A DNA stretch of 64,000 nucleotides from Nanobdellati archaeon (lineage in GTDB: Archaea; B1Sed10-29; JAGVWA01), in contig JAGVWA010000001.1 of NCBI GenBank assembly GCA_018304505.1, positions 68,363-132,362 of the forward strand, in the 5' to 3' direction. Position numbers and translations under genes: made by a program. The notes under the pieces were generated by a model. The model was not told the origin of the DNA and did no database searches. It saw nothing but the letters and a program-made list of their open reading frames with translations. Within the stretch, counting starts at the first letter, position 1; every line of letters begins with the position of its first letter. Below are positions 1 through 64,000 of this stretch, piece by piece.

Positions 1-29
1 ATTGTAACGATCAAAAAAGGAAGAATAAC

Positions 30-1313
30 ATGAATCACGAACTAATCATACTCGGCATCATTTTAGCCACGATTCCTGCATGGATTTTCGGCAGGCACTT
101 TAAGTCAGCCCAGAATCACGGGCCACTGGTCTTGTGGAAAACCAAGAAGGGCCTAAAGTACCTGGATAAGCTGGCTGCACACGAGAATTTCTTTACCGTG
201 CTAGCCGACTTGGGCATCATATTCTGCCTTGGCGTCTTCGGCGCGTATTACTTCTACAAGAAAAAAACGCATTCGCTCAGGCGCATCATTGCTTATTACG
301 TTTTCTTCCTCGCCGCAGGTTACGGCATCTACTACATAGCAACGCTTAACACCACCGGCCTTGATCTGCTCGCAGCCCTCGCCGTTGGGGGCTTTGCCCT
401 CTTTATAACCTACTCGCTGGTACTCAACACGGGCCTAATAATAATGAGCTACCTCCTCGGCATGGCCCCTAGCCCCGGCATTGCACCGGTTATTCCAGGT
501 GTCGAAATCCCCGGATCACCGTTGTTTGTCCCGCTGGTTCCTGGCGTCATTGCCCTGATAATTCTGATGGTGGTGCACGAGTTCAGCCACGGCATCCTCG
601 CGAGGGTTGAAAAAATCCACGTGAAGTCCCTCGGCATCCTTAGCCTGGGCATCTTCCCTATAGGCGCATTTACCGAACCTGACGAGGCGCAGCTAAAACG
701 CGTGGATGAACAGCGACGCATGCGGGTTTACGCGGCCGGCTCGATGGCGAATTTTGCAGCCATGGCCTTTTTTCTGTTGCTGCTGTTCGGAGCGCAATCG
801 CTAATCTCAGATGGGATGCAGCAGGAGTACCTCTCGACGCTGGATTACATCAACGTCACAGGCACAGCAGCGGGCTTAGAACGTCTTGCTGGCTTGCAGA
901 TCTACAACACCCAAGATGTTTTTTCTCAAGAGCGGGTTCCAGGAAAACAGCTGACACTACAAACCAACCAAGGCGACATCCAGGTTACCAGAAACGATCA
1001 GGGCATGATCGGCATATCAAGCTACACGGCGCACCAGTTCATGCAGCCAAGCCTCGGGTTCCAGGTAAAACAGGGCTTGCTTGAGGTGCTTTTGTGGTCC
1101 TTCATGCTGAACCTGCTTGTAGGCATTGTCAACTTCCTGCCCTTTTTCGTGTTTGACGGGGCCAAGATCTTTGAAGACGCCGTGAAGTTTTATGGAAGAA
1201 CACTCGGTACGCCTGACGGGATTTTTGCACACAGTGCCACGGTCTCGATGAGCATCTTCATCTTTATCCTGTTGATAATAAATGTGATGCCGTACTTCGT
1301 GGCGCGCATTTAG
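30..1313 (+). CDS. Site-2 protease (peptidase M50, RseP-like) membrane zinc metalloprotease
   Basis: Multi-TM protein with HEFSHG (HExxH) motif and downstream NLLPFFVFDG (LDG) motif typical of the M50 family. Confidence 0.75.
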   Translation: MNHELIILGIILATIPAWIFGRHFKSAQNHGPLVLWKTKKGLKYLDKLAAHENFFTVLADLGIIFCLGVFGAYYFYKKKTHSLRRIIAYYVFFLAAGYGIYYIATLNTTGLDLLAALAVGGFALFITYSLVLNTGLIIMSYLLGMAPSPGIAPVIPGVEIPGSPLFVPLVPGVIALIILMVVHEFSHGILARVEKIHVKSLGILSLGIFPIGAFTEPDEAQLKRVDEQRRMRVYAAGSMANFAAMAFFLLLLFGAQSLISDGMQQEYLSTLDYINVTGTAAGLERLAGLQIYNTQDVFSQERVPGKQLTLQTNQGDIQVTRNDQGMIGISSYTAHQFMQPSLGFQVKQGLLEVLLWSFMLNLLVGIVNFLPFFVFDGAKIFEDAVKFYGRTLGTPDGIFAHSATVSMSIFIFILLIINVMPYFVARI

Positions 1314-1336
1314 GGACTTTTTTCCGCAATAGAATC

Positions 1337-1681
1337 TCAGTGGCCTCGCGGGGTCACAAGCGCACCTTGGAGATCATCCGGAACACCATTGTCGCCATTG
1401 ATGAAGTCAGTCAGCACTTGCGAGGCGCGCTCTGCTTTTTCAAGATCTATTGTATCATTGCGGCTTATGTCACGCACCCATCGGCACAACCGCATGTCCT
1501 CAATTTTAGTGACCTTCCTATGTAGCTTGTCCTGTTCCACCTGCGTTAAGGCAATGCCATAACCTGTTTGGTAGCCTATAGGCAAAATCCTTACAAGGTT
1601 GTGTGGCTTTATTGAGGTAGCTAGTGGAACCTGCGCCTTGTAGTCATCATATTTCATTAATTGCGCCCACATACAGATCAC
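1337..1681 (-). CDS. hypothetical protein
   Basis: 114-aa ORF with no recognisable motif; it fits the intergenic spacing. Confidence 0.3.
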   Translation of the reverse strand: MICMWAQLMKYDDYKAQVPLATSIKPHNLVRILPIGYQTGYGIALTQVEQDKLHRKVTKIEDMRLCRWVRDISRNDTIDLEKAERASQVLTDFINGDNGVPDDLQGALVTPRGH

Positions 1682-1831
1682 TGCCAGAAAAGCATATACG
1701 AAATTATCTGCACCTTATTAAATATAAAGTTAACTAAAGCTAACGCCACACCCCAACAAATAAAGAAAAAAGAGAGAAAGGGATAGCCCTTGTAAGGGGG
1801 CTATTCAGTTGTTTGTTACTGGTTTGGGTTT

Positions 1832-2908
1832 TTATCGCAGGAAGCTTAGGCCCATCATTTCTTCTGGCACGTCCCTGCCGCGCGCTGCGGGCGCTTGGCT
1901 CCTGCCCCGTATGTGGGCACTCTTGACGCCAGTAAGGATTGCGATGACCTCTATCTTGCCTTCGTTTTCAGGCACAACCCTGGCACCCCAGATTACAGGG
2001 TTCTCTGGAGGCAGGCTCTCTGTGAGCATTTCGCCGATTTTGTTGCACTCCCCTAGTGTGAGATCGTTGCCACCGGTTATGTGTATCAGTGCACCCTTTG
2101 CTGTGGAGTAGTCCACGTCTAGCAGCGAGTTGTTGAGCGTGTCGTTTACAACCTCTTCCACCCTGCTGTGTCCGCGGGCCTCTCCAACGCTGATCATTGA
2201 CACACCGCCGTGCGTCATGGTTGCCCTGACGTCTGCGAAGTCCAGGTTAATGAGGCTCGGGGTTGTGATTGTTTCTGTTATGCCCTTTACTGCCCGCGCC
2301 ATGACTTCGTCAGCAACGCTGAATGCTTCTTCCAAAGGCAAGTTCGGCACAAGTTCAACAAGTCGGTTGTTGTCTAGAATGATTACAGTGTCAGCAACCT
2401 CTTGCAGCCTTTCTATGCCTTGGTCTGCTTTCTGTAGTCTTGCGCGTTCTAACTTGAATGGGTATGTCACCATGGCAATGACGATCGCACCTGTTTCCTT
2501 TGCAATGTCTGCAATTACGGGTGCTGCGCCCGTGCCTGTGCCTCCGCCCATGCCGGCTGTGATGAACAACATATCGACACCGTCAAGTAATTGAGACAAA
2601 GCTGCTCTTGAGACTTCTGCTGATTTTTCTCCCACATCAGCGAAGCCTCCTGCGCCCAATCCTCGTGTTACACTCGCTCCGATCAAGAGTTTCTTGACAG
2701 AGTCGTGTACCAGGGTTAGATGTTGCCTGTCAGTGTTGACGGCAATTAGATCTGCGCCAGTAATTCCTATCCTGGCGAGCCTGTTCAAAGTGTTATTTCC
2801 GCCGCCACCGACGCCGATAACACTAATTCGCGGGCCATCAACAAGAGTTGTTGGGGCCTTTTTGTTTCCTTTATCAAGGGAAATGGCATCTCTTACAATA
2901 GATTCCAC
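1832..2908 (-). CDS. ftsZ: Cell division GTPase FtsZ
   Basis: Tubulin/FtsZ signature GGGTGTG (here [15 protein letters not shown]) and N-terminal GGGGNN motif; 358 aa. Confidence 0.9.
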
Positions 2909-3216
2909 TAAACGTCACCTCGAACAAATAACTCCATTCTCATATATATATGTATCGAAACGAAATCGGGCCCAGAAAGACACGTCCATCCAAACGTGGC
3001 TTTTTCTGCTAGCGATTTCATTTCTCTTTCCCGATGTTCTCCTGATTTTTTCGAGCTGACTATGTTGACTAAATTGACTAAATGCAAGATGAAAAATAAC
3101 TAACTGCACAAAATTCAAACCGATTTAAACCAGATAAGTTCACAAAATCACTATACGTAAGCCAATCCACAAAGATAGCCGATGTTGCGAACCAACATTA
3201 TATATATCGTTCAATT

Positions 3217-3495
3217 TTATTCAGGTCTCAGTACCGAGAGCGCGCCGCTTTCTTCCATTTCACGAGTCTTCTCAATTCCAAGCAACTTAGTTGCACCATT
3301 AATTATGGCCTCGCCCCACGCGCGTTTTTCTTCTGGCGTCAAGTCCACCATTTCTATTTTTTCAAAACCCGCGGCAGTATTCCTCGACTCCCTTAGGACA
3401 CCCCTGAGAAGATTAGCTGCAACCACCTCGCTCATTCCCCCATAGGCCCTTCTGAAACCATCTTGGCCAGCAATGTCAGTAACAGCGTTCCACAT
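3217..3495 (-). CDS. small hypothetical protein adjacent to ftsZ (start uncertain, alternatives at 3522 and 3555)
   Basis: ORF of 92-112 aa. A palindromic TATA-overlapping site lies immediately upstream on the minus strand. Confidence 0.35.
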   Translation of the reverse strand: MWNAVTDIAGQDGFRRAYGGMSEVVAANLLRGVLRESRNTAAGFEKIEMVDLTPEEKRAWGEAIINGATKLLGIEKTREMEESGALSVLRPE

Positions 3496-3520
3496 TAAAT
3501 CCCCACCACAAAATTGCAGC

Positions 3521-3548
3521 ATACATGTATACCTACATGTATAAATAC
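3521..3548 (-). promoter_or_regulatory. Two copies of the 8-bp palindrome TACATGTA overlapping a TTTATAC TATA-like element
   Basis: Sequence ATACATGTATACCTACATGTATAAATAC: two perfect palindromes 12 nt apart, 27-53 nt upstream of ATG 3495 on the minus strand. Confidence 0.4.
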
Positions 3549-3568
3549 TTTTCAATTAATGCCGAACA

Positions 3569-3666
3569 GTTTAACCCCAAATTCACCAAACCGAGTTAAG
3601 GAACGCTTATATTGACAAAGAAATAGAAAAGAGAACATAAAACGCGGGAATCCCATTCCCGGCGCC
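3569..3666. repeat. ~95-nt repeat, copy 1 (near-identical copy at 17262-17353)
   Basis: ccaaattcaccaaaccgagttaaggaa...aaaacgcgggaatcccattcccggcgcc. On the minus strand it reads as a hairpin (CGGGAAT-GGG-ATTCCCG) plus T-tract, followed by an AATATAAG TATA-like box. Confidence 0.7.
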
Positions 3667-3775
3667 TATTTCTCCACGCCCTAATTATAACCAACACGCC
3701 ATATAAAAGTTAATTACAACTACCACGGGTTAAGAATTACACAAAACATATAAAAACCAAAACACATAAAGTAAA

Positions 3776-4052
3776 TGGCAGGCTAGGCTGGGAGGTTAGC
3801 GGTCTCCTGTTACTCCAGATCCGCTTTACGGGAGAGCTGAAGTTGGGAGAGCGCGATGCATGTTGCGTTAAAGCCTAGTGCTGAGCGCTGACTTCCTGTC
3901 CTGTTGGATTCGTAGTACTTGGAACCTGGTCAGGCCTTGACGGGAGCAGCCATAACATCTATTGCGGATGTCTTCAGGGTAGCAGGAACGAGCAAGGTGC
4001 TAGACCACTTTGGTGCAGTGTGCATTGTCATTTCCTAACGTGCCTGCCACCG
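3776..4052 (+). ncRNA. ffs: Signal recognition particle RNA (7S/SRP RNA)
   Basis: Domain IV motif CUGGUCAGGCCUUGACGGGAGCAGCCAUAA matches the conserved GGUCAGGxCCGGAAGGxAGCAGCC helix-8 signature. The 5' GGCAGGC pairs with 3' GCCUGCC, giving ~277 nt. Ends are approximate. Confidence 0.75.
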
Positions 4053-4067
4053 TTTGCGTGATGAAAA

Positions 4068-4796
4068 ATGACGAACGACATGAAAATAATTCTCTTGGCC
4101 ATTATGCTGCTATTCGGAGCAATGGGCTTCAGGGCTTACGAAATAGCCACCGCGCAAACAACGCCGCAGATCGTAGACAACGGGGGCTTCACAAAAACAC
4201 AGGTGTTCCTGCCAGCACTGACAGAGCTGAACAACGGCTTCCTCGTCCCGCTATACGTTGAAATAAAACCAGGCGCGGGAAAAATCCTGGTGAACATCGA
4301 CAACCCGAGCTTCATTGTTGACACGCAGCAGAGCGTCAGAAAAGCGGTTGAGCAAGCCGCATCATTGACAAACACAGACCTATCGGGTGTGGACGTGATT
4401 TTCTCAATGTCAACTCAGGGAGACACTGTAGTAAGTGGCCCCAGCGCCGGCGCCGCAATGTCGGTAGCCCTCTCATCGATTTTGCTTCAACGCCACATCA
4501 AGCCCGGCGTCATAATTACCGGCCAGATACTCGACAACGGAAAAATCGGCATTGTCGGCGGCATCATCGAGAAACTCAGGGCAGCAGAAAAAGGCAACAT
4601 GTCCATGATGTTGGTGCCCCCGGGAGAACTTGTTACCGAAGAGCCGATACAGGAGTGCACTGAAAAATCATCTACAGGATATGTTGAGAGGCGGTGCACT
4701 GTCTCATACCGCAAGGCAGGTGTTGCAGAGCAAACGTCTATTAATGTGAAAGAAGTGTCTACACTACAAGAAGCCATTGACTTAATGCTGGAGTGA
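4068..4796 (+). CDS. Secreted/membrane-anchored Lon protease C-terminal (S16) domain protein, no ATPase domain
   Basis: N-terminal hydrophobic anchor. Has the Lon catalytic Ser motif GPSAGAAM and Lys-containing GGIIEKLRAAEKG...LVP. Confidence 0.6.
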   Translation: MTNDMKIILLAIMLLFGAMGFRAYEIATAQTTPQIVDNGGFTKTQVFLPALTELNNGFLVPLYVEIKPGAGKILVNIDNPSFIVDTQQSVRKAVEQAASLTNTDLSGVDVIFSMSTQGDTVVSGPSAGAAMSVALSSILLQRHIKPGVIITGQILDNGKIGIVGGIIEKLRAAEKGNMSMMLVPPGELVTEEPIQECTEKSSTGYVERRCTVSYRKAGVAEQTSINVKEVSTLQEAIDLMLE

Positions 4797-5491
4797 AAAA
4801 CAAAATGAAGTTATCACTGGTGCTGCTGTACCTTGTAATCATCGCCGGGTTTTTCTACCTCGGCCTGCAAACCGAGCTGCCTGTGAAAACCCAGATGATT
4901 GAAAAGGAAACCATAGTTTACACGGTGCTCGAGAAGCCCACCAACACCACAGTAGAAGTATCGGCGTTTCCGAGCAACGCAGTCACTGTTTACGGCATCG
5001 GCGTTTTCAGGGACACTGACACAGGCCGCCTTGTACCGATTGACGTAGGCTTAGCAGACGGCACCGGCAATACCTATATTGACGTGCGCGCCAATGTCTT
5101 TGGCAAGACCTTTCAAGACTCGCTGCGCATCATCAGGCAAGTCGTGGCAAGGGAAACAAACCAGGATATATCACGCAAGGACATCTTCATCAAAGTCCAA
5201 GCCCCGGAATTATCGATTGAGGGGGAGTCAGGCAGTGTAGAAATCGCCCTGGGCCTCTATTCGCTAATTGAAAACAAACCCCTACGCGAGAGCACAATTG
5301 TTTCCGGGACATTGCAAGAAGACGGCTCAATAACCATGGTGGAAGCACTTGAAACCAAGGTACAGGTACTCGAAAACCTCGGCGTGAAAAGGTTCTTATA
5401 CCCCGCGACGCAGAAATTACCAGACAACGGCTTCTCCATAGAAACAATACCTATAAAGAACTTTTCAGAAGCCGTAAAACAATCTTTCTAA
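4793..5491 (+). CDS. Paralogous Lon-C-like (S16) domain protein, membrane-anchored
   Basis: N-terminal TM segment. EGESGSVE is a variant of the GPSAG motif; ALETKVQVLENLGVKRFLYP matches the Lon Lys region. Lies in tandem with the previous gene. Confidence 0.5.
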   Translation: MKNKMKLSLVLLYLVIIAGFFYLGLQTELPVKTQMIEKETIVYTVLEKPTNTTVEVSAFPSNAVTVYGIGVFRDTDTGRLVPIDVGLADGTGNTYIDVRANVFGKTFQDSLRIIRQVVARETNQDISRKDIFIKVQAPELSIEGESGSVEIALGLYSLIENKPLRESTIVSGTLQEDGSITMVEALETKVQVLENLGVKRFLYPATQKLPDNGFSIETIPIKNFSEAVKQSF

Positions 5492-5511
5492 ACAATGTCA
5501 TTCTAAACAAT

Positions 5512-5627
5512 GCTGAGGTCGCATAGACCTCGGAGAATCCCCGATTCTCCGCAGGATGCAATGGTATTGCGCAGGGTTGCTAACCCTGTTCCGCAAGGAA
5601 TCGTGGGTTCGAATCCCACCCTCAGCG
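5512..5627 (+). tRNA. tRNA-Ser(GCU) with ~37-nt intron at a non-canonical position between acceptor and D stem
   Basis: Acceptor GCUGAGG/CCUCAGC, anticodon arm CAGGG-UUGCUAA-CCCUG, long variable arm UUCC-GCAA-GGAA, T arm GUGGG-UUCGAAU-CCCAC. An extra ~37 nt follows the acceptor 5' strand. Confidence 0.6.
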
Positions 5628-5777
5628 TCAAAGTTCGCCTAGCGGCGCATCAAGCATAGCTTGACGCACCTGTTTTTACGTCCCAGCTAATAAATAAACT
5701 TCCGCTGGTTTAAACCCAAACCAGTTAGCAAAAATTATAAAAACAACGAACGCGTAAAGAATATCTAGGTGAAAAAA

Positions 5778-5942
5778 ATGGCAAGGCCTATTGCAGCAAC
5801 CCCGATTCTCAAGGGACCAGAAGCCGACAAGTTCTTAGAGCAAATGCTAAAGGGCCCAACAATAGCAGAACGGGAACGAGCACAAAAAATATGGTCAAAA
5901 TTACTCAAAGCACCATATGTCAGGGGTTTCCAACTCGAATAG
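5778..5942 (+). CDS. Putative antitoxin partner of the GNAT toxin (54 aa)
   Basis: Small ORF immediately upstream of the GNAT toxin and overlapping it. This is the typical TacA/TacT-type arrangement. No strong motif. Confidence 0.35.
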   Translation: MARPIAATPILKGPEADKFLEQMLKGPTIAERERAQKIWSKLLKAPYVRGFQLE

Positions 5943-6496
5943 GTAGCCCTTCTAGGGCAAACAACGTCCTCAACGAACTTATTATAAAACCCCTAAACGA
6001 AGACGATGTCGGGGCCATACAAGTTTTTGAGTGCGACGAAAAAGAGCTAACCGATTGGCTAAAGACCGACGCACTACGCGATCAAGCGCTCATGATCTCT
6101 AGAACATTCCTTGTAAAACACCCAAAAAACGGGGCATTAGGATACTTTTCCCTGCTTAACGATAGCATACGGCTAGACCCTGAACTAAAAGGCAAATGGA
6201 AGCGCAGGGAGATTGAATATTCATCCTTACCTGCCCTGAAAATCGGGAGGTTGGCAACCCACAAGAACCATATCAAAAAAGGAATCGGAAAGGCAATGCT
6301 AGCTAACATACTCAAAGAAACACTAAAAAACATAACCCCCAGATCGGGCTGCAGATACATAACCGTTGACTCGCTGCCAAACGCAATTGGCTGGTACAAG
6401 AAACTGGACTTTGAAGAACTCAAAACCAAAACAAAAAGAAAGCTCAGCGTTCCGATGTACTTTGACCTCGAGCGTATAGCACAGGTTGCTTCATGA
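5891..6496 (+). CDS. GNAT-family acetyltransferase toxin (TacT/AtaT-like)
   Basis: N-terminal region VFECDEKELTDWLKTDALRDQALMISRTFLV resembles TacT. The GNAT motif is LKIGRLATHKNHIKKGIGKAML (R/Q-x-x-G-x-G/A). Confidence 0.65.
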   Translation: MVKITQSTICQGFPTRIGSPSRANNVLNELIIKPLNEDDVGAIQVFECDEKELTDWLKTDALRDQALMISRTFLVKHPKNGALGYFSLLNDSIRLDPELKGKWKRREIEYSSLPALKIGRLATHKNHIKKGIGKAMLANILKETLKNITPRSGCRYITVDSLPNAIGWYKKLDFEELKTKTKRKLSVPMYFDLERIAQVAS

Positions 6497-6544
6497 GGCG
6501 CCAGTACCAACGTACTAATATACACCTCATATTTTCGCATATGG

Positions 6545-6889
6545 ATGCAAGACCTGACACAGTCAAACCAGGATGAAGTGCTTGACATAATGCTCGGGCG
6601 CAACAACGGCAAGGGCCCAAGACAAAAACGCATGGTTGCCATCGAACGAAAAACAGGCATAATTAACTACATCGACTTGAACGACGACTTCGGCATAATC
6701 GCAACGCGTGTAAGCCCTAACGGCGCTGTGTTAAGTCGCGACCTGTACGAACATCAGGAGTTCTTTGACAAAGTGGCGGGCACTTCTTCAGGACAGACGA
6801 CAACCAAGTCAACGGCACGTTCTCGAAAATTATTCAACGGCCATTGCATTCCGAAGAACTCGAGGCCATCTCAGACCTACAAAGGGTAA
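6545..6889 (+). CDS. hypothetical protein
   Basis: 114-aa ORF between the TA pair and priS with no recognisable motif. Confidence 0.3.
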   Translation: MQDLTQSNQDEVLDIMLGRNNGKGPRQKRMVAIERKTGIINYIDLNDDFGIIATRVSPNGAVLSRDLYEHQEFFDKVAGTSSGQTTTKSTARSRKLFNGHCIPKNSRPSQTYKG

Positions 6890-6922
6890 TATAGAAAAAC
6901 AACAAGCTGCAGAACTAGATGC

Positions 6923-8023
6923 ATGGATCCCACACTGCAGAACAGACCCGACAGCATGCCCTTTATCAAACAAAAGTTCTCAAGGTACTACCAGGAAAAC
7001 CCAGTTACAGCGCCACGGGACGTGGGACACAGGGAATTCGGCTTCGGGAACGACAAGAAAATCGACTTCCGGCATTACAGCTTCAAACAAGAGCAGGATT
7101 TGCAGAATTACTTTGTCTCCGAGACCCCATTGTATGGCAGCTATTCCTGCGCCTACTACGAATTCCCGGCAGGCAGGCCAATGCTGAAAAAGAACAAGCA
7201 GGGCTCAGAACTGACGTTCGAATTCGACGTGCACTGCACACACAACACCTTGACGTGCAACATCTGCATGGACACTACAAAGCAAGACACACTAAGCCTA
7301 ATCGAGGACTTTCTCATTCCCGACTTCGGTTTTTCCAAAAATGACGTAAGCGTGAACTTCTCCGGCAACAGAGGTTATCACATTCACGTAGAGAACGACA
7401 AGGTCCAGGAACTAAATTCGCGCGCAAGACGAGAGATTATCGACTACGTGATGGGAAGGGACATCGAGTTCATGCCCCAGCAGCGCCCACTTCCAGCGCA
7501 CCACGGCTGGCAGGGCAAGCTGTCAAGGGCACTGCATAGCGTTATCGAAAACGCAACGCCCGAATCACTACGAGAATACGGGTTCAAATCCACGACAATA
7601 GAAAAGATCATCCAGAATAAAAACGCCATACTGCATGACATAAACCTGGGGATCTACACAAACTTTCCCAGAAGCATGAACGCGTGGCAGAAAATTCTCC
7701 AAAAGAAAATCGATGAAACGAGGCTTGAAATCGACGCCGGTGTGACCCTAGACGTGTCCCGGCTGATGAGAATACCCTCAAGTTTGCACGGCGGCACGGC
7801 CTTCTGCGCTTCCATAATCAAGAACCTCGACGCATATGAGCCGCTGCGCGACTCTGTTGTTTTCCCTGACAAACCCCGCAGGATACAGGCAATCAAGGAC
7901 ATCCCAGACTTCCAACTCAAAGATCAGACAATAAACAGCATCAGCAACGGCCACGAAGCCGAGGTTCCTGAATTTGCAGCAATGTATCTGATTTGCCAAA
8001 ACTTAGCAATACCGAAGGAATAA
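6923..8023 (+). CDS. priS: DNA primase small (catalytic) subunit PriS
   Basis: Archaeo-eukaryotic primase motifs REFGFG and SGNRGYHIHV; 366 aa. Confidence 0.9.
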   Translation: MDPTLQNRPDSMPFIKQKFSRYYQENPVTAPRDVGHREFGFGNDKKIDFRHYSFKQEQDLQNYFVSETPLYGSYSCAYYEFPAGRPMLKKNKQGSELTFEFDVHCTHNTLTCNICMDTTKQDTLSLIEDFLIPDFGFSKNDVSVNFSGNRGYHIHVENDKVQELNSRARREIIDYVMGRDIEFMPQQRPLPAHHGWQGKLSRALHSVIENATPESLREYGFKSTTIEKIIQNKNAILHDINLGIYTNFPRSMNAWQKILQKKIDETRLEIDAGVTLDVSRLMRIPSSLHGGTAFCASIIKNLDAYEPLRDSVVFPDKPRRIQAIKDIPDFQLKDQTINSISNGHEAEVPEFAAMYLICQNLAIPKE

Positions 8024-8061
8024 AAACCACAACGTCCTTAGATAAGCAGGGCTGATTTCTG

Positions 8062-8637
8062 ATGAACTACGAAGACCTGAGACGATTCCACCGCATAGAG
8101 AAGGGTTCACCAAAGATTGTGCAGGTGCCTGAAAACTTCTACGAGGAGATTGCACAACTAATGAACAGCCAAAAAAAAACGTACCTAAGCAGCAACAACC
8201 CGGATGAGCTAAGGGTTTACGAAAACATCCGCGTAATCGCGAATGACCTATACGAACGGAGAGAACAAAAAATCATTATGAAGAGCCTCCGGAATGTCAG
8301 GACCGAGAGCCTGGAAGACCACGACCTCACTGCAACGGAAAAACACCTGTTCAGAACCATTACAGGCGCAATACAATATGCCCGGGCATCGTTCTTTGAC
8401 GCCCAAACAGATAACAGCATAGACAACACAAAAGTGGTGCTGGGCACTGAAATAAGTGCAGTAAACCACGAACCTAGATTAACTGAACCGCCATTAATAA
8501 AGATGACCGCGGACGTGCCCAGGTTTGTTTCCCAGGACATGCATGAATACGGCCCGTTCCAGGCCAACGAGATAGTAAAAATCCCTAAAAAGGAAGCCGA
8601 TCTCCTCCTCAACCGCAACCTAGCGGAAATCGTGTAA
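8062..8637 (+). CDS. Putative GINS subunit (Gins15/Gins51-like)
   Basis: 191-aa protein directly downstream of priS, which is the conserved archaeal priS-gins neighbourhood. Assignment is by synteny and size only. Confidence 0.45.
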   Translation: MNYEDLRRFHRIEKGSPKIVQVPENFYEEIAQLMNSQKKTYLSSNNPDELRVYENIRVIANDLYERREQKIIMKSLRNVRTESLEDHDLTATEKHLFRTITGAIQYARASFFDAQTDNSIDNTKVVLGTEISAVNHEPRLTEPPLIKMTADVPRFVSQDMHEYGPFQANEIVKIPKKEADLLLNRNLAEIV

Positions 8638-8858
8638 CACAAAGAGGCCGTTCCGTTCAATTGAGGGATGTTCATTCTCGGCTGTTCAGGTAGGCTGTTG
8701 TCAGGGGAGAGCCTATGATTTTTTTTCCAAGAAACTTTTTTAGGGGCCATACATTACTTCCATTTACTTATAATTTAGATATGATTTACTTCTAATCTAT
8801 CGATTTACGCAAATTATAGAACCACATTTAAATACTTCTAATTTACTTATTATAACTA

Positions 8859-10235
8859 ATGGAAGCAAATCAAATAATCTCGATTATTGAAGGGGGAGAA
8901 ACGCAAGAGGTTGAGTTTAAACAGTCTTTCCACAGTGCTCGGGAAGTAAGTAAAGCCATATGTTCTTTTGCAAATACTTTTGGAGGAATACTTCTAATTG
9001 GAATATCAGATAAAAAGGAAATCTTGGGGATTCAATCAGATATTGATACCTTACAGCAACAGATTTCGGCAGCTAATCAATCTGTTCTCCCAACTCCTCT
9101 TATCTCAGTTGAGATTCATAAGGTCAAAGATAGAACGATTCTTGTTGTAATCGTCCAAAAATCCTCTGACAATTCATACCACACATTTCATGGGGCGATT
9201 TATGTAAGGGTGGGAAGCACTACAAAAAGAATTGATGGGCAAACTCATCTGGAGTTTTTGAGAAATAGACAAATTCTTTCATTTGATGAAAGCTACGAAA
9301 CAACCTTTAGCCTTGATGAAATTGATATAGAAAAAGTAAAAGAGTATCTTACAATAAGAAAACAGGAAAAATATCTTGAAAGTCATACTCTGCAGGATTT
9401 TCTTTTGAGCAACAAGCTTGCTTCAAGAAATGCAGAATTCAAAATAAAAAATCCTGTTATTCTCCTTTTTGCCAAGAATACTGTTCAGAATTTTCCTCAG
9501 GCAGAGGTAAAGCTTGTCCAGTTTTCTGGGAAGGAAGCGGTCACTATTCTTTCTCATAAGCTTGTGCAGGAGAGCCTGCCTCATGCTATTGGTCAGGCAA
9601 TTGCTTTTGTTGAGAAGCACCTTACAAAAAACATTGAAGTGACCGGCTCACCGAAACGTACTGAACATTATGAATATCCTCTGAATGTTATTAGAGAAGC
9701 GATAGTGAATGCGATTGCGCACAGGGACTATTTTAGCAGGGATTCAGTGCAAATCTATATTTTTGATGATCGAATTGAGATAACAAATCCAGGGTCTTTA
9801 CCTAATGCTCTCCCAAAAGAGATGTTTGGAACAATATCTGTGCAAAGGAATCCTATAACGTACAGATTCTTACGAGACATGGGCTATGTTGAAGGATTGG
9901 GTACAGGTATTCCTCGTATGAAAAACGCAATGCGGCAGGCAGGGCTTTCTGATCCAGAATTCAAGATTACTGAGAGCTTTTTTAGGATAATATTACACAA
10001 TGCTAAAGGGAAGAAAAAACCGATTGAATCCTTAAAAGATTTAAGTGAAAGACAGAAGAAAGCGCTTGAATACGTAAGAAAGCATAAATCAATCAAAGCA
10101 CAGACATATACGGAGTTAAATAAAGTTTCTTATGCTACAGCTGTCAATGACATCAATGAAATGATGACTTTTGGCTACCTAAAGAAAGTCGGAGCTTATC
10201 GCGGTGCGTATTATGTGTTGGAGGGGGAAGAATGA
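8859..10235 (+). CDS. AlbA_2 (Schlafen-like) DNA-binding domain plus HATPase_c_4 ATPase domain protein (RecG-C-terminal-related putative regulator)
   Basis: The N-terminus (ETQEVEFKQS...FANTFGGILLIGISD) is typical of AlbA_2/divergent AAA-4. The C-terminus has an HATPase-like region and a wHTH. The gene and its flanks are markedly AT-rich compared with neighbours. Confidence 0.65.
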   Translation: MEANQIISIIEGGETQEVEFKQSFHSAREVSKAICSFANTFGGILLIGISDKKEILGIQSDIDTLQQQISAANQSVLPTPLISVEIHKVKDRTILVVIVQKSSDNSYHTFHGAIYVRVGSTTKRIDGQTHLEFLRNRQILSFDESYETTFSLDEIDIEKVKEYLTIRKQEKYLESHTLQDFLLSNKLASRNAEFKIKNPVILLFAKNTVQNFPQAEVKLVQFSGKEAVTILSHKLVQESLPHAIGQAIAFVEKHLTKNIEVTGSPKRTEHYEYPLNVIREAIVNAIAHRDYFSRDSVQIYIFDDRIEITNPGSLPNALPKEMFGTISVQRNPITYRFLRDMGYVEGLGTGIPRMKNAMRQAGLSDPEFKITESFFRIILHNAKGKKKPIESLKDLSERQKKALEYVRKHKSIKAQTYTELNKVSYATAVNDINEMMTFGYLKKVGAYRGAYYVLEGEE

Positions 10236-10447
10236 GTAAATCAGAAATAAAGAAATTTGTCCAGGAAACAGTATACTGACAATATTTCAAGAACAGCCTA
10301 TTTGAACATCCGCTTCTTAACATCCACAGGGTGAACGGAACACAAAGAGGCAAATCTTTATAAACAAAAAGAAGGCAAAAATATACAACAACCACAAGAG
10401 AAGCTATCTTTCTCTAGCTGTTCAAGCACCTAATAAGAGGCATTCTA

Positions 10448-10753
10448 ATGAAATTTCCAAAGGAAGTCAATTCATACTGCAAATTCTGTCAGAAGCACAC
10501 AGAACAGGTAGCCAAGAAGCTGGAGCAACAGCACAGCCCGAGCAAGAAACGAACAATGAGCAAGGGCCAGCTGCGACACAGTAGAAAGACAAAAGGATAC
10601 ACGAGTAAGCTGGCTACAAAGAAAGAGCGCGTAAAGCAGTCCAGCAGAAACTGGGCGCTGATGGAGTGCAAGGACTGCAAGAAAAAGACGCGCAGAACAT
10701 TAACTGGACGCACCAGAAAAAAAACAGAATACAAACGCGAAGAGGCAGCATAA
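10448..10753 (+). CDS. rpl44e: Ribosomal protein L44e (eL42)
   Basis: N-terminal K-x-P-x-x-x-x-Y-C-x-x-C-x-x-H-T-E motif and a second Cys pair CKDCKKK. Sits at the start of the conserved L44e-S27e-aIF2a-Nop10 operon. Confidence 0.7.
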   Translation: MKFPKEVNSYCKFCQKHTEQVAKKLEQQHSPSKKRTMSKGQLRHSRKTKGYTSKLATKKERVKQSSRNWALMECKDCKKKTRRTLTGRTRKKTEYKREEAA

Positions 10754-10755
10754 AC

Positions 10756-10923
10756 ATGGCGAACAAGTTTCTCAAGGTAAAATGCCCCGAGTGCGGAGGG
10801 GAGCAAATCACGTTCAGCAGGCCCGCAATGAAAGTCAATTGCTTGATCTGCGGCAAAGAATTAGCAGAACCAAAGGCGAGCAAACCGGAAATAAAAGCCA
10901 AAATCACCAAGAGCATGCACTAA
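10756..10923 (+). CDS. rps27e: Ribosomal protein S27e (eS27)
   Basis: 55 aa with the C4 zinc ribbon VKCPECGGEQITFS...VNCLICGKEL. Confidence 0.85.
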   Translation: MANKFLKVKCPECGGEQITFSRPAMKVNCLICGKELAEPKASKPEIKAKITKSMH

Positions 10924-10966
10924 CACACACTGCTTGCATTGACGTGTTTTTTAAGGGTGTTGTTTT

Positions 10967-11740
10967 TTGATAACAAGAGAATGGCCTGAAAGGGGCGACC
11001 TGGTAATAATCAAGATAAAGAGAGTTACTACTTTTGGAGCCAACGCGGACATAGAGGATTACAACAAGGAAGGATTCATTCACATCTCCGAAGTTTCCTC
11101 AAGCTGGGTAAAGAACATCAGGAACTTCTTGTCAGAGGGCCAAATTCGGGTTGCAGAAGTGAAACGCGTAAAGCCCGACGAAAACCTGATCGACCTGTCT
11201 CTCCGAAGGGTGAGCGAACAGCAGTCCAAGAGAAAGCAGACAGAGCACAAGCGCGAAAAGCGGGCAGACAAGCTATTCGAGAAACTGTGCAAGGAAAAGA
11301 AAATCGACCTAAAGGAAACTTACCAAAAAATCGCGGTCCCGCTCATTGATGAATACGGCGAGCTCCTCACAGCGCTGGAAAACATAGCGGTCTACGGCAA
11401 GGAAACATTCGAGGGCGTCAACATTGACAAGAAGTGGCAAGAAGACCTGCTGACGTTCGCGCAAGACAACATCAAGGTCTCAGAAGTCGTACGACACGGA
11501 GACTTAACAATATCCTCAACAAGCGGCGAAGGTGTCGATTTGCTCAAAAGCGCGCTAAAGGAAGCGCAGAAAATCACAGGCAAGGACATTGAATACATCT
11601 CTGCCCCGAAATACCGCATCTCAGCCAGTGGCATCGATTACAGCGAGGCAGACAAGCTTTTACAAAAAGCAGCAGACGCGGCCATCACTTACATTAAAAA
11701 GCACGGCGGCGAAGGCAGTTTCGAGAAAGTGAAGGTATGA
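10967..11740 (+). CDS. eif2a: Translation initiation factor 2 alpha subunit (aIF2-alpha)
   Basis: S1 domain N-terminus (GDLVIIKIKRVTTFGANADIEDYNKEGFIHISEVSSSWVKNIRNFL) plus helical and alpha-beta domains; 257 aa. Confidence 0.9.
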   Translation: MITREWPERGDLVIIKIKRVTTFGANADIEDYNKEGFIHISEVSSSWVKNIRNFLSEGQIRVAEVKRVKPDENLIDLSLRRVSEQQSKRKQTEHKREKRADKLFEKLCKEKKIDLKETYQKIAVPLIDEYGELLTALENIAVYGKETFEGVNIDKKWQEDLLTFAQDNIKVSEVVRHGDLTISSTSGEGVDLLKSALKEAQKITGKDIEYISAPKYRISASGIDYSEADKLLQKAADAAITYIKKHGGEGSFEKVKV

Positions 11741-11743
11741 GGT

Positions 11744-11917
11744 ATGACTGCAAAGCAGCCCCATTTACAAATAAAAAAGTGCGCTAATTTTCATTACACA
11801 CTAAAAGACCAATGCCCGATATGCAGTTTAACAACAAACAAGGCTCGCCCCCCACGATTCTCGACAATAGACAAACACGCAGACAAACGCAGAAAAGAGT
11901 TATACACGCAGGAATAA
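11744..11917 (+). CDS. nop10: H/ACA RNP protein Nop10
   Basis: 57 aa: KKCANFHYTLKDQCPICSLTTNKARPPRFSTIDKHADKRR matches the Nop10 zinc-ribbon consensus. Confidence 0.85.
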   Translation: MTAKQPHLQIKKCANFHYTLKDQCPICSLTTNKARPPRFSTIDKHADKRRKELYTQE

Positions 11918-11947
11918 AAACAACAAAAAACACAAAACCCACTAATT

Positions 11948-14392
11948 ATGGAATACATTGCTGACTTACATTTGCACTCTGCTTATTCTCGCGCAACAAG
12001 CCCAAAAATGAACCCAATTGACTTGTCAGAAGCAGCAAAGGTAAAAGGCGTCAACCTCATCGGCACTGGCGATTTTACACACCCAAAGCACCTCGATTTT
12101 TTGAAACAAAACCTAAAACAAGACACAGCTACCGGCTTTTACCAATATAATGGCATGGATTTTGTCTTGACTGCAGAAATAAGTTTAATGTACACCCAGG
12201 GTGGCAAAGGACGACGGGTTCATCACTTGCTCTTCGCGCCAGACTTTGAAACAGTAGACCAAGTCAACGCAGAGCTGGACAAGTGGGGCCGCAGGGACTA
12301 TGACGGCCGGCCCATTTTCGGCAAGCCCAGTATAGACCTAGTAGAAATGACACAATCAATTTCAGACAAAATCGAGATCATACCGGCGCATTGTTTGCTT
12401 CCTAAAACACCAATACATTGCAACCCCCAAACCAAAGATATTGATAAAGTCAAAAAAGGGGATATTGTCTATACCCACACCGGAAAAAAAAGAAAGGTTA
12501 AAGCAGTATATTCCAGACCATATATTGGAAAAACATATACTATAAAACCATGGTATTTCTCGCTAGGACTGACAACAACTGATGAGCACCCCTTCTTTGC
12601 TATAAACTCTTATAAGAACTGCTCTTGGATTAACGGCAAACCACAATGTTCCCAAAAGGACACCTATAAAAAAACCCCCTTCAAGAAGTATAAACCTGAA
12701 TGGATACAAGCAAAAAACCTGAAAATTGGAGACGTTATCCTCTACCCCCGATTTAGACAGATTAAAGACATTCAACAACTTGGCACTAGAAAAATAGTAA
12801 AACAAAACCTTAGAAACAAAAAGAAAGTGCCGGCTCAAATACAAATAGATGCAGATTTCTGCAGACTAATAGGGTACTATCTCGCTGAGGGCTATTCGAA
12901 TAGGAGGGATAGAATAGGGTTCACATTTAGAGAGACAGAAACAGAGTACTTAAACGACATACAACACATTATCAAAAATCAATTTGATCTTACTCCAAAA
13001 ACAGGAAAAGATAACGGCTTAAGCAAAGATCTTGTGTATTCTTCTAAAGAACTAATGCAATTGTTTGAGCACTTATGCTATTCACAAAATTCCAAAAAGA
13101 ATGCTATAACTAAAAAACTAAACCCCATCTTCATGGAATTACCAATGGCAAAACAAAAGGAGCTCTTTAGAGGTTGGTGGAGAGGCGATAAAGGATATAC
13201 CTCTTCAAGAGAATTGATGAACCAAATGAAAGTAATATGCTTAAGAATGGGCATTATCCCTTCTGTTCTTGTGGATTCAAAAGATAAACATACTCGCAGA
13301 GGAAATCATTACTACACAACAGAAAAAAGATTAATCAAATCCAATGCAGACAACTATAGTTTAAGCAACCTCGCATTCTTTGGAGAAAATCTTGACTTAT
13401 TAAAAGACCCATCCTTTAAAAAATTCAAAACAAAAATGAAAAGGCGACATGGGTGGATTGATGAAAATTATGCCTACCTTCCAATACGCGAAATAATCGA
13501 AGAAGAATATACAGGGCCTGTTTTCAACCTAGAGGTAGACATCGATAACTCGTATGTATCTGAGTTTGCCACAGTACATAATTGCTGGACCCCGTGGTTC
13601 GGAATCTTTGGCAGCAACGGCGGCTTCGACTCAATCAAGGAATGCTTCCAGGAAAAATCGAAACACATACACGCAATCGAGACCGGGCTCTCTAGCGACC
13701 CTGCAATGAACTGGCGCTTATCGAATTTAGATGACATTGCATTGATTTCCAATTCCGATTCGCATTCACCCTATCCGTGGCGCTTTGGCAGGGAAGCGAC
13801 GGCATTCGACATAACTGGATACGCAGACATGCTTACCGCAATAAGAAAACGCGATCCAAAAAAACTGCTGTACACCATCGAAGTCGACCCAGCCTACGGA
13901 AAATACCATTACGATGGCCACCGAAACTGCGGTTTTGAGTGCTCGCCAGAAGAAACCAAAAAACTCAGCGCAGTTTGCCCCAAGTGCAACAAGCCCATTA
14001 CAATTGGCGTTGAATCCAGGGTGGACGAACTCGCCGACAGGCCACACGGTTACACGCCAAAGAACGCCATACCCTACAAGACCTTGCTGCCGCTAGCAGA
14101 GCTGATAGCAAACCTTACAGGATCTGGTTTAGCAACAAAAAAGGTAATGGAGCCACACGACCTCCTAGTTAGTAGGCACGGCACTGAACTAAATGTACTG
14201 CTCAACGTGCCTGAAGAGGAATTGAAAAAAACGGTGCATGAGAAACTAGTTAAAGCAATCATGCTGAACCGCGAAGGCAAAATCAGTGTGAAGCCGGGCT
14301 ATGACGGCGTCTATGGCGTACCCCAATTCGATTTCTCGCTCGACAGCACACAAAAACAAAACATTCCTCAGAAGACCTTGAACGATTTCTAG
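11948..14392 (+). CDS. Endonuclease Q (PHP-domain, TIGR00375 family) containing an intein
   Basis: N-terminal PHP motif DLHLHSAYS...GTGDFTHP; C-terminal Zn finger CPKCNKPITIGVESRVDEL. The extein is ~417 aa once the 397-aa insertion is removed. Confidence 0.75.
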   Translation: MEYIADLHLHSAYSRATSPKMNPIDLSEAAKVKGVNLIGTGDFTHPKHLDFLKQNLKQDTATGFYQYNGMDFVLTAEISLMYTQGGKGRRVHHLLFAPDFETVDQVNAELDKWGRRDYDGRPIFGKPSIDLVEMTQSISDKIEIIPAHCLLPKTPIHCNPQTKDIDKVKKGDIVYTHTGKKRKVKAVYSRPYIGKTYTIKPWYFSLGLTTTDEHPFFAINSYKNCSWINGKPQCSQKDTYKKTPFKKYKPEWIQAKNLKIGDVILYPRFRQIKDIQQLGTRKIVKQNLRNKKKVPAQIQIDADFCRLIGYYLAEGYSNRRDRIGFTFRETETEYLNDIQHIIKNQFDLTPKTGKDNGLSKDLVYSSKELMQLFEHLCYSQNSKKNAITKKLNPIFMELPMAKQKELFRGWWRGDKGYTSSRELMNQMKVICLRMGIIPSVLVDSKDKHTRRGNHYYTTEKRLIKSNADNYSLSNLAFFGENLDLLKDPSFKKFKTKMKRRHGWIDENYAYLPIREIIEEEYTGPVFNLEVDIDNSYVSEFATVHNCWTPWFGIFGSNGGFDSIKECFQEKSKHIHAIETGLSSDPAMNWRLSNLDDIALISNSDSHSPYPWRFGREATAFDITGYADMLTAIRKRDPKKLLYTIEVDPAYGKYHYDGHRNCGFECSPEETKKLSAVCPKCNKPITIGVESRVDELADRPHGYTPKNAIPYKTLLPLAELIANLTGSGLATKKVMEPHDLLVSRHGTELNVLLNVPEEELKKTVHEKLVKAIMLNREGKISVKPGYDGVYGVPQFDFSLDSTQKQNIPQKTLNDF
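12392..13582 (+). mobile_element. Intein (Hint plus LAGLIDADG homing endonuclease) inside the EndoQ gene
   Basis: Begins CLLPKTPI and ends VHN followed by Cys. LAGLIDADG blocks LIGYYLAEGYS and KELFRGWWRGDKGYTS. The insert is AT-rich relative to the extein. Confidence 0.8.
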
Positions 14393-14421
14393 TTCGTCAA
14401 GTTTAAATATGGATCTTGTGT

Positions 14422-14583
14422 TATGAAACACATGCCGGGACGACTCAGTGTAGAACAGAGACTGCTGCTTAGCATTATTCTCGCAGCGGTTGCGGCCATT
14501 GTGCTACTGATGATTATTTTCCTCGTCCTGCCACCTGAACTGCTGCCAAGCTCTATTTCTGTAGGTAACGTGCAAGCCCCATG
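14422..14583 (+). CDS. small hydrophobic ORF (53 aa)
   Basis: MKHMPGRLSVEQRLLLSIILAAVAAIVLLMIIFLVLPPELLP, one predicted TM. Below the ORF-track length cutoff. Confidence 0.25.
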
Positions 14584-15827
14584 ATCTGGACCTTTTCTTC
14601 TGAGCCAGTCTGCATGTCCCTTACCGTCACTTGTTTTTCCACCAACTCTTGCGGCCCAACAATTACACAATATTGAATATTCTTTGAGTTGCAGTAATCA
14701 AACTGCTTCTTCAGGTTGCGTTTCATTAAGTCAATGTCAGTTGCGATGTTTTCCTTGCGGAGCATGCTAGCGATCTCTATGGCGCTGCCCCTGACTTCAT
14801 CTTTCACAGCTGCAACAAAGACCTTCGCGTATCCCGATTTGTCATAATCAGTGTCTGGAACGAGGTCCATTAGCCTGTCGAGGCCAATTCCGCAGCCAGT
14901 TGCTGCTGTGGGCTTGCCGCCGAACTGTTCCACTAGGTTGTCATAGCGCCCACCGCTAGCGATACTCCCAAGCCCCTCTTTGCCCTTGACAAAGGTTTCA
15001 AAGACAAAGCCCGTGTAGTAGCCAATGCCCCTGACTATTGATAGGTCAATCTTGATGTTCTTGACATTCATCTTTTCCGCGAACTCCACAACTTGTTTCA
15101 GCTCTTCATAATCCTTCATCGCGTCAGGGTCTTTCGAAATCTCCAGCAGCAGATCTTTTTCCTTCAGCCGGGTCATTGAAATGAACTTGCTGATGGCCTT
15201 TTCCGGTATCTTGTACCGTTCCATTTCGCCCCTGGCCTCCTTTTCACCGAGCTTGTCGAGCTTGTCTATGGCCCTGAACGCGTCTCCTGTTTTCGATTCT
15301 GGAATTCCCGCAATTTTGGCGAGGCGGTCGATGATCTTCCTGCTATTGATTCTGAAATAGTACTCTGTAATGCTTACCTGCTGGAGGACTGAATTGACAA
15401 CAGCAATGACTTCAGCGTCTGCCTCAGGTTCAGAGGAACCGAAGATTTCGTAACTCGCCTGCCAGAATTCCCTGTACCTGCCTGCTTGCGGTTTGTCGTA
15501 GCGCCACATTCTGTCGATTGTGTAGAACTTTGCCGGCTTTGCCATTGCCGGATTTGATGCAACGATCCGCGCATTCGGCACCGTGAGGTCAAAGCGCAGG
15601 CCGAGTTTTCTTTTTGACTTGTCTTCGAACGCGTAAATTTCGTTTTCAATGTCGGGGCCAGCCTTGGCAGCCAGTAACTCGAACGATTCGAAAGCGGGCG
15701 TGTTGACTTCACCATAACCGTAGCTTTCTAGGACTTGGCGCGCTGTCTCAAAAACCCTGCGACGTTTCTTCATTTCTTCAGGCAGGAAGTCCCGCGTTCC
15801 ACGGGGAACTTGGTATGTCATTGTCAT
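14553..15827 (-). CDS. hisS: Histidyl-tRNA synthetase
   Basis: Class II aaRS with HisRS N-terminus MTMTYQVPRGTRDFLPEE and motif 2/3 regions. The listed ORF extends upstream across tRNA-His, so the start was trimmed to the MTMTYQ methionine. Confidence 0.9.
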   Translation of the reverse strand: MTMTYQVPRGTRDFLPEEMKKRRRVFETARQVLESYGYGEVNTPAFESFELLAAKAGPDIENEIYAFEDKSKRKLGLRFDLTVPNARIVASNPAMAKPAKFYTIDRMWRYDKPQAGRYREFWQASYEIFGSSEPEADAEVIAVVNSVLQQVSITEYYFRINSRKIIDRLAKIAGIPESKTGDAFRAIDKLDKLGEKEARGEMERYKIPEKAISKFISMTRLKEKDLLLEISKDPDAMKDYEELKQVVEFAEKMNVKNIKIDLSIVRGIGYYTGFVFETFVKGKEGLGSIASGGRYDNLVEQFGGKPTAATGCGIGLDRLMDLVPDTDYDKSGYAKVFVAAVKDEVRGSAIEIASMLRKENIATDIDLMKRNLKKQFDYCNSKNIQYCVIVGPQELVEKQVTVRDMQTGSEEKVQIMGLARYLQK

Positions 15828-16156
15828 TGCTTGATCAACTCCTCTATTGTTTTTAAGGATTCGTTTCTCGAAAACGCGATGGGGCCGATGCCGAGAATCG
15901 AACTCGGGCTGCCAGAGCCACAATCTGACGTGCTAACCGCTACACTACATCGGCCGTTAGTTGGACCTTCTGCTTCAGAAATGTTTTTCGATGACTTCAA
16001 AAATGAGCCCCCAATGCACGGCTGCTTTAGAATTGCGTTGCTGCCCTTGATTTCGAGTTGCACAGAATCCAGTATGCCAAGGCTTTGGCGGAGTTTTTGC
16101 GGTATCACTATCCTATTCTTATCGTCTAGTTTACATAGGTAGGTGAAGTGAACCAC
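15824..16156 (-). CDS. SpoVT/AbrB-like swapped-hairpin domain ORF; C-terminal part overlaps tRNA-His (questionable)
   Basis: The N-terminus KLDDKNRIVIPQKLRQSLGI...VQLEIKGSNAILK resembles AbrB/MazE. GTG start. Residues ~68-93 are encoded by the tRNA-His sequence. A ctttataaag TATA sits ~30 nt upstream. Confidence 0.3.
   Translation of the reverse strand: MVHFTYLCKLDDKNRIVIPQKLRQSLGILDSVQLEIKGSNAILKQPCIGGSFLKSSKNISEAEGPTNGRCSVAVSTSDCGSGSPSSILGIGPIAFSRNESLKTIEELIKQ
15880..15955 (-). tRNA. tRNA-His(GUG) with genomically encoded G-1 and 3' CCA
   Basis: Reverse complement gives G-1 plus GCCGAUG acceptor, D arm, anticodon arm UCAGA-UUGUGGC-UCUGG (anticodon GUG), T arm CCGAG-UUCGAUU-CUCGG and 3' CAUCGGC-C-CCA. 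Confidence 0.8.
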
Positions 16157-16242
16157 TCATTTTTACTCACTTACATCATTGTGGCGTTCCCACTTTATAA
16201 AGCTTTTCTTTATTCGAAAATTAATGCATTTTTTATGACGTG

Positions 16243-16641
16243 CTACCCTGCCCCAGTAGCATGTTTTTTCGTTGTCGCTGTCGCGTCGAGCGTTTCTGAC
16301 ACCATCAGGGCGTAGGGCGTTGGCCCAATCATGGCCATTTTGGCGGCGAAGGTTTCTGCGAGGATCCCGCCGTTTTTCTTGCGCACGTTGATTTTTAGCC
16401 TGGCCTGACCCCTCATTACGATTTCTTTTATTGCGCCACCTATTAACTCATTTGACTCACGGTCTACAAAATTCCTTGAATGCTCGCCGATGACCTCGCT
16501 GCGCGTTCTGCCGGTTTCCTTTAGGTGCCTCGCAGAATCGTGTTCTATCGTGAGGTCGTACAGATTAACAATTAGGTCTGGTTCTCTCCCAAGCTTCTTG
16601 GTTGCTGCTTTTAATAACGTATCCTGAGCCATGCAAACCAC
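16243..16641 (-). CDS. hypothetical protein
   Basis: 132-aa ORF co-directional with the following gene; no motif recognised. Confidence 0.4.
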   Translation of the reverse strand: MVCMAQDTLLKAATKKLGREPDLIVNLYDLTIEHDSARHLKETGRTRSEVIGEHSRNFVDRESNELIGGAIKEIVMRGQARLKINVRKKNGGILAETFAAKMAMIGPTPYALMVSETLDATATTKKHATGAG

Positions 16642-16675
16642 ATGTAGACTTCACGCGCCTCAATTCAGGCACTGC

Positions 16676-17200
16676 TTAACCGATGTACCGCTCAATTTCC
16701 TTTTCCATTTGCTGCCTGTACCTTTTGGAAACGTCTTTTGAAACGATTATAGAGATCAGCATGCCGATGGTGTGCGCCTTCTCCCCAAGCTCGAATGACG
16801 CCAACACATACTCTGACATCTGCCTCTTTTTGCCTGCAGGGATCTTCTGAGTATATCGTTTATAATTTATCCGCTCGCGCTTCAGCAGCTTTGCCAGGTA
16901 ATCAGGCTGATGCTCAAAGGCCTTCCCCAGCTCCATGCCCTCCTCGAGCTGGATACCAATGAACTTCCTGATCGCATCCTCAAGAGCCTTCGTGTAAACC
17001 TTGTCGGTCTGCAAATGTGCAAGCATGATTTCGATGCTCTGGAGCACCTCCTCAAACAGCTGCGTTGTCCTCCTGGCCCCGTCAGTGTCAAGGCACTGCT
17101 TTATCGTAGATATGACGAGCTTCTGGATCGCCGGGCTTACGCGCTCTGGAATATCGACATCTACAACGCAGGTCCTTCCCCTGATTTTGTGGTGCGTCAT
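16676..17200 (-). CDS. hypothetical protein
   Basis: 174-aa ORF, helical and charged. Preceded by copy 2 of the 95-nt repeat module. Confidence 0.4.
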   Translation of the reverse strand: MTHHKIRGRTCVVDVDIPERVSPAIQKLVISTIKQCLDTDGARRTTQLFEEVLQSIEIMLAHLQTDKVYTKALEDAIRKFIGIQLEEGMELGKAFEHQPDYLAKLLKRERINYKRYTQKIPAGKKRQMSEYVLASFELGEKAHTIGMLISIIVSKDVSKRYRQQMEKEIERYIG

Positions 17201-17261
17201 GGTTTCAGAATGCCATTTGAGTTTATAAACATTTGTAACCCCGCAACAGCGGACGAAATAA

Positions 17262-17353
17262 ACCCAAATTCACCAAACCGAGTTAAGGAAGACTTATATT
17301 TGTTGAGAAACAGAAAAGAGGACATAAAACGCGGGAGTCCCATAGTTTGGTAA
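17262..17353. repeat. ~95-nt repeat, copy 2, interrupted/extended by a 115-nt structured insert
   Basis: cccaaattcaccaaaccgagttaaggaagacttatatt...aaaacgcgggagtccca is ~90% identical to 3569-3666. The terminal ttccgggcgcc segment resumes at 17451-17461. Confidence 0.7.
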
Positions 17354-17468
17354 TTGGGATGGTTTTAGGAACAACCATATCTCCCCCGAGATCCGTGGGT
17401 TCAAATCTGCAACGAACGCAGTTCGTTGAGCTTTCCGCATAGCGGAAATCCCCTTCCGGGCGCCATGT
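17354..17468. ncRNA. 115-nt highly structured element inserted within repeat copy 2 (function unknown)
   Basis: Several perfect hairpins (CAACGAA-CGCAG-UUCGUUG; UUUCCGC-AUA-GCGGAAA; AUGGUU...AACCAU) and a GUGGGUUCAAAUC T-loop-like segment. It is flanked by the imperfect direct repeat CGGGAGTCCCA / CGGAAATCCCC. Confidence 0.3.
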
Positions 17469-17567
17469 ACACCCCCCTTAATTATGCACCAACAGCTATT
17501 TAAACTTAATCAAAACCCGCCGCGGTTAATACAGTTATTACGGTTATCGATATATTTGTCGAGCGCA

Positions 17568-18890
17568 TTATCCAAGCTCTGCCCTGATCTTGATCCATGG
17601 CAACAGTGCCGTGCCAAGGTTTTTTCGTTCCCTGCTGACCTCGATTATTTGCTTCATGAAGTCAATGCCATTGGTTTTGAACACCCAGCTTCCTGGGCTC
17701 GGCTGTGCAGTGTACTTGCCGTTCTCGATTACGAGACCCTCATTAACGTTGAAGTTGAAATTCCCGGTTACGTCATCGGCGCTGTGGGTACCCATAGACC
17801 GAATTGCGAGAATGCCCTTATCGACTGAAGACAGCATTTCTTCTAACGGGGTTTGGCCAGGCTCCATTATGAGGTTCGATGGAACGGGCCTTATTGAATT
17901 GCCTGTGCGTGCAGCGTTTCCTGTCGGCTCCTGATTTGCCTTTTGCGCAGTATCGAGGTCATTAACAAACATCTTGAAGACGCCGTTCTCGATCAGTGTT
18001 TTTTTCCTTCCCGGAATGCCTTCATCATCGCAGCGATACGATCCTGTCATGTAGTCCTCCAGCGGGTTGTCATGGAGTGTTATTGGTAATTCTGACAGCG
18101 TCATTCCACGTTCTAGTTTTGACAAGCCCTGTTGTTTCGTTAATAATGAGAAATGATTGCTGGCGATGCCTTCTAAGAGCTCTGCAACCGCGTCTGGCGC
18201 CAGAATAATGACGGCGTTTTTCCTGTCAATGCCGATGTCCTCCGGGGACTTTTTGTCCTTCAGCACCCGTGCCAGGCATTCAGTTGGAACCCTCGAAAAA
18301 GCATCGGGGGAGAGCATTTTCCCGGATTCCTCATATTCTAATTGCTCGTCGTTTATCCCGACCGCAAGCGAAACGCTAGTTCTAGCACCAGGCAGCGGCT
18401 CTGCGTTTTTTGATGACTGAAAAATGGATTCTGAGTACTTAAGGGTCAGGTAAGCCTCAGCGGTTTCAAGTTCAACACCCTTGTATTTTGCCTCAGTTTC
18501 TATTGTGTCAACCGCTGTTTGTATGAGCTGCTTGGCCCTGGCAGGGTCTTCAATTAGGGCCTTGATTTCGCTGTCCCAAAGCTCAACTTTCGCGGGCACT
18601 ACTTGGGGAAACTCCCTGACGCTTGCTTCTGAGTCTGACTCGAGGGCCTTCTTGACAGCGCTTTTCATTACCTGGGCATCAAAGCTGCTCACTGCCGCTG
18701 ATGCTTTTTTGCCGCCCTTCACCATGTCAATCACCAGGGACTCGGCCTTGTCGCTCAACAGCGGCGTTATCTCCCGGTTTTTTGCCTTGAACTTAAGCGT
18801 CGTGTGTTCTGCGGCCTTGTACCGCCACTCGGTGACGCCGTTGCTACTAAGGGCGCTTATGACGTTCTTCGCTAGTTCTTCAGTATTCAT
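17568..18890 (-). CDS. pmbA: PmbA/TldE (peptidase U62 family)
   Basis: 440 aa with CDDEG and GNAAR-type motifs; adjacent to tldD. Confidence 0.8.
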   Translation of the reverse strand: MNTEELAKNVISALSSNGVTEWRYKAAEHTTLKFKAKNREITPLLSDKAESLVIDMVKGGKKASAAVSSFDAQVMKSAVKKALESDSEASVREFPQVVPAKVELWDSEIKALIEDPARAKQLIQTAVDTIETEAKYKGVELETAEAYLTLKYSESIFQSSKNAEPLPGARTSVSLAVGINDEQLEYEESGKMLSPDAFSRVPTECLARVLKDKKSPEDIGIDRKNAVIILAPDAVAELLEGIASNHFSLLTKQQGLSKLERGMTLSELPITLHDNPLEDYMTGSYRCDDEGIPGRKKTLIENGVFKMFVNDLDTAQKANQEPTGNAARTGNSIRPVPSNLIMEPGQTPLEEMLSSVDKGILAIRSMGTHSADDVTGNFNFNVNEGLVIENGKYTAQPSPGSWVFKTNGIDFMKQIIEVSRERKNLGTALLPWIKIRAELG

Positions 18891-18908
18891 TATTACATCC
18901 CCTTGCTG

Positions 18909-20387
18909 CTAGGCCTGCACCGTCAGGTTTATGTGTTCTGTTTTTTTGAACCTCGTGAACTCAGGGCCCCCGTCAGACACTGGCTTACGTTGGCCTTCCT
19001 TTCCGCAGTGCCCAATGCCATCAACGCTGATTTTACCGGCAAAGGCGTCTATGTCAAAGAGTGCCTTTTTGGTGTCCATGGAAATGGTTGCCGGTTTTAA
19101 GTATCCTGTGACTTTGCCGTTCTCGACGTAGTGTCCATAGGCTGCCGTAACGTTCATGTTTTCCTTTGCAACAGTGCCTCCGGTCATCCTATACAAGATG
19201 ACGCCTTTCTTTACGTCTTTTAGTAACTCGTGCAGCGATTCCTTGGTCATCGAGCCGTCTGCGGGCTCCAAGTAGGTGCAGTTCATCCTGGGAATCCTCG
19301 AAGAGCCTAATTGGGAGAACGCACCGCCGTTTGGCTTTTTCCCATACCTAGCCGCGGTTTCGCGGGAATGGATCATGCCGTTCAGCTTGCCGTTCTTGAT
19401 TAAGTACTTCTTCTGCGGTTCATTACCCTCGTCGTCTATGTATTCGGAGCCGTGTTTTCCTTGCACATTGCCGTCGACGACGTTGACAAAGGGCGGCGCA
19501 ATGACGTCCTGCTTTGGTTTTCCGTCCTTGCTCCAGAATGCACTAGAGCCGTCCCTGACAATGTCTGCCTCGAAAGGGTGGCCAATGGCCTCGTGCATAA
19601 ACGTGCCGATGACAGATGAGTGGACTATAACGTGGTCCAGTTCCCTTGTATCATTGCCTGTCATGGTTCGGGCATTGTGCAATTGAACTGACGCCTCGCA
19701 GGCTGTTTCAAACATCGCCTTTGTGGCCGCGTTTAGTGTGCCGTTTTCGTCAACGTAGTGCGAGATGTCCTCGGTCACTGACGTTGATTCCATGTTGTTT
19801 GTTATCGCGCCGTTTCTCTTTGTCTTGTAATAACAATACAGGCTGCTCCGGGGCAGCTCCTGGGTCTTGAACATGCCGTCAGTGTCTGCAATGATTTTTT
19901 GGTCTATCGCTGATGCCACAACAACGTCTGTCTTTATCTCTGTCCCAAGGTGCTCTTTTTCCTTTGCCCGCGCAATTTGCTCGAGCTGCTCTGCAACACG
20001 GGCCATGACCTTAGTCATATTCACTGTGCGCAGATCGACCTTCGCATTTGTTGAATAGTGCCCCTCCGTTGGCTCTATTGGGGCCAGCCTAAACTCGCCT
20101 TCTGGCTGCAGTTTCAGCAATGCGGCAGCCTTGTCTATTGCGCCTTTCAAATTGTCAGGGTTCGTCACGCTCAGCTCGATGTTCTGCCCGTTGTTGTTGA
20201 CGAGGCGCATGTGCACCCCGACTGAATAGGTGTACGGCGTCATGTCGATCTTTTCAGGCAATTCCCTCGTCAATATGGCCCTGTGCGACGCCTCGTAAAG
20301 CAGATCTGCGTAATCGCATTTGGTCTTAGCATACTCCAGGGCCTCAGTGATCTTGGACCTGAGTTTTTCGTAGAATTCTTGCACCAT
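18909..20387 (-). CDS. tldD: TldD metalloprotease (peptidase U62)
   Basis: Zinc-binding HEAIGHPFEAD motif; start trimmed to MVQEFYEKL. Confidence 0.85.
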   Translation of the reverse strand: MVQEFYEKLRSKITEALEYAKTKCDYADLLYEASHRAILTRELPEKIDMTPYTYSVGVHMRLVNNNGQNIELSVTNPDNLKGAIDKAAALLKLQPEGEFRLAPIEPTEGHYSTNAKVDLRTVNMTKVMARVAEQLEQIARAKEKEHLGTEIKTDVVVASAIDQKIIADTDGMFKTQELPRSSLYCYYKTKRNGAITNNMESTSVTEDISHYVDENGTLNAATKAMFETACEASVQLHNARTMTGNDTRELDHVIVHSSVIGTFMHEAIGHPFEADIVRDGSSAFWSKDGKPKQDVIAPPFVNVVDGNVQGKHGSEYIDDEGNEPQKKYLIKNGKLNGMIHSRETAARYGKKPNGGAFSQLGSSRIPRMNCTYLEPADGSMTKESLHELLKDVKKGVILYRMTGGTVAKENMNVTAAYGHYVENGKVTGYLKPATISMDTKKALFDIDAFAGKISVDGIGHCGKEGQRKPVSDGGPEFTRFKKTEHINLTVQA

Positions 20388-20400
20388 CGTCACTACCCCC

Positions 20401-20760
20401 CTACAGCCACCCGAAAAACGTTGCAATCAACAAGGCTCCGACACCGCCGACACCGCCAAGGACCGTGACGAGGATAACAAGCCCATTCATGGGAATCGGC
20501 ACGTTGAACAAGTACACTATAATAAGTAGCGCCGCGACGCCCGCGATCGAGTTGACGACGAGGTTCTTGAGCATGTTGAAGATCATGAACGCCAAAACGA
20601 AGAGTATGACTGCGGCCACGATAAGCGTGAAGTCGCCCTGGAAGCACTTTATGGGCTCGCTCAGGTCACAACCTGCCAGCCTCGAAACAGTGCTTGAAAC
20701 AAAACCCGTGGCCACGTCACCTACCAGATCCCCTGTGATGTTCGACACCGCATCAACCAT
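20401..20760 (-). CDS. small membrane protein (3 TM), hypothetical
   Basis: 119 aa with hydrophobic helices and a Gly-rich C-terminus GGVGGVGALLIATFFGWL. Confidence 0.4.
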   Translation of the reverse strand: MVDAVSNITGDLVGDVATGFVSSTVSRLAGCDLSEPIKCFQGDFTLIVAAVILFVLAFMIFNMLKNLVVNSIAGVAALLIIVYLFNVPIPMNGLVILVTVLGGVGGVGALLIATFFGWL

Positions 20761-20796
20761 ACGCCTTTATAAGGCCCCCATATTATAAAAGCCTTC

Positions 20797-21450
20797 ATGT
20801 ACACTGAGGAACAGGAAAAGATAGCTCGATTATTGCTGAAAGGCCAAAAAACTGTTGAGGACTTGCGCGACGAACTCGACATGCCTGCTGCGGACCTGCT
20901 CAGCGGACTCAAGGAGCTCATCAAGCTCAGGGTTGTGGAAAAACAGGGCAACAACTACAAGCTGATAGACAAGATAACTGCAACTGCTTCTGACGACATT
21001 GAAGAGCACTTCAAGCTTCACATGATCATAGAAGGAAGCGGGCCTGAAAAGGACGCCGTGGAAAAGCAGATGAACCTCATGACCCAAAGGCTGAAGGCCG
21101 ACAGGATCAAGATCACTATGTTCGAGAAATCCGAGATGCTCAAGACCGACGTTGGTTATAACCAGCACATCGACATCGAGTTCTACGTGCCAGAATTTCA
21201 GGATGCCGTGAAGATGGTCATGAACTACGGGCCGACAATTGTTGAGGTACTGGAACCCAGGGAGACCGAGATTACGGCCGAGACCATGGAAAGGGCCCTC
21301 CAAGAGCTCACAGCATCAGTACACTATTACAGCGAATGGATCGCCAAGTACGAGATGGCAGTCCAGGAGTTGACGAAGAAGCTCAAGGAGACCGCAGGGG
21401 TCGAGAACGTGCTTTTCAGGGACACTACGCAAAAAAAATCGAGGTCCTGA
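20797..21450 (+). CDS. putative winged-helix transcriptional regulator
   Basis: N-terminal wHTH-like segment (ARLLLKGQKTVEDLRDELDMPAADLLSGLKELIKLRVVEKQG) followed by a coiled-coil. Confidence 0.4.
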   Translation: MYTEEQEKIARLLLKGQKTVEDLRDELDMPAADLLSGLKELIKLRVVEKQGNNYKLIDKITATASDDIEEHFKLHMIIEGSGPEKDAVEKQMNLMTQRLKADRIKITMFEKSEMLKTDVGYNQHIDIEFYVPEFQDAVKMVMNYGPTIVEVLEPRETEITAETMERALQELTASVHYYSEWIAKYEMAVQELTKKLKETAGVENVLFRDTTQKKSRS

Positions 21451-21592
21451 AGGCCTAAAATCACAAGGCACGGCCACCCAGAGGGCAAGGTATATATACC
21501 CTTTACGTCAAAAGGAGTAAAAACAACCCGAAAAAGGCGAAAAACTTAGGCAAATGCCGAAGTCAACATAGACAAAAACGCTATGTAGTACC

Positions 21593-21608
21593 AAAAGCTT
21601 TATATATA
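21593..21608 (+). promoter_or_regulatory. BRE/TATA promoter (aaaagcTTTATATATA) of the S-layer candidate gene
   Basis: Matches the archaeal BRE plus TATA consensus. A GGAGG Shine-Dalgarno sits at 21700-21704, 8 nt before the ATG at 21712. Confidence 0.5.
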
Positions 21609-21711
21609 GAAAATCGATGATGTTTACGAAGCCTAGACTTTGTTCTGGGCTTCTGTAAATCTTGATATACAAGAAAACAAAAAAACAAAAATAAAAAATG
21701 GAGGAAATACC

Positions 21712-24495
21712 ATGAAAAGCTTGAACATAAAGCGAGCAGCAGCAGTTGCAAGTGGCCTTGCAATGGTTGGAAGCATGATAGCTCCTGGTATCGCTCAAGT
21801 ATCAGTAGGCGACGGCGTTGCCAACTTGGTTAGCACTATGAAGTCTAACCTGGACGCAACACAATGTGTCGTCGGTACAAACGGAGCAGCAATCAGTGAC
21901 GGTGTACAATGTGCAAAAGTTGTACAGGCACTAATGGCTGCAAACTACGTCGCATCAGCAGACGGCCTCTCAACAGACACAACTGGAGTAGGCGCAACAT
22001 CTACAGGCGACAAGTCTGTTACAGTAACTGTAGCAGGCGGAACAACAGGCACGGTAAAATCACAAACAACCAGCACAAGAGTCGTAGAAATGACCCGAAC
22101 CGCGGCTGGAACAGGAGCACCTGCAGTCTACCTAACCGATGAAACAAACAAGACAATCGGACAATCAGAGTTCCCAGACGCACTAAGCAAGACAACAATA
22201 CAGAGCACTGTAAACGGCAGCTCGGACACATACGTGTACGAGGAAAAGATCTGGCTCTGGAACGTGAACGCACAATACCTCGAAGCAACGTCCACAACCT
22301 ACCCAGGACACGGACTATACTTCGTAGCACCATATACTGAACCCGGAGCAACTGGAGAAACAGGACAATCTACAAGTGCAGCCATTGAATATGGTATTGA
22401 ATTCTCCGGAAATGGAATAAAGACCGGCTCTGGTTGGAGCTACCTAGAATCGCCAAGCATTGTAATGTTTGGCAAGGAATTTGGTCTTGACACATCAAAC
22501 ACAAGAGATGGACAAGCAAAACTATTCCAAGGTGGAACCACAAGCCTGAACTCCGGAGAAACAGTAGTAACAGCTGAGGGCGTGTCAGTAACCTTCACCA
22601 CAGGATCAAAAGTGGGCACAACCGTCTACGGACAATTCAAGGTAGAGGGAACATACTCTGACGGAACAACCTACAGCTTCTCAACAAGCCAACTAGCAGC
22701 AGGGCAAAGCCAAGAATTCGGAAGTGGAACAAAACAAATAACCGTATTCGTAGACTTTGTCGGTGAAGTAGGCACAGGAACATACACTGGAAGGGTAAGG
22801 GTCGGTGCAGCAACAATAACACTAACAGAAGGCTCACCAGTGCCAGCAGCATTCGGAGACGACCGATGGTACGTGTCTGAAGTCAATGGAACCAACACAT
22901 CAACAGCAATAGCTGGTTACGTAAAAAGAATCAAGTTCAGATACGGTAACCCAGCATACACCACAAAACTAGAACGAGGACAATTCGACACAAGCACACA
23001 GTACGGCCTAGCACAAGGGGTAACTGTAAACGGACCAAAGAACCTAGGAACAGGCGAAGGATACCTCTTTGACTTGGCAATGACCGGCTTTGGCTCAACA
23101 AGCAGCCAAGTAGACACAACCGCAGTAAAACTGCAAGGCTCTGGATCAACTACAGCTGAGCAATACATCCGAGCAGAATGGACCTCAAGAGATGGAACAG
23201 CAAACGTTTTTGCACCAAGCACAGGGGCATTTGCAGTGTTTGCAGTCAACGAAACCGCATCTTTAGGTGTTACAATGACACCAACAACACCAACAACAAT
23301 AGTTAACGACAAGGTCGTAGAGTTCGTCAATGTCGACGACTCAACATCAAGCAACGTCAAGGTAACACTGCGCGTAGGTGGTTTAGGTGGAGAACAGGTA
23401 ACCTTTAGCGGTTTCGCAAACGCTAGCGGTGACTCACAAACAGGCCTAAGTGTATGGGACAAGGGAGCAAACCCAATCACCTGTACAATAACCATCAACT
23501 CAGTAACCAGCGTAACACTAGGCTTTGCAGGAACAACGGCAGCAACGTCAGACGCCTCAAGCGGACTCTGTGACTCACATCCAAACATCATCCCAGTAGG
23601 CGACGCAACAAGGATAACCAACACTGGTGGCAGTGTGCCATACCTCGACATGCTGGGTGCAAAAAATGGGACATACGCAGATGGGTCAGCCATCATAGTT
23701 GACTTGGCCGGCAACGTAACCTTCACTGACGACCAACGAGACTGGAGCTATATTAGACTAGTTGAACCAAATGGAGACAACATAACAGCAGTCTACGACA
23801 GGGATGTCACTGGTGACATAGATGACACAAGCGACACAGCAGGACAAGGTTTCTTGCTGTACAACGTCCTAGCACCAAACGAATCTGGTTACCTAAACTT
23901 GACTGGAGCAACAGCAATGGTCCACCAAGTAGCAAGCACAAACGAGGCTAACATCTACGAAAACAACAAGTACCACACAACCAGAGGCGGATCTGTGATC
24001 GACGGCGCAACAAGGTCATCACTAACACTGGACGTGCCAGAAACAAGCACAGGCAGGAACGTCATCTTGGAAATCACCAAGACCGCAGCAGCGCCAACAG
24101 GCGAAGCAGTAGAAGCTGGCGACCAGGTAGTGTCTGAAGGAGGCATCGTGAGCGGAGTAACAATCAAGTCAATCACATGCCCAACAGCAACAGTAACTGG
24201 CCTCGACTCAGTAACCGTAGTCGGCGGAGCAGGTGGGGCCCTCTTTGAGAGGCAAGCAGCTCTGACACCAGGCAGCTTGATCGCAACAGACACCACAGCA
24301 ACAGCAACCTACCAGATCGTTGTCGGTGGACCATTCGTCAACAGAGTGGCACAGGCCATGGCAGCTGGACAAAGCACAACAGAACTCGGCGCACAAGTAC
24401 TTGCAGCAGAAAGCAACAAAATCTTAGCAGCAGGATACTCTGGAACTGACACAGCAGCAGCAGTCGACGAACTGATCAAATTGCTACGAGCGTAA
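21712..24495 (+). CDS. Surface-layer (S-layer) protein candidate
   Basis: 927 aa with signal peptide MKSLNIKRAAAVASGLAMVGSMIAPGIA. Extremely Thr/Ser/Gly/Val-rich with many N-x-S/T sequons, a strong promoter and SD, a T-rich terminator, and a glycosylation gene cluster downstream. Confidence 0.65.
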   Translation: MKSLNIKRAAAVASGLAMVGSMIAPGIAQVSVGDGVANLVSTMKSNLDATQCVVGTNGAAISDGVQCAKVVQALMAANYVASADGLSTDTTGVGATSTGDKSVTVTVAGGTTGTVKSQTTSTRVVEMTRTAAGTGAPAVYLTDETNKTIGQSEFPDALSKTTIQSTVNGSSDTYVYEEKIWLWNVNAQYLEATSTTYPGHGLYFVAPYTEPGATGETGQSTSAAIEYGIEFSGNGIKTGSGWSYLESPSIVMFGKEFGLDTSNTRDGQAKLFQGGTTSLNSGETVVTAEGVSVTFTTGSKVGTTVYGQFKVEGTYSDGTTYSFSTSQLAAGQSQEFGSGTKQITVFVDFVGEVGTGTYTGRVRVGAATITLTEGSPVPAAFGDDRWYVSEVNGTNTSTAIAGYVKRIKFRYGNPAYTTKLERGQFDTSTQYGLAQGVTVNGPKNLGTGEGYLFDLAMTGFGSTSSQVDTTAVKLQGSGSTTAEQYIRAEWTSRDGTANVFAPSTGAFAVFAVNETASLGVTMTPTTPTTIVNDKVVEFVNVDDSTSSNVKVTLRVGGLGGEQVTFSGFANASGDSQTGLSVWDKGANPITCTITINSVTSVTLGFAGTTAATSDASSGLCDSHPNIIPVGDATRITNTGGSVPYLDMLGAKNGTYADGSAIIVDLAGNVTFTDDQRDWSYIRLVEPNGDNITAVYDRDVTGDIDDTSDTAGQGFLLYNVLAPNESGYLNLTGATAMVHQVASTNEANIYENNKYHTTRGGSVIDGATRSSLTLDVPETSTGRNVILEITKTAAAPTGEAVEAGDQVVSEGGIVSGVTIKSITCPTATVTGLDSVTVVGGAGGALFERQAALTPGSLIATDTTATATYQIVVGGPFVNRVAQAMAAGQSTTELGAQVLAAESNKILAAGYSGTDTAAAVDELIKLLRA

Positions 24496-24690
24496 GCTAG
24501 TAGATAAAACCCAAAAAATAAAAAAGGGAAAAACCCTTTAGGGACGCGCGAGGCGCAGGCTCCGACACGGAGCAGCAGGCCACAAAAGCGCCCACCCCTA
24601 TTGTTTTTCCCTTTTTTCTATTATCTTTTTTTATTTTCTCTACAACAGAAAGCGATAGCTATAAAAAGCGAATAAAAGACAACTGATTGC

Positions 24691-25200
24691 ATGAACAAAA
24701 AAACAACAGCTGTAATGCTCATAGTAGCAGGCCTCCTAATCGCAAACCTGCTGATTTTCGGAGGCTTCATAACAAAGCCCAGTACGCTGGTGTACAAGGA
24801 CGCAGAAATCATTGGCCAGAATGACGTGGAGCTAGAAATCCTTCAGGCACTCTCCAAACCAAAAATAGTCCTCATTGCAGAAGGCGACAAGGAAGCATCG
24901 CAAAAAACCCTGGCAACAACCAACGCCCTCGTGGGGCTGGTCAAGGCCTTGCCTGGAAAGCAAACCGAAATCCTAGGCATTGAGTACCAAAACGGCGAAG
25001 TCGTGAATTGCGTAGACAATGACCTTGAGTACTGCTTAAACCGCGTGCCTGGAGAAGACGAACTCCTAATATTACTTAAGTATCCCAATTACCAACACAA
25101 CCGAATCCTGATAAATGGCAACACCCTCGAGTTTCAGGCCAAGTCCGGGGTCGAGGTGCTGGCCTTAACTCAACTCTTCGAAAAGGCCTTCATAAAGTGA
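24691..25200 (+). CDS. membrane-anchored hypothetical protein
   Basis: 169 aa with an N-terminal TM segment; no motif. Confidence 0.4.
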   Translation: MNKKTTAVMLIVAGLLIANLLIFGGFITKPSTLVYKDAEIIGQNDVELEILQALSKPKIVLIAEGDKEASQKTLATTNALVGLVKALPGKQTEILGIEYQNGEVVNCVDNDLEYCLNRVPGEDELLILLKYPNYQHNRILINGNTLEFQAKSGVEVLALTQLFEKAFIK

Positions 25201-25207
25201 GACAAAT

Positions 25208-26113
25208 ATGAAGAATTTCGCGTGGCTTTTACTCAGTTTTCTCATTCTTGCTGCAATCTATGCGCTGACAGGGCCCGAAATCGCCCTTCACAACCTCAAC
25301 TTTACCTCAATAGCTGTTGCTGAACTGGCCCTGCTTTCATCAATCTGGGCGTGGGGAATAGCCTGGGGTTTCATCCTGGGGCTAACTCCAAAACAAGCCC
25401 TGAAAAGCAACACCCGGGCGATGCTTGGAATCTTCGCCCCCCTTGGCTTTGGGGCAGATGCCATCAGGGCAATGGAAGGCAAGCGCTATGGTTTGAGAAA
25501 GCGCGAATCAATCAGCGCCAGCTTCATTGTAAAGCTCTTCAAATTTTTACTAATGCTGCTCTTTTTGGGGTTCTCCATCCTGCTACTGAAAACATTATCA
25601 ATAGAGCCTGGCCAACAGATCTCGCTGTTCATAGGCGCAATCGTCTTCACGAGCCTCGGAATCCTCTTCATCATCGCCGCGTCCATGCCGGACATTGCAC
25701 GCCTCATTGGAAAAAAATTCAAAAAGAGCACTCTGCTCGACTTCCAACAAGAGCTCTACAACCAGCTGAAACAAATGAGCTTAAAGAAATCAATACAATT
25801 AACCCTCATTTTGCTCGCTTCATCATTGCTAGAAATCACAGCCGTGTTGTTTACCTTTGACGCAATCTCGAGGCCAGTAACGAGCATCCATGCGTTCATT
25901 TATTCTGCAATCTCGCACTCGCTGGCCCTAATAACCGTGACGCCGCAGGGCCTTGGCTTTGTCGAAACAGGATCATATCTGGTGCTGCAGAGCGGTTTCT
26001 TTTCATTCCCCGCAAAGGCTATCGGCCTCTTCATCATACTGTGGGCCATAATCCGAATATGGGTACCCAGCCTCCTCGGCCTAGCGTCATACAAGCTGCT
26101 CAGGCACGATTAA
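25208..26113 (+). CDS. Flippase-like integral membrane protein (UPF0104/TIGR00374-like)
   Basis: 301 aa, ~8 TM. This family typically neighbours GT2 genes in archaeal glycosylation clusters. Confidence 0.55.
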   Translation: MKNFAWLLLSFLILAAIYALTGPEIALHNLNFTSIAVAELALLSSIWAWGIAWGFILGLTPKQALKSNTRAMLGIFAPLGFGADAIRAMEGKRYGLRKRESISASFIVKLFKFLLMLLFLGFSILLLKTLSIEPGQQISLFIGAIVFTSLGILFIIAASMPDIARLIGKKFKKSTLLDFQQELYNQLKQMSLKKSIQLTLILLASSLLEITAVLFTFDAISRPVTSIHAFIYSAISHSLALITVTPQGLGFVETGSYLVLQSGFFSFPAKAIGLFIILWAIIRIWVPSLLGLASYKLLRHD

Positions 26114-26159
26114 AAGCTTTATATACACCGCTGTGCAGAAAGAACATTGGTGCGTAAGA

Positions 26160-26828
26160 ATGCCCAAAATAAGCGTAGTGATACCTGCTTTTAACGAGGA
26201 AAAGCACATTCGGGCAGGGGCCCTGGAGAAAATCGAGGCTGATGAGATCATCGTGGTTAATGACGGATCTACAGACAACACCGAGGAAGCCATCAAGAAA
26301 GCCATGAGCCGAGACGAGCGCATCACCCTGATTTCATACGAACAAAACCGTGGTAAGGGTTACGCAATGCGCCAGGGGGCTCTTGCTGCGGCTAATGACA
26401 CGATTGTGTTCACTGAATCTGACAGGCAGTTCTCACACAGCGACATTCCAAAACTCGCCCAGGCCCTTGAAAACGCAGACATTGTAATTGGAAAACGAGA
26501 AAACAAGCACAGCATCCCAAATAGACGCCGCATGAACCTGTTTTTGACAAAACTCGCCACCTTCCTTGCAACCGGCCACTGGTACCACGATCCGCTTAGT
26601 GGTTTCCGGGCCATCAGAAAAAAGGACTTTGAAGCCCTGGGCCTGCACGAGGACAGGTTCAACATAGAGGCTGAAATGAACACAAAGGCCATCTGGAGAG
26701 GCCTGCGCAGAATCAAATACGTCCCCGTTATTGTAACTTATCACAGCAAGGAGTTCAACAAATTCAATTGGAAGGACGCGAAGAGCCTTGCCAAATACCT
26801 AACACGGGCAGTTTTTAGACGCGCGTAA
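26160..26828 (+). CDS. Glycosyltransferase family 2 (dolichol-phosphate sugar synthase-like)
   Basis: N-terminus ISVVIPAFNEE...VVNDGSTDNT and a DxD-like ESD motif. Confidence 0.8.
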   Translation: MPKISVVIPAFNEEKHIRAGALEKIEADEIIVVNDGSTDNTEEAIKKAMSRDERITLISYEQNRGKGYAMRQGALAAANDTIVFTESDRQFSHSDIPKLAQALENADIVIGKRENKHSIPNRRRMNLFLTKLATFLATGHWYHDPLSGFRAIRKKDFEALGLHEDRFNIEAEMNTKAIWRGLRRIKYVPVIVTYHSKEFNKFNWKDAKSLAKYLTRAVFRRA

Positions 26829-26855
26829 CAGCGCAGACAGCATGACGGTGTAACA

Positions 26856-27290
26856 ATGCAGCTCCAAGACGAAGTACCAAAGCACGACAACATTGTGTAC
26901 GTAGCTTTGATTGCCCTATCGATATACTCTCTGTACACTGTTTTCACGTACTCGCTTATCGACACCAAGGCCACTTACACAATGCGCTTCATCAACAAAC
27001 CAGAAGCCCTTAATGCAACGCAGAATTTAGACTTTTCAGTATCCCTCAGAACAGACGCTAGCATCCCCGTGAATTTCACTACACTCGTACTTATTGATGG
27101 AATTATCGTGGAAAGCGACAGCAAAACAATTGGCCCGCAAAGCGAAAACACACTGCAATTTTCGTTAGCAAATCCCGGTGTTGGAAAACACCGTGTACTG
27201 TTAAAGGTATTTGATCCTCTGCGGGATTACGATTCTTATTCCAGCAGGGCACGGCCATACGAATTATACTTCAACGTTGATGTGAAATGA
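26856..27290 (+). CDS. membrane-anchored hypothetical protein
   Basis: 144 aa with one N-terminal TM segment. Confidence 0.35.
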   Translation: MQLQDEVPKHDNIVYVALIALSIYSLYTVFTYSLIDTKATYTMRFINKPEALNATQNLDFSVSLRTDASIPVNFTTLVLIDGIIVESDSKTIGPQSENTLQFSLANPGVGKHRVLLKVFDPLRDYDSYSSRARPYELYFNVDVK

Positions 27291-28726
27291 TTTCAAAACA
27301 GCTATTCATAATCGCAGTGCTCCTGATTTTCATTAGCGGAAGCGCAATTCGCGTGGCCCCAACTATTGTTTACGACAAGCCCCTTAAGTACGACTCATAC
27401 TATCACGTACGCGTGGCAGAACTACTTAAAGAAACCGGCAACATTCCCGAAGTTTTTCCATATCCAAAGACGGGCAGGCCCCACCTTTATCCTCCACTGT
27501 ACCACGTCCTGCTCGGGTTTATCAGCTTTGCCATCGGCCTCTCTGTTATCGATTCTGTTCGGTTGCTACTGCCGTTCATGGCGTCCATAATACCGATAGG
27601 CGTGCTGTGGTTTGCCACAAAACGATATAATTACTCCACCACAGCCCTGCTTGCGATGTTCTTCGTCTCATTCAGCCCCTTCTTTTTAACGTCAAGCTTC
27701 GATTCGCCAGAACTGATCAGCATCTTCATAAGCATCTTTGCAATAAACTATTTTCTCCAAGAAAAGTACATGCAGGCCAGCATGCTCTACGGCGTCAGCT
27801 TCCTGTTCAGCGCACTATCATCAATTTACACCGCAATCCCCCTCGTGATTCTGTTGCTTTCAGAGAAAAATTTCAAAAAAATCGCTATCCTGCTTTCAAT
27901 ACCTGCCGTTACAATGGCAGCATGGTATTTGCCGAGATTTGAGCTACTGTACGCATTCGACAATTCCTTCGGCACGATCTTTGTAGAAAAAACGATAGAC
28001 TTCTGGACCAAATTTTACACGCCATTCATTGTTGGCTCTGTCATCTCGGCCTTTGCGCTGTTCAATTTGCAAATGGACAGGACAAGGAAGCTTTGGATCA
28101 TCTGGACGCTGTTCTTCATCACTGTATTCTTAACGCATTTCGTGACGCCGGCGTTCCACCCCTGGCGCATGCCCATCTACCTGAACCTCGGCTTTGCATT
28201 CCTGTTAAGTGACACACTGACACATAATCGGCACAGGCTCAAGTCCCTATTTGCGATCTTCTTCGTCCTTTCATTCTTCTTGATAAGCATGAACGTATAC
28301 GAGTCAAGGATACTCAAGCCCCCATTGCCGAATAATGAGTACGACATGATCTCGTGGATTGACAAGAGCATCCCGAATGACAAAAACGTCCTCTCGGGCT
28401 ACGTGTTCTGCAGTAACTTAATGACGTTCAGCGACAACAATTGCCTCCTCGATACGTATTTTGAAAGCATTCCAAACAAGACTGCGTGGTTCGATTACGA
28501 AAACTTCTTCTGGAACTCGAACATCCAATTCACGCAACGTGTTTTCGATAACTATGACATTGACTACATAGCGTTTTCAAGCCAGGACTGGGGGCAAGAG
28601 CTCGTGAACGACTTTGACTCAGAAAAACTATACGCGACGTGGGAGTGCAAACTCAATTGTCTTCGTGATGCCTCGGTGTACAAGCTTAATAAGCAAAACG
28701 GCACAGTGAAATACTTAGGTGGTTAA
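27287..28726 (+). CDS. GT-C fold membrane glycosyltransferase, AglB/STT3-like or ArnT/PMT-like
   Basis: 479 aa, ~11 TM. Loop-1 motif YDSYYHVR resembles the D-x-Y-Y-H-x-R motif of oligosaccharyltransferases. The C-terminal soluble domain carries WFDYE, a variant of WWDYG. Confidence 0.5.
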   Translation: MISKQLFIIAVLLIFISGSAIRVAPTIVYDKPLKYDSYYHVRVAELLKETGNIPEVFPYPKTGRPHLYPPLYHVLLGFISFAIGLSVIDSVRLLLPFMASIIPIGVLWFATKRYNYSTTALLAMFFVSFSPFFLTSSFDSPELISIFISIFAINYFLQEKYMQASMLYGVSFLFSALSSIYTAIPLVILLLSEKNFKKIAILLSIPAVTMAAWYLPRFELLYAFDNSFGTIFVEKTIDFWTKFYTPFIVGSVISAFALFNLQMDRTRKLWIIWTLFFITVFLTHFVTPAFHPWRMPIYLNLGFAFLLSDTLTHNRHRLKSLFAIFFVLSFFLISMNVYESRILKPPLPNNEYDMISWIDKSIPNDKNVLSGYVFCSNLMTFSDNNCLLDTYFESIPNKTAWFDYENFFWNSNIQFTQRVFDNYDIDYIAFSSQDWGQELVNDFDSEKLYATWECKLNCLRDASVYKLNKQNGTVKYLGG

Positions 28727-30212
28727 AGACGGTGATCGAAAAATGAACAAGAAAATATTGTGGATATCCCTAGCATTTCTGATACTCTACTCCACGCCGC
28801 AACTACTGCGCGACGTGTACCTTGACGGAAACCTGATAGGCTTCACCACATATTTCCACGAACGCTCTGCAGAGAACCTTTTGCAGGGACAATTCTATGA
28901 TAACCTTAGCTTTGGAGGCAGGCCGTACACATACCCCCCTGGATTCCACGTGCTCCTAGCCCTGTTAATGCCAATAGGCAAATACCTAGTTCCATTGTTC
29001 GGCGCCATCGGAATAGTTGTTTGTTATTTCTTCAGCAAGCAGATAGGGCTGAGCGAAAAAGAGGCAACCCTTGCATCGGTTTTCCTTGGAATAATTCCAG
29101 GGTTCTTCTACTTGTCTAGCCACATCAATCCAAGGCTGCCGGCACTGGTTGCGCTTGTTGCGGCGTTTTACTTCCTGCAGAAAACAGAAATGAGAGACAA
29201 ACTCGCCGCAGCATTGCTCTTGTCATTTGTTTTCCTGCTGCACCCATTGGTTGGCTTCACTGGCCTTGTTTTCGGCGCAGTCCTGTTTAACAAGAACAAA
29301 ATCGCCATTCCGTACGCAATCGCCCTTGGCGCATTCGCATTATGGTTTATCCCTTTCACTTACGCCAATGGTCTTCCGATGCCGAGCGAGTTCTACAGCA
29401 ACTACTCTGAATTGCAGCGCGGGGTTCAATACTTTATTTACGAAACAGGCACAGCTGGCGACAGCGTCGGCATAATAATGCTTGCCATCGCAGCTTTCGG
29501 CTTGTTCAAGGTCTCTGGGAAAGAAGAGCGGACCATTGCACGGTGGTTCGTTCTCGCCGTTGTTGCAGCATTGGTGCTGGGAAATAGGCTTGATGAACAA
29601 ATCCTGTTCCCGACAGCGATTTTGATGAGCATTGTCATTTCCAGGCATTTAGCTGACTTTGAAAAATCATTCAACCTGAATAAATTCATAGCCCGAAGCA
29701 AGTTAAAGATGCTCTTCAGCGTGTACTGCATTGGCCTTGTTGCCGCGGTTTTCATCAACATGACGACTTTCATGCCCTACCAGAATGACTACCATGCGTT
29801 GCAGTGGATCAAGCTCAACACCCCGCAGGACGCGGTCGTGGCGAGCGCGTGGGAACTGGGGCACTGGGTCACTGGAATCGCAGAGCGAAAGAACATTATT
29901 GACGCGTATGCAGAGTATGCGCCTGAAATTGACGAGCGCTACAAGGATGTGCAGAACATCTTCTTTTCATCCGATGTTGATGAAGTGCTCCCCATCCTCA
30001 GGAAATACAACATAACATACATATACTATCGCGTAACTGAACTAAACCACTGTTCGGGCCTGCCGTTCCTGACAAGATCAGGGTACTTAGACACGGTTTT
30101 TCAAGAGGCGTCTGCTGATGGCAGATCAACAAGCTTAGTTTTCAAGATTGAGTATAGTGGTACCAACGCAAAACAAGACCTGTGCAGCTCATTAATAGCT
30201 TCAAGCAAATAG
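28719..30212 (+). CDS. Paralogous GT-C fold membrane glycosyltransferase
   Basis: 497 aa, multi-TM. YFHERSAENL loop resembles the previous protein. Probable start is at M9 (28743). Confidence 0.5.
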   Translation: MVKDGDRKMNKKILWISLAFLILYSTPQLLRDVYLDGNLIGFTTYFHERSAENLLQGQFYDNLSFGGRPYTYPPGFHVLLALLMPIGKYLVPLFGAIGIVVCYFFSKQIGLSEKEATLASVFLGIIPGFFYLSSHINPRLPALVALVAAFYFLQKTEMRDKLAAALLLSFVFLLHPLVGFTGLVFGAVLFNKNKIAIPYAIALGAFALWFIPFTYANGLPMPSEFYSNYSELQRGVQYFIYETGTAGDSVGIIMLAIAAFGLFKVSGKEERTIARWFVLAVVAALVLGNRLDEQILFPTAILMSIVISRHLADFEKSFNLNKFIARSKLKMLFSVYCIGLVAAVFINMTTFMPYQNDYHALQWIKLNTPQDAVVASAWELGHWVTGIAERKNIIDAYAEYAPEIDERYKDVQNIFFSSDVDEVLPILRKYNITYIYYRVTELNHCSGLPFLTRSGYLDTVFQEASADGRSTSLVFKIEYSGTNAKQDLCSSLIASSK

Positions 30213-31280
30213 TTCTTCAATAGCAACAGTTGCATAGCTGCCCTTAGGCAACTCGAATTGTACGACCTTGTATTCCTGAGTTGACTCGAGCACGTTGAAG
30301 TTTCTCAATTCGACATACAGCGCCCTTCTGTGGCCCTTTGAGGAAAGCTCTTTTAGCTCGCGAATTTCGAACGCCCCTTTTTCCAAACCGTGCTTTTCGA
30401 AAACTTCCCGTTCGAGGGGATTCATAAACTTTGTCTGCGAGCCAAACAGCGGGCCGTCTGTGTAATTCAGTTTTCGTTCAATAACAATGTCCAAGAACTC
30501 ATTGAAGAGCCTTGACTGGAACGCATGCACAAACATCTTCTTTATGCGCCTCGGCAGGCTGTTTATCGCCCCTCTGAAATCCCCCGGGTTCGCGTCAAGA
30601 TATCCAAGTAAGGTGCGCTCGTATTTCAAATGCATTGGGTAGTACTGCAGCGCCCCGTGGAAGTCTCCCCAATTATCTACAAGTTTGCGCCTCGCGTCCA
30701 GCGATTCTTTTTCCTCTTTTTCATGTATGTCACAGAGATAGATTTTCACGGCCTGTTCATAATTACGCTTTAAGATCTGCCCCCCCACCACGTCAGTTAT
30801 AGCCCGGGTTTTTCCAAAGCGCTGCTCTCCAAAGTAGTTTGGTATTTTAGTAACACTGCGCGGTTCTCTTTCAGTGTACACCTTAATCGTGAACTTGTTG
30901 CCTGAGAGATCGCCGAGCATTATTTGGGCATCTGAAAAATAAATGGGCTGCAGTTCAATGTCGCGTATCCGAATGCCTTTTAATTCCCCGATCTTTTCAG
31001 CCGGCAATGATACCCTCTGTGCTGTTACTGCTTTTTTGTCCTTGGTTCCAGCAATGCCGATTTTGTTGTGGCTCATCCTGAGTTGCTTGGCGATGGCCTT
31101 CAGGGCCTGCTGGTTATCCCAGTTTGTTTTTTGTAATTTACAAATTAGGTATTCCCCCTTCGACGTAGAATCAAAGGATTCAGGCGTGTTGATTTTCATT
31201 ACCTGGGCTTGTGGCGTTATCTCCTCTACTATGAAGTCTTCGGGTGACTTCTTGATTTCGTAGGCCTGTTTATCTGGCAT
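30201..31280 (-). CDS. truD: tRNA pseudouridine synthase TruD/Pus7
   Basis: Catalytic motif IGIAGTKDKKAVTAQ (GxKD) and NYFGEQRFG motif. Confidence 0.8.
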   Translation of the reverse strand: MPDKQAYEIKKSPEDFIVEEITPQAQVMKINTPESFDSTSKGEYLICKLQKTNWDNQQALKAIAKQLRMSHNKIGIAGTKDKKAVTAQRVSLPAEKIGELKGIRIRDIELQPIYFSDAQIMLGDLSGNKFTIKVYTEREPRSVTKIPNYFGEQRFGKTRAITDVVGGQILKRNYEQAVKIYLCDIHEKEEKESLDARRKLVDNWGDFHGALQYYPMHLKYERTLLGYLDANPGDFRGAINSLPRRIKKMFVHAFQSRLFNEFLDIVIERKLNYTDGPLFGSQTKFMNPLEREVFEKHGLEKGAFEIRELKELSSKGHRRALYVELRNFNVLESTQEYKVVQFELPKGSYATVAIEELFA

Positions 31281-31283
31281 GCC

Positions 31284-32003
31284 TTACCACTGCTCTTTGT
31301 GCAATAGGTCTTTAGGGATGCCGTTTTCTTCAAGCATGCTTATCATGGCTTCTGCAAACTGCGGAGAGCCGCAGACGTAGTAATGGCACTCCGCTGGTTT
31401 TTCAACGTACTTCTTGACCATTTCGTAATCTATTCTGCGAGCTTCCCCATCCAGAGTTTCGCCTTCAGCCAAACGGGTAAACGCATTAACTACTACGATT
31501 TTTTCTTTTGGCACGCCCCTCAATTCCTGGAACTCGGTTTTACACAAGAGCATGTCCTTGTTTTTGCACGAGAAGAAAAAGTAAATCTGCTTTGGAAAGC
31601 CACTTTCCAGTAAGAACTTTGCCATGCTCCTTAACGGCGTTATTCCTGTTCCAGCACCGAGCAGCACCACTGGCCTTGTTTTGTCGTCAAGCAGGTTGAA
31701 CTTACCAAATGGCCCATGCACGTTGATTTCTCCACCGATCACGAGTTGATCCTTGAGCTTGTTTGTGAATTTTCCTTCTATGCCTATGATTAGCTCAATT
31801 TTGTCTGTGACATTTGGTGAGCTGGCTATCGAATACGACCGTTTAAGGTTCGGCTCATCGTCGAAGAACAGCATCACGAATTGCCCGGGAATGAACCTAA
31901 AATCATTAACAGGCAACTTGAGCGTGAATTTGTATACCGTTGGCGCGTCTTCTTCGATCTTCGCGAGTGTGGCTTTCAGAATTCTCGGTTTTGATGACTC
32001 CAT
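31284..32003 (-). CDS. FAD/NAD(P)-binding oxidoreductase (ferredoxin-NADP reductase / PyrK-like)
   Basis: RSYSIAS (RxYS FAD-binding) and GAGTGITP (NAD-binding) motifs. Confidence 0.6.
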   Translation of the reverse strand: MESSKPRILKATLAKIEEDAPTVYKFTLKLPVNDFRFIPGQFVMLFFDDEPNLKRSYSIASSPNVTDKIELIIGIEGKFTNKLKDQLVIGGEINVHGPFGKFNLLDDKTRPVVLLGAGTGITPLRSMAKFLLESGFPKQIYFFFSCKNKDMLLCKTEFQELRGVPKEKIVVVNAFTRLAEGETLDGEARRIDYEMVKKYVEKPAECHYYVCGSPQFAEAMISMLEENGIPKDLLHKEQW

Positions 32004-32066
32004 ACAATCGTCCGCTCCATTGCCATTTGATTACTTACACGGATTACTTACCTTTTATTATTTACA

Positions 32067-34829
32067 TTACTTGTACCGAAGCATTGCGCCGATTCCGCCG
32101 AAGCCCTGCAGGAACTTCCTCCCAGCTTCTGTTTCCGTTGAAATTATTTCAATCTCCGCGCCGGTTTGTTCAGCAAGTTCAATGAACACATCGACTAAAT
32201 CCTTAAGTTCCACTTCCTGTTTTGCATTGCATTCCTTGCAAACGTGGTTCTCCTTGTTGAACTGAAAAACGCTTTTTACTGTTTGCTCCTCAACATGCCC
32301 ATTCGTGCACGTCATGGTTGCGCGCTTCCAGTCAATGTCCTCGGACAGCAAAACCAACTTGGCCTGCCCATTTAGTAGGACCTGCTTTACAATCTCTTCC
32401 CCATACACAGCCAAACCTTTTTTGGCGGCCTCCGCGATGAAGTCCTCGACGAGTTTCATTTCCTTGTGTATCTCCAGGTCCTTGATCAGGCCCTCTGACA
32501 TGTTCACTGCTTCCTGAATTCCAAATTCGTCTGTGTAGCCCGTATCGACAATGCCAATGAACTTGGCGGTGATGTTGTTGTGCAGGTTCGAGTTTTTCGC
32601 GAACGCGTGCTTAGTGGGCCCGCTGCCCCCGAGTATGATGCCCGTGATTTTCTCGTCTGCAAAGATCTCATTCATTGATTCTGCGATTTCCTTGAAAAAC
32701 AATTCTGCTTGTTCTTCTATTAGGCGATCGAAACGCAGGGCTGAATTGTGTACCACGAGATTGTTGGCTACAAAGGATTCGGTAGCCGGAACCGCCAAGT
32801 CCCAGTACTTTCCTGTTGGGTTTTCAAGCACCTGTTTTTCCTTAACCTCTACCTGCATAAGTTCTGAGGCTCCGATTTTTTCCAGCAGGTTTAGGTATGA
32901 ACGCTCTTCAAAAGACAATAGCTTACCGTGAAGCGCTTTTTTGGCGGCTGAGACAATGTTTTTGTTGTAAACCTTGAAACTGATGTTCCTGTGCCCGTTC
33001 AAAAACCCATTTGCTGCCTGAAACATGGTGGCTTTGAAGCCTAGCCGTAGTAACAGTTCTTTGATGAACCTTCCGCTTACAGGCACTTGGTCTGTGGTGC
33101 TCCTATAAGCCTCGGATAACTTTATCTTCGCTTGTTTTTTGGCGCTTGCAAACCCTATGTGCTCTTTAAAAAGTGCTCTTGAAGTTGGTTCTGAAATGTC
33201 GATTTCGAATTGGTTTGACTGCGCCTTGACTTTATAGTTTGGCTTTGAGATCACTGATGATATTATGCCAAAGCGCAATAGGAGTAATTGGATTTGCTTT
33301 ATCATTAGCTCGTTGGCCATTGCAAGGCAAATTCGTGACCCTCGGCATGAATCCCCTGTTTTTCTGTTGTTGACGTAGCCCTCGCCATCGAATAACCCTC
33401 TGAGGAAACCTTTCAATACCCGGTTTTCTGCCCTCATGATTTTCTCGGGAACGCTTATGGTCTTGCTTTTCTTTTCGAGTTCGGGGAAATTCATAACTAA
33501 GAAATCCCGGAAGTCGAGGCTGTGGATGGATACGACGTAATGGCCTTTGCTTGGCCTGTTTCTCATCGAGGGTTTGAGGCCTGTGGTTTTTTCAACCAAT
33601 GTGCAGTAGTGCCCTGCCACTTGTTTGTCGCCTTCATATAGCCTGATTCTGTTCCGCTCAAGGTTGCCGTCTACGAGCATATACCCGACTAACTGGACCA
33701 AGTCGCTTGTTAGCGTTTCCTGAGCAATGAAGGGCTCGTACTTCGTCACGTATCTTGAAAAAAAGTCCTCCTTGTCGAGTCCATAAATCGCTAGTATCCG
33801 TTCTATTGTTGTGTCAAGTAAATCCGCTTTTCCTATCTCAAAGTTAGATAGTGTGGCTTGTGCAATGCCTGCTTTTTCGGCGGCATCCCGCTGAAGCATT
33901 TTCAGGGATTTGCGTTTGCTTATCAGTTGCTCTCTACCGCTGTTTGTTATTCTATAGACCAGCGGCAGTTGTTGAAGGCTTACAGGCCCTGTGTTGACAT
34001 AAATCTTTCTGACTGACAAAATCATATCCCCTTTTTCGATGTCTGCTGCCTGTTTTGCCCTGATGCCCGTATTGCCTAAGGTGAAGAAATAGTGCTCGGG
34101 TGTGGTGTTGATTTCAAGCTGGGGAGATGTTGTTCTGATAATGTAGGCTTCGTCGCTTGTTTTTGAAAACACTTGCTCGCACTTTTGGCACCCAAGCTTG
34201 AAGTTCACGTTGTCTGAAGACACGACAACGTCGCCCGCCTTCACGTGCTTTAGCGGCAAGATCACGCCATCTTGTCTCTGTATCAGCGTGTCTTCGTGCA
34301 GGCATTGCCCCCCTTTGTGGTGTTTTCCCGGCACTGTGGAGTGCATTTTTTTGATGATGTTTGACTGCTTGCCTTTCATGATCGCCAGGGTCGCCTCGCG
34401 GCGGTCCATTACCACGATGCCGTACTGATCCTTTGCCTCTAAGTATCGCTCTAGGGGCTCTACAAGAAATGTTGAGTCGCAGCGATAGGTCTGAATAGGT
34501 ATTGGGTCTTCAGGAGGCACTACTGTAAACACCTCAATTTTGTTGTCGATGCTGCCGGCGAAAATCGCTACGCCGTTCTCTGGCGGTTTATTGACCCCTT
34601 TAAGCATGTGCAGAATCCGCTCCAGGGCAGACTGCACGTTCTTTCTGGTCTGCTTCGACTTGATGTTCGAGGCTTGCCCCATCTCATCGCGCAGTTTGGC
34701 AACTACATCGTTAACATTGTAGCTCGGCGGAATGTAAACACTAATCAACTCTGTGCCCTGCCCGCGTAGCGTTTTCAGGTGCTTGAGCTTCTTCTGGAAC
34801 TCGTAGAACTCCCTTGAATGCCGTGCCAT
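32067..34829 (-). CDS. prf1: Peptide chain release factor aRF1 containing a 520-aa intein in the GGQ motif
   Basis: NIKS motif (ASNIKSKQTR). GGQ is followed by the intein Cys, and the sequence resumes SALRFDRL after VVHN. The extein is ~400 aa. Start trimmed to MARHSREFYEF. Confidence 0.85.
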   Translation of the reverse strand: MARHSREFYEFQKKLKHLKTLRGQGTELISVYIPPSYNVNDVVAKLRDEMGQASNIKSKQTRKNVQSALERILHMLKGVNKPPENGVAIFAGSIDNKIEVFTVVPPEDPIPIQTYRCDSTFLVEPLERYLEAKDQYGIVVMDRREATLAIMKGKQSNIIKKMHSTVPGKHHKGGQCLHEDTLIQRQDGVILPLKHVKAGDVVVSSDNVNFKLGCQKCEQVFSKTSDEAYIIRTTSPQLEINTTPEHYFFTLGNTGIRAKQAADIEKGDMILSVRKIYVNTGPVSLQQLPLVYRITNSGREQLISKRKSLKMLQRDAAEKAGIAQATLSNFEIGKADLLDTTIERILAIYGLDKEDFFSRYVTKYEPFIAQETLTSDLVQLVGYMLVDGNLERNRIRLYEGDKQVAGHYCTLVEKTTGLKPSMRNRPSKGHYVVSIHSLDFRDFLVMNFPELEKKSKTISVPEKIMRAENRVLKGFLRGLFDGEGYVNNRKTGDSCRGSRICLAMANELMIKQIQLLLLRFGIISSVISKPNYKVKAQSNQFEIDISEPTSRALFKEHIGFASAKKQAKIKLSEAYRSTTDQVPVSGRFIKELLLRLGFKATMFQAANGFLNGHRNISFKVYNKNIVSAAKKALHGKLLSFEERSYLNLLEKIGASELMQVEVKEKQVLENPTGKYWDLAVPATESFVANNLVVHNSALRFDRLIEEQAELFFKEIAESMNEIFADEKITGIILGGSGPTKHAFAKNSNLHNNITAKFIGIVDTGYTDEFGIQEAVNMSEGLIKDLEIHKEMKLVEDFIAEAAKKGLAVYGEEIVKQVLLNGQAKLVLLSEDIDWKRATMTCTNGHVEEQTVKSVFQFNKENHVCKECNAKQEVELKDLVDVFIELAEQTGAEIEIISTETEAGRKFLQGFGGIGAMLRYK
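32745..34304 (-). mobile_element. Intein with LAGLIDADG endonuclease and an embedded HTH_XRE domain, inserted between GGQ and S of aRF1
   Basis: Starts CLHEDTLIQ and ends LVVHN followed by Ser. LAGLIDADG blocks LVGYMLVDGN and GFLRGLFDGEGYVN. The XRE-type HTH is LKMLQRDAAEKAGIAQATLSNFEIGKADLLDTTIERILAIYGL. GC content is close to that of the host gene. Confidence 0.8.
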
Positions 34830-34924
34830 GCCGATTTCATCTCTGGTGTGTGCGCCTGTGTGCAAAGAAAAGTCTTATATTGGTATTATGGGTTCTGTTA
34901 ATTATAAATGTTTCAGGGTATATT

Positions 34925-35590
34925 ATGGTTGTTGTCGTCAGTCTCGGCGGGTCTCTCGTGTTCGACAAGAAACTCGATACTGGCTATTTGAAAAAGCTGG
35001 CTAGGTTACTCCGCGAGTCGAAAAAGCAATACTGCATCACTGTTGGAGGTGGAAAGATTTCCCGAGACTACATCTCTGCTGCGCGGGAGTTCAAGGAAAA
35101 CAACTTTGAACTTGACATGATCGCCATTCAACTTACTAAGGCCAACGCGCGCATTGCTGCATCTGCTTTTGGGGGCCTGTTCTTTGACAAGATCTCTGAG
35201 GCCGCGGACTTCATTGCTATTGAGGACAAAACCGTTGTGCTCGGCGGCACTTCGCCTGGGCAGAGCACAGACACTGTCGCAGCGCTGTTGGCCGAGGACA
35301 TTAAGGCAGAGCGCTTTGTCAACCTGAGCAACGTGAACGGGATTTATGATAAAGACCCGAAAAAGCGCGGTGCGAAGCTGATCAAGAAAATGACGCACAA
35401 AGACTTGACGAAATTTGCTTTTGAGAATGACGAGCGGCAGCCCGGAAAGCACTTCATCATCGACAGCATGGCTGCCAAGATTCTAGAACGGGCCAACATC
35501 GAGGGGCACTTTGTCAATGGAAAAAAATGGAAAGACGTGAAGCCTGCCTTGCTGGGCAAGCCTCACAGCGGCACCTTAGTCAAAAATTGA
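34925..35590 (+). CDS. pyrH: Amino-acid kinase family protein, probable archaeal uridylate kinase
   Basis: N-terminus MVVVVSLGGSL and GGTSPGQSTD motif; ~222 aa. Confidence 0.55.
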   Translation: MVVVVSLGGSLVFDKKLDTGYLKKLARLLRESKKQYCITVGGGKISRDYISAAREFKENNFELDMIAIQLTKANARIAASAFGGLFFDKISEAADFIAIEDKTVVLGGTSPGQSTDTVAALLAEDIKAERFVNLSNVNGIYDKDPKKRGAKLIKKMTHKDLTKFAFENDERQPGKHFIIDSMAAKILERANIEGHFVNGKKWKDVKPALLGKPHSGTLVKN

Positions 35591-35917
35591 GCGTTCGCTT
35601 GCCTGCCATGAACCCATTAAGTCTTGTCTTCCTGCTTCTTTTCTCGAGAAGCCATCCTCGGACCCCCCAATAACAGATCTCGGTTCTTGGCTTAGGTCAA
35701 CACCTGACGCGTTTGCGTAGAACGCTGCTGCATCTTCTGACGTAGTTGGGCCTTCCATTCGTGCCGTAAATAATTTGCCTCTACTATCTAACGGTTCTGG
35801 TAGTCGCCTCACGAGACCTATTATCTGCGCGCCATCCCTGTTGCTATCGATAATTACACTTCCCCGTGGGCCTTCCCATTGGTCGTCTTGTTGATTCCAC
35901 ATGCTGTATTCCTCCAC
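35576..35917 (-). CDS. hypothetical protein
   Basis: 113-aa ORF with no motif. Confidence 0.3.
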   Translation of the reverse strand: MEEYSMWNQQDDQWEGPRGSVIIDSNRDGAQIIGLVRRLPEPLDSRGKLFTARMEGPTTSEDAAAFYANASGVDLSQEPRSVIGGSEDGFSRKEAGRQDLMGSWQASERSIFD

Positions 35918-36032
35918 ACTGTTGATTTTTTGATTTATTTTACAGAATCGTAGCTAGGGTGAGCTTTCTGTAATAAAATTAAACTTCTCTTGTATTTAAA
36001 CATATCGGAGATATCGGGATTTGCCGACATCG

Positions 36033-36980
36033 CTAGGCTTGTAGCGCTTTTAAGGCCTCGTCGGGCAACAAAATGGGCTTTTTGTAGTTCTTCCAGTCAT
36101 CGATGACTATTCTTGGGCAGGCGGTAATGACAAAGGCGTCGTATGGCAAATACTCGATTACCTGGGGGCTGACGTGCTCGAGCTCGATCAAGGCTGAATT
36201 GGGGAGTTTTTCCTTGACCCTCTCAGCCGTGGCCATTAATCGCTGGCCCGGCTTGGTTGAAATGATGATTCCAAACGACTTGGCGTTGAAGGCCTTGCTT
36301 ATCCGGAGGTATTTTTCCTTCTCCCATGCCCCGCTCTCAAGTTCCTCGACTTCCCCGCTATACGGGTTGGCCTGAATCACTGGTTTTTTGGCCCAGTTCT
36401 CGATACCGAGGCTGTGGAATTTTCCTGAGCCTATGAAGAGAAATGAATCGACTTGTTCTTGGATCTCTATTGCAGCGCTTACGTCGCACCCCAGCACCTG
36501 CCCTGAGGCTGTGGCGCGCATAATGTCGCCGTTGGCGAAATTCTCACGCTGCTTGCCGCGGCTTAATACCGGAACTTTGCCCCTATTTTTCAAAAATTCC
36601 TGTACCTCGTTAAGTTGGTGAATGTGCTGCGAAGTCGTCAAAATGCCGATTTTTTGGCCTTTTAATACTGGAAGTGCCTTCTCGAGCAGTTCATCAATAC
36701 GAGATTGATAATGGCAAGGTATGTAGAGCACGTTGTCATTTGTTTTTATGAATTCGTTGTGGCCAAAGTGCACGGTCAGGTCGTAGCCGGTCTTGATGTC
36801 GCACGCGCCATAGCAGGGGTCGCTTTGCAGTATCAACATGGCCCCTGTGTCCTCTAGCGCCGTGGAGATGCCAGGGAATTCGCTCTTGAGGCCCTCCGGC
36901 AGCTGTACAAGCACGCGTTTCGCCTTATCTTGCAAGATTCTGGCTTTCACCTTGTCGAGTTCGAAATTGTACTGCCCCAT
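36033..36980 (-). CDS. dph2: Diphthamide biosynthesis enzyme Dph2
   Basis: Hallmarks VLVQLPEGLK, DPCYGACD and ITACPRI (three Cys ligands of the radical-SAM-like 4Fe-4S cluster). Confidence 0.8.
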   Translation of the reverse strand: MGQYNFELDKVKARILQDKAKRVLVQLPEGLKSEFPGISTALEDTGAMLILQSDPCYGACDIKTGYDLTVHFGHNEFIKTNDNVLYIPCHYQSRIDELLEKALPVLKGQKIGILTTSQHIHQLNEVQEFLKNRGKVPVLSRGKQRENFANGDIMRATASGQVLGCDVSAAIEIQEQVDSFLFIGSGKFHSLGIENWAKKPVIQANPYSGEVEELESGAWEKEKYLRISKAFNAKSFGIIISTKPGQRLMATAERVKEKLPNSALIELEHVSPQVIEYLPYDAFVITACPRIVIDDWKNYKKPILLPDEALKALQA

Positions 36981-37156
36981 TATATCCCATTAAATTTGCA
37001 GAACTGAGATGCGTATCAGAGTGCTTTTGTCGTCATTCTCTCCAATGTTGGAGATCGGTGGTTGTTCATTTCATCATCTACGCATATTATTTGCAACGAA
37101 TTGGTATATAAGGCTTGCGACACCCCTGCGCAGGGAATTTCCGCTCAGTGAAGCGT

Positions 37157-37552
37157 TTAGCACCTGAAACCGAAAATGCGCGAGGCATTACTCAAGAAAT
37201 ACCACGAGTCAGGCGACATGTTGGCTATGTTGATAATCTGCGGTGGGTCGCTTTTGTTCTGCACCTCAAAAACATCGAAGCCAGACGCGTTCAGGGTAAT
37301 GTTCACCATGGCCCCCAGGTCGCGGTTGGTGTAGACCGTAAAATGAACTTGGTCTATGTCCTCAAAACCCATGTTCTTGATCCAGATAGATGAGCCGTTG
37401 CACTTGTCAACCCTGATCTTGACAGCCTCCAAATTCGGGCTCCGCTGCTCCAGAAATGCGGGTATCGTGAACACGGTGATGATGAGTATTATTGTGAAAC
37501 TGAGGGCTGCTATAAACATGTAGCTCATTAGCGGCGTGATGGCTTTTCTCAT
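37157..37552 (-). CDS. membrane-anchored hypothetical protein (possible class III signal peptide)
   Basis: 131 aa with an N-terminal hydrophobic segment and several N-x-S/T sequons. Confidence 0.35.
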   Translation of the reverse strand: MRKAITPLMSYMFIAALSFTIILIITVFTIPAFLEQRSPNLEAVKIRVDKCNGSSIWIKNMGFEDIDQVHFTVYTNRDLGAMVNITLNASGFDVFEVQNKSDPPQIINIANMSPDSWYFLSNASRIFGFRC

Positions 37553-37957
37553 GCCAGTATAACGTAGCAGTCATTAAAAAGCCTTCGCCGTGGCATTGTT
37601 ACCGTGGTGTTGTTGCCGTAGGCGTTGTTGTATTGCATGCCTACCATGGGTCTTCGTCAGAGAGCCTATCAAGGATTGATCCTCTGCTGCCGCCAATGCC
37701 CCGACATTCTTTAGGGTCCAGCACAACGTACTGAAAGGCGGGCTTCGCCTTCTTTCCCGATTCTCCCGTTGTTTCTGGTTCTTGCTGATTCCACATAGAT
37801 TGGTCACCTCGACGTCTAAGAATTCTACATGGCTTTATAAACCTTTCGGAAATTGCAACAAGCTTGCTGCAATTGTTTATACGTCTCCGGGGGTATAAAG
37901 TTTTTTATATCCCAGGAAACCTAAGGAACAACAGCCACAAAATCAAAAGAACAACAT

Positions 37958-38093
37958 GGGGATTTAGGGTAGCTTGGCATCCTAGCTGGCTCCAGACTTA
38001 CTGATCTGGAGCGATGAGCTCTATTTTTGAGCAATGATATCCGATTGGTATCGGAAGATACCAGCCGACCTGGGTTCGAATCCCAGAGTCCCC
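37958..38093 (+). tRNA. tRNA-Trp(CCA) with ~64-nt intron after position 37
   Basis: Acceptor GGGGAUU/AGUCCCC, anticodon loop CUCCAGA, T arm CUGGG-UUCGAAU-CCCAG. The intron contains CUGA and GAUGAG/AAUGAUA box-C/D-like elements. Confidence 0.75.
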
Positions 38094-38160
38094 ACTCATC
38101 ATTACACAACCAAGTTACACAACCCAATCATCATCAAGCAACTTGATTTCAAAGAAAAAA

Positions 38161-38232
38161 CGACCCCGGGAGGGCTCGAACCTCCACCACAAGGTTAACA
38201 GCCTAGCATCCTGCCAGTTAGACTACGGGGTC
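38161..38232 (-). tRNA. tRNA-Asn(GUU)
   Basis: Reverse complement gives GACCCCG acceptor, anticodon loop CUGUUAA, T arm GGAGG-UUCGAGC-CCUCC and 3' CGGGGUC-G. There is one U-U mismatch in the anticodon stem. Confidence 0.65.
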
Positions 38233-38256
38233 AACCAAAATGCTTAATAATCTAAT

Positions 38257-38321
38257 ATTACTAACAACCAAAACATTACTAACAACCCAAACATTACTAA
38301 CAACCCAAGATTACAACAGCC
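38257..38321. repeat. 18-nt tandem repeat, ~3.5 copies (ATTACTAACAACC[C]AAAC)
   Basis: Direct tandem copies between tRNA-Asn and gatC. Confidence 0.7.
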
Positions 38322-38336
38322 ATTAAGGGGATAACT

Positions 38337-38555
38337 ATGGACATACCAGAACTGTGCAGGATTAAACTGACAGACGAAGAACAAGAACGCCTAGAGGCGG
38401 AAATGAAACAGATCCTCGACTGGGCAGGCGAAATCGGGGTGCCAGAGGCCAAACCAACAGCCTTTGAGGCCATAGTGCCCCGGGGCGACCGTGCGAGAAA
38501 ATCGGCTTATGACATACGTTTTCCAAAAACAAAGGACGGGAAGATAGTTATATGA
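38337..38555 (+). CDS. gatC: Asp/Glu-tRNA amidotransferase subunit C
   Basis: 72 aa; first gene of the gatCAB operon. Confidence 0.75.
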   Translation: MDIPELCRIKLTDEEQERLEAEMKQILDWAGEIGVPEAKPTAFEAIVPRGDRARKSAYDIRFPKTKDGKIVI

Positions 38556-39727
38556 CACTCAAGGATAGGCACGGCGCGTTCATTTCTCTTACCGACACGC
38601 CCGGCGAGTTGGCTGTGAAGGACAACATCTGCGTGCAGGGCTTCATGTGCACGGCTTCCTCAAAGCTGCTGGAAAACTATGAGCCACCTTACACAGCCAC
38701 AGCCGTACAAAAACTCCAAAAACAGGGCCTGACTGTGATGGGGAAAACAAGCTGCGACGAATTCGCCTGCGGCAGCACCGGAACCCACACAAGCCTCGCT
38801 AATCCACGGAACCCGTTGGACGAAAAGCGCGTGCCTGGAGGCAGTTCAAGCGGTAGTGCAATAGCAGTAAAAGACGGCCTGGTGAGGTATGCAATTGGCT
38901 CAGACACTGGGGGTAGCGTAAGGTGTCCAGCAACGTTCTGCCAAATCGTTGGATACAGGCCAAGCTACGGCCAGATATCGAGATACGGGCTTATGGACAT
39001 GTGCATGAGCTTCGACACCATCGGTACACTGACAAGGAACGTCGACGATGCCATTTACCTCATTACGGGCATGAGCGGCAAGGACGACAAGGACTTAACA
39101 ACCATGAATTCAGTTGATGTTAAGGAAACGCCCGGCTTGGCAGGCAAGCGATTGGTGGCTTTCAGGCAAATCCTGGAATCGTGCGATCCGGGAATCAGGG
39201 AAAAATTCAACGAGGCAACTGAAAAAGCCAAACTCCATGTTGACGTGATCGACTTTCCAGAGATACACAAAAGCATTCCGACATACTACATGATCGTGTT
39301 TGCTGAGTTTGCGAGCGCAATGCAGCGCTTTGACGGAAAATTCTTTGGCAAAAATCGAGAGCTTCTGGGCCAAGAGGTGAAGCGGCGCATTCTACTGGGC
39401 ACATTTATTTCGCAGAAGGAAAACAAGGACAAGTGGTACACACAAGCAATCAATGCGAGAAAGTGGTTCCAGCAGAAATTCGAGGCCATGTTTGCGAAAT
39501 ACGATTTCGTCATAAACCCGACAATGCCCTCGCCTGCACCCCTGGTTGGCGAAATCACTGACCCGATAACAGAGTACTCAATGGACCTTGGCACGATTTT
39601 CCCAAGTTTAATGATGGGGCCCAGCATCAGCCTGCCCTACCAGGGCATGGGGATACAGCTCACAGGCAAGCGATTTTCTGACTCCGCGCTTCTGTACAGC
39701 GCGCGTGACTTGGAGGGGGCGCTATGA
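38552..39727 (+). CDS. gatA: Asp/Glu-tRNA amidotransferase subunit A (amidase)
   Basis: Amidase signature GGSSSGSAIAV...GSDTGGSVRCPA. Confidence 0.9.
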   Translation: MTLKDRHGAFISLTDTPGELAVKDNICVQGFMCTASSKLLENYEPPYTATAVQKLQKQGLTVMGKTSCDEFACGSTGTHTSLANPRNPLDEKRVPGGSSSGSAIAVKDGLVRYAIGSDTGGSVRCPATFCQIVGYRPSYGQISRYGLMDMCMSFDTIGTLTRNVDDAIYLITGMSGKDDKDLTTMNSVDVKETPGLAGKRLVAFRQILESCDPGIREKFNEATEKAKLHVDVIDFPEIHKSIPTYYMIVFAEFASAMQRFDGKFFGKNRELLGQEVKRRILLGTFISQKENKDKWYTQAINARKWFQQKFEAMFAKYDFVINPTMPSPAPLVGEITDPITEYSMDLGTIFPSLMMGPSISLPYQGMGIQLTGKRFSDSALLYSARDLEGAL

Positions 39728-40509
39728 AGGTGGGCTTTGAATTGCACGTTACGCCACTGACAGAAAGCAAGATGTACTGCGATTGTCCAACAAAAAACGC
39801 GCAACCGAATTTGCAGGTATGCCCCATTTGCACTGGCCAGCCTGGCAGCAAGCCCATGGCACCAAACGAAACCGCATTACGGGCAGGCATTAAACTTGCC
39901 AAGGCGCTGAACTGCACGCTTAATGAGAGCGTTAGCGTGATGCGTAAGCACTACTTCTACCCCGACCTGCCGAACAACTATCAGCTGACAAGCGAGCCGT
40001 TTGGCGAAAACGGTTCTTTCAACAACGTTGGGATCACCGAAATTCATTTTGAGGAGGACCCTGGGCAATATGACCCAAAGTCGGGCTTGGTTGACTTGAA
40101 CCGCAGTGGGTCGCCGTTGCTGGAAGTCGTGACAGAGCCGGACATTGACTCGATCGAGAAGGCGCGCGATTTCCTTGAGGAATTCAGTGCACTGCTCGGC
40201 TTTCTCGGCATATCCCAGAAAATCAAGGCAGACACCAATGTCTCTATCAATGGCGGCGCGCGCGTCGAGGTTAAAAACATAGGGTCGATTAGCGGAGCCC
40301 TGAACGCCATACAGTATGAAGTGAATAGGCAGGCGAAGGAAGGCGCCGTACTCGAGACGCGGCATTACGACAAGGACACCATGACAACCAAGCCGGCTAG
40401 GTTGAAGGAAACCGTGGCCGATTATCGCTACATGCGAGAGCCGAACCTGCCGAGACCGCGCGCATCATTACAAGCGAAAAATGGCTCTACGACTTATTCA
40501 ACAACGTGA
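39724..40509 (+). CDS. gatB: Asp/Glu-tRNA amidotransferase subunit B, N-terminal part (frame interrupted)
   Basis: VGFELHVTPLTESKMYCDCPT matches the GLEIHxQL...TKLFC start. It ends shortly after ADYRYMREPNLP. Confidence 0.8.
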   Translation: MKVGFELHVTPLTESKMYCDCPTKNAQPNLQVCPICTGQPGSKPMAPNETALRAGIKLAKALNCTLNESVSVMRKHYFYPDLPNNYQLTSEPFGENGSFNNVGITEIHFEEDPGQYDPKSGLVDLNRSGSPLLEVVTEPDIDSIEKARDFLEEFSALLGFLGISQKIKADTNVSINGGARVEVKNIGSISGALNAIQYEVNRQAKEGAVLETRHYDKDTMTTKPARLKETVADYRYMREPNLPRPRASLQAKNGSTTYSTT

Positions 40510-40895
40510 ACATGGACAAGGCTGAATTGGCGAAATTCCTGCGCCGTGACCTGCTAAATGAACTGAAGTACCGCCAGATTAGTTTTGAAAACAGCAGCCT
40601 TGACGTGCAGAAGCTAGAGCAGCTTTTGAACGAGGGCATAAGCCCGCGAGCCAGGACAGAGAAGTTACGCGCGTTGTTGGACAACAAGGCAGTGGACGTA
40701 ACGGAAGCGAGCCACGATGATTTGGAAAAAGCAGTAGACGCAGTGCTCGAAATTGAGGCCGCAGCTGTTGAGAAATACAAAAACGGGAAAAAGAACTTGT
40801 TCAATTATTTCCTCGGCGAGGTTGACAAGAAACTAGGGCACAGTGTAAAACCGGGCGACATCGCACGCGTGTTGAAAAAGAAACTCGGAAGCTAG
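40506..40895 (+). CDS. gatB: GatB C-terminal (GatB/YqeY) domain, separate reading frame
   Basis: This frame stays open upstream to 40398 and reads ...IITSEKWLYDLF..., which continues GatB after EPNLP. A frameshift therefore lies at about 40455-40470. Confidence 0.7.
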   Translation: MNMDKAELAKFLRRDLLNELKYRQISFENSSLDVQKLEQLLNEGISPRARTEKLRALLDNKAVDVTEASHDDLEKAVDAVLEIEAAAVEKYKNGKKNLFNYFLGEVDKKLGHSVKPGDIARVLKKKLGS

Positions 40896-40932
40896 GGCCG
40901 CTTTCCGTTGCTAGAACCACTTTCCACTTTTG

Positions 40933-41682
40933 CTAGAACAGCTTTCGCATGCTCTCGCTGAAGTACGGGCTCCTGATCCAGGAGGCGACTTCTGTCTTCG
41001 AGTTCTCTGGCGTGAGGAACAAAAGCACGTCGTTGTCTACTATCATCATCCTGTGAAACGATTCAGACTTGACTGAATGCGCAATCTGCCGGGCTTCCTT
41101 CAGAACGGCGGTAGAGCTCTTTGAGTTGATCTTTATCTCCACGCCCCGGTCTCGCGCTGTCTTAAGATGAGTGCTGAAGAGATCAAGCTTGTCCTTGAGC
41201 TTCTTCTCAGATGTCGCAATGTAAATGTGCTTCTGCGCACCTGTGAGAAGGTTATCGATTTTTGAGTTGATGTTCTGGCTGTCCTTGAGCACCCACACGA
41301 AATCGCCTGCAGACGGGCTCTCTTTCATGTCAGTGTCCTTCATGGTTTTTTTGAAGTCATTCTTTATGACCTCCATGTCACCGAGGTCCTGATTGTGTTC
41401 AGACACCTTGTGCTTTTTCAGATTCATGAATGCCTCTTCTATAGGCACTGCGGCAAACTTGATTGGCCTGCCAGGTTGCGAACTTATCAAGCCGCGCTTT
41501 TCCAGTTTATCCAGGACATCGTACGCCCTCGGCCGGGGAATGTCGGCTATGTTTGCCGAGTCACTGGCAGACGTAGCACCCTTGGTAAGCAAAGCTAAAT
41601 ATAACCTTGACTCGTATTGATTTAAGCCCACCCTTTTCAGCAAATTGAGCGCGTCTTCATTCATCTTGACTTCCATAATCAC
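40933..41682 (-). CDS. TrmB-family transcriptional regulator
   Basis: N-terminal wHTH LKRVGLNQYESRLYLALLTKGATSASDSANIADIPRPRAYDVLDKLEKRGLI. Confidence 0.75.
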   Translation of the reverse strand: MIMEVKMNEDALNLLKRVGLNQYESRLYLALLTKGATSASDSANIADIPRPRAYDVLDKLEKRGLISSQPGRPIKFAAVPIEEAFMNLKKHKVSEHNQDLGDMEVIKNDFKKTMKDTDMKESPSAGDFVWVLKDSQNINSKIDNLLTGAQKHIYIATSEKKLKDKLDLFSTHLKTARDRGVEIKINSKSSTAVLKEARQIAHSVKSESFHRMMIVDNDVLLFLTPENSKTEVASWIRSPYFSESMRKLF

Positions 41683-41751
41683 TCCACGTATATATTATTT
41701 ACCACAACCTTTAAATAGTTTACTACTTCATAATAGTAACAAGGTAATAAT

Positions 41752-43362
41752 ATGAGATTATTGCACGCCGCGGTGTTTCTAATCCTCCTGATGTCAACAG
41801 CCATTGCTATAACCCAAACAGACCCAACAATAGAGACGCAAAGCTCAAAAACCGTGTTCCATGGGGACACGGCAAACTACCGCATCTCGATTACCAACAA
41901 CGAGGCCACGAGCAAGGCCTTTAAGCTCACAATAAGCGAGAACCCCCAAAACCTCCCAATCAGGATACCGACAACTGATTTAACAATACAACCCAAGGCC
42001 ACCAAGGCCTTTGACATCTTTATAGATACTACTAAACTGAGTCTCGGCACATATACCTTTGGGTTGTCAGTATCAAAAGACAGCGACGTGTTCGAAGGCC
42101 CGTTCACGCTGCAGGTCCAGGGAGCCTCGGGTGACTTATCCATAAGTTCGGCTTACAAAACGCTGGAAGTGACGCAAGGCGAGTACAAAGAACTGCGTTT
42201 TACCGTCACAAATAGGGGCGCAATCCAGCTGAAAAACCTAATCCTAACCTCGAACTTGCCGGCAGAATTCCTGCCAAAGTACCCTGAGCCCTTTAACCTG
42301 GCCGCGTCTGAAAGGCGTGAAGTCAAAATCGGCATCACAACCCAAGACGGCGCAGCAGTTGGCGAGCGAGACTTCAGGATAGAAGCGGCCTCTGGTAATG
42401 TAGAGGCATCAACAACAACCACGCTAAGGGTGCAGAAATCGCTAGACTTAACGCAAGACCTCATCCTTGAACTCTTACTGCCCTGGGATCCTATCAAGGA
42501 AAACGGCAACGTCATCGGATACCAAATCCCATACAGGCTGACGAATCGCGGTGACCACAAAATCTCTCAGGTATCAGTAGACGTCCTTAATGTCTCCCCA
42601 GAATGGACCGTGGAGAAGAACAGGCCCATAGACTTAGACAGCAAGGAAACCAAGGACTTTACATTAAGAATTATTCCAACAACACTCGAAGACACGCAGG
42701 CAATCATTTCCATGTCGCAAAACATGCAGCCCGTAGAGAATGTTACAATAAACCTCGCAGGCTACAAGGTGGGCGCGGCCAGCAGCGCTTCCGGCAACGT
42801 CATCATGGGCGGCTCTGGCACGGCCGGCATAATGCTCATACTCGTATTTGTCCTGGGCTTCCTGGTTTACAAGCAGCGCAACGAATACAAGGAAAAACTG
42901 CAAGACGTAAAGCGCCAAACCTATCTTGACCAACTTGCAGATGACATCACAAAGGAGATGGCGCTCGATGACCCCAAGGAGATCTTTGACAACACCGAAC
43001 TACGGCCTCTAAAGGCCGCGCTTGATAAAGAAAAGCAAACGCCGCAAGAGCCACCTGTAACAAAACAAGATGCCCCGGAGGAAATCCGCCTTGGGCCATT
43101 GACGCTTGTAAAGCCAACGCAAGAACCAACACAAGAACCAACACACGAACCAACACAAGAAAACCTAGAAAAAGCAGCAGAGGAAGACGTGCTCTTTTAC
43201 ACCTCAAAAAACCCAAAGCCTGAAGCCCCTGAGCCAACAGACGCGGAACCAGAAGACGACGATGATGACGACGCAAGCGCAAGCGAATCACATGAGCCTG
43301 CATCAACACCAGCAGCAGCGAAGCCCAGGAACTTCGCCGAGGTTCTCAGAAAACGCAAGTGA
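41752..43362 (+). CDS. Cell-surface protein with CARDB/DUF11-like repeats, C-terminal TM anchor and acidic PTQE-repeat tail
   Basis: Signal peptide, beta-rich repeat domains, a TM segment (GIMLILVFVLGFLVY), then a PTQEPTQEPTHEPTQE tail and a poly-Asp run. Confidence 0.55.
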   Translation: MRLLHAAVFLILLMSTAIAITQTDPTIETQSSKTVFHGDTANYRISITNNEATSKAFKLTISENPQNLPIRIPTTDLTIQPKATKAFDIFIDTTKLSLGTYTFGLSVSKDSDVFEGPFTLQVQGASGDLSISSAYKTLEVTQGEYKELRFTVTNRGAIQLKNLILTSNLPAEFLPKYPEPFNLAASERREVKIGITTQDGAAVGERDFRIEAASGNVEASTTTTLRVQKSLDLTQDLILELLLPWDPIKENGNVIGYQIPYRLTNRGDHKISQVSVDVLNVSPEWTVEKNRPIDLDSKETKDFTLRIIPTTLEDTQAIISMSQNMQPVENVTINLAGYKVGAASSASGNVIMGGSGTAGIMLILVFVLGFLVYKQRNEYKEKLQDVKRQTYLDQLADDITKEMALDDPKEIFDNTELRPLKAALDKEKQTPQEPPVTKQDAPEEIRLGPLTLVKPTQEPTQEPTHEPTQENLEKAAEEDVLFYTSKNPKPEAPEPTDAEPEDDDDDDASASESHEPASTPAAAKPRNFAEVLRKRK

Positions 43363-43476
43363 TTGCTAAACAACACTTTTCGGTATACCAACAGCATTGC
43401 CTTAAACTGCTGTTCAGTAGTCTCATTATTCCAGTAAATCGAAAGCGCTATATATCCCCGCTGCTTTCTCTTTGTT

Positions 43477-44475
43477 ATGAACGTGCACCAAAGCGCCGAG
43501 GGGATCCTAGTAGAAGACAGGGAAACGAAATTATTCCTAGATCCAAGCCGGCAGATCAAACCAGCACAGGGGATCGTCGGAATTTCGCACGCGCACCAAG
43601 ACCATGTACGGAACCACAAGACAGAGTGCATACTAACCCCCGCAACATCTGACTTGTTCCATGCAAGCGAAGCCAAGAGGAAAAAACACGCGTACGGCAA
43701 AAAGACAAGACTCGACAACCTCGTCATCAGCATGCACAGCGCCAACCACATCCTCGGTTCTTCTCAATTCAGGATCGAGAATTCCCAAGTACTGACTTAT
43801 ACCGGCGATTTCAAACTCCAAAGGTCATTGCTGTATCCTAAATGCGATGTCATCGACACTGACATCCTGATAATGGAAGCCACTTATGGCTCGCCCGAAT
43901 ACGTTTTCCCAAACCCAGATGGGGTCTACAGGGACATGGGGCTCTGGATCAAATCGAACCCCGGAAAAAACGTGATCATAGGCGCCTACGCCCTTGGAAA
44001 GAGCCAAGAACTCATCAAGGCCCTCAATGAAATGAGCATCGTGCCCGTGACGCATCCAAGCGTTACACAAAACAGCGAAGTCTACAAAAAGCACGGCGCC
44101 AGCATTGAATACATTGACTCAGAATCGCCAGAAGGGAACGAAGTCATGAAGCAAGGCTTTGTCGGAATCGTTCCAAGGCATTTATTAAAGTATGAATTCA
44201 TCCACGGCCTTGAAATGCAGTACATGAAACCTGTTTTGACTAGCTTCGTTTCAGGTTGGGCTACCAAGTACAACTTCGGGGTAGACAAGACCTTTATCCT
44301 TTCTGACCACGCCGACTTCAGCCAGCTAATGTCCTACGCCGAACTCAGTGGCGCGAAGCAGATTTACACCGTGCACGGGCAAAATCACGAACTGGCTCGA
44401 CAGATAAGAAAGCAGCTGGGCATTCCAGCGATTCCGTTAGCAGACAAGGCACAGAAAACGCTGGCAGAATACTGA
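43477..44475 (+). CDS. Metallo-beta-lactamase fold nuclease, beta-CASP/RMMBL-like
   Basis: HAHQDH (HxHxDH) motif. C-terminal SDHADFSQL...YTVHGQ matches the RMMBL motif. Confidence 0.55.
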   Translation: MNVHQSAEGILVEDRETKLFLDPSRQIKPAQGIVGISHAHQDHVRNHKTECILTPATSDLFHASEAKRKKHAYGKKTRLDNLVISMHSANHILGSSQFRIENSQVLTYTGDFKLQRSLLYPKCDVIDTDILIMEATYGSPEYVFPNPDGVYRDMGLWIKSNPGKNVIIGAYALGKSQELIKALNEMSIVPVTHPSVTQNSEVYKKHGASIEYIDSESPEGNEVMKQGFVGIVPRHLLKYEFIHGLEMQYMKPVLTSFVSGWATKYNFGVDKTFILSDHADFSQLMSYAELSGAKQIYTVHGQNHELARQIRKQLGIPAIPLADKAQKTLAEY

Positions 44476-44543
44476 GGAAATTGAAACCTTTATAAACCCT
44501 ACACTTCAGAAATATCAACAAGCAATCAACAAGTGAACTTATT

Positions 44544-44765
44544 ATGAGAGGAAAAGCAAAACTCATATCCTGTACATACTGCGGGCGCAGGGTACCCGTG
44601 GACAAGGCAAACAGGATTAGGACGACCAACTTCAGGTATAGTGACGACAGGACCGGTTTAAACTACTTTGGCGGCTTTGACACCGCACGATGCTGCCCAA
44701 GCTGTGCTAGGCACAGGCATGTGAAAAACCTGGTGCCAATGAAAGGCAGGCCAAAGCGACGCTAA
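44544..44765 (+). CDS. rps26e: Ribosomal protein S26e (eS26)
   Basis: CTYCGRRVPVDKA and CCPSCARHRHV correspond to the eS26 motifs CTNCARCVPKDKA and YCVSCAIHSKVV. Confidence 0.55.
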   Translation: MRGKAKLISCTYCGRRVPVDKANRIRTTNFRYSDDRTGLNYFGGFDTARCCPSCARHRHVKNLVPMKGRPKRR

Positions 44766-45259
44766 ATATCCACAAAGTCCAAGAGCAAATGCGAGAAGTA
44801 TCCAAGAGAAGCAAATGCCCCAATGATGGCGCTCAATTCTACAGACCCAAGAACAATGTACGTGAGGCCCATTGACAGCAAGCCGTAAACAACCCCTGTC
44901 TTTAGCCTATGAACAACGCCCCTGTGCCTTGGCAAAAACAAGCCGATGAACATTATAAAAAGCAGGGACAGCGCTGACGACACAAGAATCGAAACCCCCA
45001 ATGCATTGTTGCCAGACAAAATAAAGAACGAAACCACGAACACGGCGCCCGCAAGGAAAAACTTCAACTGCTTAAAGATCCATGATTTCTTCGTGTCAAT
45101 GTCCGGCAAAACAGACCCTACAATGATAAAGAACAAGCCTATGGCGAGCAGCAAAAGCAAGTCAAGCATTGGGGGATCTGGAAGAAACACAACAGCAAAT
45201 GCCGCGTAAATTAAGAAAACCAAGAAGCCAAAAAACTTGTGCACTTTTTGAAAAGGCAT
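44762..45259 (-). CDS. DUF457/YdjM-like membrane-bound metal-dependent hydrolase
   Basis: Four TM segments and an LPDIDT motif. Confidence 0.45.
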   Translation of the reverse strand: MPFQKVHKFFGFLVFLIYAAFAVVFLPDPPMLDLLLLLAIGLFFIIVGSVLPDIDTKKSWIFKQLKFFLAGAVFVVSFFILSGNNALGVSILVSSALSLLFIMFIGLFLPRHRGVVHRLKTGVVYGLLSMGLTYIVLGSVELSAIIGAFASLGYFSHLLLDFVDI

Positions 45260-45281
45260 CCTTTAATCACACAGCCCAGAC

Positions 45282-46544
45282 TCACTTTTTAGCTGCTTTA
45301 GGTTTTACATGAGCCGATTTTTTACCTAACCGCCCTGCTTGAACATTCCCATCGTCATCGTAGTGAATTCTGCCAATGTAAAAAAGCGCAAGTGTTGAAA
45401 TCAGAACAGTGGTGAGAATTATTCCAAACGTCACGTCTGCAAAGAAATACGTGTTGTGGATTCCACGCGTAAACGGGATGTAAGCCAAAACAGCAGCAGC
45501 AAGACCTCTCGGGAACATCGCCATCATTAAATGCCGTTCCTTGTCACTAATCTTCATTTTGTGCATAGCGGCCCGTATTGCCAATGGCCTTATTGAGAAG
45601 AGCGCAATGGCAAGCAGGATCCCAAAAATGATGCTCCTGAAGTCAATGAATGAAACCAGGATGCCGAGGTAGACAAAGAAGAACGTTCTTATGATAAACG
45701 CTATGAGGGCATGATACCTGCGTGCGGGCTTGTCTAATTCAAACTCCATGTTCTGGTATTTGAGCATTCCAAATATCTTTTTTCCGTTTCCAAGCACAAC
45801 GCCGAAACTCAAGCAGGCAATGGCCCCGCTTCCGCCAAGGCTTTCCACGAAGCTGTAGAGCAGAAATATAATACCGAGGGTTACAAGGTATGAGAATTCT
45901 TCTTCCCTAAATCTCCGGCTTATTGGAATCCAAAACAAGCCGCTGAGCGAGCCGATAACGATTCCGATAGAAAAACCAGAAGCGAGGATCTGTCCAACAG
46001 CCTGCAGGCCAATACCTGAAATTATGGTTTCCATTACTACAATCGCCATCAGGATCGACAAGGCATCGGTTAAAGCAGACTCTATGCTCAGGACTGTTCT
46101 GACGTGGTTGCTTACACCAGGAATCTTATTAATGATCGGAATAACGATTGGCGAGCTAGTTCCACCGACAATTACACCGAGCAGGAGCCCAGTGAGAACA
46201 TTAAAACCAAGCGCCACCATAATTACGGTAACGATTAAAGCAGAGAACGTAAACGCGAGCAGCGTTAACATCAATCCCCTTGGGGCTTCCCTAAACAACT
46301 TGTAAATGTCAAGATTAAGGCCGCCCTCGAACAGGATAATGATTACGGCAATAGCTGCAAACAACTCGCTGATGTTCAAGAACACTGAGGCGTCCACAAT
46401 TTTCAAAATCGGGCCTAGCAGCAAGCCGAATAGGAGCAGCCAGATAATGCTTGGCACGTCTGTCTTTTTGAAAATCAGGTCTCCTACAAAGCCGATGAAG
46501 ATGATTACACCAATTATGGTTATCGGCAACAATACGTCTACCAT
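45282..46544 (-). CDS. Na+/H+ (cation:proton) antiporter, CPA1/NhaP type
   Basis: 420 aa with ~12 TM and the typical NhaP composition. Confidence 0.75.
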   Translation of the reverse strand: MVDVLLPITIIGVIIFIGFVGDLIFKKTDVPSIIWLLLFGLLLGPILKIVDASVFLNISELFAAIAVIIILFEGGLNLDIYKLFREAPRGLMLTLLAFTFSALIVTVIMVALGFNVLTGLLLGVIVGGTSSPIVIPIINKIPGVSNHVRTVLSIESALTDALSILMAIVVMETIISGIGLQAVGQILASGFSIGIVIGSLSGLFWIPISRRFREEEFSYLVTLGIIFLLYSFVESLGGSGAIACLSFGVVLGNGKKIFGMLKYQNMEFELDKPARRYHALIAFIIRTFFFVYLGILVSFIDFRSIIFGILLAIALFSIRPLAIRAAMHKMKISDKERHLMMAMFPRGLAAAVLAYIPFTRGIHNTYFFADVTFGIILTTVLISTLALFYIGRIHYDDDGNVQAGRLGKKSAHVKPKAAKK

Positions 46545-46585
46545 GATTTGAAAATGAATCCTTGGTTATTAAACATTCCCATATA

Positions 46586-46645
46586 AACAAGTAAACAAGC
46601 AAACGAGTAAACAAGCAAACAAGCAAACGAGTAAACAAGCAACGG
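46586..46645. repeat. Tandem AC-rich repeats (GTAAACAAGCAAACGA units)
   Basis: Imperfect tandem copies in the divergent intergenic region between the antiporter gene and the Zn-ribbon gene. Confidence 0.6.
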
Positions 46646-46732
46646 GCGTGCGATTAACAAGTGCGCGGTGACTCGGTGCGCGATGAACAAATGCGTGGCC
46701 GAGCGCGGCTGGGCTGGTATGCTTATATACCA

Positions 46733-47056
46733 ATGTCCCCTAGCTATCTTATGGTGTTTTGCGGAGTTTGTAAAGAAACGAAAGAAGTTAAAAACAGATG
46801 GAACATTAATGAGCACTCTGCCGACAACAACATAATGCGCAATTTCAAGGTGTGCGACGGCTGTGCCGTTTCCCTTGTCAAGCGCCTCAGCGAGGAAGAG
46901 CGCGATGATAGCGCGCCGGACAAAATTAATATGGTGAGAAGCTCCCTCATCAAGGAGTTCTATCTGGCAGAAGACGGAAATCTTGAACTGACTATTTCGA
47001 TGGACCTGGCAAAAGCCAGAAAACTAATTCTCGAAGAAACAAATACCAAAGAATAA
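46733..47056 (+). CDS. Zn-ribbon hypothetical protein
   Basis: CGVC...CDGC pair; ~107 aa from MSPSYLMVF. Confidence 0.35.
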   Translation: MSPSYLMVFCGVCKETKEVKNRWNINEHSADNNIMRNFKVCDGCAVSLVKRLSEEERDDSAPDKINMVRSSLIKEFYLAEDGNLELTISMDLAKARKLILEETNTKE

Positions 47057-47287
47057 CGGGCCTTAAAAGTAAAGGAATTTTATAACCGCCCCTATCAAAA
47101 AAGCCAGCAACGCAAAGCCTATGGCTATGTTCCAGTAAATCAGGCCCCGCAATTCGAGCTGCCTCCTACGGAGAAGCTCATTCTGAACCTCCAGCATTCT
47201 TAGTCTGTACCCTCCCCCTGAATCAGGTGCAGGCATAACTGCTTTTATTGCTGCCTTTACTGCCCTTGGTTTTGGTTGCCGCCATTT

Positions 47288-48076
47288 TTATCCTCCTAAA
47301 GACATGACATGAAACTCGCAAAATGTGCTGCCTGTGCCCCAGCACTTTGTCTCATTAACACTAATGGCTTCTGAGTTTTTAAACTTAACAAATGCCCCCC
47401 TCAAAAAGCCACGTATGTAATTGCACACGGCCCTGTTAACGTAGGGCATGCCAGCTGCAAATGCAGACTCATGGATTCGCAGCACTGCGTCCTTGGCGAT
47501 TTTTTGGTCGCCCTCAATTTTTTCCAGGATGCCGATGCCCTCTTCTTTGAATCTCTTTGCGACAACATCAATTAATTCATCCTTGCTATCTGGTTTAATT
47601 GATGACACAAATTCCCTCGCCTTCAATTCCCCAGCCTGCGATGCTACGCGCTCTGCCTGAAAGTCACCGGCGATATCATAAAGCGCTAAGTGCAGATTTC
47701 GCAAAACTGACACGTCGACGCTCGATTTCGTGGTCTTTCTTACAGATACATCTACATCAACGATATCCCCTTGCGACCCGAGGGACAGCACTTCCTTGGT
47801 GTCAAATTTTAGCCCCAGGGTTCTCTTGATGTCCTCAATCGCCGTAACCAAATCGACAGCAGCGCTAGCAATCTTTTCCTTCAGGTAATCAAAGCCCTGC
47901 CCTTCAACAAAGGCAGTGATCTTGCCATCGGAAAAAAAGAAGATTCTCACTTCATCAGAACGCCGCTCCAGGACAGTTTTTTCCTCGTCAGCATAATCTA
48001 GATAATCAAGCTTTGACAGCTTGCCTAAGTCAAGCTGATGCTTTAAATCATAGACCATCGCTTCTGATTTCAACAT
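47288..48076 (-). CDS. V4R (4-vinyl reductase-like) domain protein, probable partner of the KaiC-like ATPase
   Basis: C-terminal GMPYVNRAVCNYIRGFLRGAFVKF...ETKCWGTGSTFCEF is typical of V4R. Adjacent and co-directional with the KaiC-like gene. Confidence 0.5.
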   Translation of the reverse strand: MLKSEAMVYDLKHQLDLGKLSKLDYLDYADEEKTVLERRSDEVRIFFFSDGKITAFVEGQGFDYLKEKIASAAVDLVTAIEDIKRTLGLKFDTKEVLSLGSQGDIVDVDVSVRKTTKSSVDVSVLRNLHLALYDIAGDFQAERVASQAGELKAREFVSSIKPDSKDELIDVVAKRFKEEGIGILEKIEGDQKIAKDAVLRIHESAFAAGMPYVNRAVCNYIRGFLRGAFVKFKNSEAISVNETKCWGTGSTFCEFHVMSLGG

Positions 48077-48143
48077 ACTCACCTTTTGATACACGCACAC
48101 CTTTTGCTACAACCACACTCGCAACAGCCATTAACAGCACGCG

Positions 48144-48845
48144 CTACAAGAGCTCTTCTTGCAGAAGCACTATGCCTTCTGGCGTTATGTGGAATGGATA
48201 AATGTTCTTGCTGTGATCAGTGCCGCGCATTTTCAAGATCTCCAGGGCCCTGATGCGCTCGTTCTTCCGGGTAAAGTTGTACAGCACAATGACCCCGTCG
48301 GTAATAAACTCCTCAAGGCCGAACTCAATGCCGCCACGCTCCGAAAACGACCGCTCTGCAATTAATAAGGTTGTCACGTCCTGCTGCCCAAGGAACTCGA
48401 GCATGTTGAAAAGCCCGACCCTGAACTCGGTTTCGTTTTTGAAACACATGTGCATCAGGGACAGCGGGTCGATAACGATCCGCTTGACATTCTGTTGTAG
48501 TATCGTTGACTGCATCATATCCATCAGATTCTGGAAGTTGAACTTCTCCATTTTCAAGATGAACAAATCCTGGTTTTCAACAAGCTCCTTGAGATTCCAG
48601 CCAAAAGCCTGCCCCGTATCCTGGATTAAGCGCTCTGGCGTCTCTTCAAGGCTCAGGTAAGCGCCTTTTTGACCATGCTTTATAAAACCATTGTACAGGT
48701 ACTGCATTCCAAACATGGTTTTTCCAGAGCCCGGGCCGCCCATCACGAGCACGTTGTGTTTCCTAGGTAAGCCCCCATTGAGCATTTCGTCAAGCCCTTC
48801 GATACCCGTCAAAACTTTTTCAAGCGCCTTCACCATACTTGACAT
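48144..48845 (-). CDS. Single-domain KaiC-like/RecA-superfamily ATPase
   Basis: GIEGLDEMLNGGLPRKHNVLVMGGPGSGKT Walker A within the KaiC signature. Confidence 0.8.
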   Translation of the reverse strand: MSSMVKALEKVLTGIEGLDEMLNGGLPRKHNVLVMGGPGSGKTMFGMQYLYNGFIKHGQKGAYLSLEETPERLIQDTGQAFGWNLKELVENQDLFILKMEKFNFQNLMDMMQSTILQQNVKRIVIDPLSLMHMCFKNETEFRVGLFNMLEFLGQQDVTTLLIAERSFSERGGIEFGLEEFITDGVIVLYNFTRKNERIRALEILKMRGTDHSKNIYPFHITPEGIVLLQEELL

Positions 48846-48916
48846 AATGAACGCTTGATTAATAAAACCTACGCCATTGCCAAAAAATTTGGTCCAAAAC
48901 CCCTGTTCATTTATAA

Positions 48917-48928
48917 AGCTTTATATAT
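48917..48928 (+). promoter_or_regulatory. BRE/TATA promoter (aaagcTTTATATAT) upstream of the TBP gene
   Basis: Same consensus as the S-layer and GT2 promoters. GGAGG sits at 48990-48994. Confidence 0.45.
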
Positions 48929-49001
48929 GAAGACGTTCAGAACCAATGTGGGGTTTATAAATACCCAGAACAGCCCTAATTTTCAACGAGGAGGTAAAAA
49001 A

Positions 49002-49976
49002 ATGGAGATTGATTTTAACATCGTGAACATCGTAGCATCAGCCAATCTAGACTGCGAACTCGACCTTTACAGCATCGCGCGCGAAGTAGACAACGTGGAA
49101 TACGAACCAGAACAATTCCCCGGTGCAATACTGAAACTAAAGTCACCGAAGACCAGCCTGCTTTTGTTCAAAAACGGCAAACTAATATGCACAGGCGCAA
49201 GAAGCGAAGAAGACGTAGGAAAGGCTGTAAATCGGACCTTCGAGAAAATCAAGCACTGCGTCCGGGGCAAGGTTGCAGATAAACCAGACATACCATTCGA
49301 AATCGTGAACATCGTAGCTGCAGCCAACCTTGAAAAGGAACTTGACCTTTACGGCATCGCGCGCGAAGTAGACAACGTGGAATATGAACCAGAACAATTC
49401 CCCGGTGCAATACTGAAACTAAAGAAACCGAAGACCAGCCTGCTTTTGTTCAAAAACGGCAAACTAATATGCACAGGCGCAAGAAGCGAAGAAGACGTAG
49501 GAAAAGCCCTGTCAGTAGCCGTGGAAGCCATAAAAGACAACATCAAGGGCAAGGCCAAGGAGAAGCCCAAGGAGGAGCGCAAGCTGACCCAGGTCTCCAA
49601 GACCAAACAAGAGATCATAACACCAACAATCACCTTTGAAGGCAAGAAGAAACCCAAGAGGAAGGTTGTTGCCGCGCTAAAAGAAGCGGTGGCAAAACCA
49701 AAAGCAACGGCGGTAAAGCCAGTAGTAAGGGCAAAAGCCCCCAAGGCAAAACCAAAAGCAGTGGCAGCAGCAAAAACAAAAACAAAGGCACCGACAAAGA
49801 AACCAGCAATGAAGAAAAAAGCAGCCCCACGAAAAGCAAAGGCCACAAAGAAAGTGACGGCCAAAAAAACCCCCACGAAGAAAGCAGTAAAGAAAAAAAC
49901 AGCAACATCAAGTGCAAAGAAAAAGCCACAGAAAAAGGGGGCACTTTCACGGCTGTTAAAAGCGGTCCGCGGCTGA
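49002..49976 (+). CDS. tbp: TATA-box binding protein with near-identical internal repeats and a Lys/Ala/Pro-rich basic C-terminal tail
   Basis: Two TBP repeats (IVNIVASANL...EYEPEQFPGAILKL...LLFKNGKLICTGARSEEDV). A ~140-aa KAKPKA/KKT-type tail follows. Start trimmed to MEIDFN. Confidence 0.9.
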   Translation: MEIDFNIVNIVASANLDCELDLYSIAREVDNVEYEPEQFPGAILKLKSPKTSLLLFKNGKLICTGARSEEDVGKAVNRTFEKIKHCVRGKVADKPDIPFEIVNIVAAANLEKELDLYGIAREVDNVEYEPEQFPGAILKLKKPKTSLLLFKNGKLICTGARSEEDVGKALSVAVEAIKDNIKGKAKEKPKEERKLTQVSKTKQEIITPTITFEGKKKPKRKVVAALKEAVAKPKATAVKPVVRAKAPKAKPKAVAAAKTKTKAPTKKPAMKKKAAPRKAKATKKVTAKKTPTKKAVKKKTATSSAKKKPQKKGALSRLLKAVRG

Positions 49977-49988
49977 GCGGACAGCTCT

Positions 49989-50657
49989 TTATTTCTTATC
50001 CTTTTTCTCGTTCTTCACAAACCGGAAGCCCCCTGGCCTGCGAATGGCCTCGAGGCGCTTCTTGTACTTTTTCTCCTCTTCTTCTGACTTCTTTATTTCC
50101 TGAAAAATCTGCTCAACATTAAATGCCAACAGAAGCAGCTCGTACACATTTCCAAGCTTGTCAGGCCGTGCCTTGTATCTAACGAATTCCTCCCTGATGG
50201 CGTTGACTACGCTGCCAATAGTCGCTGTTTTTGGCATGAAGCCTATTATCCGCTCAAGTTCTTTGACCAACGCCTTTTTGTCATTCATGATCTCCTGCTT
50301 GGGGGCTATGTTCTGTACCGCCAGCATCGCAAACTGGTGGAGCTCTTCGATTGATACGTGCGCCGGCTCCTGCATTTGATACATGCCGGTGTAAAAGTCC
50401 TTTTCTGGCATGCTGCCAAAGATTTTTTTCGTCATCCTGCGGACATACAGCGCCTTGGATGAAAAATAAGTCGCCTCTGAATCAGAACCCTGCGCGCTGG
50501 CCTGAGCACTCATGTTTATGTAGTTGTCCGCGAGCATCGCAAAAGCGAAGTGCAAAACGTGGCGCTTCTCGACATCTTTGTAAACAATCAGGTTCTTTAG
50601 GTCCTCAGAATGCTTTTTCAAGTCTTCTATGAATTTATCAATAAGCGACGCATCCAT
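49989..50657 (-). CDS. hypothetical protein
   Basis: 222 aa, helical, with a basic C-terminus. Confidence 0.4.
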   Translation of the reverse strand: MDASLIDKFIEDLKKHSEDLKNLIVYKDVEKRHVLHFAFAMLADNYINMSAQASAQGSDSEATYFSSKALYVRRMTKKIFGSMPEKDFYTGMYQMQEPAHVSIEELHQFAMLAVQNIAPKQEIMNDKKALVKELERIIGFMPKTATIGSVVNAIREEFVRYKARPDKLGNVYELLLLAFNVEQIFQEIKKSEEEEKKYKKRLEAIRRPGGFRFVKNEKKDKK

Positions 50658-50704
50658 GGATATCTAAACTTACCAAGCAATTTAAAGATATCCATAAACT
50701 GGAT

Positions 50705-51550
50705 TCAATTGGATCCGCTGGCGGACAGCTCGAACAGCTTCTTAAAATAGTCCAGCTGCTCCTTGCCCAATCCGAGCAGGGGCGCCAGCACCAGCTTGCC
50801 CGAACCGTTCTTGATTCTCGAATAGGTTTGCAGGTCAGATGCTCCAGAAACAAGCGTTCCTAGGCGCGTTTGCTTAACATCCGCAAGGTCACTGTACCCA
50901 TGTACATCGATCTTGTGGCCATTCATATAATTATTCACGGATGCCTCCAATGCCGGCTTGCGGTTTTTCGCATAAAACACGGGAAGTGCTCCGCGCTTCA
51001 TCACCAAAAGCGCCGCCAGGGCATCATTCTCGTTGTCCAACAAAGCAGCAGCATGCTCTCCAGTGCCCATTGGCAGACCCCCTAGGCCCTTAAAGCTCTG
51101 CGTTGAAATGTAAGCCTTCCCTTTGTATATCTCGATCTTGATTTCAAATCCGGGGTTTTTCAAGTCGACCTTCGTATTGGTTAAGTCCTTAAGCGCCCCG
51201 CCGACGTGCCTTGATATTTCAGGCGACGTCATTTCCATTTCCTTTGAAAGCCGCTGCGTGTTCACTGCAAAGGTTTCCGCTTTACCCACATCTGATTCAT
51301 ATTGCATGCACGCCGCAGTAATGAGATCCAGGTTTGCCTCAACAACCGTGCATTGGGAATAGGTCGTCACGCCAAACACACGGCCAATGCTCTTCAACGC
51401 AAGCTCATAATTTTCAACGTAAACCGCGATGCGCCAGTACAAGTTACTCACCTTGGCTTCCGGCAGTACCATACGCAGGTTCCTCGCCAGCTGCGAAATG
51501 AATCTCTTTCTTACAGGCGGCGATTTTGTGAAGATTTCCCCGTGCCTTAC
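50705..51550 (-). CDS. ThiI-like THUMP-domain protein with degenerate PP-loop
   Basis: N-terminus MIIVRHGEIFTKSPPVRKRF matches ThiI. At the position where ThiI has SGGIDS, this protein has LLDNENDALAALLVMKRG. The C-terminus is short. Confidence 0.5.
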   Translation of the reverse strand, partial: VRHGEIFTKSPPVRKRFISQLARNLRMVLPEAKVSNLYWRIAVYVENYELALKSIGRVFGVTTYSQCTVVEANLDLITAACMQYESDVGKAETFAVNTQRLSKEMEMTSPEISRHVGGALKDLTNTKVDLKNPGFEIKIEIYKGKAYISTQSFKGLGGLPMGTGEHAAALLDNENDALAALLVMKRGALPVFYAKNRKPALEASVNNYMNGHKIDVHGYSDLADVKQTRLGTLVSGASDLQTYSRIKNGSGKLVLAPLLGLGKEQLDYFKKLFELSASGSN

Positions 51551-51632
51551 AATTATCATGTTCAAAATATGATCTTTTTCGTTAAAAAGCGACATGGCAA
51601 GGTTTATAAAGCACATTATAGAAAAGATTTGC

Positions 51633-52361
51633 ATGAACTCATCCGCGGCAGAGGTATTGAGAGAAATAGAGCAAGGGGAACTAGCTAAGAAGACCATCGA
51701 TCTGTACATTGAAATGGCCCTCATGGGAACTGAAATAGAGCCTAGCCAAAACTTTGCCCACTGCCATGACGTGGCAATTAAGGCAGTGGAAGACGCAGTT
51801 AACGAAGGCAAGATCTATGACAGATATGCCTTGCAGAGAATCTATGCGGCCGGTTTCTTTCACAATTCACGATTTAATCCAGAAGAAATAGGCACAAAAC
51901 TCAATGACAAATCAATAGCAGACATCATAAACAAAAAATCAAAACACTGGGAACACGTCGCGTTCGCAGACGCCCGCGAAGCCCTGAAGACTGACCGGAT
52001 ATTTTCTGTCGGCTTGTTTGAAAGAAAATACCTATGGCTCATTCCAGGCATGAGAACAACGATGCTGGAACGCGGTTTAGTCCATAAATTCAATCAACTC
52101 CCAGAAAAACGACGGAAGCAATTGATGCCAAAGGTTGAGGAAAAAATCAGGAGCCAGGAAATCCAGAACCAAAAGGCCCTCGGACGAGACAAACAGGCCC
52201 TTGATCAGCTCGCAAAAGACGCGGTTAAAAGCCGCATACAACGGACGAGGGAAAAAATCAGGTACCTGCGTGAGATCCACCCTGATCTTGTCGAAAAATA
52301 TGGGAACGACTTTTCAGAAGACGCTGCAATACTCTTCATTAAAATGCCTGACACAAAATAA
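51633..52361 (+). CDS. hypothetical protein
   Basis: Divergent from the ThiI-like gene; no motif. Start chosen at MNSSAAEV. Confidence 0.35.
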   Translation: MNSSAAEVLREIEQGELAKKTIDLYIEMALMGTEIEPSQNFAHCHDVAIKAVEDAVNEGKIYDRYALQRIYAAGFFHNSRFNPEEIGTKLNDKSIADIINKKSKHWEHVAFADAREALKTDRIFSVGLFERKYLWLIPGMRTTMLERGLVHKFNQLPEKRRKQLMPKVEEKIRSQEIQNQKALGRDKQALDQLAKDAVKSRIQRTREKIRYLREIHPDLVEKYGNDFSEDAAILFIKMPDTK

Positions 52362-52370
52362 GCCATTTTT

Positions 52371-52922
52371 TTATTTATCAAGAATCAGATACATGTAGCC
52401 ATTTTCTTCAATGATTTTGCCATTGAATTCTTTATAAAACTCTCTCAACTCATCCTTAGACAGCCAGTCTTCATGATCATTTATCCCGTCTGCATCCAGA
52501 ACGTGATTAAATCTTTCAAGGAACCCCCCAGTGTCGTAAGGCTCTACCGCTATCACACGTTTCTTGGCTATCCTATTTGCTTGCCCCATTAAATCGTACT
52601 TCTTGGAGGGCATATGATGCAACGCGTCTATAATGACAACGGTATCTGCTTTTGGAATGTCTTTGTCGAGGACGTTCTTCAATATGACATTGAGGCCACG
52701 TTTTTTCCCATCGCTAATGAATTTCTTGTTCAAGTCATACCCTCTATAGTCCTGGTTTTTCAAGTGGCTCGCGAGCTTCGCAGAGCCACAGGCCAGGTCT
52801 ACAACTGAATTGCCCCTGACTTGTTGTGCTATGAAATCAAATCTTTTATTCCGTTCTTTGCCATGTATAATGTTTAAAATGAATTCATAGATCCAGGGAG
52901 AGGCATACAACGGGCTCTTCAT
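52371..52922 (-). CDS. Class I SAM-dependent methyltransferase
   Basis: Motif I VVDLACGSAKLA and an acidic residue after the beta2 strand. Confidence 0.6.
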   Translation of the reverse strand: MKSPLYASPWIYEFILNIIHGKERNKRFDFIAQQVRGNSVVDLACGSAKLASHLKNQDYRGYDLNKKFISDGKKRGLNVILKNVLDKDIPKADTVVIIDALHHMPSKKYDLMGQANRIAKKRVIAVEPYDTGGFLERFNHVLDADGINDHEDWLSKDELREFYKEFNGKIIEENGYMYLILDK

Positions 52923-53086
52923 GAATAATACATGGCATCTGCATTTATAAAACAAACACCTACATTTATTTACACACCCATAATAATGCATTACAGGGAT
53001 TCGAAAGTTTATGCAAAGATTTATATACCCCTTCCTTCAGAATTCGTATACTCAACAAAATTAACATAACAGAAGGTGAATTATAC

Positions 53087-53368
53087 ATGTGGGAAAACAG
53101 AATATCCGGAAGGGTTATTGACGTAGGCGCACTATCGCATTCCGACAGCCATGAGGGGGGCGCTACTATCCTCTTAGCAGGGCTGAAAAGTATGCTAGCG
53201 ATCGACCGTCAAAACTGGCAAAATCTCCAAGACCTAGTTCCGGGCGGGGGACGCGATAGTGCTATATGCGCACTGCACGACAAGGGTCCAGAGATAGAGA
53301 AAGCAGCATCTGACGACAGAACCGTTGTCCTGAATCCGTTTATCGCGAACATTGGAAAAGGGCAATAG
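53087..53368 (+). CDS. hypothetical protein
   Basis: 93 aa with no motif. Confidence 0.3.
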   Translation: MWENRISGRVIDVGALSHSDSHEGGATILLAGLKSMLAIDRQNWQNLQDLVPGGGRDSAICALHDKGPEIEKAASDDRTVVLNPFIANIGKGQ

Positions 53369-53385
53369 TTAATTTAAACATCAAC

Positions 53386-53772
53386 ATGCAAAAGAAGGGC
53401 ATGCGCTATGCATTGCCCCCCCTTTTATTTCTAGCACTCGTCCTGATTAGCGGCTGCACTGCCCCAAACACGCAGGACATCGATTACAGCACCGTAACGA
53501 GCAAGGCAACGCAGGCTAGTGGAGCAGCACAAGCTCCACGCGTGCTATACCTCAACGTCACGGGGCTATGGTGCGGCCAATGTGATGAGCGCGTAGAAAA
53601 CTTAATAGCAGCAGCCCCCGGCATTGAATCAGTTGAGGTCACGATTACTGACCGAGAAAACGAACTCGGGGTGGCGCGCGTTGTTTACGACCCCTCGCTG
53701 ATTATGAAAGAGCAAATCTCTGCACTGACAGAACCGTACTCTTCGAGCATTGTTTCTGACCGAGTTCTGTGA
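53386..53772 (+). CDS. Lipoprotein with HMA-like (heavy-metal-associated) domain
   Basis: Lipobox LISGC. GLWCGQCDERVE is a variant of the GMTCxxC metal-binding motif. Confidence 0.45.
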   Translation: MQKKGMRYALPPLLFLALVLISGCTAPNTQDIDYSTVTSKATQASGAAQAPRVLYLNVTGLWCGQCDERVENLIAAAPGIESVEVTITDRENELGVARVVYDPSLIMKEQISALTEPYSSSIVSDRVL

Positions 53773-53783
53773 CAAAACCAAGG

Positions 53784-53820
53784 TAAGTGAAAAGCGTCCC
53801 CACCGGGATTTTCTCCGCAA
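53784..53820. repeat. R1: direct repeat derived from the tRNA 3' end (aagtgaaaagcgtccccaccgggatt + ttctccgcaa)
   Basis: On the minus strand it reads GCGGAGAAAAUCCCGGUGGGGACGC-UUUUCACUUA, which equals the downstream tRNA 3' exon with an internal deletion. Confidence 0.6.
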
Positions 53821-53902
53821 ACCAACGCGCGCTTAATAAATGCACAATAAATCAACAATAAACCTTATATACAATAAACACTGAATATACATTGGTGATG
53901 CA

Positions 53903-54139
53903 ATGAATGTAGCTCTAGGAACCCCCTATGAAGTAATCATGACCAAGCTCATTGAAAGAGGCTATGCTGGAAACCAAACCGAGGTAATTAGACAAGCACT
54001 CATGGCTTATGAACGCCAAGTAGACCAAGAGGAAGTTGAGCTCGTTAACAAGGCCATTGAACTCGACATGCAAGACATACGATCCAGCAAGGCGAAAACA
54101 TACAGCCTGGCAGAAGTAAAGAAAAAACTCAAACTGTGA
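53903..54139 (+). CDS. ParD/CopG-type antitoxin
   Basis: 78 aa; KLIERGYAGNQTEVIRQALMAYE matches the COG3609 antitoxin. Confidence 0.6.
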   Translation: MNVALGTPYEVIMTKLIERGYAGNQTEVIRQALMAYERQVDQEEVELVNKAIELDMQDIRSSKAKTYSLAEVKKKLKL

Positions 54140-54405
54140 TTTTCATGGAAATTGAGTTTTCAGAGCTAGCACTAAAACAGCTAGGCAACATGGACAAACA
54201 TCTACAGACCTTATTTTACAAACACGCCGAGAAATTACAAAACTTGCCCCCGCGGCGGCACATGAAATTCGGCATGCCGTTCAACGTTGAAGAAGTGACA
54301 AAACAAGCGCGCATGCTCTATGATATTGAAGAAAACACGATGTATATCACCCGGTGTTTCGCAACCCACAAGGACTATGAGAAATTTTTCACGTCCTACA
54401 AGTGA
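54136..54405 (+). CDS. ParE/RelE-family toxin
   Basis: 89 aa with a 4-nt overlap with the antitoxin and the C-terminal RCFATHKDYEKF (H-K-D-Y) motif. Confidence 0.6.
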   Translation: MIFMEIEFSELALKQLGNMDKHLQTLFYKHAEKLQNLPPRRHMKFGMPFNVEEVTKQARMLYDIEENTMYITRCFATHKDYEKFFTSYK

Positions 54406-54409
54406 AAAA

Positions 54410-54433
54410 TAAGTGAAAAGCGTCCCCGCCAAG
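54410..54433. repeat. R2: direct repeat (taagtgaaaagcgtccccgccaag)
   Basis: Shares the AGTGAAAAGCGTCCCCGCC core with R1, R3 and the tRNA 3' end. Confidence 0.6.
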
Positions 54434-54544
54434 TTTATGCTTTAGAGAAAAAAACCTGTTCTAAAATATCAGCTTGCTTTAAAATGCTCTTAAAGGTCTT
54501 CCGTGGCAACTGGCCCTTTTTGTCAGGCACAACCGCTGTTAACT

Positions 54545-54661
54545 TAACTTCACCCTAGAATTTAATAAGGCATACAGGGCTTCCCTTGCGCCGTATTGGT
54601 GAGAATCCGAAGTTGTTGCACAGAATCTTGAGAACGTCATGCCCTGACAACGGTTTTCGCT
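54545..54661 (-). pseudogene. Truncated HicA-like toxin remnant (38 aa)
   Basis: MSQKRKPLSGHDVLKILCNNFGFSPIRRKGSPVCLIKF resembles the HicA N-terminus (ILKK.GF...R.KGSH) but stops early. It overlaps the hicB 3' end by ~25 nt. Confidence 0.3.
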
Positions 54662-54939
54662 TCTGCGACATCGCTTCCCCCCTCCCGCGCAAGGTTTACC
54701 TTGACCTTTATTGGGGGGTTTTCCTCATAGTATACTGAAAGTGCTTCTTCAAATGCCTTTACAGCTTCTTGTTTTGTATCGCCATAACTGCTGACGTGGG
54801 TCACGGGATCTGTCACTACCCAGACCGCACCTTCTTTCTCGATCTCGATTTTTCTCCTCTCAATCTTGTTGAATTGAATTTCAACAGTTTTTAGAGCCAT
54901 CATATTTATTGCCCCCCCTGCGTTAATAAACCTTGGCAT
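54637..54939 (-). CDS. HicB-like (UPF0150) antitoxin
   Basis: VWVVTDPVTHVSSYGDTKQEAVKAFEEALSVYYEE matches the HicB/COG1598 consensus. Confidence 0.55.
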   Translation of the reverse strand: MPRFINAGGAINMMALKTVEIQFNKIERRKIEIEKEGAVWVVTDPVTHVSSYGDTKQEAVKAFEEALSVYYEENPPIKVKVNLAREGGSDVAEAKTVVRA

Positions 54940-55007
54940 AACTTATGACTGGCTTTGCTTATAACGATTTTGCCACAGGAGATAGTTTAAACTGGTTTAA
55001 ACCAGAA

Positions 55008-55035
55008 TGAGTAAAAAGCGTCCCCGCCGGGATTC
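55008..55035. repeat. R3: direct repeat (tgagtaaaaagcgtccccgccgggattcc)
   Basis: Its last 18 nt (gcgtccccgccgggattc) are identical to the tRNA 3' end at 55774-55791. Confidence 0.6.
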
Positions 55036-55126
55036 CATTGATGATGTGAAATGACACCAACCTTTATATACGAGTTAATACAAAATAGTTATTAAGTAAT
55101 ATCAATTCATGGGGGGGTAATGTAAA

Positions 55127-55420
55127 ATGGCAGGGCACGGGCAAACCGTAATGATACAAAAGCAGATGGTGCACCCATCACCGACACTGAATACAGTAAT
55201 AATGGTCGAAGAAACATTGAAGAACATGCCTGGAAGCGTTATGAAGGTATCAGATCTCAAACGGGCACTACCAAAAAAGGTTAACCACAACGCCCTTATG
55301 GTGATTTTAGAATACTTAGACATAAGCAACAAAATCTACATCGGTGTAAAGGGTATCACCTGGCTAGGAGAACCAAATAAGAGGCTACAACGGGCCATAG
55401 ATACAGGTTTCGAACTATGA
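55127..55420 (+). CDS. putative antitoxin (wHTH-like) of the third TA module
   Basis: 97 aa with a 4-nt overlap with the downstream RelE/ParE-like toxin. Confidence 0.35.
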   Translation: MAGHGQTVMIQKQMVHPSPTLNTVIMVEETLKNMPGSVMKVSDLKRALPKKVNHNALMVILEYLDISNKIYIGVKGITWLGEPNKRLQRAIDTGFEL

Positions 55421-55764
55421 AAACAACAAGGGTCGTTTTTTCAGATGAAGCAGAGGAAGTCTACAAATATCTAAATGTGCAGGCTAAGAAATCAAAAATA
55501 GAAGCCAGCATCTTAAGGGCCATCAAAAACAAATCAGAACTCATAAAAGCTAATCCCCAATACGGCGAGACTATAGCTAAAAGCAAAATACCTGAAGACT
55601 ACAAAATCAAGTACGATGTTAAAAGCCTGTACTGGGTTCCCCTGCCAAATTTTTGGCGCATGTTTTACACGCTTTCCAAAAATGGAGAAATAGAAATCAT
55701 AGCCTTTGTTCTAGATTTTCTTGACCACAAACAGTACAATAAGAAATTTGGATACAAAAGTTAG
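55417..55764 (+). CDS. RelE/ParE-superfamily toxin
   Basis: 115 aa; C-terminal LDFLDHKQYNKKFGY has the H-K-x-Y signature. Confidence 0.5.
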   Translation: MKTTRVVFSDEAEEVYKYLNVQAKKSKIEASILRAIKNKSELIKANPQYGETIAKSKIPEDYKIKYDVKSLYWVPLPNFWRMFYTLSKNGEIEIIAFVLDFLDHKQYNKKFGYKS

Positions 55765-55773
55765 CAAAGAAGC

Positions 55774-55996
55774 GTCCCCGCCGGGATTCGAACCCGGGTC
55801 TCAGGCTCCGCAAGCCCATATTCTATTTGCCCTACAGTGCCTGGTTTGGAACAGCTCCATTGCGAAGCAATGGGGCGAATCTGCTTTTCTACAGCAAATT
55901 AAAGATTTACTGAGAAATCGAAAAAGCTTTGCTTTTTCGTATTTCCCCAGGCTTTTGCAGTTGCAAAAGGCTGTATCCAGGCTATACTACGGGGAC
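55774..55996 (-). tRNA. tRNA candidate, probably Arg (GCG), split by a ~150-nt intervening sequence between the D arm and anticodon arm
   Basis: The 3' part (55774-55820) reads UGGGC-UUGCGGA-GCCUG, then AGAC, then CCGGG-UUCGAAU-CCCGG and CGGGGAC-G. The matching 5' acceptor GUCCCCG and a perfect D arm (UA GUAU AGCCUGG AUAC) lie at 55996-55972. Confidence 0.45.
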
Positions 55997-56079
55997 ACTT
56001 ACATTGATTGTGATTTTTGAGTTAATAAAAACAATGGGCTGTGCAAAGCATTTTATAGCGCGGGGGCATAATTAAACTC

Positions 56080-56358
56080 ATGTGGAAAATTAACTTAACA
56101 GATTTAGATCGCGATGCCTTGAGGGAATTTGAAAACACCTGCGGCGGCCTTAGGGCACGGCTTGTTGTGAGGCCATACATTCAACACGCAGCCAATGCGA
56201 TGATCACCATAATGCAGGACGACTCAATCATTGCCGAAAAGCCGGACGCTGGGGCCATGGCGGGCATTACAAGAATTCACTACGGTCCTCATGAATTCAG
56301 AAGAGACAACAAATTCATAGAAACAAAAGACGGCTTTGTTGTCGGGCGCATAGTGTAA
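56080..56358 (+). CDS. hypothetical protein
   Basis: 92 aa with no motif. Confidence 0.3.
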   Translation: MWKINLTDLDRDALREFENTCGGLRARLVVRPYIQHAANAMITIMQDDSIIAEKPDAGAMAGITRIHYGPHEFRRDNKFIETKDGFVVGRIV

Positions 56359-56383
56359 TTGATTAAAAAATGATTAATGAGCC

Positions 56384-56638
56384 TTACGAAATCAGTGACA
56401 CGCCAAGCGATTCCAAGTTCTTCACATGCGGAATGTTCCTGATCCGTTCTTCTGTTTCTTCCGGGTTGTCGTTCTTGTCGTCGAAGACAGCGCCGACCTT
56501 TATGGCCCTTAAGCCGAATGCGAGGTCCTCAAACTCAATCGCCTTGACCTTATCGATATTTTTTAGCTCTTCAGCTATTTGGATTTCTTGTCCCGGTTCT
56601 TCCGGATAAACTCGATATAATGCCATTGCCATACCCAT
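56384..56638 (-). CDS. ef1b: Elongation factor 1-beta (aEF-1beta)
   Basis: 84 aa; LAFGLRAIKVGAVFDD matches the IAFGLKALQI consensus. Confidence 0.8.
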   Translation of the reverse strand: MGMAMALYRVYPEEPGQEIQIAEELKNIDKVKAIEFEDLAFGLRAIKVGAVFDDKNDNPEETEERIRNIPHVKNLESLGVSLIS

Positions 56639-56651
56639 TTATTCCACCTTT

Positions 56652-56807
56652 TTACGGACCTTCAAATCCGCATTCTTCGCACTTGTACTTAGTCACGGTC
56701 TGCCTGCACTTGATGCAGCGGTATATCGTGCTTTTTCCGCATGCGGGGCAAGGGAATTTGATATAGTCTGATGAAACTTCCTTATGGCAAGTCGAGCATT
56801 TCAGCAT
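56652..56807 (-). CDS. Zn-ribbon protein (COG2888-like) usually encoded next to EF-1beta
   Basis: MLKCSTCHKEVSSDYIKFPCPACGKSTIYRCIKCRQTVTKYKCEECGFEGP has four CxxC pairs. Not in the ORF track because it is shorter than 60 aa. Confidence 0.55.
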   Translation of the reverse strand: MLKCSTCHKEVSSDYIKFPCPACGKSTIYRCIKCRQTVTKYKCEECGFEGP

Positions 56808-56822
56808 TTGTCATTCACCAAC

Positions 56823-57014
56823 TTAAAGCACTTCTTCCCCCGCGAGCTTCACGAGGTATCCTGCAGAGATGTTTCGTGAAATCTTTGACTGGAAAATACG
56901 GAGTTTGTTAAGCGAGTCCTTGTTTTTCTCAAAATCCGTAGAGAAGTCCTGCGGGAACATCTTGTACAGTTCCTCTGTTTTCCTTCTTAGAATCTTTGAT
57001 CTCTGCTTACCCAA
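56823..57014 (-). CDS. rps17e: Ribosomal protein S17e (eS17)
   Basis: MGKQRSKILRRKTEELYKMF...DFEKNKDSL...SKISRNISAGYLVKL matches the eS17 consensus. Confidence 0.8.
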   Translation of the reverse strand: MGKQRSKILRRKTEELYKMFPQDFSTDFEKNKDSLNKLRIFQSKISRNISAGYLVKLAGEEVL

Positions 57015-57222
57015 TTACTTCACCCTGTGAATTTACCAGTACCTCTTTTCCGTGGTTGTCGATCCTGACAACGGTTAATGGAATCAGGTGCTCCTCGAAC
57101 TCCTGCTCAGCGATCTCTAAGCTCCTTGTTGATTTCGGGCTCTTTAGCAAAACCGGAGCTCCCATTCCTATCTGCAGCGCCCTTGCACTTATGATCCTAG
57201 CGACCTCAAAACGAGTCAACAT
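57007..57222 (-). CDS. rpoK: DNA-directed RNA polymerase subunit K (Rpo6/RpoK)
   Basis: LTRFEVARIISARALQIGMGAPVLL matches the Rpb6/RpoK consensus. Confidence 0.8.
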   Translation of the reverse strand: MLTRFEVARIISARALQIGMGAPVLLKSPKSTRSLEIAEQEFEEHLIPLTVVRIDNHGKEVLVNSQGEVIG

Positions 57223-57298
57223 GTTATTTCATCACCTGAGAATTAGGTTCTGTGCTGTAATTCGGCGCTCTTTGGGTTTATAAAGCTTTGCGTAGGCT

Positions 57299-57568
57299 TT
57301 ACCCAAAGTTTATCGAGCGGGGGTTGTCCCTTACGTGTGCTTCAAGATCCCTGACAAGGCTGTTGTCAAAAACCGGCTTTACCTCTAAAAATACCCCATT
57401 GACCTTTACAATGGCCGTTCTGTCGCCATGGCGATCTATTACCCGAACTTGCGCTTCTAGCGACCTTCCTTGTCCCGTGCCTGCGTGCACTATTACTGGC
57501 TCCCTTGGCCTTCCAATTGCAAAGCCCGCATAACCTTGGTGCTCGTCTAGTTCTGAAACTCTCCACAT
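57299..57568 (-). CDS. possible ribosomal protein L35Ae (eL33)
   Basis: 89 aa. IDRHGDRTAIVKVNG weakly resembles the L35Ae HGNSGVVRAKF motif. Confidence 0.35.
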   Translation of the reverse strand: MWRVSELDEHQGYAGFAIGRPREPVIVHAGTGQGRSLEAQVRVIDRHGDRTAIVKVNGVFLEVKPVFDNSLVRDLEAHVRDNPRSINFG

Positions 57569-57887
57569 ACTAATGAACCTCTTGTTATTTTTGCTGATCG
57601 GCCGTGCTTTGATGTTGCTTTGTTGCAGTTTTGCCGATTTTGCATGAATTATCCCATGGCGGTTTATAAACCTTTCGCTGGTTTAAACTAGTGTAAACTG
57701 GATAACGTTGCAAAATCTATATATGTTTCATGAGGCATAACTTAAAAGGATGATAAGGATCAGCCGCATCAGATTTATACGACGCAGGCGCGTGGTTTAC
57801 ATGCCAGTTGAAGAAGAGTTGGAGCTGGCAATGATTTTCAAGGAACTTGTCGAAGCAAAGGGGTACAAGTGCTCTGTACGGCTGGAG

Positions 57888-57927
57888 TGATGTGGACTGA
57901 TGTGGACTGATGAGGACCGATGCGGAC
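57888..57927. repeat. Four tandem decamers GATG(T/A/C)GGAC(T/C)
   Basis: tgatgtggac tgatgtggac tgatgaggac cgatgcggac, ~25 nt upstream of the pth2 ORF. Confidence 0.6.
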
Positions 57928-57991
57928 TAACGCAACATGACACGGGGATTACATGATTAGCCTTTTATACATCCCGTGGTTTCAAAAACAC

Positions 57992-58342
57992 ATGCTGAAG
58001 CAGATGATCGTTGTCCGTAAGGACTTGAAGATGACCCGCGGGAAAATGAGCGCGCAGGTGGCGCATGCGTCACTGGAGGCGTTTTTAAAGACCCAGAAAC
58101 AGCACCCCGACAAGGCGAAGAAATGGCGCGCAAACGGCATGAAAAAAATCGTGCTGGAAATCGACAGCAAGGAAGCCCTTCTCGCCCTGAAGGCCGACAT
58201 TGGAAGCAAGATCCCCACTGCGCTGATAACAGACGCCGGGCACACTCAACTTGAGCCCGGGACCATTACATGCCTCGGCATCGGGCCTTTTGATGAAGAA
58301 GAAATCGACAAGTACACAGGCCACTTGAAGCTGATAAACTAG
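57992..58342 (+). CDS. pth2: Peptidyl-tRNA hydrolase PTH2
   Basis: MIVVRKDLKMTRGKMSAQVAHASLEA...DAGHTQLEPGTITCLGIGP...TGHLKLI matches PTH2. Confidence 0.85.
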   Translation: MLKQMIVVRKDLKMTRGKMSAQVAHASLEAFLKTQKQHPDKAKKWRANGMKKIVLEIDSKEALLALKADIGSKIPTALITDAGHTQLEPGTITCLGIGPFDEEEIDKYTGHLKLIN

Positions 58343-58364
58343 TTTATTAAATCAACGGCTCGTA

Positions 58365-58739
58365 TTGATCACGATGACGAACATCAACTACAAGCGCGGC
58401 TACAACCTAGAATACAAGGCGAAGCAAATCTTGACAGAGAACGACTTCCTCGCATTCCGTAGCCCGGGCAGCAAGTCAGAGTCGGACCTGTACGCGTTCA
58501 AGGGCTCAACCAAGCTCTTTATACAGTGCAAAAAGACCACTGGTGACTCGATGTACATCTACAAGCTTGACGATTTAAAGAGCAAGGCAAAGACCCACCA
58601 GGCCATCCCGCTACTTGTTTACTCATTCAATCGCACGCCAGTGTACGCAACCCTTGTAAAGGCCGAGAAAATAGCCCTGAAAAAATCAGACAGCAACACC
58701 CCCCTAAAGGACATCCTAGAGGTTTTTGCAAAACCGTAA
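58365..58739 (+). CDS. hjc: Holliday junction resolvase Hjc-like
   Basis: KRGYNLEYKAKQILTENDFLAFRSPGSKSESDLYAFKGSTKLFIQCKKT parallels the Hjc signature KGSAFERELV...RSAGS...DLIA...IECKST. Confidence 0.55.
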   Translation: MITMTNINYKRGYNLEYKAKQILTENDFLAFRSPGSKSESDLYAFKGSTKLFIQCKKTTGDSMYIYKLDDLKSKAKTHQAIPLLVYSFNRTPVYATLVKAEKIALKKSDSNTPLKDILEVFAKP

Positions 58740-58777
58740 GCATATTAAACCCAAAATGCCCTAATGATTCAAACGAG

Positions 58778-59341
58778 GTGAAAAAACACATGATTGCAAA
58801 CATCGCAATAAAAGACATAATGACAAAGGGGATTGTGACAGCAAGACCCACAGACTCAGTTCTCACGATCTCACGAATGCTGAAAGCGGCAGGCATCGGC
58901 GCAGTCGTTATAACAGAAGGGCACGACATAAAAGGCATACTTACAGAAGGCGACATCATCCGCAAGGTCGTGTCATTGGACAAGAAACCCGGGGACCTGC
59001 AAGCAAAGGACATAATGACAAGCCCTGTAAGGAGCATCGACGACGACTTTGACATTGAAGAAGCATCGCGCATAATGAGGGACCTCCGTGTTGAGAGGCT
59101 GCCGGTAGCGCGAAACGAAAAACTCGTCGGCATCATTACACAGAACGACTTAACGAGAATCGAGCCTGCACTGCACGTCATCCTCAGGGAAGAGCGCGAA
59201 TTGCGGGCAATGAAAGGCGAGGAATACGACCGCCTGTTTTCCGGCATATGCGAAAACTGCAACAGCGCAGTAGTCGATGACCTGAAGATAACCGAAGACA
59301 AGCGGTTACTCTGCTCTGAATGCAGGGGCGAGACGTCATAA
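58778..59341 (+). CDS. CBS-domain pair protein with C-terminal Zn ribbon
   Basis: Two CBS motifs (IMTKGIVTARPTDSV...; IMTSPVRSIDDDFDIEEA...) and a terminal CENC...CSEC. Confidence 0.7.
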   Translation: MKKHMIANIAIKDIMTKGIVTARPTDSVLTISRMLKAAGIGAVVITEGHDIKGILTEGDIIRKVVSLDKKPGDLQAKDIMTSPVRSIDDDFDIEEASRIMRDLRVERLPVARNEKLVGIITQNDLTRIEPALHVILREERELRAMKGEEYDRLFSGICENCNSAVVDDLKITEDKRLLCSECRGETS

Positions 59342-59621
59342 CGCGCACTGATTTTTCGTCCAAGCACGAACAGAAGATTTATAAAGACAAAAACTCAATA
59401 AAACATTAGCGTGGGGATGAAAGCCACCGACACAATGAAGTTGGCTACAACACCACGCTGCACATCACCAACAATCAATCCAACAAACAATTCCCCAATC
59501 AAAAAATCATAAGTTCATTACATTCACAAACCTTCACAACCTTGCTTTCACAAAAAGCAAAACCATGAAGTAAACGCGCGCAGCAAAAGGCGTGCAAACA
59601 AAAGCGGACTACTTTTTTTGA

Positions 59622-59930
59622 TTGGTGCAAACAACAGATGATGAAGCCAACAGCATGATGAAGCAAACACAAAATGGAACGATCATAGAAGTCGAAGTAA
59701 CGACAAACGGCAGAAAATTTGGCCTCCGCGGAATCGATCCGTGGACACAAAGGCTCAAAATCAAACTGACGCAAAGGGCTCAGGACAACAAGGCAAACCA
59801 AGAGCTCATACAAGAAACATCAAGGCTATTCAAAGCTGACGTAATAATACTAAAAGGCTCAAAGAGCAACAAGAAAACCCTGCTCGTAAACACGGGCATT
59901 GACAAAATAAGAGAAGTAACATCACAATGA
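59622..59930 (+). CDS. DUF167 (YggU-like) family protein
   Basis: IIEVEVTTNGRKFGLRGIDPW...LKIKLTQRAQDNKANQELI matches the DUF167 pattern. Confidence 0.55.
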   Translation: MVQTTDDEANSMMKQTQNGTIIEVEVTTNGRKFGLRGIDPWTQRLKIKLTQRAQDNKANQELIQETSRLFKADVIILKGSKSNKKTLLVNTGIDKIREVTSQ

Positions 59931-60301
59931 CGCTTGAAAACCTTGACAAGCTCCTAACAGAGCTGCAAGAAGACGATCGGATAAAGATCGTCGAAGGGAA
60001 ACGAGACCAGCAAGCCCTAGAGGCTTTCGGCATAAAGAACATCAGAAAAATCAAAGGAAGATTATCAACCTTCATGTCCCGCATAAAAGAAGAAGCAATG
60101 GACGTGATCGTGCTAACAGACCATGACACGCGTGGAAACCAGCTCGCTGAAAGGCTAAAAGAACTGGCCCACCACGAAGGCATAAAAGCAGACCTCGGGT
60201 ATCGAAAGAAACTCAGGATGCTGTCTGGTGTTCTAGAATTCGAAGACCTCGTTTCCCACTATGAAGAAATCAAAAGAAAAGAATCAAAAAAAACGAGGTA
60301 G
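59927..60301 (+). CDS. Small Toprim-domain protein (COG1658-like)
   Basis: Toprim Glu motif IKIVEGKRDQQALEAFGI and DxD region VIVLTDHDTRG. Confidence 0.55.
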   Translation: MTLENLDKLLTELQEDDRIKIVEGKRDQQALEAFGIKNIRKIKGRLSTFMSRIKEEAMDVIVLTDHDTRGNQLAERLKELAHHEGIKADLGYRKKLRMLSGVLEFEDLVSHYEEIKRKESKKTR

Positions 60302-60307
60302 ATAAAA

Positions 60308-61630
60308 ATGGGAAAAACATACATTGACACAGTCAAATACTTAGTACGCGCAGACTTATACATCGACGGTCTCGTGGAAACACCGGACGCGGTCGGCGCA
60401 ATTTTCGGGCAAACCGAAGGGCTCCTAGGCGAAGAACTCGACTTACGAGAGCTGCAAAAATCAGGACGCATTGGGAGAATAGAAGTAAAGCTTAATCCAA
60501 AGAACGGCAAATCATACGGCGAAATCATCCTTCCAAGTTCACTCGACAGAATTGAAACGAGTATCCTGGCCGCATCGCTAGAAACAGTCGACCGGGTCGG
60601 GCCATGCGAGGCAAAGATCAAGGTCACGACCATAGAGGACATGCGCACAACCAAACGCGACCAGCTGGTCGACAGGGCGAAATTCATTCTCAGGGAACTG
60701 ATAACAGACAAAGTGCCAGAATCCAGAGAGATCTCTGATATGGTACGGGAAGAAGTCAAGGTCGCTGAAGTCGAGACTTACGGCCCAGAAAAACTGGCAG
60801 CAGGCCCGAACATCAAGGAAGCAGAGCACATCATAGTGGTAGAAGGGCGCGCTGACGTTTTAACAATGTTAAGGGCAGACATCAAAAACGTAATATGCCT
60901 CCAGGGCAAGAACATTCCGCAATCCGTAATCGACCTGAGCAAACAAAAAACCATAACGCTGTTCGTTGACGGCGACCGCGGAGGGGACCTCATTATTAAA
61001 AACATGACCGAACTCGGCGGCGAAGTCGACTTCATCGCAAAGGCCCCTGCGGGCAAGGAAGTCGAAGAACTCACGCAGAAAGAGATCATCAAGTGCCTCA
61101 GGAGAAAGGAACCACTAGAGCAGTACATGGCACGAAAAGGAAACCAAATATCAGGGACTGTAAGCACCGCGGCACCACTACCAGCAGCGCTAGGAACACC
61201 CAACCAAGGCGACAGGAGAGAACCAACACACCCCGGCCCAGGATTGCGCACAAGGCGCCCAGAAAGGTCAGACACCAGAGGGCCGCGCGAATACGACCGC
61301 ACAGTTACACCTAGGGCAACAAGGCTCCCTATTGCTATTGCGGAAAAACCAAGAGTGGACGTGCCATTCAAGGAAGAGCTCGAAAAATTGAAAGGCTCAC
61401 TCAAGGCCGTGCTCCTTGGAAAAGACAAGAAGCCCCTGGCAGAAGTCAACGTCCGTGACTTAGCTAAAGAAGTCGAAAACACAAAGGACATAGAAACAAT
61501 TGTGCTCGATGGCATCGTCACACAGCGCCTTGTGGATCTTGCAAGCAAAGGCCAGGTAAAACAAATTGTCGGCATCAGAAAAAGCAAGATCGAAAACCAG
61601 GGGAATGTCGAGATAAGCACCGTGGCCTAA
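60308..61630 (+). CDS. dnaG: Archaeal DNA primase DnaG (exosome-associated Toprim protein)
   Basis: N-terminus VGAIFGQTEGLLGEELDLRELQKSGRIGRIEV...SSLDRIETSILAASLETVDRVGPCEA. Toprim IIVVEGRADV and FVDGDRGGD. Confidence 0.85.
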   Translation: MGKTYIDTVKYLVRADLYIDGLVETPDAVGAIFGQTEGLLGEELDLRELQKSGRIGRIEVKLNPKNGKSYGEIILPSSLDRIETSILAASLETVDRVGPCEAKIKVTTIEDMRTTKRDQLVDRAKFILRELITDKVPESREISDMVREEVKVAEVETYGPEKLAAGPNIKEAEHIIVVEGRADVLTMLRADIKNVICLQGKNIPQSVIDLSKQKTITLFVDGDRGGDLIIKNMTELGGEVDFIAKAPAGKEVEELTQKEIIKCLRRKEPLEQYMARKGNQISGTVSTAAPLPAALGTPNQGDRREPTHPGPGLRTRRPERSDTRGPREYDRTVTPRATRLPIAIAEKPRVDVPFKEELEKLKGSLKAVLLGKDKKPLAEVNVRDLAKEVENTKDIETIVLDGIVTQRLVDLASKGQVKQIVGIRKSKIENQGNVEISTVA

Positions 61631-61668
61631 AACACCACGGCATCTGCCTTTTTTCCTTTTTTTCTCGT

Positions 61669-62070
61669 TTATTTCCTCTTCTTTAATTTTCTTTTCTTGT
61701 GCAACAGTTCAGGCAATGCAGTGGCTTCTTCCTCAACTGGGACAATAACGCTGCCCGATTGGTAGATCACACCACCCAGAATCACTATGGCGCTCCAAAA
61801 CAACAGGTTGGCCAAACTCGGCAACAACAGGCCTAATTGGGTGTTGAGGTCTCGCGGTCCAATGGTTTGTTCAACAGCAAAGCCGCCGATGTTCGCCGTG
61901 ACGGTCTGTGCAACGCCGCGGTTGGCCTGCTCCAGCAAATCAGATACTAAAAAAGTCTGATACACCGACGTCAAAAACATAAGAGCGGCGCCGAAAAACA
62001 CGAATGCCCCAATTAGTTTCAATACGTGCAATCGTTTGCTGCCGATCTTGAATATCATCACGCGATGCAT
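61669..62070 (-). CDS. membrane protein, hypothetical (start trimmed)
   Basis: The listed ORF N-terminus (MGPDGFEPS) is encoded by the tRNA-Val gene, so an internal Met was used. ~133 aa, 3-4 TM. Confidence 0.35.
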   Translation of the reverse strand: MHRVMIFKIGSKRLHVLKLIGAFVFFGAALMFLTSVYQTFLVSDLLEQANRGVAQTVTANIGGFAVEQTIGPRDLNTQLGLLLPSLANLLFWSAIVILGGVIYQSGSVIVPVEEEATALPELLHKKRKLKKRK

Positions 62071-62146
62071 GCCAATTCCCCGGGTAAACTCAAAGTTTAA
62101 AAAACCATTCAAGTATATAAATACCAAGGGGCACAATAACACGGAC

Positions 62147-62281
62147 AGGGCCCATGGTCTAGAATTCACATCCTTCCGAGGAGGCGAGTGGAAAACGGTT
62201 ATGACGCCACCCTTACAAGCCCATGCAAAAAGCAACTGGCGGAGAAAGGTGGAGATCGATGGTTCAAATCCGTCTGGGCCC
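62147..62281 (+). tRNA. tRNA-Val(UAC) with two introns (canonical 37/38 of ~29 nt and a ~25-31 nt intron in the D loop)
   Basis: GGGCCCA UG GUC-UAG...GGUUAU-GAC G CCACC-CUUACAA-[intron]-GGUGG AGAUC GAUGG-UUCAAAU-CCGUC UGGGCCC A. The exons match the archaeal tRNA-Val consensus. Confidence 0.65.
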
Positions 62282-62367
62282 ACTCACAGGAATACACATA
62301 CGAGCAGCATACTAACTGTGGAACAACAAATAAAAACGGCACCTTCCAATAATTAAATACTCTAATC

Positions 62368-62514
62368 GCACCAGTAGTCTAGTGGTATGACTCGGCCTTG
62401 CCAACGAAGGGTTTCACCCTCTCGACACCTGAAGCGCACCTTCAGTAGCGCGGTGTTCATGATGAAATCTCAGGTAAACAGGCCGTGGCCCGGGTTCAAT
62501 TCCCGGCTGGTGCA
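62368..62514 (+). tRNA. tRNA-Gly(GCC) with 76-nt intron carrying box C/D-like motifs
   Basis: GCACCAG UA GUCUAGUGGUAUGAC U CGGCC-UUGCCAA-[76 nt]-GGCCG UGGC CCGGG-UUCAAUU-CCCGG CUGGUGC A. The intron contains CUGA and AUGAUGA. Confidence 0.7.
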
Positions 62515-62872
62515 CTCAACCTTTTATACCAGAAATTGCAGAATTCATGCTGTGATCAACATGTGGACAAAACAAGGAGCAACAGCCGCACTACACGACC
62601 TGCAGAAACACTGGCAAAGGAACCCACCACAAAAAGATTCACAGCAACAACGCCGACAACGAGAAAGGCTGCAGGACACAATAACAAGCCTAGCAATAGG
62701 CGCACCCAATGAACTAATCATGACACAAATTCAACTCATCCAAGATACCGCCCCTGACAAAAAAACACAGCACCTCACTCAACTAGCACTACATGAACTT
62801 GAGCCAGAAAACCTATAACCCATATAATAAAAGCTTTTTATTCTCAATATCACATAAGTTGAATTGATACCA

Positions 62873-64000
62873 ATGATGGACATCAAACTCATTCGAGATG
62901 AGACAGACAAAGTCAGGGACAACATCAAGTACCGCGGAACCGATTTCGACATCGACGCCTTTGTCCAGCTAGACAAGGAATGGAAGGAAGCCAAGCAGGA
63001 GCTCGAGGAAAAGCGCGCGCTGCGAAACAAGGTTTCAGAGGAAATCAACGCGGCGATAAAACAGAACCAGAGGCCTCAAAAACAAATAGACGAAATGAGG
63101 ATTGTTTCATCGCGAATCAAGGAACTAGAAAAACTGTACACTGAACTTGACGAGCGGAGAAGCCGCGACTGGCTCAAGATTCCAAATTTTGTTCACAAGG
63201 ACGTTCCTCAGGGAAAAGATGAACGGGAAAACAAGGAAATCCACAGATGGGGCGACCGCAAACAAAAATTCGAACTAAAAGACCACCTAACCTTGCTGCA
63301 AAACCTCAACCTGATAGACCTCGACAAAGCCGGAGAAATTGCGGGCGCCGGATTCGTGTACCTCAAAGGCGATTTAGTCCTGTTGGATCACGCCCTGCAG
63401 CGCTTTGCACTGGATTTCCTGCTAAAAAAAGGATTCACATTAATGGAGCCCCCATTCATGGTGCGCCGAGAACCCTACGAGGGCCTCGTGGAAATTCAAG
63501 AATTTGAAGACACAATGTTCAAAATCCAGGATGAGGACTTGTACCTGATTGCGACAGCGGAGCACGGTTTAGTGCCCCATTACATGAACACCACAATACC
63601 AGAAGAAGAACTCCCGCTCAGGCTGGCCGGCGTCAGCCCAGCATTCAGAAAGGAAATCGGCTCGCATGGAAAGTACACAAAAGGCCTATTCAGGATGAAG
63701 CAGTTCAACAAAATCGAGCAGGTTTCATTTGCGCATCCCGACCAGTCATGGGAAGAATTCACGTTCCTGCAGACCAACAGCGAGGAAATCCTGAAAGAAC
63801 TCGAAATACCTTATCGGACCATAGTGCTCTGCACCGGCGACCTCGGAACAATGAAGGCGATGCAATACGACAATGAATTCCTAATGGCCGACGGGGAATA
63901 CCGTGAAATCGGCTCGTGCAGCAACTTAACTGATTTCCAGCCGCGCAGGCTCAACATAAAATACATAACAAAGCGCAACGAAAGAGAATACGTGCATGCG
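62873..64000 (+). CDS. serS: Seryl-tRNA synthetase (3' end beyond window)
   Basis: N-terminal coiled-coil region, then class II motifs (AGFVYLKG..., AFRKEIGSHGKYTKGLFR). The ORF is open to the window end. Confidence 0.85.
   Translation, partial: MMDIKLIRDETDKVRDNIKYRGTDFDIDAFVQLDKEWKEAKQELEEKRALRNKVSEEINAAIKQNQRPQKQIDEMRIVSSRIKELEKLYTELDERRSRDWLKIPNFVHKDVPQGKDERENKEIHRWGDRKQKFELKDHLTLLQNLNLIDLDKAGEIAGAGFVYLKGDLVLLDHALQRFALDFLLKKGFTLMEPPFMVRREPYEGLVEIQEFEDTMFKIQDEDLYLIATAEHGLVPHYMNTTIPEEELPLRLAGVSPAFRKEIGSHGKYTKGLFRMKQFNKIEQVSFAHPDQSWEEFTFLQTNSEEILKELEIPYRTIVLCTGDLGTMKAMQYDNEFLMADGEYREIGSCSNLTDFQPRRLNIKYITKRNEREYVHA

Follow-up and report, generated by a model that had tools for sequence, protein, structure and literature searches.

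A histidine-codon leader upstream of tRNA-His and hisS in DPANN archaea: a candidate autoregulatory +1 frameshift

Within a 64,000-nucleotide stretch of archaeal DNA (hereafter, the window), a tRNA-His gene lies directly upstream of hisS, which encodes histidyl-tRNA synthetase (HisRS), and is crossed by an open reading frame (ORF) that encodes an AbrB-like domain. Do these three elements belong together and, if so, why would a tRNA gene be kept inside a translatable frame? As judged from sequence comparison, tRNA-His, the AbrB-like frame and hisS are a genuine unit that is common to many DPANN archaea, and autoregulation of the His-tRNA supply is its most coherent reading.

Organization of the tRNA-His and hisS unit

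All elements of the unit are on the minus strand, in the order TATA box, Shine-Dalgarno (SD) sequence, nine-codon upstream ORF (uORF), AbrB-like gene, embedded tRNA-His and hisS:

16194..16201, minus: archaeal TATA box TTTATAAA, followed by GTGGGAA (16193-16187); from the sequence
16166..16171, minus: SD-like AGTGAG, 5 nt 5' of the uORF ATG; from conservation in leader loci
16131..16160, minus: uORF (0 frame), ATG AGT GGT TCA CTT CAC CTA CCT ATG TAA, MSGSLHLPM*; from homologous uORFs in relatives
16143..16148, minus: proposed +1 slip site, CTT (P site) and CAC (His, A site), with TTC (16147-16145) in the P site after the slip; from the invariant NTT-CAY
15824..16156, minus: +1-frame ORF of 110 aa from GTG, consisting of the AbrB-like domain and a tail, through tRNA-His to TGA; from the ORF list and Pfam
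16019..16138, minus: SpoVT/AbrB swapped-hairpin domain, about aa 7-46, LCKLDDKNRIVIPQKLRQSLGI...ILKQP; from Pfam, jackhmmer and a PDB profile
15880..15955, minus: tRNA-His(GUG) with encoded G-1 (15955), C73 (15883) and CCA (15882-15880); from ARAGORN, Rfam and the sequence
15871..15874, minus: T4 run 6 nt beyond CCA, no more than a weak signal for archaeal termination; from the sequence only
15850..15856, minus: TATA-like TTAAAAA, 23-29 nt 5' of the hisS ATG, a possible internal promoter; from the sequence
15839..15844, minus: hisS SD sequence GAGGAG; from the sequence
14553..15827, minus: hisS, class II HisRS of 424 aa; from Pfam and homologues

The first-pass annotation had placed a GTG-initiated ORF at 16156, tRNA-His at 15955-15880 and the hisS ATG at 15827, 52 nt beyond the tRNA, and this order and spacing were confirmed by the ORF list, ARAGORN, Rfam, Pfam and the sequence itself. 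The TATA-like box that it had located at 16187-16196 is present, about 5 nt away, at 16201-16194. Together with GTGGGAA, this box is identical in the syntenic loci L144, L145 and L097 (relatives are denoted here by L numbers), and the distance from the TATA box to the SD sequence, 22 nt in the window, is constant at approximately 22 nt in the relatives. In most leader loci, the motif (A)GTGA(G) or GGTGA precedes the uORF start by 4-6 nt. A scan for sigma-70 promoters and hairpin terminators was uninformative for an archaeon.

The tRNA-His gene was called by ARAGORN as tRNA-His(GTG) at 15880-15954(-) and matches the Rfam tRNA model RF00005 with 63 bits (E=1.6e-12). Its acceptor stem is GCCGATG/CATCGGC, with G-1 opposite C73, in full agreement with the earlier assignment of a genomically encoded G-1 and CCA. 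The T4 run that follows the gene is missing in L068 and L097. A same-strand unit upstream of hisS holds tRNA-His in at least 10 other lineages, compared with approximately 0.01 expected (immediate adjacency), so the suggested placement of the cognate tRNA directly 5' of its synthetase represents a conserved unit, beyond chance. Across loci, the spacer between the tRNA and hisS is 20-52 nt.

The hisS product matches Pfam tRNA-synt_His (PF13393, 204 bits) and HGTP_anticodon (PF03129, 64.6 bits), and its start at ATG 15827-15825 is in line with the homologues, to which the HisRS N-terminus aligns. Homologues in DPANN metagenome-assembled genomes share 57-59% identity with the HisRS of the window; among GTDB representative genomes, the best match to the HisRS query is 40% identical and has neither the leader nor tRNA-His, and these representative loci were used solely as negative background. 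In all tRNA-containing loci, hisS has its own SD sequence, and it has none in loci with a fusion of the +1 frame to hisS. The site equivalent to the TATA-like box upstream of hisS is CCTTAAAAA in L068 and TTATAAAT in L144 and L148. Because hisS of the window has its own SD sequence and a TATA-like box, the gene may be expressed independently of the upstream frame and from a transcript of its own.

The AbrB-like ORF contains no stop codon before the tRNA, and its TGA stop overlaps the hisS start (ATGA). Its N-terminal part matches Pfam MraZ (PF02381, of the AbrB clan) with 25.5 bits against a cutoff of 23, and its relatives match PF04014 with 26-41 bits against a cutoff of 24.7; the TIGR01439 score is below the cutoff of that model. 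With relatives included, jackhmmer gave 83 bits for the AbrB-like domain, and a profile of the ORF and its relatives matched the N-domains of AbrB, SpoVT and Abh in PDB with E between 5e-10 and 1e-7. A word-indexed protein search retrieved only the identical protein, from 8 contigs of the same population. The conventional start of the AbrB-like gene is missing in several lineages and the conventional stop in most, and in L084 the gene is fused to a racemase. The earlier suggestion that this ORF is a mere leader peptide or spurious does not hold up in view of the domain matches and of its conservation in relatives, which proved to be real.

The other suggestion of the first-pass annotation, that the tRNA is embedded in an mRNA, gains support from the +1 ORFs of relatives. 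Such an ORF is open through the whole tRNA-His in seven lineages (the window, L065, L068, L097, L145, L146/147 and L149), including the introns, two of which occur in L065 and one in L145. Wherever the +1 ORF crosses tRNA-His, a codon starts at G-1 (GGC in the window). The probability that the frame is open through the tRNA by chance is 0.0007-0.009 per locus and 0.003 in the window. Full read-through of the tRNA is not universal because the +1 ORF ends inside the 5' part of the tRNA in L144, L148 and L069.

The upstream ORF and its histidine codon in related archaea

The uORF overlaps the start of the AbrB-like ORF, relative to which it is in the -1 frame. Although it sits inside the coordinates covered by the first-pass annotation, it was missed there. 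The leader was detected by nhmmer in 13 loci (E between 1e-9 and 1e-26), in each case 5' of hisS and on its strand. Later scans brought the number of leader loci to approximately 28, in 16 clusters at 70% HisRS identity with further ones found afterwards; because the leader-bearing lineages are related, they count as less than fully independent samples. Lineages that share only 40-60% HisRS identity still have the arrangement in common. Loci retrieved once the hypothesis had been formulated (L148, L149, L150, L152, L155, L069/154 and L114) fit it. The leader is missing from some relatives (L151 and L153), and IleRS in L150 has an ordinary SD sequence and ATG, with no uORF cassette. Several genes of one operon can each carry a cassette.

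In these approximately 28 related archaeal loci, representing at least 16 lineages, the uORFs consist of 7-26 codons, start with ATG in nearly all cases and share the core G/S-x-[LVIF]-H. The NTT-CAY (His) pair is invariant across lineages, at 5-15 codons from the uORF start, and every locus keeps the +1 frame open starting at TTC-AC. A hexamer (GGTGAA, GGTGGA, GGCGAA or AGTGGT) is always located 3 nt before NTT and is SD-like in part of the loci only. The leader is thus a simple, widely conserved candidate that can be written as a rule: SD, ATG, x(n), purine hexamer, NNN, NTT, CAY.

The main ORF is always in the +1 frame and encodes the AbrB-like protein, HisRS itself, HisG-HisI, HisD or a racemase. 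In most of the 19 tabulated loci, no canonical start precedes the slip site in the +1 frame. In L066, L084, L076/78 and L145, the first start codon falls within the AbrB domain, and L066 has no start of any kind ahead of this domain; in the L107 racemase, there is no start before the GILGGMGP motif. In eight loci without AbrB (L064, L072, L075, L085, L086, L093, L108 and L150), the +1 frame runs into hisS, stop-free and in frame, with a chance probability of approximately 0.07-0.09 per locus. A natural control is provided by L067, where the His codon is lost and the uORF is fused to hisS in the 0 frame; this fusion is colinear with the shifted product that is predicted for L064. The downstream genes have a histidine theme: HisRS, tRNA-His, HisG-HisI (L066 and L152), HisD (L114) and, in L076, an aromatic amino acid (histidine-type) ammonia-lyase. 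Rearrangements were observed as well: a leader-hisS fragment is duplicated in L147, L069 has a LAGLIDADG gene, and pieces of tRNA are repeated in L153.

A candidate +1 frameshift and the alternatives

Considering these patterns jointly, a programmed +1 frameshift of the prfB type at a "hungry" His codon, feeding back on the His-tRNA supply, is probably the best explanation. This region would then be the start of an operon dedicated to histidine in a DPANN archaeon. The short 0-frame ORF, which terminates shortly past the site, and the long +1 ORF are present in approximately 28 loci, as is the slippery NTT-CAY, at which the shift from NUU to UUC keeps 2-3 pairs (3/3 only for UUU (Phe) and 2/3 for GUU and AUU). 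When His-tRNA(His) is plentiful, the ribosome would read CAC and terminate a few codons on. When it is scarce, the A-site CAC would stay empty, assuming slow CAY decoding under histidine limitation, and the P-site tRNA on NUU (G34-U wobble) would slip +1 onto UUC (G34-C pair), after which the +1 frame would be read. In the window, the shifted ribosome would make the AbrB-like protein, then cross tRNA-His and terminate on the hisS start (ATGA), which would favour HisRS synthesis. With no shift, the ribosome-free RNA would fold, and cuts by RNase P and RNase Z would release tRNA-His.

Generalized to all leader loci, the proposal describes a conserved sensor of archaea: an A site left empty at one His codon would cause a +1 slip (NUU-CAY to N-UUC-AYN) that switches on HisRS, histidine-pathway enzymes and the AbrB-like regulator. 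In several lineages, the ribosome, once shifted, would also read through the embedded tRNA-His, such that one transcript could serve as either mRNA or tRNA. We regard this wider formulation as plausible, with the arguments for and against it about evenly balanced.

The main competitor, to which we assign a lower but appreciable probability, is a conventional operon with a His-codon leader peptide and no frameshift, in which the uORF would act through ribosome stalling, occlusion or reinitiation, or else as a decoy in competition with the GTG start that it overlaps. The AbrB-like protein would then start at GTG 16156 (at near-cognate codons in relatives), the tRNA would be co-transcribed and excised, and the read-through frame would be a by-product. 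Indeed, the uORF ATG has a +1-frame GTG beside it in the window, L144, L148, L093, L064, L110 and L147; in the first four, this GTG is 4 nt after the ATG, and therefore the AbrB-like ORF could start conventionally there. ATT, ATA or ATC codons are available in the +1 frame of L084, L145 and L076, hisS has its own SD sequence and possibly its own promoter, and the one or two His codons per uORF count against the frameshift reading. However, such an operon does not account for the lack of a canonical +1 start in most of the 19 loci and of any start in L066, and leaves unexplained the eight +1 frames that continue in frame into hisS, the invariant TT-C before A(C/T) and the colinear 0-frame fusion in L067. 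Nor were conserved attenuation hairpins found when ten leaders were folded: the z-scores ranged from -2.0 to +0.9, with no significant or shared structure, and the two halves of the palindrome GTGAA..TTCAC, which occurs in some loci, are not conserved together. An attenuator of the his type was rejected on the same folds and on the one or two His codons. Recoding or read-through of TAG, with the AbrB frame read as GTG-NNN-TAG-TTC, was also considered; TAG is an ordinary, frequent stop in these loci, and therefore recoding does not explain the frames, the apparent TAG being the +1 reading of the uORF codons TTA-G.

Sensing of uncharged tRNA-His by a T-box-like or other structured RNA in the hisS leader, the idea advanced in the first-pass annotation, is extremely improbable. 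T-boxes are a bacterial family, and only the cognate pairing of tRNA and synthetase speaks for one here. No Rfam family other than tRNA matches positions 14000-18000 at E<=1, and at gathering scores, the whole window yields only tRNAs and SRP RNA. Because Rfam detects only tRNA in this region, the spacer is too short (52 nt in the window) and the leader folds are not significant, the T-box is effectively refuted. Only slightly less improbable is the origin of the arrangement by chance or decay, whereby the AbrB-like ORF would be a remnant, such as an orphan antitoxin of the MazE/VapB type or the margin of an element integrated at the tRNA; its stop would have been lost, and the adjacency would be functionless. 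AbrB/MazE domains are frequent among antitoxins, integration often takes place at tRNA genes, and L147, L069 and L153 are rearranged. Nevertheless, neither a toxin gene nor an integrase adjoins the AbrB-like ORF, the neighbors of which are the tRNA, hisS and a PAS-like ORF; for lack of an adjacent cognate toxin, assignment as a type II antitoxin (MazE/VapB) was rejected. The domain is intact, the C-terminal tail motif ISKN is kept up to the tRNA, and AbrB-like genes in approximately 150 loci are all on the hisS strand and, except in L100, upstream of hisS. The absence of a toxin or integrase, together with the conserved synteny, thus leads us to reject the integration-site or antitoxin remnant.

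Implications and relation to known systems

To our knowledge, the regulation of archaeal aminoacyl-tRNA synthetases is essentially unknown, and we know of no archaeal T-boxes or demonstrated attenuators. A +1 slip on scarce charged tRNA-His would be a new mode of amino acid sensing, and the literature searched on HisRS or hisS frameshifting, on frameshifting in DPANN and on histidine-starvation frameshifting contained no description of it. The frameshift proposal predicts that less His-tRNA charging will result in more trans-frame product. If the frameshift reading is correct, the slip would be without precedent both as a frameshift by which an aminoacyl-tRNA synthetase is autoregulated and as a natural "hungry-codon" frameshift that serves regulation; in the pertinent part of the review by Atkins et al. 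(2016, PMC5009743), no natural case of starvation-induced frameshifting that makes a functional trans-frame protein is known. It would also be the first cellular +1 programmed frameshift in Archaea, for which the relevant part of PMC8211752 describes a single demonstrated cellular programmed frameshift, of the -1 type, in fucA1. In practical terms, gene callers mis-start or miss such genes. Furthermore, a tRNA gene kept translatable within an ORF prompts one to ask how translation of the mRNA and processing of the tRNA compete on a single RNA.

Among RNA units, a tRNA joined with a translation gene is familiar from the E. coli tufB operon and from pylT-pylS of Methanosarcina, in which pylT immediately precedes the gene for its cognate synthetase; unlike in these cases, the tRNA described here is within a frame that is kept open through it, and the unit has a cognate-codon leader. 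The encoded putative regulator resembles the AbrB, SpoVT and MazE swapped-hairpin DNA-binding proteins by its Pfam and PDB profile matches, and differs from them in lacking a start in several lineages and a stop in most, in the racemase fusion in L084 and in the absence of a toxin partner. As proposed here, control of hisS by tRNA-His charging is shared with the Firmicutes T-box upstream of hisS, whereas T-box structure and sequence are absent and the sensing would occur in the ribosomal A site. Likewise, a short leader ORF dependent on His-tRNA(His) would control histidine-related genes as in bacterial his operon attenuation, but with one or two His codons instead of seven, without terminator and antiterminator hairpins, and with a change of frame rather than transcription termination as the read-out.

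The slip itself would be akin to "hungry codon" +1 frameshifting (Gallant), which was already known in the 1980s from starved E. coli, to Ty1 CUU-AGG-C and to antizyme, where the P-site tRNA slips while the A site awaits a scarce aminoacyl-tRNA or a sensed metabolite. The closest parallel is prfB, the gene for bacterial release factor 2, with its autoregulatory +1 frameshift at CUU-UGA-C and an SD-like stimulator 3 nt upstream. Both have a short 0-frame ORF that ends just past the site, a P-site NUU (CUU in the window), a main ORF in the +1 frame and a purine-rich hexamer that ends exactly 3 nt ahead of the slip codon and is SD-like in part of the leader loci; under our proposal, they would also share the feedback logic, with an A-site codon that is slow when its own product or pathway is limiting. 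Unlike in prfB, the putatively slow codon is a sense (His) codon instead of a stop, located 5-15 codons from the start, and the setting is an archaeal operon of synthetase, tRNA and putative regulator in which several genes can bear cassettes.

The tRNA-His/hisS unit and its conservation

The window is archaeal, given the archaeal SRP RNA at 3776-4049. The nearest HisRS sequences (57-59% identical) belong to MAGs that bear the labels Aenigmarchaeota, Micrarchaeota or just 'archaeon', and identical copies of the locus are present on 8 contigs from groundwater metagenomes. The first-pass annotation reported a tRNA-His with encoded G-1 and CCA followed by hisS, and this was confirmed by ARAGORN (tRNA-His(GTG), 15880-15954, minus strand), the Rfam tRNA model (63 bits) and the sequence. 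The TATA-like box it reported is also present, but a few bases off the claimed place. The unit comprises:

16201-16194, minus strand: TATA box, TTTATAAA, from the sequence
from GTG 16156, minus strand: AbrB-like ORF with an AbrB-type domain
15955, minus strand: G-1 of tRNA-His, an extra 5' G opposite discriminator C15883, from the sequence
tRNA-His acceptor stem, minus strand: GCCGATG/CATCGGC, from the sequence
15882-15880, minus strand: encoded CCA of tRNA-His, from the sequence
15856-15850, minus strand: TTAAAAA, a possible promoter of hisS itself
15827, minus strand: ATG start of hisS, 52 nt past the tRNA-His CCA

The HisRS core and anticodon-binding domain are both complete. The AbrB-like ORF matches Pfam MraZ above the cutoff (25.5 bits), and a profile built from this ORF and its relatives matches the N-domains of AbrB, SpoVT and Abh in PDB (E=5e-10). 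As first described, the ORF reads through the tRNA: it is open up to tRNA-His, its codon phase through the tRNA begins at G-1, and it ends with a TGA overlapping the hisS ATG (ATGA). Directly upstream of the operon promoter (16243-16641, minus strand) lies a 132-aa ORF that matches PAS_9 weakly, short of the cutoff (E=0.022). Convergent with hisS, an 814-aa ORF (11948-14392, plus strand; precomputed annotation MJ0043_C) contains an intein that includes a LAGLIDADG domain (Pfam Intein_splicing, LAGLIDADG_3); intein-free homologues (~410 aa) occupy the same position in five of the compared loci (L144, L145, L148, L153, L154). Elsewhere in the window, an Rfam tRNA match without an ARAGORN call (62368-62514, plus strand, 51.5 bits) spans 147 nt, which implies an intron-containing tRNA.

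The hisS loci compared with the window (L numbers) came from GTDB representative genomes (58), JGI metagenomes (80) and exact-protein look-ups (12); the GTDB set, at most 40% identical throughout, served as background. tRNA-His occurs in a same-strand unit upstream of hisS in L068, L097, L144, L146/147, L148 and L149 and, with introns, in L065 (two), L145 and L069/L154 (one each); it lies near hisS in L132, L122 and L153. ARAGORN was blind to the intron-containing genes; those of L065 and L145 give good cloverleaves after splicing by hand, and that of L069/L154 was read from the sequence. Immediate adjacency is expected by chance in ~0.01 of 150 loci (genomes of ~1 Mb); on this sequence comparison, the arrangement is conserved, not accidental.

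The AbrB-like ORF is also conserved, with homologues in L066, L068, L076-78, L084, L110, L144, L145, L147, L148, L149, L152 and L155; such ORFs lie on the hisS strand and, except in L100, upstream of hisS. The genes between are often histidine-related: a HisG-HisI fusion (L066, L152), an aromatic amino acid (histidine-type) ammonia-lyase (L076) and Asp/Glu-type racemases (L084, L110). An Asp/Glu/hydantoin-racemase family gene recurs beside hisS (L084 161-1054; L110 2117-2815; L107 1303-2028; L137, upstream); L084 has it fused to the AbrB domain and L107 has it following a His cassette, a context that hints at action on histidine.

The His-codon leader and the +1 frame

Aligning the regions upstream of AbrB-like ORFs revealed a conserved leader absent from the first-pass annotation: a TATA box, ~22 nt, an SD-like AGTGAG or GGTGA, 4-6 nt, and the ATG of a uORF. 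Every uORF contains NTT-CA(C/T), where a TT-ending codon for Leu, Val, Ile or Phe directly precedes one for His. Each has one or two His codons; in most loci the stop lies 1-8 codons past the His codon, at most 10. The window uORF and other examples, each ending at a stop codon, are:

Window, 16160-16131, minus strand: MSGSLHLPM
L144: MSGYFHNKQMDN
L145: MGECLHVRNQARQ
L064: MKGESSIRSGLLHFG
L086: MGGLVHL
L075: MAGFIHPGL
L097: MIRSECLHS
L069: MVDSLHLQY
L114: MKRDLLHR

Matches of an nhmmer profile of the leader fall only on the hisS strand and only upstream, and the uORF pattern with a required SD occurs 32 times on the hisS strand against 7 on the opposite one. At 70% HisRS identity the tabulated leader loci fall into 16 clusters, the lowest pairwise identities being ~35-45%, and more lineages were added later; the leader is missing in some relatives (L151, L153). 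A purine-rich, often SD-like hexamer (GGTGAA, GGTGGA, GGCGAA, AGTGGT) lies exactly 3 nt before the putative slip codon; no conserved RNA structure supporting or modulating the slip site was found.

NTT-CAY read in +1 gives TTC-AC, and from there a long ORF stays open in every leader locus; this pattern recurs across independent assemblies. The products are AbrB-like proteins, HisRS itself, HisG-HisI (second cassette of L066), histidinol dehydrogenase (L114), racemase (L107), an ArgE/DapE-type deacylase (L087) and unknown proteins. Canonical starts in the +1 frame are missing ahead of the putative slip site in most loci; the first ATG, GTG or TTG lies within the AbrB domain in L066, L084, L076/78 and L145, and past the racemase N-terminal GILGGMGP motif in L107. 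In eight AbrB-less loci (L064, L072, L075, L085, L086, L093, L108, L150), the +1 frame enters the hisS ATG in frame through 16-21 stop-free codons (chance ~0.07-0.09 per locus); hisS lacks an SD in these loci, whereas it has one where it follows the tRNA. L067 has lost the His codon; there one unbroken frame leads from the uORF ATG into hisS and is colinear with the shifted product predicted for L064, a relative.

An element TTCCCAC was noted in the window (16187-16201) and in the leaders of L066, L068, L076, L084, L110 and L150. In the L064 clade it is found on the coding strand ahead of the TATA box; in the window, L144, L145 and L097 the inverted form, GTGGGAA, directly follows that box. 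It may be a regulator binding site. Second, internal cassettes (ATG..NTT-CAY; L066 1692-1721, L147 728-766, L155 1225-1257, L107 1284-1319) each stand in front of a particular gene further along (HisG-HisI, an unknown 292-aa protein with DUF6282 behind it, racemase), so the device is modular within operons. Upstream of the present promoter of L147 (318-375), a remnant L064-type leader joined to the first hisS codons (AGTGGTTTACTTCAC...ATGAAATTCC) is evidence of cassette duplication and reshuffling.

tRNA-His within the reading frame

In the window, L065, L068, L097, L145, L146/147 and L149, the +1 ORF spans tRNA-His from end to end, and in all of them the frame through the tRNA begins at G-1. 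These ORFs end at or near the next start codon (ATGA in the window, L065 and L147) and are open even through tRNA introns, two in L065 and one in L145. Even in L065 and L097, where the AbrB domain is absent, the +1 ORFs (104 and 82 codons) are open; by shuffling, the probability of an open crossing frame is 0.0007-0.009 per locus. In L144, L148 and L069 the ORF gets no further than the first 10-20 nt of the tRNA, where it meets TAG or TAA, and no tRNA-containing case has a stop ahead of the tRNA. An ISKN motif is conserved in the AbrB tail just before the tRNA (window, L144, L145, L148). Open frame, lack of earlier stops and conserved tail indicate that, as judged from the sequence, tRNA-His is embedded in a translated mRNA, the third option initially offered, and that the ORF is neither a mere leader peptide nor spurious.

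L065 tRNA-His (2158-2338) has one intron in the anticodon loop (~2197-2259) and another beyond the T-loop (2281-2325); the first holds GGTGAAGTTGACTCAAAAG, close to the L068 AbrB 5' coding sequence GTTGACTCCAAAG, which suggests that the AbrB gene was lost or rearranged around the tRNA. Upstream of hisS in leaderless L153 (2340-2890), the tRNA-His 5' part (ATGGCTGTGGTAG...) occurs twice and the 3' part (GGTGAAACTCCCGGCCACGGCC) three times at distances of 90-120 nt, which may represent a multi-intron, split or duplicated tRNA-His. Behind the His cassette of L069 (1465-2745; L154 alike), the +1 ORF encodes a LAGLIDADG protein of 390 aa, and copies of the tRNA-His 5' end (CGCCCGTGTG) flank it as a direct repeat; this tRNA has A73, CCA, one intron and C at -1, so G-1 is not encoded. 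Methanosuratincola loci (L001 95-186, L002 2779-2868, L003 2794-2883, minus strand) have an odd 90-nt tRNA call with no anticodon assigned, divergent from hisS and probably containing an intron.

A frameshift model, its alternatives and known systems

A +1 frameshift at the His codon is a fairly probable explanation of the leader. By established decoding rules, NUU codons are read by G34 tRNAs via G-U wobble; after a +1 slip of the P-site tRNA, the codon UUC would give a G34-C pair and keep the middle A-U pair, and the TT-C invariance suits such a slip. As long as His-tRNA(His) is in good supply, ribosomes would complete the uORF, leaving the downstream RNA ribosome-free and processable into tRNA-His, with basal hisS expression from its own SD and perhaps its own promoter (TTAAAAA). 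As charging falls, the A-site CAC would stay empty and the P-site tRNA slip to UUC; the shifted ribosome would make the AbrB-like protein, likely a transcription regulator, and in the window would cross the tRNA and terminate on the hisS ATG, coupling HisRS synthesis to shortage. In AbrB-less relatives, the shift would directly yield an N-terminally extended HisRS.

The evidence is comparative throughout, and several observations speak against this model: in the window itself, the AbrB ORF could begin at GTG 16156 with no shift; re-pairing is imperfect for Val and Ile codons; no uORF has more than two His codons; some relatives (L151, L153) lack the leader; and no conserved RNA structure was found to support the site. 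The chief competing reading is a conventional uORF, acting by stalling or as a decoy, combined with unconventional starts; it leaves the in-frame hisS fusions, the missing +1-frame starts and the TT-C invariance unaccounted for. L067 is a natural control for the frameshift model. Other sources of the frames were rejected: TAG serves these loci as a normal stop codon, which rules out TAG recoding, and no homopolymer runs permit transcriptional slippage.

The T-box-like autoregulation initially suggested was ruled out (no Rfam T-box match, no conserved leader RNA structure), and the leader is not of the his-type attenuator kind. According to Atkins et al. 2016 (PMC5009743, section 31), no hungry-codon frameshifting giving functional trans-frame proteins is known, and De Lise et al. 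2021 (PMC8211752, section 7) list a single cellular programmed frameshift for Archaea, -1, in fucA1. Full-text literature searches found no description of HisRS/hisS frameshifting or such a leader; the coordinates first annotated hold the window's copy of a widely conserved, apparently undescribed regulatory device. The His-codon leader is proposed to work like the Ty1 and antizyme-type +1 sensors. By analogy, its autoregulation logic would be that of prfB, moved here to a sense codon and its synthetase, and the spacing of the prfB stimulator equals that of the purine-rich hexamer, 3 nt before the putative slip codon.

Follow-up and report, generated by a model that had tools for sequence, protein, structure and literature searches.

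The gene for the class-I release factor aRF1 in the 64-kb stretch of DNA analysed here (the window) is interrupted, between the Gln and Ser of its catalytic GGQS motif, by an insert of 520 residues that is almost certainly a splicing-competent intein, as judged from its boundaries, motifs, folds and conservation. Enclosed by the two splicing segments are an XRE-type helix–turn–helix (HTH) domain, a two-motif LAGLIDADG homing endonuclease and a second, helical accessory domain (Table 1). On the best reading, both the aRF1 GGQ insertion site and the domain variant are new, within a kind of selfish element that is well understood. In particular, we favor a homing intein of long residence that is probably still active and in which the HTH serves as an accessory DNA-targeting domain, and we place the probability of this whole chain at about 0.7. 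The general understanding of inteins is unchanged by this reading, and its importance is moderate; the list of intein hosts gains a translation-termination factor that is split at its catalytic GGQ loop, in an allele common across DPANN and Nitrososphaerales.

Table 1. Positions in the window of the aRF1 precursor gene, its exteins and the domains of its intein
Feature	Position	Strand	Remarks
aRF1 precursor gene	32067..34829	-	920 codons + stop; N-extein, intein, C-extein; TIGR03676, eRF1_1/2/3
N-extein, 175 aa	34305..34829	-	aRF1 N domain with NIKS and YRCDSTF; start of M domain, ending ...KHHKGGQ
Intein, class 1, 520 aa	32745..34304	-	Cys1 ... His519-Asn520, Ser+1; Pfam Intein_splicing; solved inteins match the model
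Hint splicing domain, N-terminal part (intein aa 1–119)	33948..34304	-	block A Cys1, block B T68-P-E-H71; all-beta in the model; conservation
XRE/Cro-C1-type HTH (intein aa 120–186)	33747..33947	-	five helices: 121–133, 138–145, 149–156, 164–174, 178–185
Two-motif LAGLIDADG homing-endonuclease domain (intein aa 196–385)	33150..33719	-	LAGLIDADG_3 1.3e-16; fold like I-Tsp061I, I-DmoI
LAGLIDADG motif 1, LVGYMLVDG (aa 205–213)	33666..33692	-	catalytic D212
LAGLIDADG motif 2, LRGLFDGEG (aa 301–309)	33378..33404	-	catalytic E308
Second accessory domain, helical (intein aa 386–480)	32865..33149	-	helices 411–420, 425–435, 443–458, 465–478 (model)
Last intein segment, behind the helical domain (C-terminal Hint part)	32745..32864	-	model and conservation
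C-extein, 225 aa	32070..32744	-	SALRFDRL at start; remaining aRF1 M domain and C domain with Cys-rich insert

Host gene and intein boundaries

The frame of the host gene is listed as 32067..34865 on the minus strand, and the ATG at 34829 is the likely start codon, giving a 920-aa product that is identical to one NCBI MAG protein. When the insert is taken out, a 400-aa aRF1 remains that has NIKS and YRCDSTF and in which GGQSALRF is made whole. This spliced protein matches TIGR03676 (aRF1_eRF1) at 428.6 bits (cut-off 234.7; E = 2e-128), an equivalog-level match that, together with the presence of NIKS, YxCxxxF and GGQ, identifies a class-I release factor; in the precursor, the Pfam matches to eRF1_2 and eRF1_3 pick up again right behind the intein. 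One aRF1 gene is visible within the window, which comes from a DPANN archaeon. Given the position of the insert, aRF1 activity probably needs splicing strictly, unless a second aRF1 copy lies outside these 64 kb of the genome.

The NCBI name of this MAG protein is 'helix-turn-helix domain-containing protein', and intein-bearing aRF1 relatives are named 'LAGLIDADG family homing endonuclease' in the same database. Under such names, completeness and metabolic surveys could overlook this essential release factor.

With slashes marking the junctions, the precursor reads ...STVPGKHHKGGQ/CLHEDTLI...FVANNLVVHN/SALRFDRL, which places the insertion site between Gln and Ser (KHHKGGQ/CLHED...VVHN/SALRF). 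The original prediction had located the insert between the GGQ and Ser of GGQSALRF, as the junctions bear out, and its coordinates for the intein are exact to the base: the first codon (Cys) lies at 34304..34302 and the last (Asn) at 32747..32745. The edges of the insert coincide with splicing blocks A (Cys1) and G (His-Asn, then Ser+1). Across 63 homologs, the invariant residues include Cys1 of block A, directly after GGQ, H71 of the block B TxxH motif (T68-P-E-H71), the block F aspartate D502, and H519 and N520; the +1 residue is the Ser of GGQS. The Hint and LAGLIDADG blocks that had been claimed for the insert are likewise confirmed, since Pfam matches, motif conservation and the model fold agree. 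A chance match is ruled out by the E-values of the three Pfam families found on the insert (Intein_splicing, 3.1e-16; LAGLIDADG_3, 1.3e-16; HTH_3, 1.8e-08).

The intein frame is uninterrupted over 1560 nt. A gene fusion or an assembly artefact was also considered and is ruled out by the continuous frame, the presence of all motifs and the occurrence of the same junctions in more than 100 independent assemblies. The GC content of the intein is 0.460 (GC3 0.54), compared with 0.497 (GC3 0.63) for the extein and 0.471 for the window, in which ORFs of at least 250 aa have a GC3 of 0.558 ± 0.082. The intein is therefore without compositional anomaly, though slightly AT-richer than its host gene.

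Two accessory domains around a conserved nuclease

An AlphaFold2 model of the intein (pLDDT 95.5, pTM 0.92) has the domain order Hint, HTH, LAGLIDADG, helical domain, Hint. When the model is compared with the PDB using Foldseek, the top matches are all HEN-bearing inteins, the best being the TliVMA intein (7qss; E = 1e-25, TM 0.76 on the target), and solved inteins, Hedgehog Hint and mini-inteins are among the matches, as expected of a Hint fold. A PDB sequence search is far less productive, with the TliVMA intein as sole match to the whole intein, over the nuclease region, and two weak matches to the HTH segment alone, so that structure-based searches are needed here.

The nuclease region of the model has the pseudo-dimeric alpha-beta-beta-alpha-beta-beta-alpha fold (TM 0.72 to I-Tsp061I and about 0.68 to I-DmoI), and both LAGLIDADG catalytic acids, D212 and E308, are intact in this copy. 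Among the 63 homologs, G207 and G213 of motif 1 and G303 and G309 of motif 2 do not vary, and conservation reaches at least 90% for D212, D306 and E308. Conservation of these acids and of the splicing residues in inteins that share only 26–39% identity with this one points to purifying selection on the residues for cleavage as well as on those for splicing. We consider it probable that the nuclease is active now or was so recently. A 12-aa insert behind LAGLIDADG motif 2 is unique to this intein and is modeled with low confidence. The predicted target is the intein-free aRF1 junction, ...CACCACAAAGGGGGGCAA/TCAGCCCTGCGTTTCGAT...; the 90-bp target sequence, as reconstituted, is AAAATGCACTCCACAGTGCCGGGAAAACACCACAAAGGGGGGCAA/TCAGCCCTGCGTTTCGATCGCCTAATAGAAGAACAAGCAGAATTG.

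The HTH had been predicted to be a complete HTH_3/XRE domain, and this proves correct. The Pfam HTH_3 profile matches aa 129–180 at 34.7 bits, against a gathering cut-off of 23, and HTH_3 is present in the precomputed annotation of most homologs as well. Five helices, of which the second and third form the HTH, are found both in the whole-intein model and in a model of the HTH only (pLDDT 91), the latter matching DdrO, HipB, C.BclI, 434 Cro/repressor, SinR and EDF1/MBF1 with TM values of 0.6–0.8; the rmsd is 1.6–2.8 Å for HipB, DdrO, C.BclI, 434 Cro/repressor and SinR. A conserved signature is also evident, with R131, Q138, Q149, S153, E156 and G158 being the commonest residue in 46–58 of the 63 homologs. 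A spurious match is ruled out by the Pfam score, the five-helix fold and this signature taken together.

XRE repressors normally bind palindromic operators as dimers, and a single HTH within a monomeric nuclease would be expected to touch no more than one half-site. In the recognition helix, the residues presumed to contact bases (aa 150, 151 and 154) vary among aRF1 inteins despite a nearly constant expected target, a pattern more in line with contacts that are loose or co-evolve than with a readout that is fixed and specific. A role of the HTH in DNA targeting nevertheless seems fairly likely, and the closest functional analogy may be PI-SceI, the yeast VMA1 intein (1lws), where an extra DNA-binding module on the N-terminal Hint half extends contact with the homing site. 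The PI-SceI module differs in being inserted within the Hint fold and in having another fold than an XRE HTH, and the whole structures superpose poorly (rmsd about 27 Å, TM 0.42).

PI-TkoII (2cw7) and PI-PfuI (1dq3), ranked third and fourth among the PDB matches, are large LAGLIDADG inteins of archaea that have additional domains (an accessory domain in each, 'domain IV' in PI-TkoII). Their hosts are DNA polymerase and ribonucleotide reductase, neither came up as a relative of the aRF1 intein by sequence, and we know of no description of an HTH_3-type sequence domain in either. The helical domain of the aRF1 intein follows the nuclease and precedes the C-terminal Hint part, the position of the accessory domains of TliVMA and PI-PfuI, and is kept in 97 of 98 nuclease-bearing copies.

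By the definition of accessory domains (ACDs) given by Beyer & Iwai (2022; PMC8966425), the domain at aa 386–480 has the position of an ACD. The HTH_3 domain does not, as it precedes the nuclease and directly follows the N-terminal Hint segment. The TliVMA and PhoVMA inteins share the order Hint-N, two-motif LAGLIDADG, helical accessory domain and Hint-C (PMC8966425). In these VMA inteins, however, Hint-N is linked to the nuclease by an unstructured loop of 28–32 residues (PMC8966425), where the aRF1 intein has a complete XRE HTH that is recognisable from sequence; the aRF1 intein thus carries two accessory domains. The VMA inteins also differ in their insertion site, a V-ATPase P-loop as opposed to the aRF1 GGQ, and share about 17% sequence identity with the aRF1 intein.

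HTH-like accessory domains have already been described for the TliVMA and PI-TkoII inteins, in another position than the HTH of the aRF1 intein (PMC8966425). Experiments have established a modulating influence of accessory domains on DNA cleavage by HEN inteins, including that of the HTH-like domain of TliVMA, which lowered specificity rather than raising it (PMC8966425). Beyer & Iwai further proposed that inteins acquire DNA-binding domains from transcription factors, and engineering along these lines was attempted with the 434 repressor (PMC8966425). The aRF1 intein is a natural case of this idea: a HEN intein with a captured DNA-binding domain of transcription-factor type, in a position absent from solved inteins.

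Distribution and inheritance of the GGQ-site allele

Other genomes carry the allele too. An intein at the same site is found in more than 100 aRF1 clusters and at 249 loci in species-representative genomes, and it is widespread in MAGs of DPANN phyla and Nitrososphaerales. All 84 homologs in which the insertion could be delimited share the GGQ/C...HN/S insertion point, as do 73 of the 77 loci checked among the best 80 of the 249. The other four comprise two with GGS/C or GGW/C at the same site, one that ends at a contig edge and one that could not be resolved. The main text of the survey by Novikova et al. (2016; PMC4760082) does not name aRF1/eRF1 as an intein host and describes core translation components as having few inteins. 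The archaeal alleles it covers there in MCM, RFC, RNR, aIF2, RadA and PolB are likewise catalytic-motif insertions in essential information-processing proteins. A literature text search found no paper on an aRF1 intein, and the survey supplements may list the allele.

Among 108 complete copies, 86 have both the HTH and the nuclease, 12 the nuclease only and 10 neither; the HTH is never present without the nuclease. The joint loss of both domains in mini-inteins is weak evidence because one central deletion takes both. The order Hint–HTH–LAGLIDADG is also seen in inteins from at least six further host proteins, including Top6A, RecJ-like DHH, FttA, dCMP deaminase and RadA, which indicates that the HTH moves together with the nuclease rather than with the host protein. 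The original description of the HTH as unusual for inteins therefore stands relative to characterised inteins, but for the aRF1 allele the HTH is the standard form (86 of 108), and the same order recurs in other hosts. An HTH that is specific to aRF1, or that binds ribosomes like the top structural match EDF1/MBF1, was also considered and is ruled out by the same module in inteins of DNA-metabolism proteins. The HTH-bearing and HTH-less variants at one site offer a natural comparison for the effects of an accessory domain on target recognition, and the family could supply new meganuclease scaffolds.

The nearest exteins, at 52–56% identity, are intein-free. One of these orthologs (L081) reads GGQSALRF, has the same gene order (AA_kinase, aRF1, TruD) and is identical to the reconstituted target at 25 of its 30 central nucleotides. 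The insertion is in frame, its removal leaves a contiguous aRF1, and this syntenic ortholog shows that intein-free forms exist. No close copy of the intein is present in the databases searched, the best match having 39% identity.

For 89 of 97 inteins the nearest-intein neighbor comes from the same host group, and intein identity correlates moderately with C-extein identity (Spearman 0.47). C-exteins only were used in this comparison, because thaumarchaeal aRF1 N-exteins carry a second intein that confounds it. Intein identity exceeds extein identity by more than 0.10 in only 88 of 4656 pairs, which, with the correlation, argues against frequent recent transfer, though occasional transfer may occur. 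As kinship mostly follows host lineage and no close copy was found, nothing points directly to recent homing by this copy. The suggestion that the intein is an 'old, ameliorated resident' is thus supported by its composition and by kinship that tracks host lineage. It does not extend to a decayed relic, since the catalytic residues of the nuclease are conserved and the nearest exteins are intein-free.

A proposed homing cycle and its alternatives

In the mechanism that we propose, translation would yield the 920-aa precursor, in which Cys1 would start an N–S acyl shift. The Ser behind GGQ would then attack the thioester, and Asn520, helped by His519, would cyclise to free the intein. An O–N shift would restore the GGQ-SALRF peptide bond, with a normal aRF1 of 400 aa and the excised intein of 520 aa as products. 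The excised intein may act as a monomeric two-motif LAGLIDADG homing endonuclease that cuts intein-free aRF1 alleles at the GGQ-coding sequence, after which the intein would be copied into the cut allele via recombinational repair. The HTH, together with the helical domain behind the nuclease, would serve as an accessory module for DNA binding, extending or anchoring the contact that the intein makes with its homing site. In this respect the module may be a functional analogue of the DNA-recognition region of PI-SceI and of the accessory domains of TliVMA and PI-TkoII.

It is also possible, though unlikely, that the intein is fixed and inherited vertically, with nuclease and HTH inert on DNA and splicing alone maintained because its loss from an essential gene is lethal. 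Several observations are what such an immobile element would show: similarity among inteins tracks host lineage, the best homolog is just 39% identical, the composition is indistinguishable from that of the genome, the insert behind motif 2 is unique and of low model confidence, and mini-inteins at the same site indicate that loss of the nuclease is tolerated. Neutral decay, however, would not preserve the catalytic acids, the LAGLIDADG glycines and the HTH signature in 63 copies at about 30% identity, nor is a frame intact over 1560 nt expected from it. The closest relatives, moreover, hold intein-free alleles with a nearly identical target, which is the setting where homing is selected. These points favor a homing intein over a relic.

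A second, host-relevant activity of the HTH, either as a DNA-binding regulator in the free intein or as a means by which DNA binding or conditions gate splicing, appears quite improbable. With gated splicing, the supply of active release factor in these reduced-genome archaea would be under post-translational control. A second activity, if real, would explain why several archaeal phyla have kept an HTH-bearing intein at the GGQ site of aRF1.

As a regulator, the free intein would use its HTH as a sequence-specific transcription factor, acting on its own gene or on host genes, and the benefit to the host would account for wide retention; we regard this as very improbable. The domain is a canonical repressor-type HTH, and I-TevI uses an HTH for autorepression. 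WhiA (3hyi and 8dy9, ranked 18–19 among the fold matches) is a further precedent, being a transcription factor that combines a LAGLIDADG fold with an HTH, as the aRF1 intein does. WhiA is not an intein, however, and has lost its catalytic residues, whereas those of the aRF1 intein are kept; its HTH is C-terminal to the nuclease fold and that of the intein N-terminal. The regulatory reading is also at odds with the absence of any copy retaining the HTH without the nuclease and with the same module in inteins of unrelated host genes. Regulators of this class normally work as dimers on palindromes, and nothing in the intein points to a dimer interface.

Finally, it is highly improbable that redox, temperature or HTH–DNA binding controls splicing and so sets the supply of active aRF1 and termination capacity: a precursor with an insert in its catalytic loop is almost certainly inactive, and other archaeal inteins, such as that of RadA, splice conditionally (Topilina et al. 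2015, as cited in PMC4760082), but intein-free orthologs work without such a switch, and inteins as a rule insert into catalytic motifs, which requires no adaptive explanation. This copy does have Cys1 and a CxxC at aa 39–42, but the CxxC is not conserved among homologs, which rules it out as a redox switch.

The GGQ-site insert and its modules

The aRF1 precursor of the window, identical to NCBI MAG protein P0001 ('DPANN group archaeon'), reads ...STVPGKHHKGGQ, followed by CLHEDTLI...FVANNLVVHN and then SALRFDRL. The positions of the first (Cys) and last (Asn) intein codons show that the predicted limits of the 520-aa insert are exact, and the translated junctions (GGQ/CLHED...VVHN/SALRF, slashes marking the boundaries) place it precisely between GGQ and Ser, as had been proposed. 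Joining the flanks yields a 400-aa protein that matches the TIGR03676 aRF1 equivalog with 428.6 bits (cut-off 234.7) and contains NIKS, YRCDSTF and an unbroken GGQSALRF. No further aRF1-like ORF was found within the 64-kb window.

Coordinates of the features, with intein residues counted from Cys1
Feature	Window position (strand)	Intein residues	Evidence or remark
aRF1 long ORF	32067..34865 (-)		first ATG at 34829; 920-aa protein
Intein	32745..34304 (-)	1-520	
First intein codon (Cys)	34304..34302 (-)	1	
Last intein codon (Asn)	32747..32745 (-)	520	
Intein_splicing			Pfam match in insert, E 3.1e-16
Hint segment, beta-rich		1-119	AlphaFold2 model
Five helices		121-185	AlphaFold2 model
HTH_3		129-180	Pfam E 1.8e-08, 34.7 bits (gathering score 23)
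Nuclease, double alpha-beta-beta-alpha-beta-beta-alpha fold		200-385	AlphaFold2 model
LAGLIDADG_3		297-384	Pfam E 1.3e-16
Insert NNRKTGDSCRGS	33336..33374 (-)	311-323	~12 aa
Four-helix domain		411-478	AlphaFold2 model
Hint strands		482-519	AlphaFold2 model
Block A nucleophile		C1	invariant
Block B		H71 (in T68-P-E-H71)	invariant
LAGLIDADG motif 1		G207, G213	invariant
LAGLIDADG motif 2		G303, G309	invariant
Acidic residues, both LAGLIDADG motifs		D212, D306, E308	at least 90% conserved
Block F		D502	invariant
Block G		H519, N520	invariant
AA_kinase (UMP-kinase-like, divergent), aRF1, TruD	30201..35590		gene order conserved with L081
Extra gene between aRF1 and TruD	31284..32003		239 aa; apparently oxidoreductase FAD/NAD-binding protein
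Second intein	12392..13582 (+)		397 aa, inside ORF 11948..14389; no HTH
Open frame, stop to stop	21637..24492 (+)		952 codons; no Pfam family at E <= 1e-3

The Pfam modules, the conserved mechanistic residues and the modeled fold confirm an intein with Hint and LAGLIDADG blocks. When the insert was aligned with 62 homologous aRF1 proteins (63 in total, 26-39% identity to the window's intein), the best-conserved residues were the mechanistic ones; the two LAGLIDADG motifs are LVGYMLVD212G and LRGLFDGE308G, with D212 and E308 as their closing acids. An AlphaFold2 model built from the homolog alignment (pLDDT 95.5, pTM 0.92) has as its top Foldseek matches in the PDB five solved inteins containing a homing endonuclease: TliVMA (7qss, E 1e-25), PI-TkoII (2cw7), PI-PfuI (1dq3), PhoVMA (7qst) and PI-SceI. 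Lower matches include the free-standing LAGLIDADG enzymes I-Tsp061I and I-DmoI, WhiA, Hedgehog Hint and mini-inteins. The sole low-confidence part of the model (block pLDDT 70) is NNRKTGDSCRGS, which directly follows LAGLIDADG motif 2 and is missing in ~90% or more of the 62 homologs.

The XRE-type HTH reported in the original prediction is not a spurious similarity, as judged from the Pfam score, a conserved signature and fold matches. Signature residues R131, Q138, G146, Q149, S153, E156 and G158 are the commonest at their positions in 46-58 of the 63 inteins. Modeled separately (residues 113-192 with 21 homologous segments), the domain forms the same five helices (pLDDT 91), and its PDB matches (TM 0.6-0.8, rmsd 1.6-2.8 Å) belong to the classical Cro/C1-XRE family: DdrO, HipB, C.BclI and other restriction-modification controllers, 434 repressor and Cro, SinR and ClgR, with the archaeo-eukaryotic MBF1/EDF1 HTH also among them. 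In all defining features that could be tested, the element agrees with a class-1 intein, a two-motif LAGLIDADG endonuclease and an XRE HTH. Structurally, the HTH comes closest to EDF1/MBF1 on collided ribosomes (7o81_AU; also 6zvh, 9f9s), and the captured domain could conceivably derive from MBF1. Ribosome binding was not adopted as a reading, because the same HTH sits in inteins of DNA-metabolism proteins.

Occurrence at the GGQ site and in other hosts

The GGQ-site allele of aRF1 is populous. A search with the full-length query gave 90 clusters, with GGQ/C...HN/S junctions in all 84 that have a delimitable insertion; exhaustive phmmer with the intein alone returned 2627 representatives at E <= 1e-3 (63 at E <= 1e-30), and a scan of species-representative genomes yielded 249 confirmed loci. 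The 77 that could be read among the best 80 of these 249 are all aRF1 genes, and their inteins contain the HTH, LAGLIDADG and second helical domain. The N-junction is GGQ/C in 73; two others read GGS/C or GGW/C at the same site, one is ended by a contig edge and in one the junction was not placed. Intein-bearing records are labeled Micrarchaeota, Iainarchaeota ('ainarchaeum'), Woesearchaeota, Nanoarchaeota and Aenigmatarchaeota, along with seven Thaumarchaeota/Nitrososphaerales MAGs.

Several labels are doubtful. Eight loci from 'uncultured Methanosarcinales' TPA MAGs (L009, L013, L019, L036, L047, L062, L075 and L077) have the Nano/Woesearchaeota-type junction EVPGKF[KR]AGGQ, which suggests that these labels are wrong. 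Contigs L044 ('Chloroflexi bacterium' MAG) and L065 ('Aminicenantes bacterium' MAG) are probably binning contaminants, since they encode an archaeal aRF1 with a GGQ-site intein. P0001 is named only 'helix-turn-helix domain-containing protein', so that the window's aRF1 is hidden by name, and many orthologs are called 'LAGLIDADG family homing endonuclease'; DPANN surveys of marker genes or completeness that go by name could therefore count aRF1 as missing. Other public aRF1-intein sequences are auto-labeled 'eRF1/intein/homing endonuclease' or 'eRF1/transcriptional regulator with XRE-family HTH domain'.

Among 108 complete copies at the GGQ site, 86 have both HTH and nuclease (490-577 aa), 12 have the nuclease without the HTH (319-502 aa) and 10 have neither (8 mini-inteins and 2 intermediate forms, 139-163 and 217-220 aa). 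No census copy has an HTH without a nuclease, a co-absence that is weak evidence because one central deletion would give the same pattern. P0043 and P0063, GGQ-site inteins of full size (500-502 aa), lack an HTH-profile match and have space for an HTH-sized domain between Hint-N and nuclease; the domain there may be different or strongly diverged.

Outside aRF1, 19 of the 88 representatives within the top 150 matches also have the Hint-HTH-LAGLIDADG order. The HTH match is clear in Top6A, a RecJ-like DHH/DHHA1 protein, the termination factor FttA/aCPSF1 and dCMP deaminase, and weaker in RadA and UDP-GlcNAc 2-epimerase. In another 12 representatives the only HTH-like segment follows the nuclease, a position already known from solved structures. 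The intein also aligns almost without gaps (residues 40-362 to model 217-523) to NCBIfam NF045703, 'tetraether lipid synthase Tes, intein-containing'; the alignment covers the HTH region and hints that the Tes intein may share this layout.

Residence and mobility

Composition shows no sign of a recent arrival: GC and GC3 are 0.460 and 0.54 for the intein, 0.497 and 0.63 for the extein, and 0.483 and 0.558 +/- 0.082 for ORFs of at least 250 aa, with a window GC of 0.471. The identities of intein and C-extein are correlated (Spearman 0.47, 97 non-identical copies), and 89 of the 97 share a host-junction group with their nearest intein neighbor. Divergence is greater among inteins than among exteins (mean identity 0.335 versus 0.414), and the nearest relatives of the window's copy are Micrarchaeota-type for both (~34-39% and 46-51% identity). 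Composition and the intein/extein correlation fit a long, mostly vertical residence, in keeping with the old resident originally envisaged.

Such a residence would also suit an immobile relic in which nuclease and HTH are vestigial, but we consider this unlikely, as nuclease and HTH residues are conserved across the aligned inteins and appear evidently constrained. Moreover, the aRF1 proteins most similar to the spliced extein (52-56% identity, 395-400 aa) are intein-free. One of the closest, L081, is found on a contig of 1.08 Mb with the same AA_kinase, aRF1, TruD neighborhood, reads GGQSALRF and is identical to the window's reconstituted site at 25 of the 30 central nucleotides; related lineages thus hold empty, cleavable-looking sites. 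These empty sites, and the coexistence of full, HTH-less and mini forms at one site, match the pattern expected of a homing cycle in which an intein invades, becomes fixed, loses its nuclease to decay and is finally lost.

Predicted splicing and homing, and a putative role of the HTH

The excised intein is predicted to be a monomeric LAGLIDADG endonuclease whose target would be the GGQ-coding DNA of empty alleles. We assign the HTH a putative role as an accessory DNA-contact module, because it accompanies the nuclease across unrelated host genes, is selectively maintained, and accessory domains of endonuclease-containing inteins have known effects on DNA recognition, as in the PI-SceI DNA-recognition region and the accessory domain of TliVMA (PMC8966425). 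The same study hypothesized that inteins gain DNA-binding domains from transcription factors and attempted a 434 repressor graft (PMC8966425), of which the aRF1 HTH family looks like a natural counterpart. The HTH may contribute more to affinity or tolerance than to specificity, since the presumed base-contacting residues 150, 151 and 154 differ among aRF1 inteins and the HTH-like TliVMA accessory domain broadened specificity rather than sharpening it (PMC8966425). That the free intein acts as a transcription regulator is improbable, given that catalytic residues are kept and the same module occurs in inteins of unrelated hosts.

Judging from its motifs, the intein would splice by an N-S acyl shift at Cys1, trans-esterification onto the Ser of GGQ/S, cyclization of Asn520 assisted by His519, and an O-N shift that remakes the GGQ-S peptide bond. 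In class-I release factors the GGQ loop must reach the peptidyl-transferase center; with a 59-kDa insert at the tip of this loop, the precursor should therefore be inactive and release activity splicing-dependent. A conditional-splicing switch on termination is the least probable reading, as a conserved sensor is absent and intein-free orthologs do without one. In L020 (Micrarchaeia MAG; KGGS/C, codon TCA) and L057 (Aenigmatarchaeota MAG; KGGW/C, codon TGG), the intein is preceded by a residue other than Gln, and splicing would leave GGS or GGW in place of the essential GGQ; these could be decaying or duplicated aRF1 copies, or sequence errors.

The aRF1 intein differs from characterized inteins in host and site and in having two accessory domains; VMA inteins have only a linker between Hint-N and nuclease, where the aRF1 intein holds a sequence-recognizable XRE domain. 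Text searches covering aRF1, eRF1, release factors, the GGQ motif and DPANN yielded no paper on an aRF1 intein. The main text of the archaeal intein survey of Novikova et al. does not list aRF1 GGQ and describes few inteins in core translation proteins (PMC4760082). We regard the allele as well supported and useful as a natural system, but it leaves the understanding of inteins unchanged.

The second intein of the window has the junctions ...EIIPAH/CLLPKTPIH...EFATVHN/CWTPWFG and matches LAGLIDADG_3 with 27.7 bits (cut-off 22.5). Once spliced, its host aligns over the full length with the PHP-domain family TIGR00375, which we take to be the endonuclease Q family, at 203 bits, under the 326.6 cut-off. 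Thaumarchaeal aRF1 (Nitrososphaerales/Thaumarchaeota MAG loci L006 and L067; proteins P0051-P0053, P0069 and P0089) has a further intein upstream, with junctions ...TYLY(M/R/Q), C...LVHN and CDDH(Y/F)HLE, just before the Cys of the YxCxxxF stop-codon-recognition motif. With inteins at both the YxCxxxF and GGQ sites, both functional motifs are therefore split; P0089 has the upstream intein only, and its GGQS is unbroken.

Follow-up and report, generated by a model that had tools for sequence, protein, structure and literature searches.

The gene at positions 49002-49976 (+ strand) of the window, as we call the whole 64-kb stretch of DNA analysed here, encodes a TATA-box-binding protein (TBP) of an uncultured Micrarchaeota-like (DPANN) archaeon, and the two halves of this protein are so similar, down to their codons, that recent intragenic gene conversion is the best explanation of their near-identity. 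In the textbook view, TBP arose by an ancient internal duplication and its halves have been diverging since, and their asymmetry has been invoked for the complex initiation of transcription in eukaryotes. Taken as a whole, the explanation that we propose, in which the lobes of TBP are homogenised by conversion, evolve in concert throughout the clade and function symmetrically, with a basic C-terminal tail acting as a DNA clamp, has in our estimate a probability of about 0.78. The protein as such is a known one; its homogenised lobes and its long basic tail were not found described in the literature.

Identification of the TBP gene

The open reading frame and its translation give a protein of 324 amino acids followed by a stop codon. 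The mechanical ORF opens at a TTG at 48855, but the start codon was placed at the ATG at 49002, since the orthologues begin at the position equivalent to it; a putative Shine-Dalgarno-like GGAGGT (48990-48995, + strand) lies 6 nt before this ATG. That the gene encodes a TBP, as a preliminary description of this DNA had claimed, is borne out by two matches to the Pfam family TBP (PF00352; E = 4.8e-57, bit score 190 with a cutoff of 22.9), by the predicted fold and by the archaeal TBP structures that are its closest matches; apart from PF00352, the Pfam search (E <= 0.1) gave a sub-threshold DUF3130 match alone. According to the codon table, the alignment and the AF2 model, repeat 1, the N-terminal lobe, comprises codons 1-94 (49002-49283, + strand) with F39, F56 and the stirrup EYEPEQFPG, and repeat 2, the C-terminal lobe, comprises codons 95-188 (49284-49565, + strand) with F133, F150 and once more the stirrup EYEPEQFPG (E129, E131). 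The saddle order S1-H1-S2-S3-S4-S5-H2 is predicted twice by AF2 within residues 1-185 at pLDDT above 90, and the elements of repeat 1 (E5-15, H22-28, E32-66 and H69-86) are modelled at the same confidence. When the PDB was searched using Foldseek, the best 44 hits were all TBPs and the top ones were archaeal, with a TM (target) of 0.85-0.9. In addition, phmmer aligned the protein with the closest solved structures, the archaeal 1mp9, 2z8u and 1pcz, at E = 1e-38 to 1e-42, both Phe pairs and the EYEPEQFPG stirrups included, and in this alignment F39, F56, F133 and F150 fall on the phenylalanines of their 'QFPG' and 'LLF/LIF' motifs. Like the window protein, these solved archaeal TBPs (S. acidocaldarius 1MP9, M. 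jannaschii 2Z8U and P. woesei 1PCZ/1AIS) are two-lobe saddles with the same order of elements, and they share with it about 40% sequence identity, the Phe pairs and the stirrup motif. No second TBP gene is present in the 64-kb window.

Two Phe per lobe kink the DNA in the established TBP-DNA structures and according to PMC7221094, which also describes glutamates of the C-terminal stirrup as contacting TFB. The putative TFB-contacting glutamates C.L3.2 and C.L3.4 are present in the window protein as E129-P-E131, and the same motif occurs as E35-P-E37 in the N-terminal stirrup. A conversion of the N-terminal stirrup into a 'C-type', TFB-binding stirrup was considered and ruled out because EYEPEQFPG is common to both stirrups elsewhere. 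Many ordinary archaeal TBPs, including those of Thermoplasmata, Thermococci and Methanofastidiosum, have the motif in both lobes, and two TFB-competent stirrups are thus not special to the window protein.

Near-identity of the two lobes

A tandem repeat with a period of 282 and 1.9 copies was detected in the TBP gene by TRF. At this spacing, 192 of 206 nucleotides (93%, i.e. 14 differences) are identical between 49020-49225 and 49302-49507, and 159 of 165 between 49061-49225 and 49343-49507; when the mismatch at 49061 is excluded, 49062-49225 and the copy 282 nt downstream agree at 159 of 164 positions (97%, 5 mismatches). Exact runs shared by the two repeats reach 78 nt. We regard the last of these stretches as the putative conversion tract, with its repeat 1 copy in codons 21-75 (49062-49225, + strand) and its repeat 2 copy in codons 115-169 (49344-49507, + strand), and with a looser zone, 93% identical, beginning at 49020 and 49302, respectively. 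This agrees with the preliminary count of about 5 mismatches in 170 nt at an offset of 282 nt (94 codons).

At the protein level, the whole repeats are identical at 72 of 94 residues and the structured core (residues 7-75 against 101-169) at 64 of 69, the five differences between the lobes being S13/A107, D17/E111, C18/K112, S24/G118 and S48/K142. The earlier statement that the half-domains are near-identical in protein sequence therefore holds for the core, though helix H2 and the linker (codons 76-94 against 170-188) show strong divergence and disagree at 13 of their 19 residues. The baseline with which it was coupled, namely that TBP repeats are about 30-40% identical, is too low for archaea, as over the same core columns the lobes of the solved archaeal TBPs match at 30-37 of 69 positions (43-54%), in contrast to 64 in the window TBP, and the median of 80 genome loci is 56%.

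The similarity extends to synonymous sites. The same codon is used at 57 of the 64 identical core residues, whereas the codon usage of the window itself would give 23.5 such sites (z = 9.1), and a count of 57 was reached in none of 200,000 simulations. Moreover, dS between the two cores is 0.16, while dS to the nearest orthologues is saturated. Among 171 TBP loci, a set consisting of the window gene and loci from genomes and metagenomes, the longest inter-repeat tract with at least 96% identity has a median length of 17 nt, compared with 170 nt in the window. In the NJ tree the N and C cores of the window TBP (P0001) are sister tips with a bootstrap of 81, and in the H2 region its two lobes are not mutual closest relatives (bootstrap 1%).

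TBPs of related archaea

Positional orthologues with 60-76% identity to the window protein are found in Micrarchaeota, Anstonellales and related DPANN (for example P0003, P0009, P0012 and P0018; loci L082, L085, L089, L084, L016 and L021). The gene next to TBP in the window (49989-50657, - strand), which is convergent with it and encodes a conserved 222-aa protein that has no Pfam match, serves as the synteny anchor; homologues of it lie beside TBP at L082, L086 and L089 (E = 2e-31 to 5e-34), and the order TBP, conserved 208-226-aa gene, ThiI/THUMP is common to the window and its relatives. This conserved neighbour shows that the TBPs compared are positional orthologues. None of the relatives among the matches listed in the genome, metagenome and encoding-contig searches was more than about 75% identical in protein. 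The best loci among the matches listed in a scan for the pattern EYEPEQF[P], which were used as a background set, are 63-66% identical, and the more closely related TBPs came from the encoding-contig search.

The lobes of the related DPANN TBPs are themselves 75-94% identical in the core, and the tracts in the positional orthologues are about 70-210 nt long and differ in location. At L082/P0003 a tract of 211 nt with at least 96% identity extends into H2, while the tracts measure 118 nt at L089/P0012, 108 nt at L085/P0009, 71 nt at the 5' end of the gene at L084/P0018, and 92-120 nt at L016, L105, L106 and L021. Altogether, 9 further distinct relatives in the set of 171 loci carry independent tracts of their own, whose positions and ages differ from those of the window's tract. 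Sister N and C cores were also recovered in the NJ tree for P0018 (bootstrap 88), P0015 (77) and P0105 (60), and the identity of the repeats within a protein exceeds the orthologous identity in 5167 of 6786 protein pairs. Three relatives, L088/P0004, L090/P0007 and L086/P0005, have no recent tract; their cores are 81-91% identical, yet just 23-48% of the codons are the same and dS is saturated. Such symmetric proteins with scrambled codons show that selection for symmetry operates in the clade. Judging from these sequences, the TBPs of the clade are subject to both concerted evolution and selection for symmetry. The near-symmetry seen at the outset in the window gene is real, but it is not peculiar to this gene, since its relatives are 75-94% symmetric and several carry tracts of their own.

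Origin of the near-identity

In the account that we favour, the two lobes stem from the ancient duplication of TBP, and a non-reciprocal homologous recombination, in which the direct repeats at a distance of 282 nt served as partners, recently transferred about 165-205 nt from one lobe to the other. The transferred segment extends from S1 up to the point where helix H2 begins, leaving H2 and the inter-lobe linker unconverted. Conversion recurs across the clade, with tracts differing in position, length and age; purifying selection keeps the lobes alike in protein where a recent tract is absent, and the TBP of the clade is held near two-fold symmetry by this concerted evolution. The preliminary description had offered gene conversion or re-duplication, of which the former is favoured by the homogenised synonymous sites and the latter is disfavoured by the divergence of H2 and the linker.

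In a re-duplication, one lobe would have been lost and the remaining lobe duplicated in tandem, which would likewise yield two near-identical units 282 nt apart, and the three-repeat TBPs found in the protein collection (P0002, P0013 and P0027) suggest that unequal exchange between TBP repeats does happen. We nevertheless consider this origin unlikely, because identity spans only 164-206 of the 282 nt and stops short of H2 and the linker, instead of covering the whole unit, because the lobes remain unpaired in the tree of the H2 region, and because the intermediate identity of the 41 nt at 49020-49060 is better explained by overlapping conversions of different ages than by a single duplication. 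Another explanation is that both lobes are tied to the same optimal protein sequence and that their nucleotide identity is incidental to codon bias. P0004, P0005 and P0007, which keep symmetric cores in the absence of a nucleotide-level tract, are in line with it, but codon bias predicts less than half of the shared codons observed in the window TBP, which points to gene conversion and not selection alone, and the low dS between its lobes contrasts with saturation in the same three proteins. Selection explains how symmetry is maintained and not the nucleotide identity of the window TBP; as the sole explanation it is refuted.

Close repeats with long exact shared runs could also cause an assembler to collapse or copy one repeat onto the other, so that the near-identity would be absent from the genome. 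The structure of the TBP gene is, however, the same in L001, an ENA contig from an independent assembly, which is 99.95% identical to the window over 4217 nt, with two differing bases, both at 49425-49426 (+ strand), where the window has AA (codon 142 AAA, Lys) and L001 has TC (TCA, Ser). Repeat 1 likewise has TCA at its equivalent position 48, so this sole difference lies in the repeat and equals the paralogous sequence, as k-mer mixing would also produce. Similarly, 3 of 3 differences between L082 and L083 inside the TBP gene show the paralogous base in L082, and assembler mixing is a possible source. The K142/S142 difference could thus reflect mixing of the two repeats by an assembler instead of a population polymorphism. 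As an account of the near-identity itself, however, an artefact is highly improbable: besides the agreement with L001, the copies can be told apart at 14 of 206 nt, their flanks have diverged and the reading frame is kept throughout. Furthermore, several relatives are symmetric in protein with scrambled codons, which no assembler error makes. The same repeats in close relatives had earlier been taken as a possible sign of an artefact or of annotation transfer; the relatives' tracts, however, differ in position, boundaries, length and age, and neither the samples nor the assemblers behind them are the same (MEGAHIT, SPAdes-type NODE contigs, Logan and NCBI MAGs), which argues for biology.

That the lobes stem from one ancestral domain and are more symmetric in archaea than in eukaryotes has been described (Kawakami et al. 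2017 via PMC7221094; Brindefalk et al. 2013, PMC3597702), and in these accounts the lobes diverge after one ancient duplication, whereas in the clade of the window they are being re-homogenised repeatedly. Gene conversion, concerted evolution and homogenisation are not mentioned in the text of PMC3597702, and in PMC7221094 gene conversion is unmentioned and 'concerted evolution' appears once. A literature search on TBP conversion, concerted evolution, symmetry and DPANN found no paper on homogenised lobes.

The basic C-terminal tail

Behind the second lobe, residues 189-324 (136 aa; 49566-49973, + strand) form a K/A/T/P-rich tail, in which 42 K, 25 A, 15 T, 12 P and 11 V were counted. Over residues 184-324 the shares are 32% K, 18% A, 11% T and 9% P and the net charge is +45, and residues 221-324 contain one acidic residue. 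The tail is predicted to be disordered, with a pLDDT of about 45-60 and no secondary structure in the AF2 model; its DNA has an extreme excess of A over T (AT skew up to 0.87) and carries short internal repeats, which are weak and of short period by TRF. A basic low-complexity extension of about 140 aa, as first described, is therefore present. The C-terminal domain of linker histone H1 is likewise rich in Lys, Ala, Pro and Thr, about 100-140 aa long, cationic and disordered, and the earlier label 'H1-like' is apt for composition and disorder only: sequence homology is not seen, and by Pfam the globular winged-helix domain of H1 (linker_histone) is absent from the window protein. The H1 tail belongs to a protein that binds the nucleosome linker, while the window tail sits on a sequence-specific transcription factor.

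No Pfam family was found in the tail, and a tail-only search of a collection of 5.8 billion proteins gave no match at E <= 0.001, although low complexity limits the power of such a search. Other proteins with a K/A/P tail, which the preliminary description had thought worth looking for, are absent from the 64-kb window, where the basic-segment hits are out-of-frame shadow ORFs, and a literature search found no paper on basic TBP tails. P. woesei TBP ends in an acidic run, and archaeal TBPs had initially been supposed to be usually acidic-tailed. In this clade the supposition fails: of the 117 relatives compared, 69 carry an N- or C-terminal extension that is basic and 4 one that is acidic, the tail of the window protein being among the longest. 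Unlike the window TBP, the solved archaeal TBPs show no long basic tail in the PDB alignments, and most of the related DPANN TBPs, for all their frequent basic extensions, are 180-210 aa long with a short or absent tail. The length varies widely among the relatives and the presence is patchy among close ones: the tail is missing from the syntenic orthologues P0003 and P0012 and from the close relative P0006, while the orthologue P0005 bears a similar tail of 138 aa and seven other DPANN TBPs bear tails of 60-85 aa. The tails of P0005 and the window protein are both of low complexity, which would mask any homology between them.

The tail is a lineage-specific low-complexity addition to TBP. By analogy with other DNA-binding proteins, it is most likely a polycationic, non-specific electrostatic clamp that raises the affinity for DNA or the residence time on it. 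In the actinobacterial HupB/MDP1, Ku and topoisomerase I, too, a disordered K/A/P-rich C-terminal tail is attached to a folded DNA-binding domain, is lineage-specific and varies in length, and such Lys-rich tails are reported to modulate DNA binding, compaction or processivity (PMC5676037, PMC2932737, PMC3553676, PMC7398561 and PMC5974015). These proteins form a class of analogues, not a homologous family; they belong to another domain of life and have clear PAKKA-type tandem repeats, whereas the repeats of the window tail are weak. It is a lesser but real possibility that the tail has no DNA-related role, being either a nearly neutral run-on, caused by stop-codon loss or by slippage in A-rich DNA and tolerated on account of its disorder, or a segment for RNA binding, condensates or protein turnover. 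Its unconserved sequence with no homologue found, its absence from P0003, P0012 and P0006, the short internal DNA repeats and the widely variable length would all fit this. On the other hand, an open frame of 136 codons has been kept in A-rich DNA, tails recur in P0005 and the seven other DPANN TBPs, and the bias of the extensions towards basic over acidic suggests that this DNA-binding protein has been under pressure in the direction of positive charge. The widespread basic extensions, of which the 136-aa tail is an extreme, suggest a DPANN-specific tuning of TBP-DNA affinity, for which the H1-like tails of nucleoid proteins in actinobacteria would be a parallel.

Symmetry and promoter recognition

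The re-homogenised halves in this clade show that the TBP duplication is not frozen, and that near-perfect symmetry is compatible with the function of TBP and probably favoured. For annotation and phylogenetics, it means that separate trees of N-lobes and C-lobes will mislead in this clade. As the DNA-binding underside and both stirrups are effectively identical in the two lobes, the window TBP should have no preferred orientation on a TATA box, and either stirrup could present the TFB-docking glutamates. The candidate box of its own gene is the palindromic octamer TTTATAAA. The polarity of the promoter would then depend wholly on how TFB reads the BRE; in other archaea, too, the TFB-BRE contact sets it (PMC7289017, citing Bell et al. 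1999). Natural symmetric TBPs would allow the contribution of TBP to the polarity of the pre-initiation complex to be separated from that of TFB-BRE. A bolder extension, which we put forward tentatively and consider doubtful, is that conversion and selection have driven the TBP of the clade to near-perfect two-fold symmetry and hold it there, with two equivalent TFB-docking stirrups and a palindromic TATA box read with no intrinsic polarity, and that in the tailed lineages the tail lets TBP double as a nucleoid-associated protein. If this were true, transcription in either direction, and at divergent promoters in both, could start from one TBP-TATA complex, TFB-BRE being the sole polarity signal, and the TBP of the clade would have come back secondarily to a state close to that of the hypothetical symmetric ancestor, of which it would be a living approximation.

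The octamer TTTATAAA at 48954-48961 (+ strand), 48 nt upstream of the ATG, is TATA-like and a likely candidate for the TATA box of the TBP gene. The divergent intergenic region upstream of TBP contains another copy at 48910-48917, and 14 copies are found in the 64-kb window against 1.43 expected, an excess of about ten-fold, with the sites being mostly intergenic.

Identification of the TBP gene and similarity of its lobes

The gene (49002-49976, +) is read without interruption through 324 codons to its stop and begins at an ATG, with the sequence GGAGGT upstream at 48990-48995 (+). In the automatic ORF list it begins earlier, at a TTG (48855); the starts of its orthologues correspond to 49002. 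The preliminary description had taken it for a TBP, which is confirmed by two matches to the Pfam TBP family (E = 4.8e-57). The AF2 model, based on an alignment of 29 sequences, has pLDDT >90 for residues 1-185 and shows the canonical strand-helix order twice, and all 44 of the 44 significant Foldseek matches of the model in the PDB are TBPs. Moreover, both lobes carry two DNA-kinking phenylalanines (F39 and F56; F133 and F150) and the stirrup motif EYEPEQFPG, the stirrup glutamates being conserved TFB/TFIIB contacts according to passages in PMC7221094. The idea that the N-terminal stirrup had turned 'C-type' was rejected, since many ordinary archaeal TBPs have EYEPEQFPG twice and its presence in both stirrups is not distinctive. 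In a collection of 5.8 billion proteins, the closest ones are metagenomic TBPs (57-76% identity over the TBP core); the named close homologues belong to Candidatus Micrarchaeota, Anstonellales and Diapherotrites/Iainarchaeum, and among the matches listed for GTDB species representatives the best TBP is that of a Micrarchaeota MAG (66%). These matches point to a Micrarchaeota-like DPANN archaeon as the source. An archaeal SRP RNA and tRNAs are also present in the window, which is therefore archaeal chromosomal DNA, and no second TBP copy is found in these 64 kb.

In the TRF analysis the gene shows 1.9 copies of a 282-nt period. Positions 49020-49225 and 49302-49507 are identical at 192/206 nt, and the inner tract (49062-49225 versus 49344-49507) at 159/164 nt, so the near-identical repeats at a 282-nt offset were correctly perceived in the preliminary description. 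In the protein, the two lobes share 72/94 residues over their whole length and 64/69 in the structured core, where the five differences are S13/A107, D17/E111, C18/K112, S24/G118 and S48/K142; residues 76-94 and 170-188, comprising the second helix of the lobe (H2) and the linker, are clearly divergent. The same core columns match between lobes at 34/69 (1MP9), 37/69 (2Z8U) and 30/69 (1PCZ) in solved archaeal TBPs, and 80 TBP loci of GTDB genomes among the matches listed have a median core lobe identity of 56% (range 45-83%). The baseline of 30-40% assumed earlier is thus somewhat low for archaea, although the contrast with the window gene is real.

Origin of the lobe identity

Of the 64 core residues identical between the two lobes, 57 have the same codon, versus 23.5 expected from the codon usage of the window (z = 9.1), and none of 200,000 codon-usage simulations reached 57. 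This excess rules out selection alone as the cause of the nucleotide identity. By the Nei-Gojobori method, dS is 0.16 between the two cores but saturated between the window gene and each nearest orthologue, so the homogenization occurred long after the divergence from every relative sampled. Two origins had been proposed, recent intragenic gene conversion or re-duplication; conversion is supported by the synonymous sites and the low dS, while re-duplication of the whole unit would also have included H2 and the linker, yet these have diverged. The lobe identity ends ahead of H2, and NJ analysis pairs the cores of the window protein as sister tips (bootstrap 81) but does not pair its H2 segments (bootstrap 1).

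An assembly artefact is ruled against by the independently assembled contig L001 (ENA, ERZ4903125, 4523 nt), which has the same architecture, is colinear with window positions 47732-51948 and differs from them only at two adjacent bases, 49425-49426. Codon 142 is AAA (Lys) in the window and TCA (Ser) in L001, the same triplet, TCA, being found at codon 48, its paralogous counterpart. By simple counting, a random dinucleotide change would have a chance of about 1 in 10^4 of both falling at this site and yielding the paralogous bases, and the difference is therefore either a conversion polymorphism or a mixing of the repeats by the assembler; whichever its origin, the two assemblies agree on the TBP architecture. 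The gene is a TBP with recently homogenized lobes and a long basic tail, and this is a real feature. Literature searches of limited coverage on gene conversion, concerted evolution or symmetry of TBP and on TBP in DPANN archaea revealed no account of homogenized TBP lobes or basic TBP tails, and conversion is not discussed in the two main treatments of TBP evolution within that coverage (PMC7221094 and PMC3597702).

After 4217 colinear nt, the last 306 nt of L001 (4218-4523) are AT-rich and wholly unrelated to the window from 51949 on; this contig end is either chimeric or records a strain-level rearrangement within the 255-aa ORF (51594-52361).

Recurrent homogenization in related TBPs

The TBP gene is convergent with a gene at 49989-50657 (-) for a 222-aa protein of no Pfam family, conserved in position in relatives. 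This neighbour (208-226 aa) is homologous in the window and in contigs L082, L086 and L089 (29-34% identity, E = 2e-31 to 5e-34), and a ThiI/THUMP gene usually comes next where the contigs reach that far; thus the compared TBPs are positional orthologues. A divergent gene at 48144-48845 (-) for a KaiC/RadA-superfamily ATPase (233 aa; PF06745, E = 7e-62) shares a 156-nt intergenic region with the TBP promoter, from which no recombination link is inferred.

Many of the best 120 protein matches have a core lobe identity of 75-94%, yet are 57-76% identical to the window TBP. The DNA of eight relatives was obtained and their lobes were aligned codon by codon, tract length being the longest stretch at no less than 96% lobe-to-lobe identity. 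The tract is 211 nt in P0003 (contig L082), where it extends into H2, 118 nt in P0012 (L089), 108 nt in P0009 (L085, mid-lobe) and 71 nt in P0018 (L084, 5' end, the remainder being synonymously scrambled). The relatives P0004, P0007 and P0005 have no recent tract: their cores are 91, 87 and 81% identical with the same codon at 48, 42 and 23% of identical residues, respectively, and dS is saturated in each. Over 171 TBP loci, including the window gene, L001 and two P0003 contigs, the median tract at this threshold is 17 nt. Tracts of at least 60 nt occur in 11/171 loci, which correspond to the window gene plus nine different relatives; each of them scores as closely related to the window TBP, and none comes from Thermoplasmata, methanogens or Woesearchaeota. 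In addition, lobe identity within a protein exceeds orthologous lobe identity in 5167/6786 protein pairs, and N/C pairs are nested inside subclades of the lobe tree. L082 and L083, contigs from two samples encoding the same P0003 protein, differ at eight nucleotides in some 4.4 kb; three of these fall within the 549-nt TBP gene, all synonymous, with L082 having the paralogous base in 3/3, possibly a second conversion polymorphism. Taken together, these comparisons indicate that gene conversion has been recurrent at several evolutionary depths and that purifying selection also holds both lobes to nearly one sequence where no recent tract exists. The window TBP is one case of a clade-wide pattern and not a one-off.

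Outside the window, the TBP-like proteins P0002, P0013 and P0027 (283-289 aa) have three TBP repeats rather than two. In P0013, repeats 1 and 2 have almost the same H2 (KVHESIKKIIKSLEKI / KVQESIKKIIKSLEKI), as expected of an unequal-exchange junction; an assembly error is also possible, each three-repeat protein being a singleton on a 1-1.7 kb contig.

The basic C-terminal tail

Among the 136 residues of the tail (189-324) are 42 K, 25 A, 15 T, 12 P and 11 V; the net charge over residues 184-324 is +45, with one acidic residue in the last 104. The tail has pLDDT of about 45-60 and no secondary structure in the AF2 model, and its DNA shows an extreme A-over-T skew with only weak short-period repeats. 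It matched no Pfam family, a homologue search with the tail alone found none, and a check for other K/A/P-tailed proteins among the window ORFs revealed no other such basic segment. The syntenic orthologues P0003 and P0012 end with the core, directly abutting the neighbour gene. P0005 has a basic tail of 138 aa (net +66), seven further relatives have basic tails of 66-85 aa, and an N- or C-terminal extension is basic in 69/117 relatives and acidic in 4/117; judged from these proteins, the window tail is thus an extreme case of a clade habit. The long tail likened to histone H1 is real and resembles linker histone H1 in composition and disorder only; beyond these, the H1 comparison is an analogy, given the absence of a Pfam family or homologue. 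As functional analogues, the tails rich in lysine on actinobacterial HupB/MDP1, Ku and topoisomerase I come closest, for which passages in PMC5676037, PMC2932737, PMC3553676, PMC7398561 and PMC5974015 report modulation of DNA binding, compaction or processivity. The window tail would add non-specific electrostatic DNA affinity.

A candidate symmetric TATA element

Archaeal transcription direction is set by TFB reading the BRE beside the TATA box, not by TBP, as stated in a passage of PMC7289017 citing Bell et al. 1999. A TBP with the same DNA-binding face and stirrups on both sides would seat equally on a TATA box in either orientation, leaving polarity entirely to TFB-BRE. The window contains 14 copies of a palindromic octamer, TTTATAAA, versus 1.43 expected (at most 5 in any of 100 shuffles), and nine of the 14 lie outside ORFs by crude ORF calls. 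Two copies, at 48910-48917 and 48954-48961, are in the divergent intergenic region upstream of TBP, the latter 48 nt before the ATG; further sites are at 37834-37841 and 57663-57670, and several copies have common flanks, e.g. GCTTTATAAACCTTTCG at 37834 and GGTTTATAAACCTTTCG at 57663. The octamer may be the TATA box of this genome, and its enrichment and location fit a putative role as a symmetric TATA element.

Elsewhere in the window, an Rfam tRNA match of 147 nt at 62368-62514 (+) (51.5 bits), not called by ARAGORN, is probably an intron-containing archaeal tRNA.
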